A DNA stretch of 24,000 nucleotides from Terriglobia bacterium (GTDB taxonomy: Bacteria > Acidobacteriota > Terriglobia > Bryobacterales > Bryobacteraceae). Where the stretch lies: positions 1,902 through 25,901 of the forward strand of contig CAVXKV010000002.1 of NCBI GenBank assembly GCA_963762455.1. The letters are read 5' to 3'. Below the pieces are notes generated by a model that was given only the letters and a program-made list of their open reading frames with translations, searched no databases and was not told the DNA's origin. The translations under genes were made by a program, and so were the position numbers. Below are positions 1 to 24,000 of this stretch, in pieces (the stretch's first letter is position 1; each line of letters begins with the position of its first letter).

Positions 1-323
1 GCAACCGGAGCTACGAAACGATAGCCCGATTTAGGAATCGTTTCGATATAGCGCTTGCCTTCCGACTCTCCAAAAGCCTTGCGTAGCGCCGAAACAGCCA
101 CCGTGAGATTGTTCTCCTCGACCGTGGCATCGGGCCAAACGGCGGTCAGCAAATCGTCCTTGCGGAGCAACCGTCCTTCGTTTTCCACCAGGAACAAGAG
201 CAGGTCAAAAGTCTTTGGGGCCAAGGCAACAGCTGTCTCTCCCCGGAAAAGCCTGCGCTCGGAGGCATCGAGCCGAAAGTCTCCGAAAGTATACAGGTTG
301 CTGAGTTCGGGAGACTTAGACAT
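1..323 (-). CDS. OmpR/PhoB-type winged-helix (Trans_reg_C, CadC-like) transcriptional regulator, N-terminal part; the gene continues beyond the left edge
   Basis: Absent from the ORF track because no stop lies in the window. The reverse complement from ATG 323..321 reads MSKSPELSNLYTFGDFRLDASERRLFRGETAVALAPKTFDLLLFLVENEGRLLRKDDLLTAVWPDATVEENNLTVAVSALRKAFGESEGKRYIETIPKSGYRFVAPV. This is the classic wHTH effector-domain pattern (F..F.LD...L......L..KTF.LL..L.......L.....W......NL.V.....R......IET....GYRF). The + ORF 55..339 is its low-complexity shadow. Confidence 0.85.
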   Translation of the reverse strand, partial: MSKSPELSNLYTFGDFRLDASERRLFRGETAVALAPKTFDLLLFLVENEGRLLRKDDLLTAVWPDATVEENNLTVAVSALRKAFGESEGKRYIETIPKSGYRFVAPV

Positions 324-549
324 AATCCTGGAACGCTAGGAAAGAATTAAGAAAATCTTTAGGGCAATCAAATGACTCTTCTGCCCAGACTCCGTAAGTT
401 GGTCACACAGCCTATCAAGACAGGTAGAGCCGCCCAGATCCGCCACCTAATTCTAATGGTTTGCCTTTGTGGCCGCACGCTGGCGAAGGAACCTTTTGGC
501 GACTGATCTAGGTCGTCGCCCGATTGAAGGCTGCGAACTCTAAGGAGAA

Positions 550-1230
550 ATGAAGATGAATTGCTTAGTGAATTTCCGGAAGTCAGTGGCCCTGATTGCC
601 GGTTTGTCAGCGCAAGCGGTCGTCTGCGGACTGGTGTTTACGCCAGCGGCAGCTTTTGCGCAGAATAAAGTGGACGAGGTGAGTTTCAAACTCACCCCCA
701 ATCCAAAATTTGTGGATTGTTTACGCCGATCGCCATGGGAGGAACCGACGGCGCGAGCGACGGTTGTTCGCGGCAAACTGAATGACACGCTAATCTTGGA
801 CCTCGACGGGATCAAGCCAGGGTTAGCATTTGACCTGTTCACGGTAGAACGCAGTCAGTTGTTGGCGGGCGGTGACCCCGATTCGAAGTTTAAGAATTTT
901 GGACTTGCCTGGTACCAGTCTGATATCGAGATCGGTAAACGAACTGACGACGGCCGAGTCCGAATCAAGACCATTCTGCTTGACCAGATTTTCGGATTTG
1001 ATCCGGATGTCGCGCTAAAACCCACCAACACGTTTCACGTTGGCTTCTGGTTCAACAATCCCGAAGACGCCGCCGCCTGCGGCTTTGACGCGAGTAAGCC
1101 CACGCCATTCAACGGCGAGCATAAAGCCGGACCGATGGCCATGATCAGTGTCCCCGATGCCACAACCGGCCTGGGTCCCCTTTGTACGGATCCAGACCTA
1201 TCGACATCCCCGGCTAGCTGCCATCCATAA
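550..1230 (+). CDS. Secreted protein of unknown function
   Basis: 226-aa ORF with a signal-peptide-like N-terminus (KSVALIAGLSAQAVVCGLVFTPAAAFAQ). GGAG at 544..547 lies only 2 nt from ATG 550 but 8 nt from ATG 556, so 556 may be the true start. I recognise no family. Confidence 0.6.
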   Translation: MKMNCLVNFRKSVALIAGLSAQAVVCGLVFTPAAAFAQNKVDEVSFKLTPNPKFVDCLRRSPWEEPTARATVVRGKLNDTLILDLDGIKPGLAFDLFTVERSQLLAGGDPDSKFKNFGLAWYQSDIEIGKRTDDGRVRIKTILLDQIFGFDPDVALKPTNTFHVGFWFNNPEDAAACGFDASKPTPFNGEHKAGPMAMISVPDATTGLGPLCTDPDLSTSPASCHP

Positions 1231-1401
1231 CAACCACTGTGGGAGGCGGCCGAAAGGCGCTAGACCAGCGTCTTTCGCGCCTCGACAGCAACCGGCGATG
1301 AGCCGCTCTCCACAGAGCGGGTTCTAGCAAAAGCGGACACCCGCAGACGTCGTCGGCAATTACGTATAGAAGATCAATCCCAATTCGCAGAAGGAGTTCC
1401 A

Positions 1402-2034
1402 ATGAGTACGCAGGTTTCCACTATCAACATGAGAGTCAGACGATTCGCGATGCAATTGCAGTATTCCATCATCGCTCTCGTTTTCATGTGCGTTTGCTCT
1501 TCTCGCGCCCTGGCGCAAGATGACCATTCGCACACACCAACAGCAGAACAACACGACATGACGCCGGAGCAGAGGGGCAAAGCGGGCGCCCTTATCAGAA
1601 TCGTCCGGGAATCGACCGAGCGCTTCAAGGATGTGGCGGCGGCCGAGGCGGAGGGGTATGCCCTTCAATTCGGGTGCGTCACAGGTCCCGATGCAGGCGC
1701 AATGGGTCTGCACTATGTCAACTCAGACCTGGTGAACAAGGGTCTGCTGGACGCCACTCGCCCCCAGATCGTGATCTACGAGCCGACGGCAGGCGGCGGC
1801 CTAAAGTTGATCGGCGCCGATTATCTGCTCATCGCCGCTGCCTGGGATGCGAAGCACAAGACACCCCCAGAGCTTATGGGGCAGCTTTTTCATTACTGGG
1901 AAAGCCCCAATCGCTTCGGCCTCCCGGCATTCTACACGCTACATGTCTGGGCGTGGAAGGATAATCCCAACGGCGCGTTCGTAAACTGGCATCCACACGT
2001 GTCGTGTCAGTCGTTCGCAGGCCAAAACCGATGA
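1402..2034 (+). CDS. Secreted protein of unknown function (His-rich mature N-terminus)
   Basis: 210-aa ORF. AAGGAG lies 6 nt upstream of ATG 1402. A hydrophobic signal segment ends in ALAQ and is followed by DDHSHTPTAEQHD. I recognise no family. Confidence 0.6.
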   Translation: MSTQVSTINMRVRRFAMQLQYSIIALVFMCVCSSRALAQDDHSHTPTAEQHDMTPEQRGKAGALIRIVRESTERFKDVAAAEAEGYALQFGCVTGPDAGAMGLHYVNSDLVNKGLLDATRPQIVIYEPTAGGGLKLIGADYLLIAAAWDAKHKTPPELMGQLFHYWESPNRFGLPAFYTLHVWAWKDNPNGAFVNWHPHVSCQSFAGQNR

Positions 2035-2066
2035 ATCGGGACGATGGTCAAAAGGAAACAAATCCA

Positions 2067-3140
2067 ATGAGTACAGCACAGACTCCCACTCTTGACATGA
2101 ACAAATTGAACGCCTTCATCGGCCAATTCGTAACCGATCTCGGCGCCGCAGTTCATGCCGGCATGGTCGTAATCGGGGAGAAGTTGGGGCTCTATAAGGC
2201 CCTCGCAGGCGACCCAATGACTTCCGCACAACTTGCTGCCAAGACGAACACCGATGAGCGCTATGTACGCGAGTGGCTGGCTTCACAAGCGGCGGGAGGA
2301 TACGTCACCTACGATGCGCAGAACGAAAAGTTCAGCTTGACCGAAGAACAGGCGTTTACCCTGGCAGACGAAGACAGTCCCGCCTATCTGCCCGGAGCAT
2401 TCGAACTCGCTCTGGGCGTGCTCGCGGCGGTTCCGCGGATTGCCGAGTCCTTTCGAAGCGGCGCTGGCATGGGGTGGCACGAACATGTGGACGGTGTCTT
2501 TCACGGATGTGAAAGGTTCTTCCGCCCCGGCTACGCCGCAAATCTCGTGAGTTCATGGATTCCCGCCTTGAGCGACGTCAAAGAGAAGCTCGAGGCAGGG
2601 GCGCGAGTGGCCGACGTTGGCTGCGGAAAAGGGGCTTCCACCTTATTGATGGCAAAAGCGTTTCCCAACTCTCGATTTTTCGGGTTCGATTACCACGACA
2701 AGTCGATTGAAGCAGCACGCGAATCCGCCGAGCGTAACGGCATCGCTGACCGCGTGACGTTCGAGGTGTCAAAGGCAAAAGATTTTCCTGGCAAAGACTA
2801 CGACCTGATCGCGGTCTTTGACAGCTTACATGACCTGGGCGACCCGATCGGCGCGGCTGCGCACGTCCGGCAGTCCTTGGCGAAGGACGGCACGTGGTTG
2901 ATTGTCGAACCTTTTGCCAATGACCGCTTAAAGGACAATCTGAACCCTTTGGGGCGAATGTATTATTCTTTTTCAACGTTGTTGTGTACGCCCTGCTCAC
3001 GATCGCAGGATGTCGGACTGTGCTTAGGCGCCCAAGCCGGAGAAACGCGCATTCGGGAGGTTGTGAACTCCGCCGGGTTCACTCGTTTCCGCCGTGCTAC
3101 AGAGACACCTTTCAACATCGTTTATGAAGCTCGGCCCTGA
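2067..3140 (+). CDS. Class I SAM-dependent methyltransferase with an N-terminal winged-helix/dimerisation region
   Basis: The track ORF 2004..3140 overlaps the previous gene. ATG 2067 (MSTAQTPTLD) follows AGGA at 2053..2056. The SAM-binding motif I is VADVGCGKGASTLLMAKAF, followed by FGFDYHDKSIEAARE (acidic loop) and LIAVFDSLHDLGDP (motif IV region). The N-terminal LGLYKALAG..MTSAQLAAKT..DERYVREWL resembles the wHTH of Rv2258c-type methyltransferases, from memory. Confidence 0.85.
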   Translation: MSTAQTPTLDMNKLNAFIGQFVTDLGAAVHAGMVVIGEKLGLYKALAGDPMTSAQLAAKTNTDERYVREWLASQAAGGYVTYDAQNEKFSLTEEQAFTLADEDSPAYLPGAFELALGVLAAVPRIAESFRSGAGMGWHEHVDGVFHGCERFFRPGYAANLVSSWIPALSDVKEKLEAGARVADVGCGKGASTLLMAKAFPNSRFFGFDYHDKSIEAARESAERNGIADRVTFEVSKAKDFPGKDYDLIAVFDSLHDLGDPIGAAAHVRQSLAKDGTWLIVEPFANDRLKDNLNPLGRMYYSFSTLLCTPCSRSQDVGLCLGAQAGETRIREVVNSAGFTRFRRATETPFNIVYEARP

Positions 3141-3141
3141 T

Positions 3142-3414
3142 ATGTCAGGACCAACGCTGGAGGCGTGGCACGCTACGCCGAGCGTTGAGCTGGGTGCTCG
3201 CGGAATTCCATCTGAACCAGTGCGAACTGCGGGCGCTCACAATGCGGCCGGTCTGGGCGTCTGCGATGAAGACATGGTAATTGATCTCTCGCCGATCAAT
3301 TCGGCTTCCAGTGATCCAGAATTCGACTTCCTGGACGAAAGGGGTGATAGCCAATTTGCCGAGTGGCTGGAACAGAGTTTGTTGCGCCTCAAAGCCGTCC
3401 AAGGCCGTCCGTAG
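3142..3414 (+). CDS. Small acidic hypothetical protein (uncertain)
   Basis: ATG 3142 lies 1 nt after the methyltransferase stop (TGA 3138..3140), which suggests translational coupling. The 90-aa product has an acidic C-terminal half (DPEFDFLDERGDSQFAEWLEQ). A competing antisense ORF (3145..3402) covers the same DNA. I recognise no family for either. Confidence 0.3.
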   Translation: MSGPTLEAWHATPSVELGARGIPSEPVRTAGAHNAAGLGVCDEDMVIDLSPINSASSDPEFDFLDERGDSQFAEWLEQSLLRLKAVQGRP

Positions 3415-3546
3415 TCAACTCTGAATTCTTTTTGCTGACTCGCCTCAGCGATTACTGACTGCTTATTTTGCTTTTGGCCAGTAGCTTCTCAAAAGCCTGG
3501 CCAGAACCCTAAAAAACAAACACTTACACCAACAGGAGAAAAACTT

Positions 3547-4482
3547 GTGATGTTATCCACACCAAATGCAACAAGACGGCGCCTTTGCACGCTGTCAACT
3601 CTGACCCTTTTGTGCGCGTTTGTGAACTTACCAGCCCCAGCAGCCTCTTTTGCTTTCAGCACGGGTGCCCCGGACGGTAAGATTGCAACGCTTTCACGTC
3701 CAGTTAACGGCTCTGCTACTCAGACCGAGACAGCCGACGATTTCCTTCTCAGCCAGTTGACGTCGCTCCAAAGCGCGACCTTCACTGGCCTACTCCCATC
3801 GGGATCACCAGTGAGCAGTATCAGCCAGGTCGAGATCGAGTTCTATCATGTCTTCCCGGCCGACTCCGCGAACCCACCCTCCGGGAATGTACCCGCACGG
3901 AAGAACTCGCCAGCTGATGCTGAAATAGCTTCGGCAACCAGAGACAGTCTCGCGGGTACACTGAGTTTCACGGGGACGGTTCTGAATCCAAGTTTCACGG
4001 TGGCCAATACCGTTGTGAGCGGGATCAACAAAGCTCCTGGTCAATTCACCGGCGGCGAAGGACCCGCAACGGGGGAAGAAATCCAGATCAACGTGAGTTT
4101 CAACACTCCTGTACTCCTTCCTGGCGACCACTACTTCTTCCGCCCGGAATTGCTTTCGAGCAACGGAGATTTCCTGTATCTTTCGGCGCCGAAGTTCAGT
4201 GCCGCAACAGACCTTCAAAGCTGGATACGAAATGACAATCTTGCGCCCGATTGGCTGCGAATTGGGACCGACATCACCCATCAGGGCCCGTTCAACGCAG
4301 CGTTCTCCTTGAGCGGAAACACCGTCCCGGAGCCGGGCAGCCTGGCACTATTGGGAATCGGCTTCGGAGGGATGCTGATGCTCGGTTTCCGCCGGCTGTC
4401 TAAAAAACTTAAGGGGCAAACAATCGGCTATGCCAATTCAAGCGAGACGATCTATAAGGCTTCCGTTGCTAGGAATGTATGA
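3547..4482 (+). CDS. PEP-CTERM sorting-domain protein (exosortase substrate)
   Basis: Signal peptide (TLSTLTLLCAFVNLPAPAASFA) with GGAG at 3535..3538. The C-terminal motif is VPEPGSLALLGIGFGGMLMLGFRR: PEP at 4327..4335, then a hydrophobic helix, then a basic cluster. Confidence 0.85.
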   Translation: MMLSTPNATRRRLCTLSTLTLLCAFVNLPAPAASFAFSTGAPDGKIATLSRPVNGSATQTETADDFLLSQLTSLQSATFTGLLPSGSPVSSISQVEIEFYHVFPADSANPPSGNVPARKNSPADAEIASATRDSLAGTLSFTGTVLNPSFTVANTVVSGINKAPGQFTGGEGPATGEEIQINVSFNTPVLLPGDHYFFRPELLSSNGDFLYLSAPKFSAATDLQSWIRNDNLAPDWLRIGTDITHQGPFNAAFSLSGNTVPEPGSLALLGIGFGGMLMLGFRRLSKKLKGQTIGYANSSETIYKASVARNV

Positions 4483-4993
4483 AAGCGGAAACGGCTCTGA
4501 ACGATAGGGAATTACACGGCGACGCCGAACAACTTGCGGCTGAACTTTGCCTGTCCGACCGGTGATGTCGTCGTGCATTGGCAGCTCTTGAACTCGAGCG
4601 TGTTCACCGCGGCCGCCTGCTCCGCCTAACGCTATTCTGGCTCGTTCTCTAGAGCTACGACGGCCTTCGCCGTACGCTTACGGAACAAACTCATGTTCAT
4701 GGCTTTGAGCGCAGACTCCAGAACTGCGGAAAAGATCTCAGCCCTTCACCGAAATGACTCGTTTGGTAAGTCTGCCCCACAAATGTGATCGCCAATATCG
4801 CACTATTCGCCATCGCTCGCCATCTCGGCCGAGGTCAGATTCCTCTTTCTGAGAACGATGAAGCGTCAGGGCTCTTCGTAATCTCGGACGGAGAGCTTCG
4901 ATCAGTTCGGCAGAACCTTGAAGGTAGAAACAGGTTTTGTCCACGGAACGGCGAGGAGCCGTGTTGGCCGCTGTACCCGCAGCTGATCGCCAA

Positions 4994-5030
4994 CCGGTGT
5001 TTCTTAAACCAGGGGATGCTGTTGAAAAAC
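4994..5030. repeat. Left-type arm of the GATGCTGTTGAAAAAC repeat family
   Basis: Perfect 16-mer GATGCTGTTGAAAAAC at 5015..5030. It is preceded by cggtgtttcttaaaccagg, which is similar to the sequence before the 16-mers at 9589 and 11356. Confidence 0.8.
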
Positions 5031-5158
5031 CAACTCTGCCGAAGTGATTCGAAGCCCTCTCTTTCTGTTCGATGGCTGCAGTAGCAGGGCTCCGGCCCTG
5101 TTTCAGGCCATCTCTGCTTTTGGCTCTTTATTTTGCTTCAGGAACTTGATTAATCGTT

Positions 5159-6518
5159 TTACATTTTGACCGTTGCCGCTAAGAAGAACTGCTCTTTAAC
5201 GTGCCGGAGACCGCGCAACCGTACCCTTTGGAGACGGATTCGGTTACGCAGCTCCGAGAAGAGCGCCTCTATCTTATTTCGAGCGCGCCGTGCCACGGCG
5301 AACTCTGGGGTTTGGCTGAGGTTTCTGACATGCTCGCGCACATCCTCGTACCAATTGATCTTCAGCGTACGCTGAGGCGCCGGAGTGCACGCCGACTTGT
5401 GTGAACAGTTGCTGCACTGCGATGGCTTGGCGCTAAACACAAAGCCTTGCGAGCCTCTACTCATTCCTGAATAGCGGAGCAACTCGCCTGCCGGGCAGCG
5501 GTACGCCTTCTCTTCCGGCACCGGAGTGAACTCATGCTGGGTATAGTAGCCATTCGTTTGTTGTTTCCGATCCAACACCGGGATATAGGGTGCAATCTGG
5601 CGGTCGGAGAGCCAGGACAGAAACTCGCCGGTACCATAGCTCTTGTCGGCAGTCACGCTGATTGGTTCGAGCCCAAACCGTTCCTTTGCTCTTTCTAACA
5701 TCTGGCGGGCAGCAACGATCTCTTGGCTAAGTCGCGCCGGGGTTGCGATGACGCCCATGATGATGCGGCTGCGATTGTCTATCAGATAGTTGTCGTAGTA
5801 AGCGAACTCCGAAGCTCCTCGCTTGCTGGACAAGGCTGCATCTGGGTCGGTAATTGAGATCTTGAGCGGTGGCGAATTGCGATATCTACGCCAAAGTCTA
5901 GGCTCTTCGTTCTCTTCTGCAGCAGTCGCTTCAGGTGTCTGCTCCGACTCCTCTGCCACAACATTCTCGCGCTCGATCTGCTCTACGTACTCGCGGACCG
6001 TGCGATTGACCTTAGCGACCTCTCCCAGTTGATCGCGAGAGATTGCCCGGTTGGAACTCGCATCTGCACGGATCTGCGTACTGTCTACAGACAAGGCAAC
6101 GCCCTGCAAGAGCCCCACTTGCATACACTGTTGAACGACCCGCTCGAAGAGATCGAGGAAGAGCGGCGACTCCTGAAAACGGCCATGCCGATTTCTTGGA
6201 AAACGTGGAGTGATGAGGAATCTCTTGATCGAAGCTCAGGCCGGTAAACCAGCGATAACCCAAGTGCATCCCAACATCCTCGACCAAGCGGCGCTCACTG
6301 GTGATCCCGTATAGATATCCAATCAACAGAATGCGCAGCAAGACTTCTGGGTCGATCGAAGGCCGCCCTGTGTGGCTGTAACTCGCCTTCAGGGTCTCGC
6401 GCACGAAAGCGAAGTCAACGTGCCTATCGACAAGCCGTAGCAGATGATCTTCGGGGATATGGTCCTCAATTCGGAAGTAATAAAACAGCGACTCCGAACG
6501 AGTTTGTTGGCCCATCAT
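5159..6518 (-). mobile_element. IS5/IS1182-group DDE transposase gene, interrupted by a single-base frameshift
   Basis: Two overlapping minus ORFs (6012..6560 and 5159..6124). The N-terminus MMGQQTRSESLFYYFRIEDHIPEDHLLRLVDRHVDFAFVRETLKASYSHTGRPSIDPEVLLRILLIGYLYGITSERRLVEDVGMHLGYRWFTGLSFDQEIPHHSTFSK is the InsH/DUF772-type transposase N-domain. The C-terminus carries the DDE region (VTADKSYGTGEFLSWL...) and the terminal KIEALFSELRNRIRLQRVRLRGLRHVKEQFFLAATV. Reading AAG AAT CGG instead of the observed AAG AAA TCG G (plus strand 6188..6197) restores FSKNRHGRFQESPLFLDLFERVVQQCMQVGLLQG. IS ends were not determined. Confidence 0.85.
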
Positions 6519-6675
6519 GACGAGTAGTAAGCCTCCGTAAATATCGGTCCAAAACAACATCGAGAAGACGCTTTTGGATCATCGTAGGTCACCAAACATT
6601 TAACTATCTTTTTGTTGTTTTCGCTCTGGCTAATGAGCTCTGCATCGAGCGAGTGATAATTAACCCGGTACAAAT

Positions 6676-7353
6676 ATGAGCATCTTTTGTCTGGTGCACG
6701 GGTCAGCTCAAAGCCCCGAGGGTTGGGATTTGCTTGTTGCTGAGCTACAGGCGTTAGGGCACCGCTGCATATGTGTAGACCTGCCGGTCGATCGCCCTGA
6801 AGCAAGCGCCACCGAGTACGCGGCGGTGATCGGCGCCGCAATCGATGGTGCAGATATGCCAATCGTGGTCGCTCACTCTGCCAGCGGGCTGTTCCTGCCG
6901 CTTGTTCCGGATTATGCGCCAGTTGCCAGGCTGGTGTATCTGGCGTCCGTGATTCCATTACCTGGCGAAAGCTTCATTTCGCAAGTTCAGAACGATCCTG
7001 CGATGTATAGGCCGGATTTCTTGCGAGTCAGACCACCGATCGACGCTGCAGTGGCACAGCACTACTTGTTCCACGATTGCGCTCCGGACATAATTCCATG
7101 GGCAGTTTCCACACTCCGAATGATGTACGCCAAGCAGGCCATTATTGAAAAGTCTCCATTAACTAAATGGCCGCAGTTGCCTTCGTCATACATATCCTGC
7201 ACCGAGGATCGAACCATCAACCCAGATTGGTGGGAGAGGGCTGCTCGCGAGAGGCTTCGCACAGAGCCGATACGCATCGATGCCGGCCATGCCCCATTCG
7301 TATCGCGCTCCAAAGAGCTGGCGGAAGCCCTGGCTTCGCTTTCGAACACCTAA
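6676..7353 (+). CDS. Alpha/beta hydrolase (small AB_hydrolase_6-like esterase)
   Basis: 225-aa ORF. It starts CLVHGSAQSPEGWDLLVAELQALGHRCICVDLP, has the nucleophile elbow VVAHSASGLF, and has a C-terminal catalytic His context IDAGHAPFVS. Confidence 0.8.
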   Translation: MSIFCLVHGSAQSPEGWDLLVAELQALGHRCICVDLPVDRPEASATEYAAVIGAAIDGADMPIVVAHSASGLFLPLVPDYAPVARLVYLASVIPLPGESFISQVQNDPAMYRPDFLRVRPPIDAAVAQHYLFHDCAPDIIPWAVSTLRMMYAKQAIIEKSPLTKWPQLPSSYISCTEDRTINPDWWERAARERLRTEPIRIDAGHAPFVSRSKELAEALASLSNT

Positions 7354-7373
7354 AAGGCACACTATCCAAAAGA

Positions 7374-7408
7374 GTTTTTCAACAGCATCGAAGGTTTAGG
7401 CACGATCG
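7374..7408. repeat. Right-type arm of the same repeat family
   Basis: Perfect GTTTTTCAACAGCATC at 7374..7389, followed by gaaggtttaggca. The copy at 9731..9746 is followed by the near-identical gaaggtttatgca. The arm sits 20 nt after the hydrolase stop, between two convergent genes. Confidence 0.8.
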
Positions 7409-7500
7409 AACTTGACTGATCAACATTTGGTTTGCTCTTAAGGCAGAAGAGTAACGTACCGATCCATTCGACAGCGATCGCAATGATCGTTCCGGGTCAG

Positions 7501-9171
7501 TCAGTGGCCGTACTGTTGGACGGTTGCCTCTGGAACAAGCGAATTGCCGCTCTTCAGCAAGGTAGCCTTCTCGTCTTTGAGATTCTTGCCGAGAAATTCT
7601 CTGACGTATCTCTCGACCAGATCCAGATTGTGCAATGCCACGTTCCTTTGAGGGAACCTGTCCTGTCCCGCGAAAAGCAGTGGGAAATCGGTGAAACTCC
7701 CGTGGTCCAAGCCTGGGGATCGCAGGACGACATCGTAGCTTCCGGGGCGACAAGCCTGAAGTTGCTCTTCTTTTTTCTTGAAATAGGCGGCGTTCTCAGC
7801 GGGCGTACCGGCGCTTTGTGACTCCGGATGATACGCCTCTAGATAAAGGAGTGGTTGTTTCAGGGTCATATGGTCAGGAAAGTCGGGAAGAGCGGTAATG
7901 GGCAGTAACCCACCATCCAGCTCTACGCAGGCCTTAAGACGGAGATCGAGCTGGCAAGCGCGCGCCGCAAAGCCCGCCCCCGCCGAGTGGCCCATGGCGG
8001 CAACACGGTTCAAATCGATTTTACCCGCGAGAAGAAACTGCCCGGGGTCGTTCTTTTCCGCCGCCAAGCGATCCAGCACGAAGCGAACGTCGGCAGCTCC
8101 CTCACTGATCTGATCTCGGATGCCCGGCATCATCCACTTGAATTCCTCGACGGGAGTTAATCCGGCAGGGGGAGGTGGATCCTGTGCCTCCTGATGCGAG
8201 ACAACCCTTTTGTCAGGGAACCGAACAGCTAAAGCGACATACGTGTGCTCGATGGAAGCTACCACAAATCCTCGACTCACCAAATCCTCGATCAGACTGG
8301 TGTAGTTGAAACCTGTGGTGCCTAGACCATGGGAGAAAATGATCAGCGGGAATGGCCCAGGACTGTTTGTGGCGGGCGCACCTTCCACTGCATGCGAGAA
8401 GATCGCCCCCGATACTATGGCTGGCCACCGGAGGCCGAACACTTGGCGCATTTGACTTTGCACCTCAGGTAGCGCATCCATTTGTTGCGCGCCAGGGAGG
8501 TAGGGTCCTTTCGCGGCCGCGGACTGTGTCGAGGTTGGATACCAGAAGTACACCATCAACTCGCGATGCGCGCTGGGCTTTGGGGAAAACCGGTCCGGCC
8601 GCGACGAGTCGACCCAGTCATAGCCGATCCGTCCTATGCCAAAAGGACCAGAAGGAACGGGTATGAGGGACGAGGCATCTTTCGCCTGGACACCCTGCAG
8701 ATACGTGGTCATACGGTTCTGTTCAGGCATGCGACTGCTTTGAGATGTGGGGTTCGTGGATGGCAAAGACGGGAGGATGCCGAACAACGACGGTGGTGGT
8801 GGGACTTGACCGCGTCCACCTTGGCCGATGAAAGCGGGTAGCGCGGCAAAAATGCTGAGCGACAAGGCACCTCCGGTAAGCAGAGCCGCCGTGTGGGGTA
8901 AGCGACCTCTTTCGGTGGCAAAGGACGGTACGGGGTTTATGGCGTGACCGATGGCTCCTGACGAAAGTAGCTCCTGACGGGTAAAATGACTGTCGCGTAT
9001 CACCGCGACCGCGAGATCGGTTAAGAGATCGAGCCAGAGGCGGATTTTGAGGACAAGGCCCTGCTCATCCCGAAGCCGATCACAAACCAGGCGTGTAGCC
9101 TCCTCGCCGTAGACCCGATAAAAACGGGGTGCGAGGACATGCAGCACGATCGCGTAAACTTTTTCAAACAT
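7501..9171 (-). CDS. Membrane-anchored PAF-acetylhydrolase-like alpha/beta hydrolase with an N-terminal PadR-associated helical module
   Basis: 556-aa ORF. FPLIIFSHGLGTTGFNYTSLIEDLVSRGFVVASIEHTY closely parallels the human plasma PAF-AH segment (..VVFSHGLG..R..YS....DLASHGF.VAA.EHRD, recalled). The nucleophile elbow is AAMGHSAGAGFAA. The N-terminal ~110 aa (LAPRFYRVYGEEATRLVCDRLRDEQG...LWLDLLTDLAVAVIRD) is followed by one TM helix (AALLTGGALSLSIFAALPAFI) and a Pro-rich linker. Confidence 0.8.
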   Translation of the reverse strand: MFEKVYAIVLHVLAPRFYRVYGEEATRLVCDRLRDEQGLVLKIRLWLDLLTDLAVAVIRDSHFTRQELLSSGAIGHAINPVPSFATERGRLPHTAALLTGGALSLSIFAALPAFIGQGGRGQVPPPPSLFGILPSLPSTNPTSQSSRMPEQNRMTTYLQGVQAKDASSLIPVPSGPFGIGRIGYDWVDSSRPDRFSPKPSAHRELMVYFWYPTSTQSAAAKGPYLPGAQQMDALPEVQSQMRQVFGLRWPAIVSGAIFSHAVEGAPATNSPGPFPLIIFSHGLGTTGFNYTSLIEDLVSRGFVVASIEHTYVALAVRFPDKRVVSHQEAQDPPPPAGLTPVEEFKWMMPGIRDQISEGAADVRFVLDRLAAEKNDPGQFLLAGKIDLNRVAAMGHSAGAGFAARACQLDLRLKACVELDGGLLPITALPDFPDHMTLKQPLLYLEAYHPESQSAGTPAENAAYFKKKEEQLQACRPGSYDVVLRSPGLDHGSFTDFPLLFAGQDRFPQRNVALHNLDLVERYVREFLGKNLKDEKATLLKSGNSLVPEATVQQYGH

Positions 9172-9514
9172 AGTCCCCCCGGAAAATCTTCCGGACGCGT
9201 GCGACTCTCAGCAGATCAGCAAGCCGGTCCGCCTCGGCGCGTGCTAGCTGTCTTCCCCGAGAGGTTAGGCGGTAATACCGTCGACGTTCGTCTCCGAGCT
9301 TCCGGTCCGCACGGGCATCGATCTCTTCAATGAGCGCTTCTTCCAGGAGTGACTGAAGAGAGCTATAGAGGGTGCCCGGGCCCAATCGCATGCGGCCACC
9401 GGTTTGTTCGGCGACCTGCCGCATGATGCCGTACCCATGCAGGTCTTCGCCGGCGAGTGACAACAAGATGTGAAAAGCCGCAGAGGGAAGTGGATCCAAC
9501 TTATGCTTAGGCAT
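9164..9514 (-). CDS. PadR family transcriptional regulator
   Basis: 116 aa: FHILLSLAGEDLHGYGIMRQVAEQTGGRMRLGPGTLYSSLQSLLEEALIEE....DERRRYYRLTSRGRQLA is the canonical PadR wHTH pattern. Its stop (9166..9164) overlaps the downstream start (9171..9169) as ATGTTTGA. Confidence 0.9.
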   Translation of the reverse strand: MPKHKLDPLPSAAFHILLSLAGEDLHGYGIMRQVAEQTGGRMRLGPGTLYSSLQSLLEEALIEEIDARADRKLGDERRRYYRLTSRGRQLARAEADRLADLLRVARVRKIFRGDYV

Positions 9515-9570
9515 AATGCTCGATAGTCAGTATATCGATTACCGATTATCCTTGCGATGAGAACATTATG

Positions 9571-9769
9571 CCGGTTGCCTAAATCAGGGATGCTGTTGAA
9601 AAACTCTTCTTGGCCGCGGATCGGAAATTTCAGGGAGATCAGAAATGTCTACGCATCTGCTGTCGATTGCTTATAGCGCGTCTAATCGCGTCGTTTTTTG
9701 GGCAAGCCCAACGCCGTGAGCCTGAGGCGAGTTTTTCAACAGCATCGAAGGTTTATGCAACGCAACACC
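9571..9769. repeat. Intact foldback (MITE-like) element with perfect 16-bp, roughly 30-38-bp imperfect, terminal inverted repeats
   Basis: GATGCTGTTGAAAAAC at 9589..9604 and its exact reverse complement at 9731..9746 are separated by 126 nt. The outer flanks also pair imperfectly (ggttgcctaaatc / ggtttatgcaacgc). The interior shares long identical blocks with the copy at 11372..11469, for example GCTTATAGCGCGTCTAATCGCGTCG. Confidence 0.8.
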
Positions 9770-9903
9770 TGATCTCTGAGATAAGCCTGGCTGTCAAGCA
9801 AGTGATCGAACCTTCGAAGCCCATTGGCACAGTATGATCCACCGCCTAGTTATTTAGGCCCGGCGATTCAAGGCGAGGCTCCAAAAATATAATCTGGTCA
9901 GGG

Positions 9904-11292
9904 ATGAATTGTCTTCGAACTGCTCGCTTCATCGCACTTTCTTGTGTTGCCGTCAGCGTTCTATCGTCAACACCGCAATCACTAGACGGCGTATGGAGAA
10001 GCCAAGGGTATGGGTATGTACTTGCTATTAAAGGGTCGCTTTTAATGGAGTTCGAAGTAACACGAGCCACCTGTGTGGAGGGCTTTACAGCTCAACGCCA
10101 ACACGTCGCACCTCCGAAGTCGGACGCCGCCTTTAAATCCAAAGAGGAAGGTCTATTTTTCATCAGGGCCAGTGAAAACGGTGATCATGCCGTTCTGCAT
10201 CTAGAGGACTCGGTGCCGGACATCCAGATTGACCGGATCGCCAAAATGCCGGCAGTTTGTGACCACCCGACAGAGAATACGCCGATCGGCAACTTCGAAG
10301 TATTCACCCGCACGTGGGCTGAAAACTACGTCTCGTTCGATCTCAGGCATGCGGATTGGAACAAGATCGTGGCTGAATACCGCCCGAGGATAACCTCTGA
10401 AACGACGCCCGCGCAACTGTTCGACATTCTTAGGGCAATGATCGAACCATTGGGAGACCTTCATACCTATGTCGCCGCGCGCTCTCTCAAACGCTCTACT
10501 CCCATGTTTTGGCGCCCCGGCACCGCTCGCTTGGTCACGGGTAACACAGGCAATTTTGCGAAGCATGAACGACGGAAACTGTTCGCAATCACGAATCGGA
10601 GATATTTGCAACGGTCCCCGAAGATGTTCTGCAATAGACACGTTCAGTACGGCCACGTTAACGATTCAATCGGATATCTCAGAATCCTTTTTCCTTTGGC
10701 GGTTACTCAAGGCATAACGATTTAAAGGCGCTTGAGTCGGCTATGGACAAGATCTTTGACGATCCCAAACTGACCGGGCTCGTGATTGATATGCGGCTCT
10801 CATTTGGGGGTTCCGATGAGCTTGGCCTTGCAATAGCTCGCCGTTTGACGAGTCGTGACTACCTCGCCTACACTGTTCACGCACGGTCTGATTCGATTGA
10901 AGTTGCGCAGTGGACGCCCGGCGATCCAATTGTTGTTCGGCCGAGCGCTCGGCCCAGTTTTCGTGGGCTGGTTGTTGAACTGACCAGTTCTATCACAATG
11001 AGCGCCGCTGAGACGTTTAGCGAAGCGTTGATTGGACGCATCCCTCGTGTAGTACGGATTGGCGAGAACACCCAAGGCGTTATTCTGCGATATTTTCGAT
11101 CGCCACCTGCCCAATGGGTGGACCTTTGGTTTACCTAATGCGGTGTTCCGCACTGCGGACGGAAGAGCATTCGACGTACTGGGTATTCCTCCTGATATCG
11201 ATATACCTGACTTCACCGAGACGGATATAGCAGGCGGAAAAGACCCTGCAATGGGTAAGGCAGTTGAAATCATCGAGAACGCCAAGAACTAA
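9904..11292 (+). pseudogene. S41 family (tail-specific/C-terminal processing type) peptidase gene, broken by two frameshifts
   Basis: Three ORFs (9904..10725, 10743..11138, 11059..11292) concatenate into one S41-like protein. It has a signal peptide, then NFEVFTRTWAENYVSFDLRHADWNKIVAEYRP. It also has LVIDMRLSFGGSDELG (the ..D.R.N.GG-type motif), TSSITMSAAETFSEAL (catalytic Ser context) and GIPPDIDIP. Frame switch 1 is at the T-run 10688..10692 (the alternative frame reads SFGGYSRHNDLKALESAMDKIF). Frame switch 2 is near 11079..11085 (GENTQGV then F.DIFDRHLPNGW). Confidence 0.8.
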
Positions 11293-11333
11293 GTGCGGTG
11301 CATCTTATCCACACCGCGTCGTCCCGGTGGTCG

Positions 11334-11469
11334 GTCGGCCTTGCCTAAACAAGGCGATGCTGTTGAAAAACTCTTTTGCGATCGCCAAGACCCGTTTCGG
11401 AGGGGATGATAAATGTCTGCCGCGCGGCCAGCGATCGCTTATAGCGCGTCTAATCGCGTCGCTTTTCTA
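11334..11469. repeat. Left portion of a second MITE-like copy, interrupted by an IS256-family element
   Basis: 16-mer at 11356..11371 preceded by ggccttgcctaaacaagg. The interior is collinear with copy 9605..9700, including AAATGTCT and GCTTATAGCGCGTCTAATCGCGTCG. Similarity stops at about 11469, where IS256-like sequence begins. Confidence 0.75.
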
Positions 11470-12860
11470 GAAAAAGTGGTGCATACGTAGACTGGATCTT
11501 TCGAATTCAGTTAGGCGCTATAGAAAGGAAAGGTGGCAGGTGACCGAAAAGCAGGATAGCGCGAAAGGCAAGATCAGTTCAGAGGATCTGAAGAAGCTAT
11601 TGGCAGCAGATCACGATCTGCTGAAGACGATTGTGGAAGAGACACTGCAGCAGGTGCTGGAAGCGGAGATGGACGAGGCGCTGCAAGAGAGCAAGGGCGA
11701 GCGGACAGCGGGGCGGCTCGGATACGGGGCCGGTTATTACAACAGGATGCTGGTGACGCGAGTAGGCTATATCGAATTGCGTGTGCCACAAGATCGACAG
11801 GGACGCTTCCGGACGGAGGTGTTCGAGCGGTATCAGCGAAGTGAAAAAGCACTGGTGGCGGCGATGCTGGAGATGTATGTACAAGGCGTGTCCACACGCA
11901 AGGTGAAGACTATCACGAAGAGCTCTCGGGCAAGATCTCAGTTCTTATAAAAGCAGTTGGATAGTGCAGAAGCTTGATGAAGAACTGGAGCAGTTTGCCA
12001 AAAGGCGATTGGAAGAGCAGTACGAGTATCTGATACTGGATGCGAGTTACGAAAAGGTGCGCGAGGATGGCGCGGTGCGCAGCTAGGCGGTGTTGATCGC
12101 GATCGGCATCAACTGGGAAGGACGGCTTAACATTCTGGCGGTAGAGATCGCTAGCCGCTAGAGCCTTTCTAGCTGGAAGGAGCTGTTAGCGGGTTTGCGG
12201 CAGCGGTCGCTTCACGGAGTAGAGTTCGTAGTCAGTGACGATTATGTCGGTCTGCGCAGTGCGATTCAGGAAGCTCTGCGTGAAGCAGTGTGGCAACGCT
12301 GCTAAGTGCACTTTCTGCGCAATGCGCTCGACTATCTGCAGCGCAAAGCGGACGATGATTGCTTACAGGAGCTGCGCTGGATCTATGATAGGCGGGACGC
12401 GTAAGAAGCGCGACAAGATCTTCGGCTTGGTTGCTGAAGTGGGGCAAGCGGTACGTTAAGCTCTGTGTCTGGGTAGAAGAGAACATCGAAGAGACACTTA
12501 GCTTTTATCGTCTGTCGCGACAGCATCACAAGAATTTGAAGTCGATCAATATGCTCGAGCGGCTCATGGAAGAAATTAAGCGCAGAACACTCGTAGTGCG
12601 AATCTTCTAGAATGTCGCCGCTTGTCTACGGCTTGTGCGAGCGTTGGCGGTTGAAACTTATGAAAACTGGATCGAGGTTATGCAGTATCTCAACATGGAA
12701 CAGCTTCGCGAACAGAAAAAAGAAGCGCTGCGAAAGCTGGGAGATGCGGTGTGACGCTTTTCTTTAGGGCTGACCAGGGCAAGGCGCTCCCAAGCAGCAC
12801 TTGCTCTGGACATTATCAAGGTATCAAAGGTGTAGTTTGATTTACTAGAACTTGTAGAAT
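11470..12860 (+). mobile_element. IS256-family insertion sequence remnant (approximate boundaries)
   Basis: This sequence lies between the two halves of the interrupted repeat and carries the degraded IS256-type transposase reading frame. I could not define terminal IRs or a target duplication by eye. Confidence 0.7.
11540..12754 (+). pseudogene. IS256-family (Mutator-type) transposase pseudogene
   Basis: From GTG 11540 it reads LQQVLEAEMDEALQESKGERTAGRLGYGAGYYNRMLVTRVGYIELRVPQDRQGRFRTEVFERYQRSEKALVAAMLEMYVQGVSTRKVK. After frame changes it continues LDEELEQFAKRRLEEQYEYLILDASYEKVREDGAVRS*AVLIAIGINWEGR...VVSDDYVGLRSAIQEALREAVWQRC*VHFLRNALDYL...ELRWIYDRRDA*EARQDL...WVEENIEETLSFYRLSRQHHKNLKSINMLERLMEEIKRRTLVVRIF*N...YLNM. 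There are five in-frame stops (12084, 12159, 12303, 12402, 12608) and at least three frameshifts (about 11916, about 11940, about 12425). Confidence 0.9.
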
Positions 12861-12925
12861 TTGACAAGCACATCGCGGTGAGCAGAGTTTTTCAACAGCA
12901 TCCTTCGTTTGTGCAATCACCGACG
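12861..12925. repeat. Right portion of the interrupted MITE-like copy
   Basis: gacaagcacatcgcggtgagcaga plus GTTTTTCAACAGCATC (12887..12902) is collinear with ggcaagcccaacgccgtgagcctgaggcga plus the 16-mer in the intact copy. It is followed by cttcgtttgtgcaatcaccg. Confidence 0.75.
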
Positions 12926-13222
12926 AGATACGCTGAGCGGCAACAGCCGCCCGGCGTGATTGACAAAGGTGAGAAGCCCGTTCAACCTCATCTGCCCTGT
13001 CCCGAGATCTGTCGCTGCACATAAGTGCTCCTTTCGCTCGAGCGGCGCGCCCAGTTTCTCGCGGCTGTCGATCCTGGCATCGCTTCCACAGACCGTAGCA
13101 GGTCTACTGAGCACTCCCGAGCGAAAACAGCGACACGGAGCACTGGCGCAGACTTACTGTGTCACATTGAATGCGTACTTCTGGAAAGTAACTGTCCGTC
13201 GGAATGCGAGGCACATCTTGCA

Positions 13223-13756
13223 CTACAGCTGGTACGCGAGTCTCAATGCCTCTCCAGCCCGCTTGATCAGTTCTCCTTCTGTGCCGCGCCAGGACTCTCG
13301 ATCGTAGTAGTAGAACCAAGGCACGCCGGGGAAGTAGTGCCGCAGCATCGGCGCGCACATTTTTCGACAAGGAATGCGCTCCGAAAAGATCTCCAGGACA
13401 CGGAATCGCGGGTTCTCCAGGAAGAACTGACCGGCGATCCCTTCCGAATGAATGCCGGTTTCCGCATCGCGCGTCGGGGCGCGTCCGAATTCTTCTTTGA
13501 TTTGAGCTAAGGTGATATTCGGGTTTACCGCCACTCGTTTGAAGCCGGACTGATCGACATACAACCACGCCGTTACGTTGACCCTACCCAAGGCTTCGGG
13601 TGACACCAGGGGCGGGGTGCTGGTTCTTCGATACGACAGAGCCTCAAAGGGCAAGCGAGGGTCACATTTCAGACCATCCGGGCGCGAACTGGGAACTTTT
13701 GGCATTATGGACCTCTGCAGATTATCGACAGCAGGCGAAGTGCCAAACACCTTCAC
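13223..13756 (-). CDS. Hypothetical protein with a cytidine-deaminase-fold-like zinc motif (candidate nucleic-acid deaminase, toxin-type)
   Basis: 177-aa ORF from GTG 13756. An alternative start is ATG 13705, preceded by AGAGG at 6-nt spacing. The C-terminal ~120 aa reads VTAWLYVD...ETGIHSEGIAGQFFLENPRFRVLEIFSERIPCRKMCAPMLRHYFPGVPWFYYYD. The candidate ligands are H103/E105 (13450..13442) and C130/C134 (13369..13355). Codon usage looks like real coding sequence. The overlapping ORFs 13104..13568 (-) and 13025..13510 (+) are low-complexity shadows. Confidence 0.6.
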   Translation of the reverse strand: MKVFGTSPAVDNLQRSIMPKVPSSRPDGLKCDPRLPFEALSYRRTSTPPLVSPEALGRVNVTAWLYVDQSGFKRVAVNPNITLAQIKEEFGRAPTRDAETGIHSEGIAGQFFLENPRFRVLEIFSERIPCRKMCAPMLRHYFPGVPWFYYYDRESWRGTEGELIKRAGEALRLAYQL

Positions 13757-13847
13757 CGTCAGGCTTTTTCAATCTGCGACGGAGAAGCGGAGGGAAATGG
13801 CCGGGCAAATGACAGGGCGGGGAATAAAGTGAAACGGATCTTTGCGG

Positions 13848-14426
13848 CTAGGGGTTCCGCGGTTTCCGAAGAGTTCGGAAGGTAATCGAGTAGCGCAGTT
13901 CGCGTGTAGGCGGTATCATATGTTGCCATTTCGTTCGGACTTCGCCTGTAAGCAGATAAAGGGAGCGAGGCGGCAGCTCGACTGCGCTTGTGACGCGCGC
14001 GGGACCAGCACCGGTTTGGAAGCGCATGCGGCACGCTCCTTGAAGGGAAATGCCGGCAACGATTCCGAAGGCTGGGGCATCGCGATGCCAGCCGATGCCG
14101 GAGCCCGCAGGATATTCGGTTAGCAATGCTTCAGCCCATTCGGAAGCATCCAGGCCGGCCAGGGCCGCAGCCCTGAAGCCAATGTTGGCGAAGGCCTGCG
14201 GGATGGGATCGGCAGGCGTGAGCTGGTAGGAGCCGAAGGAGTAGTGCCATCCGAATTGCTTGATCCGGCGCTTTGCCGCGACGCCGTGCATTTCAAAGGT
14301 ACGGAATTCGATGGTGTGGATGAAGGCGAGGAGATCGATCTCTTCGGCGACCGAGAGGAAGTCCGGCGTAAAGATCAGGCCCGCAGGCAGGCTGGGCTCC
14401 GAACCGATTGCTTTCTTTGCCGCCAC
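13848..14426 (-). CDS. alkB: AlkB-type 2-oxoglutarate/Fe(II)-dependent dioxygenase (alkylated-base repair)
   Basis: 192 aa. The HxD iron ligands are in GIGWHRDAP, the distal His is in KWQHMIPP, and the 2OG-binding Arg motif is RYSITFRTL (compare E. coli AlkB R-I-N-L-T-F-R). Confidence 0.85.
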   Translation of the reverse strand: MAAKKAIGSEPSLPAGLIFTPDFLSVAEEIDLLAFIHTIEFRTFEMHGVAAKRRIKQFGWHYSFGSYQLTPADPIPQAFANIGFRAAALAGLDASEWAEALLTEYPAGSGIGWHRDAPAFGIVAGISLQGACRMRFQTGAGPARVTSAVELPPRSLYLLTGEVRTKWQHMIPPTRELRYSITFRTLRKPRNP

Positions 14427-14453
14427 ACAGCTAATCTAGCGTGGTGTTCGGGC

Positions 14454-15326
14454 ATGCGGGAGCATGGGATGGCTTTACCGATGAAATTGCACTCCGGGCA
14501 AGGACTCTTCCGCAACGTACCCTTGGGTATCCGTGCTTGTATCACGGCAGCCTTGCTACTCTTCATTTTCGTCATGCTGTGGGGCATCGTAGATCGCTTC
14601 GTGTACTACCCGATGCCGTATCCACAAGGTGAGTGGGGTCTACAAGCAGCGGCCGGGGCGCAGGACGAATGGTTCACTACGCGAGATGGCGTTCGCTTGA
14701 ATGCCTGGTGGTTTCCCAAGCCGGACGCCCGTTTGACAACACTCTTCCTACATGGAAACGCGGGCAACGTTACGCATAGAATCGATCATGCTCAGGCGAT
14801 TAGAGAAGCCGGGTCCGCGGTTTTAATCGTCGACTATCGCGGGTACGGAAAGAGCAAGGGGCATCCGAGCGAACGCGGGTTGCATTTAGATGCCGACGCG
14901 GCCTACGACAGGCTGCTTCAACTCGGTTACGGCCCGAAGCAGATCGTCGTGCAAGGGGAATCGCTTGGAACTGCCATAGCATCGGAGCTCGCGTCCCGGC
15001 GCGGGTGCGCAGGGCTGATTCTGGAATCGCCTTTGGCGTCTCTGAGTGAAATGGCCGGCAGAGTACTTCCCGTCATTGGTCCGATGGTGGCGCACGGTTT
15101 CGATACCAAGAAGACAATTAGGGAGGTGCGCGCGCCCTTGCTCGTCATACATGGCGATGCGGACGAAATTGTGCCGTTCTCGCAGGGCCAAACTGTTTTT
15201 ACCGCGGCAAATCAGCCGAAGGAGTTTTGGCGTGTTCCTGGCGCTCATCATAACGATTTGCTGTATACCGCGGGGAACGAATACGTGAGGCGGTTACGCG
15301 CTTTCTACCGGTCAGTGCCGAAGTAA
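14454..15326 (+). CDS. Membrane-anchored alpha/beta hydrolase (BEM46/ABHD13-like serine hydrolase)
   Basis: The track ORF 14244..15326 overlaps alkB on the opposite strand. In-frame ATGs at 14454, 14469 and 14481 precede a TM helix (ACITAALLLFIFVMLWGIV). It then reads LFLHGNAGN, VDYRGYGKS, the nucleophile elbow VVQGESLGTAIA, IHGDADEIVP and GAHHNDL. Confidence 0.8.
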   Translation: MREHGMALPMKLHSGQGLFRNVPLGIRACITAALLLFIFVMLWGIVDRFVYYPMPYPQGEWGLQAAAGAQDEWFTTRDGVRLNAWWFPKPDARLTTLFLHGNAGNVTHRIDHAQAIREAGSAVLIVDYRGYGKSKGHPSERGLHLDADAAYDRLLQLGYGPKQIVVQGESLGTAIASELASRRGCAGLILESPLASLSEMAGRVLPVIGPMVAHGFDTKKTIREVRAPLLVIHGDADEIVPFSQGQTVFTAANQPKEFWRVPGAHHNDLLYTAGNEYVRRLRAFYRSVPK

Positions 15327-15337
15327 CAGTTCGCTCA

Positions 15338-16660
15338 TCAGCGATTGACGATGGCGACTCGAAAGGGCGGCTGGGCATTTTCGGACGGTTCCATCGCGTA
15401 GGTCTGTTCGGTTTTCGACGGGTCGTAGTCGCGCCAGAGCCAGATCATTTCGGCCGGGAACTCGGCGGCGCCATGGGCTGAGTTGTGCGTGCCCTTGCCA
15501 AAGCTCAAATGAAAATCGTAGCCTTTGAGTTTTAGTGCATTTGCCAAGCGGATATTAGCTAAAGGCCAACTACCGTAACGGTTGTTTTCCTGGTCGTTTG
15601 AGCCGTCCTGGAGCCAGATGCGGATATTGCGCTTTTCTTCACGCAGAACCTTTTCGGGATAGTCCTGACCGCCGTCTGGGATGGCCGGGTTTTCCTTCCA
15701 TTGAATCGCGGTGAAGCTGCCGATCCAACTAATCACGCGACTGAACTGTTCGGGCATCTGCCAGGCTGCGTTAAAGGAACAGATGCCACCGGAAGAGAGA
15801 CCGGTGATGGCGCGGCTGTAGGCGTCGCTGCGAATGTTGTACTTGGCTCGCACTTCGGCCAGGATTTCGTCACGAAGAAATTGCCCATAACGATTGCTGA
15901 CGGTATCGTAGAGCGTGCTGCGCATGGAGTCTTTCAAAGTCCGATGCCATTGATCGGAGTAGGCCTTGACGAAATTGTAGGTCGGCGTGCCGGGTGAATC
16001 GGCGATGTCGCCGGGATTAATGAACACGCAGATCATTACCGGGATCTTTTTTTGGGCGATCAGGTTGTCGATGACGTTAAGAGCCGGATTATTGCCGTCC
16101 CTCTTGATGTAACCGCCGCCGTCCTGAAAGACCATGAGCGCAGCGGGAACGTTTGCGTTGTACTGTGCCGGAACATAGATCCAGTATTCGCTCTTCATGT
16201 CGTCGTAGATCCTGCTTTTATGTGCGAGAGGACCTGACAGAGTGCCGGTGGGTACGCCGGGTTCGATATAGGAGAGCGGTCCGAATGCGGGGACGTCCAA
16301 GCGGCCGCCGAAGTTTACGCCGTTGACGACATAGTGGAACGCGTGCGGTTTGCCAAGATCGCCGATCCTGGCAGGCGTGTACCAGATATCGGTGCCGGTC
16401 AACGGTTGCATGATCGGACCGGATGCGTCATCGATGAAGAGCTCAGGTTTGGAGGCTGCTTCGGTAGCGAAGAAAAAGTCCGATCCGCGACCGGCCCAGG
16501 CCGTTCCTTCCTTCAAATCTTTGCTGTCGAAAGTTGCGGCGATGGCCGGCCCAAGCGCGGCGGTGTTGGATTTTGCCAGTTCCGCTAACTGGGGCGCAGT
16601 CAATTTCTCGGCGGCAAAGGCGGATGTGATTAAGAGCAGAAAGAGCGCTATTGTTTGCAT
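15338..16660 (-). CDS. Secreted esterase-family protein (putative esterase/enterochelin-esterase-like alpha/beta fold)
   Basis: 440 aa with the signal peptide MQTIALFLLLITSAFAA. An N-terminal beta-rich region is followed by VPAALMVFQDGGGY and the nucleophile elbow AITGLSSGGICSFNAAWQMPEQFSRVISWIGSF, typical of the esterase D/Fes-like family. Confidence 0.8.
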   Translation of the reverse strand: MQTIALFLLLITSAFAAEKLTAPQLAELAKSNTAALGPAIAATFDSKDLKEGTAWAGRGSDFFFATEAASKPELFIDDASGPIMQPLTGTDIWYTPARIGDLGKPHAFHYVVNGVNFGGRLDVPAFGPLSYIEPGVPTGTLSGPLAHKSRIYDDMKSEYWIYVPAQYNANVPAALMVFQDGGGYIKRDGNNPALNVIDNLIAQKKIPVMICVFINPGDIADSPGTPTYNFVKAYSDQWHRTLKDSMRSTLYDTVSNRYGQFLRDEILAEVRAKYNIRSDAYSRAITGLSSGGICSFNAAWQMPEQFSRVISWIGSFTAIQWKENPAIPDGGQDYPEKVLREEKRNIRIWLQDGSNDQENNRYGSWPLANIRLANALKLKGYDFHLSFGKGTHNSAHGAAEFPAEMIWLWRDYDPSKTEQTYAMEPSENAQPPFRVAIVNR

Positions 16661-16706
16661 CTCAGGATGAACTATATCGCGAGGCTCAAAACGGTGACAA
16701 TGGTTT

Positions 16707-18383
16707 ATGTCTTCTTACACGCCCAGCGCTCCGTATGCACGCGAGCAGGCCTTTCCGGCTTTGACAGCAGCGCAGATCGATCGGATTCGCCCTTCGAGCC
16801 GCGTGCGGAAAGTCGAGCGGGACGAGATTCTCTTTGAACCGGGCGATACGGACGTTCCGTTTTTCGTGCTGCTTTCGGGAGCTATGGAGATTGTGCAGCG
16901 GGGTTTGGATGGCGAGCGCACGATCGCGACCCACCACGCGGGCGGATTTACGGGCGAGATTACCATGATCTCCGGACAGCGCTGTCTGGTTAAAGGGCGG
17001 GTAACGGAAGCCGGAGAGTTTCTCGAAGTAAGCTCCGAAGCGCTGCGAGCAATTGTTGCGAGGGATGCAGAACTGAGCGATCTCTTGCTGCGCGCCTTTA
17101 TTCTGCGCCGCGTCGCACTGATCGACAGCGGTTATGGAAACGTAATTCTGATGGGTTCGCACCACTCCGCTCAGACTCTTGAATTGCGCGAGTTCCTCAG
17201 TCGAAACGGGCATCCTTATACCTATGTGGATCTGGAGACGGACCGGACCTCGCAGGAACTGCTGGACCGTTTCGAGGTGAAGGCATCTGAAGTGCCGGTG
17301 CTGGTTTGCAACGGGCGGAATGTGCTGCGCAGGCCGACTATTCAGCAGGTAGCAAGCTGTCTGGGTTTAAACAGCAGCATCGACGGGGCTCAGTTGCGGG
17401 ACGTGATCGTCGTAGGCGCGGGGCCGGCAGGTCTTGCGGCGGCGGTGTACGCGGCATCCGAGGGACTGAATGTTTTGGTGGTCGAGACAAACGCTCCAGG
17501 CGGGCAGGCGGGATCGAGTTCGAAGATCGAGAATTACTTAGGCTTCCCGACGGGAGTCTCGGGGCAGGAGCTGGCGGCGCGAGCAACGACGCAGGCCCAG
17601 AAGTTCGGGGCGCATATGATGATCGCGCGCACTGTCGTGCGGCTCAGGTGCGAACGACAGCCCTATGAAGTTGTGCTCGACCAAGGCGAAACACTCGAGG
17701 CCCGGGCAATTGTGATCGCGACCGGGGCGCAATACAATAAACCGCGGCTGGAGAATTTGGATCAGTTCGAAGGAAAAGGGATTTACTATGGCGCGACCTA
17801 CATCGAGTCGCAGCTGTGCGGGGACGAAGACGTGGTGGTGGTGGGCGGAGGAAACTCGGCTGGGCAGGCGGCCGCGTTTCTGTCACAAGGGAAGCGAACG
17901 GTTCACATGCTGGTGCGATCGGGTGAGTTGAGAAGCACGATGTCGCGATATCTGATTCAGAGGCTCACAGAGAATCCACGGATCGTATTGCATTTCAATA
18001 CCGAGATCGTCGGGCTCGAAGGCGGCGAGTATCTCGAGCGGGTAACGTGGCAAGACAAAACGACGGGCGAGGTATCCACGCACGACATCCAGCACGTTTT
18101 CATCATGACGGGGGCTTCGCCGCGAACCGAGTGGCTGCGGGGATGTCTTGCGCTGGACGAGAAAGGCTTCATTTTGACTGGGCGCGATTTAGATTCGATG
18201 GCGAAGTCTAACGGAAATCCGCGCTGGCCTCTGGCGCGAGTTCCTCAGATGCTCGAGACCAGTTCGCCGGGCGTGTTTGCGGTAGGGGATGCGCGAGCAG
18301 GCAACGTGAAGCGCGTTGCGTCAGCTGTGGGCGAGGGTGCGATCGCGATTCATATGGTGCATCGGGCATTGGGGGAATTGTAG
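16707..18383 (+). CDS. Cyclic-nucleotide-binding domain fused to a thioredoxin-reductase-like FAD/NAD(P) oxidoreductase
   Basis: 558 aa. The N-terminal cNMP-binding-like barrel reads ILFEPGDTDVPFFVLLSGAMEIV...FTGEITMISG. The FAD motif is VIVVGAGPAGLAAAVYAASEGLNVLVVE, the NAD(P) motif is VVVVGGGNSAGQAAAFL, and the C-terminus reads GVFAVGDARAGNVKRVASAVGEGAIA. Confidence 0.85.
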   Translation: MSSYTPSAPYAREQAFPALTAAQIDRIRPSSRVRKVERDEILFEPGDTDVPFFVLLSGAMEIVQRGLDGERTIATHHAGGFTGEITMISGQRCLVKGRVTEAGEFLEVSSEALRAIVARDAELSDLLLRAFILRRVALIDSGYGNVILMGSHHSAQTLELREFLSRNGHPYTYVDLETDRTSQELLDRFEVKASEVPVLVCNGRNVLRRPTIQQVASCLGLNSSIDGAQLRDVIVVGAGPAGLAAAVYAASEGLNVLVVETNAPGGQAGSSSKIENYLGFPTGVSGQELAARATTQAQKFGAHMMIARTVVRLRCERQPYEVVLDQGETLEARAIVIATGAQYNKPRLENLDQFEGKGIYYGATYIESQLCGDEDVVVVGGGNSAGQAAAFLSQGKRTVHMLVRSGELRSTMSRYLIQRLTENPRIVLHFNTEIVGLEGGEYLERVTWQDKTTGEVSTHDIQHVFIMTGASPRTEWLRGCLALDEKGFILTGRDLDSMAKSNGNPRWPLARVPQMLETSSPGVFAVGDARAGNVKRVASAVGEGAIAIHMVHRALGEL

Positions 18384-18399
18384 AGACACGCTCGTAGCA

Positions 18400-20487
18400 T
18401 CACTCCTGCTTCCACCAGCCTTCGATCAGCTGCCGGAAACGCGAGTAAAGGAAGGAAGTCGCGATCAGTAACACGCCTAAGATCACGAAGCCGGAGATGC
18501 GATAGACACGGTTTAGTTGCCAAACATCGAACAGATATAGCTTCAATATGACGAACGCGAGCAGACACAAGCCGGCGATTCGGTTGATTGCTGTTCGCGT
18601 ACCGACGCCGACGCCAACGAACACAAGCGCATAGATTCCGAAGAGGATCGATGTGGCTACTGTCTCCGCACTGAGGACGCTTTGAGGCGGAGAGGATCGC
18701 TGCGCCCAGCCAATAATCTCGAGTGTGAACCCCCAGAGAAGAACGAGGTGGCCGGCAATGTACTCTCCGATGCTTACTTGCCCAAGTGCTTTCGAACTCC
18801 AGAACGCCGATAAGAAAAGGGCGACAGCGGCGACGGCGAATGAAAAGAATCGAGTATTCCACAGCAAAGAATAGGCCGGAGCAGGCCCGAGTGCCCAACT
18901 GTCGAAAGCAGTCAAGCGAAGCACGACTAATCCGAACAGAATCGATGCGGCTACGATCACCCGCGTGTTGCTGAAACGAAGACCAAGCCAGGTTAGCGCG
19001 GCAGCCTGGAGACTCCAGGCGACAGTAATGGTGAAGCCTGTGAACTGGACGGGAATAGCGATTGCAATGAAACATACGGCCAGCCCAAGCGAAATTAGCA
19101 TCGGCCGCGGATCGCCCGTTCTTTGACGATTCAGGTAGGCGGCGAATGCGAAATAGACGGCTGCAACAGCGACGGCCAACAGTCCGAGATACTCGTGATA
19201 TCGCACGTGCAGCAGCAGGTAAGCGGCTCCGTAGTAGACGATTCCGTCCGCCGCGAGAATCGAGAGACGTTGGAGAGTTGAGATCGGGCTTTCTCTTTCA
19301 ATTCGCCAGATCTGCCAAGCGGCGAAGAGCAGAAAAGCGACCGTGATTCCAAGGAACTGCGAAAGGGGCGTCGCGCGTCCGTCGCTTGCAACGCTCCATA
19401 TTGCAAACGAGAACCAAAATCCGCCGAATGCCGTGGCAGCTAAAGCGGGCAAGCCCTTGTGTTCCGCCAAGGCGAGACCAGCCGCGGCAATTACAAGAGC
19501 TAGCGTGAAGAAACCCGCGGAGTTTTCCTGCCAGATGTCCGAAACCGCAAAAGCAACCAGAAGCTGCATGATTGGCAGCGCGATAACTAAGGAGATTTGC
19601 GAATACAGAGCAAAGAAGGCCAGCAATGCGACGGTGGCTACCAGCCGTTCATGATGAGCAATGCCGAGATCGAACAGCCACGATCCATAGATGAGCGCGG
19701 TAAAGGCAAAACTGACGATTTCGAGTACGCCCCAAGCGCGGCGTCTGGCTAACGCCATCGCCGCAGCGTCGAGCAAGAATATGTAGCTGAACAAAAACCA
19801 CGGGCGATCCTGGCCGGTGCTGAGTAACAGCGGGGTTAAGTAGCCGCCGAAGAAGCCTAGCGAGGTAATCGCAGGCGAGTTGTAGCGCAGAGAAAGCGCT
19901 ACGGCCAGGCAGGTTGCTGCAAGAAGCAGGGCGAAGGCAATGGTTTGCCCAATCAGATGGTAAAAGCCAAAAGCAGCGTACAGCGAGAGATAGAGGACAG
20001 CAATCCCGGTGCCGGTGATGCCCTGTGCAAAGACCTGTTGGCCTTTACGCCATAAAAGGTCCGCTACGCCCAAGATCGCGAAGCTGGCGAGCACTCCGAG
20101 GATGACCCTGCCGGCGGGTCCGATCCAGTTGTTGTCGACGGCCCACTTAAAAAAGAAGGCGACGCCGAGTACAAGCGTGATAACGCCGACACGGTTTAGG
20201 ATGGTGAGACCGAGTTTGGTTTCGAAGCCAGTGTTCTTTGGGGACGGTTGAGGGTCTTCTGCAGGTAGTGGCGGGGGTAGAGGCTGCGATATTTCCTTGA
20301 CAGCGGCCGGGGGCAACGCCGGGCGCGCGGGGGCCTGCACGACGGGGGGCGGCGACGCCACGCTCTCTCCGGGAAATGAGGTAGCCTCAAGCCGGCTTAG
20401 ACGTCTTTCAAACTCGTCCTGTCGGCGTAACAACTGCGCCAAGGTTTCAGCGATGTTGTCCAGCCGTTCCCGATCCGGGGATTGCAT
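18400..20487 (-). CDS. DUF2339-type polytopic membrane protein
   Basis: 695 aa. An N-terminal coiled segment (LAQLLRRQDEFERRLSRLE) and a Pro-rich linker are followed by about 20 hydrophobic helices. This is the layout I associate with DUF2339. Confidence 0.75.
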   Translation of the reverse strand: MQSPDRERLDNIAETLAQLLRRQDEFERRLSRLEATSFPGESVASPPPVVQAPARPALPPAAVKEISQPLPPPLPAEDPQPSPKNTGFETKLGLTILNRVGVITLVLGVAFFFKWAVDNNWIGPAGRVILGVLASFAILGVADLLWRKGQQVFAQGITGTGIAVLYLSLYAAFGFYHLIGQTIAFALLLAATCLAVALSLRYNSPAITSLGFFGGYLTPLLLSTGQDRPWFLFSYIFLLDAAAMALARRRAWGVLEIVSFAFTALIYGSWLFDLGIAHHERLVATVALLAFFALYSQISLVIALPIMQLLVAFAVSDIWQENSAGFFTLALVIAAAGLALAEHKGLPALAATAFGGFWFSFAIWSVASDGRATPLSQFLGITVAFLLFAAWQIWRIERESPISTLQRLSILAADGIVYYGAAYLLLHVRYHEYLGLLAVAVAAVYFAFAAYLNRQRTGDPRPMLISLGLAVCFIAIAIPVQFTGFTITVAWSLQAAALTWLGLRFSNTRVIVAASILFGLVVLRLTAFDSWALGPAPAYSLLWNTRFFSFAVAAVALFLSAFWSSKALGQVSIGEYIAGHLVLLWGFTLEIIGWAQRSSPPQSVLSAETVATSILFGIYALVFVGVGVGTRTAINRIAGLCLLAFVILKLYLFDVWQLNRVYRISGFVILGVLLIATSFLYSRFRQLIEGWWKQE

Positions 20488-21114
20488 TCACTTTCGAAAT
20501 ACGGCAGTGCCGGCGAGCCTGTCGCCAAATCGGCGCCCGGTTACGAGCAGCAAAATCGCTTCCGTGCCAAAGATGACGAGAGCCACGATGCCTTCAAAGA
20601 AGATGCCGATGAGGGGAATCATGCCCAGAATTCCCGGGATCGCTAGCGGCACATTGCGCAGAAGGCGTTGCTGGGTAGTGGAGGCCGTTCCGTCCGTGCT
20701 CCCAACGAAGCTGCCCATCACCGATTTGCCTGGACTTGCACCGTTGATGTCACGCAACAGCCAGTAACAAGCGTGAATCAGGCCGTAGAACATCCACCCT
20801 ATGAAAGGAATGAAGTGGATCAAAGCGAGCAAGAGCATGGGGACGACATCGATCAGGTAAGCTACGACGCGCCTGCCGGTTTCTTCGGGCTGCCGTGCGT
20901 AAGCGAAAGGGACCGAAGTGCCGGGCGCAGAGTAAGCCGCACCCGACGTGTTCTGGTATGGAGGGGGATCCGATGCGGCGTTGCCGGGGCTGGCCGCTGC
21001 AAGATTCGTTCCGCAGTTGGGGCAAAAGATCGCAGTCGCTTCGGTGGATGTTCCGCAATTGGGGCAAAACATAGGCTCTCGAGTTCCTGTCGGGGGGTGT
21101 TTCTTCGTAAGCAT
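20488..21114 (-). CDS. Double zinc-ribbon plus RDD-family membrane protein
   Basis: MFCPNCGTSTEATAIFCPNCGTNL gives two CxxC pairs. A Pro/Ala linker follows, then the RDD-type membrane domain (RRVVAYLIDVVPMLLLALIHFIPFIGWMFYGLIHACYWLLRD). The start is 21114 or, more likely, 21072 (MFCPNCG). The stop TGA 20490..20488 directly abuts the DUF2339 ATG 20487. Confidence 0.8.
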   Translation of the reverse strand: MLTKKHPPTGTREPMFCPNCGTSTEATAIFCPNCGTNLAAASPGNAASDPPPYQNTSGAAYSAPGTSVPFAYARQPEETGRRVVAYLIDVVPMLLLALIHFIPFIGWMFYGLIHACYWLLRDINGASPGKSVMGSFVGSTDGTASTTQQRLLRNVPLAIPGILGMIPLIGIFFEGIVALVIFGTEAILLLVTGRRFGDRLAGTAVFRK

Positions 21115-21167
21115 TGTTTCACAGTCATATAAAAAGTACGGGTTTCTCGACTACGTGAAATTACCTC

Positions 21168-21196
21168 TTGACAGGCAATCTTAGCGGGCATATTAT
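21168..21196 (+). promoter_or_regulatory. Near-consensus sigma-70-type promoter upstream of the TonB-dependent receptor gene
   Basis: TTGACA (21168..21173), a 17-nt spacer, then TATTAT (21191..21196). It lies about 100 nt upstream of the receptor start. Confidence 0.5.
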
Positions 21197-21303
21197 CACG
21201 TCAATTACTTCTAAAGGAAAGCTCTTACAAAGTAGACGCGTTCATTTACCGCGATCTGCTGACGTAATGCCAAAAGCTTCACAGGGGTTGAAAGGGGGCC
21301 AAG

Positions 21304-24000
21304 TTGCCAAACAAGCTGAGAGCAGCCAGTATAGCTCTGTCTTTTGTTCTGATCATCGTTCCGGGGTTTGCGCAGCAGTTTAGCGCTACTATTTCGGGAC
21401 ACGTCCTCGATAGTTCCGGAAAGAGCATCCCAAACGCCCAAATTCAAGCAGTCAATCTAGCCAATAATGAAGTCGCATCGGCCAAGTCGGATGACTCGGG
21501 CGCTTATACGATTCCATTGCTGAAACCGGACGACTATCGTCTGACGATTACAGCACCGGGATTTAAACAGTACGTCCAGCCAAGATTGACTTTGACGGTG
21601 GGGCAAATAGCGGGAGTCGATGCAACTCTCGATATCGGACAAGTAAGTGAGCAGGTCGAAGTAACTGCCACACCGGAGTTGTTAGATACGCAGTCGGCAA
21701 GCGGCGGCGGGGTAGTAAACAGTTTGCAGGTGACAGAGTTGCCGTTGAACGCACGAAATCCGTTCATGCTGGGCAATATGATGTCGGGAGTTACCTTCAC
21801 CGGAGCGTCTATTTGGCAGCGGCCGTTCGATAACGGCGCTATTGCAGCTTGGGTGGTCAACGGCGGCTGGAACTCTAACAACGAGTTTCTGTTGGATGGA
21901 GCGCCGAATAACGCGCAGATGGGCAGTAACAACATCGCCTACGTGCCTATAGTCGACGCGGTTCAGGAATTTAGCGTTCAGCAAAATACCTATGACGCCC
22001 AATACGGGCACACGAGCGGCGGCATATTCAACACCGTGCTCAAGAGCGGCGGGTCGCAGTTCCACGGTGTCGGATGGGATTTTCTCCGCCGCACATGGCT
22101 GGATGCAAATACATTTCAGAACAACGCTGTCGGATCGCCCAAGACACAGCATTTTCTGAATCAATATGGCGGTCAGGTGTCCGGCCCGGTTTATATACCG
22201 AAGCTGCTAAAGAAAGACAGCAGCGTAAAGCTGTTCTATCTGGGCAGCTTTGAGAATTACCATGAGGGAACGCCGAATCCTCTGACGCTGAGCTATCCGG
22301 AACCGGATATGCGCACCGGCGATTTCAGCAAGCTCACGGACGCGAACGGTAACTTGATCAAGATCTACGATCCGCTTACCGCGAAGTATGATGCGAACGG
22401 CAATGAGATCAGCCCCAGGCAACAGTTTCCCGGAAACATCATTCCACAGAATCGCATTAGCCCCGTAGCTCTGGCTGTTACCAGGTACATGCCTTTGCCT
22501 AACACAACGAGCGTTGGCGCCGGTTATTCGTTTAATGACTTGCGCATTCCAAGTTACTCCGACACGGACCAGTTCTACAACTTAATTCTGAAGTTCGACT
22601 GGATGTTCGGCGACAAGGACCGAGTATTTGTCCGTCACGCATCGAACGACCGTACCGAAACCCGCTCGGATAACGGCATCGTCGGAAAGCCCGGTGAAAG
22701 CGGGCAATTGCCTTTCCAGAGGATCAACGATGCGTATGTTGTCGACTGGGTACGAACTATCAATCCAACCCTGGTCTCCGAGGTTCGGGTCTCTTATAAC
22801 CGTTTCATCGAGAAAGGTCTCGCGGCTGCCAGCTTAGGATTTAATCTTGCCAATCTGGATTTGCCGCAGTCACTGATCAACCAACTTCCGCAACCGGCGG
22901 GATTTGGGTACTGGCAATTTAACGGATATTCCAATATGGGCCGCAATCCCCAAGTTGGAAAGAACGTAACCGATGATTACGCTTTAAACGCAAACGTAAC
23001 GAAGGTTTGGGGCAATCACTCGGTTCATACGGGCGTCGATCTGCGCTGGAACCAGTACGCGGTTGACGACACTGGAAACATTCTGGCGTTTGCGGTCGAT
23101 AACAGCTTTACGGCCAATGATTGGCAACAGCCGAATGGCGTTAGCGGCAACAGCTATGCTTCGTTCTTGTTGGGCTATCAGAACGCGAACAACAGCGCCA
23201 CGACGAGCTCCAACTATCCTGCGTATCCGTTCTACAAACAATGGTACATCGCGCCATTCTTTCAAGACGACTGGAAAGTCAGTTCCAAGTTAACTCTTAA
23301 TCTCGGGCTTCGTTGGGACTACAATCTGCCGCCTTATGAAATTCACAATCGCCTGAACGGTGGGTTGAACACGAACACTCCCAGCCCGGTCTCGAGTCTT
23401 ATCTCTCCGGCAAATCTGGCACTTTATCCGCAACTTGCCGACCTGAAAGGCAGCATGACTTTTGCCGGGGTAAACGGCACGTCAAGTCTCGCGTCCGGCA
23501 TCCGCTGGAATAACATTCAACCGAGGGTTGGATTCGCCTACAAGATCACCGACAGGCTCGTGATGCGGGGCGGTTACGGGCGCTACTTCCTGAATCCCAC
23601 CAACGATTATCTGCAGAGCAACGGCTTCAGCAACAGTACGCCGCTCGTTAATTCGCTAGATGGGGGACGAACGCCAATATCCAATGTCATTGCGAACCCG
23701 TATCCAAACGGCATTAGCCCTCCGCCTGGAGCTTCGCTAGGGGCCTTGTCGTATGTGGGTCAAAGCTTTAGCTTCTTCAACCCGGATTTCAAGGTGCCGA
23801 GTTCCAGTCAGTTCTCCTTCGGTTTCCAGTATCAGGTCTCGAAGGCTTCCTTCCTCGAGGCGAAGTACGTAGGAAACTACATCATGAACTTGGAGACGAG
23901 TGCAAGCCAATTCAATGATATCGGTCTTGCAGACCGCCAAAAGTGCAACGTTCTGGAGGGTGGAAATGCAGGCTACTGTAATGCGCAAGTACCAAATCCA
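21304..24000 (+). CDS. TonB-dependent receptor with an N-terminal carboxypeptidase-regulatory-like domain; the 3' end is outside the window
   Basis: Absent from the ORF track because there is no stop before 24000. The frame opens after TGA 21289..21291. The start is TTG 21304, 6 nt after AAGGGGG. It reads LPNKLRAASIALSFVLIIVPGFAQQFSATISGHVLDSSGKSIPNAQIQAVNLANNEVASAKSDDSGAYTIPLLKPDDYRLTITAPGFKQY (CarboxypepD_reg). A plug-like segment follows (LQVTELPLNARNPF...FLLDGAPNN...VQEFSVQQNTYDAQYGHTSGGIFN), then beta-barrel-type repeats in an uninterrupted frame to 24000. Confidence 0.85.
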   Translation, partial: MPNKLRAASIALSFVLIIVPGFAQQFSATISGHVLDSSGKSIPNAQIQAVNLANNEVASAKSDDSGAYTIPLLKPDDYRLTITAPGFKQYVQPRLTLTVGQIAGVDATLDIGQVSEQVEVTATPELLDTQSASGGGVVNSLQVTELPLNARNPFMLGNMMSGVTFTGASIWQRPFDNGAIAAWVVNGGWNSNNEFLLDGAPNNAQMGSNNIAYVPIVDAVQEFSVQQNTYDAQYGHTSGGIFNTVLKSGGSQFHGVGWDFLRRTWLDANTFQNNAVGSPKTQHFLNQYGGQVSGPVYIPKLLKKDSSVKLFYLGSFENYHEGTPNPLTLSYPEPDMRTGDFSKLTDANGNLIKIYDPLTAKYDANGNEISPRQQFPGNIIPQNRISPVALAVTRYMPLPNTTSVGAGYSFNDLRIPSYSDTDQFYNLILKFDWMFGDKDRVFVRHASNDRTETRSDNGIVGKPGESGQLPFQRINDAYVVDWVRTINPTLVSEVRVSYNRFIEKGLAAASLGFNLANLDLPQSLINQLPQPAGFGYWQFNGYSNMGRNPQVGKNVTDDYALNANVTKVWGNHSVHTGVDLRWNQYAVDDTGNILAFAVDNSFTANDWQQPNGVSGNSYASFLLGYQNANNSATTSSNYPAYPFYKQWYIAPFFQDDWKVSSKLTLNLGLRWDYNLPPYEIHNRLNGGLNTNTPSPVSSLISPANLALYPQLADLKGSMTFAGVNGTSSLASGIRWNNIQPRVGFAYKITDRLVMRGGYGRYFLNPTNDYLQSNGFSNSTPLVNSLDGGRTPISNVIANPYPNGISPPPGASLGALSYVGQSFSFFNPDFKVPSSSQFSFGFQYQVSKASFLEAKYVGNYIMNLETSASQFNDIGLADRQKCNVLEGGNAGYCNAQVPNP

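Follow-up and report, generated by a model that had tools for sequence, protein, structure and literature searches.

[quoted passage not shown] The CDA-like enzymes form oligomers, carry CxE or HxE together with PCxxC and have a C-terminal hairpin. An H-x-E-x23-P-C-x(2-4)-C spacing, such as that of the family described here, lies within the APOBEC range of the ZDD consensus. The XOO_2897-like family falls in the helix-4 division along with AID/APOBEC, the other major division from that of DddA (PMC3239186). Its clade is known from Actinobacteria, Firmicutes, and Proteobacteria, where it forms the C-terminal tip of PAAR/RHS, T6SS, and T7SS toxins with SUKH immunity (PMC3239186), and clade members deaminated cytidine in ssDNA as nCas9 fusions (bioRxiv 10.1101/2023.05.21.541555).

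We examined a gene of this kind in a stretch of acidobacterial DNA of 24,000 nucleotides, the whole of which we call the window. It is a real, strongly conserved deaminase-superfamily gene of the toxin-type (XOO_2897/APOBEC-like) branch. Since the gene is free-standing in soil Acidobacteria, lacking a delivery domain, an immunity partner, and a mobile carrier, its product probably acts inside its own cell and not as an exported toxin. Our literature search found no paper treating the acidobacterial deaminase clade.

Like the XOO_2897-like proteins (PF14440), the acidobacterial protein has HxE followed by PCx(n)C, a conserved Glu directly preceding the PC, and an aromatic-rich segment after strand 4. 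It differs from the XOO_2897 toxins in being free-standing and 160 aa long, with an extra conserved N-terminal strand and helix, in the CX3C of its core clade, in having no toxin context, and in its strong purifying selection. An alignment with A3F/A3B spans the GxHxE..WF and xxPC motifs and the beta4 “YY,” and, as with the stand-alone cytoplasmic AID/APOBEC enzymes, there is no immunity protein. However, the protein is bacterial, it is shorter than the APOBEC domain (about 180 to 200 aa), with strand 5 and the later helices missing, and it has E-R where APOBECs have S-W-S before the PC. Matches to AID/APOBEC are also subthreshold, with Pfam APOBEC_N reached by distant members only (E of 1e-3 to 2e-2). 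DddA/SCP1.201 (PF14428) is likewise a zinc deaminase with HxE and a Cys pair, but the acidobacterial protein has neither its hairpin topology nor its T6SS toxin context and immunity partner. CDA and blasticidin-S deaminase are small stand-alone enzymes and gave the top structural matches among PDB entries; against this, there was no sequence-profile match to them, and the acidobacterial family is basic with a helix-4 topology.

Gene model, family assignment, and predicted fold

The features of the window that bear on the gene are as follows.

11356-12902 (+), insertion sequence (IS) of the Mutator/IS256 family, with a frameshifted transposase and perfect 19-nt terminal inverted repeats; three ORF fragments match PF00872
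13118-13145 (-), terminator-like hairpin and T-run about 80 nt 3' of the stop codon; a weak candidate from a consensus scan alone
13223-13225 (-), stop codon of the deaminase gene
13223-13705 (-), deaminase gene, 160 codons plus stop, placed by the ORF, homologue starts, PF14440, the AF2 model, and dN/dS
13355-13381 (-), codons for E-R-I-P-C-R-K-M-C, with the clade-specific Glu-Arg and then the P-C-x3-C pair (predicted zinc ligands) at the start of helix 3
13442-13450 (-), H-S-E codons (His as predicted zinc ligand, Glu as predicted catalytic residue) where helix 2 begins, invariant in 121/121 sequences
13706-13756 (-), upstream in-frame extension of 17 codons to a GTG, gapped in 112 to 119 of the 121 aligned sequences per position
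13712-13716 (-), Shine-Dalgarno-like AGAGG, 6 nt 5' of the ATG at 13705, read from the sequence
13848-14426 (-), AlkB-like 2OG-Fe(II) oxygenase gene (PF13532, E = 1.5e-14), ending 142 nt 5' of the deaminase ATG

An ORF of 177 aa at 13223-13756 (-) had been proposed from the sequence alone, and it is present and reads as quoted. We rejected its GTG start, as homologues are mostly a uniform 159 to 161 aa and open with the motif MP(K/R)xP, their first residue falling at M18. Nucleotide homology with other loci is limited to 13223-13715 and so begins about 10 nt 5' of the ATG, and of 42 loci, nearly all have a GGAGG or AGGAG Shine-Dalgarno sequence in the corresponding place. Based on the homologue starts, the limit of nucleotide homology, and the Shine-Dalgarno site, the true gene is 13223-13705 (-), encoding 160 aa (about 18.4 kDa, pI 9.3). 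The segment at 13706-13756 is probably an untranslated 5' leader that is not conserved, and the hairpin at 13118-13145 is a possible end of a monocistronic transcript. Residues H103 to E105 of the 177-aa version correspond to H86 to E88 of the 160-aa protein, while C130 and C134 are C113 and C117.

The sole Pfam family matched by the window protein was PF14440 (XOO_2897-deam), at 27.0 bits against a curated gathering cutoff of 27 (E = 4.9e-6; profile positions 30 to 84 of 101). No match to AID/APOBEC (PF08210 and relatives) was found for the window protein, and distant members matched these below threshold (E of 1.5e-3 to 0.09). All 10 distant and extended members that were scanned matched PF14440 best, the distant ones at 16 to 35 bits. 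Four of these 10 had subthreshold matches to APOBEC_N, SNAD4, NAD1, APOBEC2, dCMP_cyt_deam_1, DddA-like, or OTT_1508, with dCMP_cyt_deam_1 in two distant members only. Sequence-profile matches in the PDB were to the APOBEC3F/3B catalytic domains alone, over the catalytic motifs, at E of 0.5 to 1. The profile search against deaminase families gave a match, though not to the DddA-type relatives that the sequence-only reading had proposed. Kinship with DddA/SCP1.201 was not supported, as the window protein had no PF14428 match at E up to 10 and its model ends in helix 4.

Signatures described for the XOO_2897 clade (PMC3239186) recur in the acidobacterial family: E109 is invariant, S138-W139 is near-invariant within the core clade, and a C-terminal helix (150-158) is present with no strand 5. 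With regard to the signature of an XOO_2897 subset, the insert is present (residues 63-86, helix 66-73), while the conserved C14 precedes helix 1 and not strand 1. Among 1.84 billion proteins, the family profile did not reach the canonical XOO_2897 toxins and gathered 64 representatives only (clusters at 50% identity). No bridge to those toxins was obtained; the core clade saturated the profile search, and the protein P0175 is nearly an orphan.

The sequence-only reading had expected annotation as a hypothetical protein, which is only true in part. A precomputed PF14440 match is attached to most homologues, and some bear deaminase names (“Xanthomonas XOO_2897-like deaminase” at JGI for some; “nucleic acid/nucleotide deaminase domain-containing protein” at NCBI for one), while a substantial minority have no such match.

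An AF2 model (pLDDT 92.5, pTM 0.86), superseding an earlier one from a shallow alignment (pLDDT 65), has the topology beta1-beta2-insert-alpha2(HSE)-beta3-alpha3(PCx3C)-beta4-loop-alpha4, without beta5 or a C-terminal beta-hairpin. Its helix 87-97 (160-aa numbering) carries the HSE region. In a fold search, the best 50 Foldseek matches in the PDB were all deaminase or JAB folds (probability up to 1.00), headed by cytidine deaminases and blasticidin-S deaminase. The closest match was distant (TM 0.42 query-normalised and 0.54 target-normalised, E = 5.7e-3), and DddA was among the matches (6u08, 8e5d; probability 0.9, TM about 0.3). The beta-alpha-beta deaminase core was thus obtained. The N-terminus, previously taken for a Pro/Ser-rich linker, is instead conserved and a high-confidence part of the modelled domain: P22, P26, C31, D32, R34, L35, and R43 each occur in at least 90% of aligned sequences, and residues 1-30 have pLDDT values of 89 to 97. 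Taken together, the profile match, the fold, and the conservation of H103, E105, C130, and C134, on which the proposal of a deaminase-fold protein with an H-x-E ... P-C-x(n)-C core had been staked, were all observed.

Conservation and genomic setting

The claimed motif residues H103, S104, E105, P129, C130, and C134 (177-aa numbering) are all present, with the claimed 27 residues from H103 to C130. In the core alignment of the query and 120 homologues, these six residues and E126 and R127 are invariant (121/121). Across the extended family, G-x-H-(S/A)-E, E-R-x-P-C, and the second Cys are invariant down to 24% identity, and H86, E88, P112, C113, and C117 (160-aa numbering) are also invariant in two extended alignments, of 22 and 59 sequences. 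The CX3C pair had been singled out as unusual; this stands for the core clade, but distant members have PCxxC or longer spacers. In the deaminase reading frame, dN/dS is about 0.05 to 0.12 with dS saturated, and the gene is under strong purifying selection. Given the motif invariance, the dN/dS, the Pfam match, and the predicted fold, the ORF is more than a chance reading frame. The saturation of dS also indicates no recent spread.

Acidobacteriota are the source of the 45 genomic loci without exception, and of each homologue for which a source is named. Distribution within the phylum is patchy (45 loci in a set of 185,579 species, each represented by one genome), and three copies are degraded (L048, L049, and L052). 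The degraded copies and the patchiness imply that the gene is dispensable, which is also compatible with a conflict-type gene. The gene tree largely tracks taxonomy, and no copy of the deaminase was found in the plasmid and phage collections. The proteins are basic, with a median pI of 9.3 over 162 members. In one distant relative (P0170), the domain is C-terminal in a 453-aa protein whose N-terminal region is unannotated, and the gene sits after hrcA-grpE-dnaJ, outside any toxin locus. Fused variants (P0122, P0131, L050, and L051) carry a C-terminal extension of about 190 aa, which had no Pfam match and was separately encoded in no locus in a Rosetta-stone test.

The gene had been described as lying beside a mobile-element scar, and the IS256-family element with its perfect 19-nt repeats is indeed nearby, 320 nt past the stop codon of the deaminase gene. 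This element has no target-site duplication, and its removal in silico restores no ORF. We therefore rejected the idea that it destroyed a partner gene. The AlkB-like gene was also rejected as a partner, as it is missing from all other deaminase loci except L001, which is a near-identical copy of the window locus. IS elements or TA modules are found near some deaminase copies. An integron cassette or other mobile carrier was rejected, as the 3' neighbor is often 0 to 50 nt away, leaving no room for an attC, and in view of the missing plasmid and phage copies and the saturated dS.

The sequence-only reading had also noted the lack of a delivery module and of an immunity ORF, and both observations were borne out. 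The product is a 160-aa single-domain protein without another Pfam match, and no stretch of it is hydrophobic enough to be a membrane helix or signal peptide (Kyte-Doolittle of at most 0.68 over 19 residues). BLAST clustering of ORFs within 6 kb at the 45 genomic loci and the window found no shared neighbor, greedy neighbor tables for 41 loci and the window gave no recurring partner, and scanning 160 flanking ORFs with Pfam and PADLOC turned up neither a Pfam family that recurs nor any SUKH, Imm, or secretion family. The neighborhoods of homologues thus hold no conserved downstream partner. Synteny was seen in one subclade only (Pyrinomonadaceae-like), with DUF72, UbiA, and a radical-SAM CofH-like gene. 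Convergent or divergent genes abut the deaminase gene in many loci. At L044 and L047, the gene is flanked at both ends, at a distance of no more than about 100 nt, by genes on the opposite strand, and some copies are strictly monocistronic. No LexA-type box or enriched upstream motif was found at the deaminase loci and no RNA family in 11000-15000. The deaminase had no match in PADLOC-DB 2.0, and defense-type neighbors occurred at only 1 to 2 of 41 loci, so there is no defense-island enrichment. One distant member adjoins a cluster of UvrD-helicase, REase-ARP, and N6_N4-methylase genes.

Competing explanations for the gene

We tentatively favor, at somewhat short of an even chance, a domesticated cytoplasmic polynucleotide cytosine deaminase of Acidobacteriota with an endogenous role. 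The parts of this explanation differ in strength. Judging from the motifs and the modelled fold, the protein is very likely an active deaminase, and we infer zinc binding and cytosine as the target base from the model. A polynucleotide substrate has a slight edge, as nucleic acids are the substrates of the nearest families and the protein is basic. Whether the role is endogenous or exported appears about evenly balanced.

The substrate is the point at which a small-molecule enzyme competes. The protein could be a deaminase of a free nucleoside, nucleotide, or cytosine-containing nucleoside antibiotic (compare blasticidin-S deaminase), serving salvage or resistance in soil, and immunity would be needless because nucleic acids are not attacked. 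The top Foldseek matches agree with this, as do a singleton gene whose surroundings vary and are mostly metabolic or hydrolase genes, and a combination of patchiness and strong purifying selection that is typical of resistance and accessory enzymes. However, the high PDB rank of CDA and blasticidin-S deaminase is partly due to the lack of a solved XOO_2897-type structure, and the topology stops at helix 4 without their C-terminal hairpin (PMC3239186). The profile matches point to families that deaminate nucleic acids (XOO_2897 and, below threshold, APOBEC, SNAD, NAD1, and DddA-like), those in the PDB are to APOBEC3 only, and dCMP_cyt_deam_1 is confined to its two subthreshold matches. The protein is basic (pI about 9.3), and among the 160 flanking ORFs the gene is never in a nucleotide-metabolism or antibiotic gene cluster. 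We consider this explanation unlikely.

The site of action is what separates the favored explanation from an orphan exported effector or toxin, carried by an unlinked secretion apparatus (e.g., as T6SS cargo) against competitors, eukaryotic grazers, or fungi, with immunity needless or encoded elsewhere. Iyer et al. proposed such a role for XOO_2897 itself (PMC3239186). The domain of the closest Pfam family is one of polymorphic toxins, and immunity-less versions of the clade have been described (PMC3239186), so an effector could do without an immunity gene. Patchy distribution, some pseudogene copies, IS elements near several copies, and the C-terminal position of the domain in the 453-aa relative, as in toxins, also fit. 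Yet the proteins, uniform at 160 aa, have no signal peptide and no N-terminal trafficking or repeat module (PAAR, RHS, LXG, WXG, VgrG, or filamentous hemagglutinin), there is no adjacent cognate immunity gene, and the flanking ORFs include no secretion or immunity family. Purifying selection is very strong across the whole protein, in contrast to toxin-style diversification; the gene tree is taxonomy-like, synteny is kept in one subclade, and the 453-aa relative follows hrcA-grpE-dnaJ. These features, together with the gene's own Shine-Dalgarno site, the lack of a recurrent neighbor or defense family, and the absence of plasmid and phage copies, favor an endogenous role. They also make the “orphan toxin cassette” of the sequence-only reading a poor fit, and we give an exported effector only a small chance. 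A special case of the favored explanation is a single-gene anti-phage or anti-mobile-element factor that hypermutates ssDNA replication intermediates, like APOBEC3. Its APOBEC-like sequence kinship, its cytoplasmic, free-standing, and dispensable nature, the UvrD-helicase, REase-ARP, and N6_N4-methylase cluster beside one distant member, and the TA modules or IS elements near some copies would suit such a factor, but the lack of a PADLOC match, the scarcity of defense-type neighbors, the absence of an evident sensor or regulator, and a stable synteny in one subclade that is unlike typical defense genes make it very improbable.

In the favored explanation, a predicted zinc ion would be held by His86, Cys113, and Cys117 and would activate water, with Glu88 as the putative proton shuttle. 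The substrate pocket may be shaped by Glu109-Arg110 and the aromatic beta4-to-alpha4 loop (W130, Y132-Y134, and W139). In Acidobacteriota, the domain would no longer be the tip of an exported polymorphic toxin but the product of an old single gene, inherited with the chromosome and translated on its own, kept by strong purifying selection and acting in the producer's own cytoplasm. C-to-U deamination of ssDNA or RNA, for example of foreign or replicating ssDNA or of a specific RNA, would be the most likely reaction. A cytoplasmic DNA deaminase without restraint should be mutagenic, and we found nothing that explains host tolerance or control.

A toxin-type deaminase domain without a partner

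Toxin-type nucleic-acid deaminases matter as weapons, as proposed ancestors of AID/APOBEC, and as sources of base editors (DddA and the Sdd enzymes). Here, the same catalytic domain is a stable, strongly constrained, partnerless gene in one bacterial phylum. If the protein deaminates a nucleoside or antibiotic, it would be an ordinary accessory enzyme. Were it to edit ssDNA or RNA, it would represent a natural case of a toxin domain domesticated within bacteria and a very compact 160-aa editor scaffold with an unusual CX3C predicted zinc site. We regard as a long shot a bacterial counterpart of APOBEC3, a domesticated ssDNA/RNA cytosine deaminase serving in the cytoplasm of Acidobacteria either as a restriction factor against phage or mobile-element replication intermediates or for programmed editing or mutation. 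Such an enzyme would descend from the toxin radiation thought to be ancestral to eukaryotic AID/APOBEC and, at 18 kDa, would be among the smallest natural candidate domains for cytosine base editors. The gene thus raises the questions of how a cell tolerates such an enzyme and what the enzyme does.

Gene model and family relationships

The ORF at 13223-13756 on the minus strand is present, and its translation is the one quoted in the sequence-only reading, with H-S-E at residues 103 to 105 and P-C-x3-C at 129 to 134 of the 177-aa product. While the ORF and its motifs stand, the 177-aa extent does not. Among 120 listed homologues, most are 159 to 161 aa long, and their N-termini coincide with internal Met18 of the 177-aa reading, in the motif MP(K/R)xP. 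When the window is compared with every other locus, nucleotides are similar across 13223-13715 only, and at almost every one of 42 loci the internal ATG is preceded, at 5 to 10 nt, by a Shine-Dalgarno sequence (GGAGG or AGGAG). Based on the homologue starts, the extent of similarity, and the Shine-Dalgarno position, we arrived at the following gene model:

13223-13705, minus strand: corrected deaminase gene (160 aa, 18.4 kDa, pI 9.3)
13712-13716, minus strand: Shine-Dalgarno sequence AGAGG, read from the sequence

Overlapping ORFs in other frames are spurious. Compared in pairs, the six closest genes gave dN/dS values of 0.05 to 0.12 with synonymous sites saturated; thus, the deaminase frame is genuinely coding and under strong purifying selection.

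In profile searches, the sole Pfam match was XOO_2897-deam (PF14440; E = 4.9e-6), with its 27 bits exactly on the curated cutoff. NCBIfam and PADLOC gave no match for the window deaminase. Most homologues carry a precomputed PF14440 match, and JGI or NCBI names occasionally read XOO_2897-like or nucleic-acid deaminase. The forecast that annotation would say "hypothetical" is therefore only partly right, as databases annotate some of these proteins. In an alignment of the query with the 120 homologues (n = 121), H103, S104, E105, E126, R127, P129, C130, and C134 (177-aa numbering) were invariant, including all four residues (H103, E105, C130, and C134) whose conservation had been in question.

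Only 64 of 1.84 billion cluster representatives reached an E value of 0.001 or better in a profile search, which marks the family as small and isolated. Distant members are 24 to 48% identical to the window protein and retain G-x-H-(S/A)-E, E-R-x-P-C, the second Cys, and a C-terminal Tyr. Since most of them have PCxxC, and one a 12-residue spacer, CX3C is a trait of the core clade (close homologues of ~160 aa) only. PF14440 was the best match for each of the 10 distant and extended members that were scanned, 4 of which also had subthreshold matches (APOBEC_N, SNAD4, NAD1, APOBEC2, dCMP_cyt_deam_1, DddA-like, or OTT_1508). We therefore place the window protein with the AID/APOBEC half of the superfamily, as a divergent offshoot or a sister of the XOO_2897-like deaminases, and not among DddA/SCP1.201 relatives.

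Predicted fold and catalytic site

An initial AlphaFold model, built on a shallow alignment, was of middling quality (pLDDT 65). A second, from a diverse 59-sequence alignment, reached pLDDT 92.5 and pTM 0.86, with these elements (160-aa numbering):

before beta1: N-terminal strand, then helix 1
44-50: beta1
56-62: beta2, then an insert containing a helix
87-97: alpha2, HSE at its start
102-110: beta3
117-124: alpha3, PCx3C at its start
130-134: beta4, then a 15-residue loop
150-158: alpha4, the C-terminus directly after

As modeled, the topology is that of the helix-4 division, cut off after helix 4. The kinship with DddA/SCP1.201 suggested in the sequence-only reading is not borne out by the single Pfam match, to PF14440, or by this model, from which strand 5 is absent. 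The window protein matches the XOO_2897 clade signatures (PMC3239186) in helix-4 topology, the Glu before PC, and the aromatics after strand 4.

The structural comparison did recover a deaminase fold. The best 50 Foldseek matches in the PDB were all deaminase-fold (probability up to 1.00), including cytidine and blasticidin-S deaminases, DddA, APOBEC3, AID, dCMP deaminase, and JAB domains, with none close (best E, 5.7e-3; best TM, 0.42 query normalized and 0.54 target normalized). A sequence-profile search of the PDB gave only the APOBEC3F and APOBEC3B catalytic domains, nonsignificantly (E, 0.5 to 1) and aligned across the catalytic motifs.

The window protein is conserved, basic, and single-domain, is translated independently, and has no hydrophobic segment (cytoplasmic type) and an intact deaminase catalytic set. 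Judging from the fold, His86, Cys113, and Cys117 would bind zinc, Glu88 would serve as the proton shuttle, and the pocket may be lined by the aromatic beta4-alpha4 segment together with Glu109-Arg110, which are invariant. Family relationships suggest cytosine as the base and a single-stranded polynucleotide as the substrate. Iyer et al. (PMC3239186) united XOO_2897, OTT_1508, and AID/APOBEC by the strand-4 to helix-4 loop and predicted cytosine deamination, and XOO_2897 clade members have been shown to deaminate cytidine in ssDNA as Cas9 fusions (bioRxiv 10.1101/2023.05.21.541555).

Distribution and genomic context

We scanned one genome for each of 185,579 species with two peptide patterns. 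All 45 loci found, a lower bound, were in Acidobacteriota metagenome-assembled genomes (MAGs), including Acidobacteriaceae, Bryobacterales/Solibacteraceae, Pyrinomonadaceae, and other Terriglobia. There was no match among 72,556 plasmid or 50,697 phage records, and a search for a viral structural relative found none. In the neighbor-joining tree, which largely parallels taxonomy, the window falls in one Acidobacteriaceae clade; the tree also has a Pyrinomonadaceae-like clade, several clades of Bryobacterales, and a second lineage of Acidobacteriaceae. Three genomes carry degraded copies, showing that some lineages can do without the gene:

L048 10001-10300: degraded deaminase copy, shortened or frameshifted
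L049 10001-10360: degraded deaminase copy, shortened or frameshifted
L052 10001-10267: degraded deaminase copy, shortened or frameshifted

Upstream of the deaminase gene in the window, on the same strand, lies a gene for an AlkB-like 2OG-Fe(II) oxygenase, which we rejected as a partner because the pairing recurs only in a near-identical copy of the locus. A terminator-like hairpin lies 3' of the deaminase gene, followed by the mobile element reported as a scar:

11356-12902: complete-looking Mutator/IS256-family insertion sequence (IS) with perfect 19-nt terminal inverted repeats GATGCTGTTGAAAAACTCT

Frameshifts divide the transposase of this element into at least three fragments (11540-11950, 11964-12086, and 12431-12610). 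No target-site duplication was found for this IS, and its in silico excision regained no ORF. Just left of it, a Tricorn-C1/S41 peptidase gene (9904-11292) seems to be broken up over three overlapping frames (9904-10725, 10743-11138, and 11059-11292), with a frameshifted pseudogene or a sequencing error as the probable explanation. At 5159-6124 there is a second transposase (DDE_Tnp_1, IS4/IS5-like); the two elements together mark a variable, accessory region. Besides this transposase, the rest of the window holds hydrolases, a methyltransferase, and a PEP-CTERM protein, with no secretion or toxin genes in the wider window. A two-gene block at 1402-3137 (a 210-aa ORF without a Pfam match and an Rv2258c-like HTH-methyltransferase) shares 74.5% nucleotide identity with 3743-5477 of L026, a Bryobacteraceae MAG locus (proteins, 66% and 85%), where it lies 1.2 kb upstream of the deaminase gene. 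As the two deaminases are merely ~57% identical, the block looks laterally transferred; no further deaminase locus has it.

Neighboring ORFs were called mechanically. Clustering those within 6 kb gave no common neighbor except in the Pyrinomonadaceae-like subclade, where DUF72/UbiA and a radical-SAM CofH-like gene flank the deaminase. Among the two nearest ORFs per side (160 ORFs), a bulk Pfam scan revealed no family that recurs and none of the SUKH, Imm, PAAR, RHS, VgrG, Hcp, or WXG type. The single-domain protein has no delivery domain and no recognizable immunity gene, as first read, and neither search revealed the conserved downstream partner that had been proposed for checking. PADLOC placed defense-type neighbors at merely 1 to 2 of 41 loci. 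Many loci have convergent or divergent genes 0 to 130 nt away; L044 and L047 have them on both sides, making the gene strictly monocistronic there. Upstream regions share no motif and no LexA-type box across loci. Some Pyrinomonadaceae-like genomes encode a DUF6642 protein (~200 aa) directly 5' on the same strand, which is not a conserved partner because sister genomes of the subclade lack it:

L002, L003, and L004 (L004, 7319-7924): DUF6642 gene
L016 9334-9984: DUF6642 gene

The domain is fused to a C-terminal extension of ~190 aa at two loci from Terriglobia/Bryobacterales and in two proteins from metagenomes:

L050 10001-11059: fused variant
L051 10001-11044: fused variant
P0122 and P0131: fused variant proteins

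Within the extension are helical regions, a probable membrane helix rich in Ala and Gly (Kyte-Doolittle 2.2), and an acidic tail. It matches no Pfam family, and no locus encodes a free-standing homologue of it; it could serve as a membrane anchor or as a built-in regulator. P0170 (L053 3796-5157; 453 aa) has the deaminase domain C-terminal to a 315-aa region without a Pfam match, its gene directly following hrcA-grpE-dnaJ. P0175 (L056 6001-6555; PF14440, 34.8 bits) is a distant stand-alone member whose gene adjoins UvrD-helicase, unknown, REase-ARP, and N6_N4 methyltransferase genes, with a 50-aa ORF ending 25 nt upstream. This is the sole defense-island-like context seen for the family.

Possible roles and novelty

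The lack of a delivery module and immunity gene, the uniform size, whole-sequence constraint, largely vertical descent, and local synteny suggest that the clade no longer lives as a polymorphic toxin. Read most economically, the protein is an endogenous enzyme at work inside the producer cell. An effector exported by an unlinked secretion system seems unlikely: immunity-less members of the XOO_2897 clade are already on record (Iyer et al., PMC3239186), the gene is patchily distributed and dispensable, and P0170 looks toxin-like, but the core clade is tied to no secretion or toxin locus and its conservation is unlike that of toxins.

We also think it improbable that the substrate is a nucleoside, nucleotide, or nucleoside antibiotic. 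While cytidine (CDA) and blasticidin-S (BSD) deaminases are the best PDB structural matches, and a singleton, patchy, constrained pattern fits a resistance or accessory enzyme, all sequence-level affinities are to nucleic-acid deaminases, the topology is helix-4 and not a C-terminal hairpin, and the protein is basic. One version of the endogenous-enzyme reading, an APOBEC3-like single-gene restriction factor, draws only on the APOBEC kinship, dispensability, and one defense-type neighborhood; with no defense-island enrichment, we consider it quite doubtful.

The domain type is known and already modeled in Pfam, and databases annotate these proteins in part. Relative to the searchable literature, what appears new is a coherent clade, restricted to Acidobacteriota, whose members are free-standing 160-aa proteins, its apparent CX3C zinc motif, strong purifying selection with no toxin context, and a conserved extra N-terminal element, where a linker-like N-terminus had been described. 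The window deaminase is a good candidate, though only a candidate, for a compact base-editing enzyme, and the clade plausibly exemplifies a toxin domain domesticated inside bacteria.
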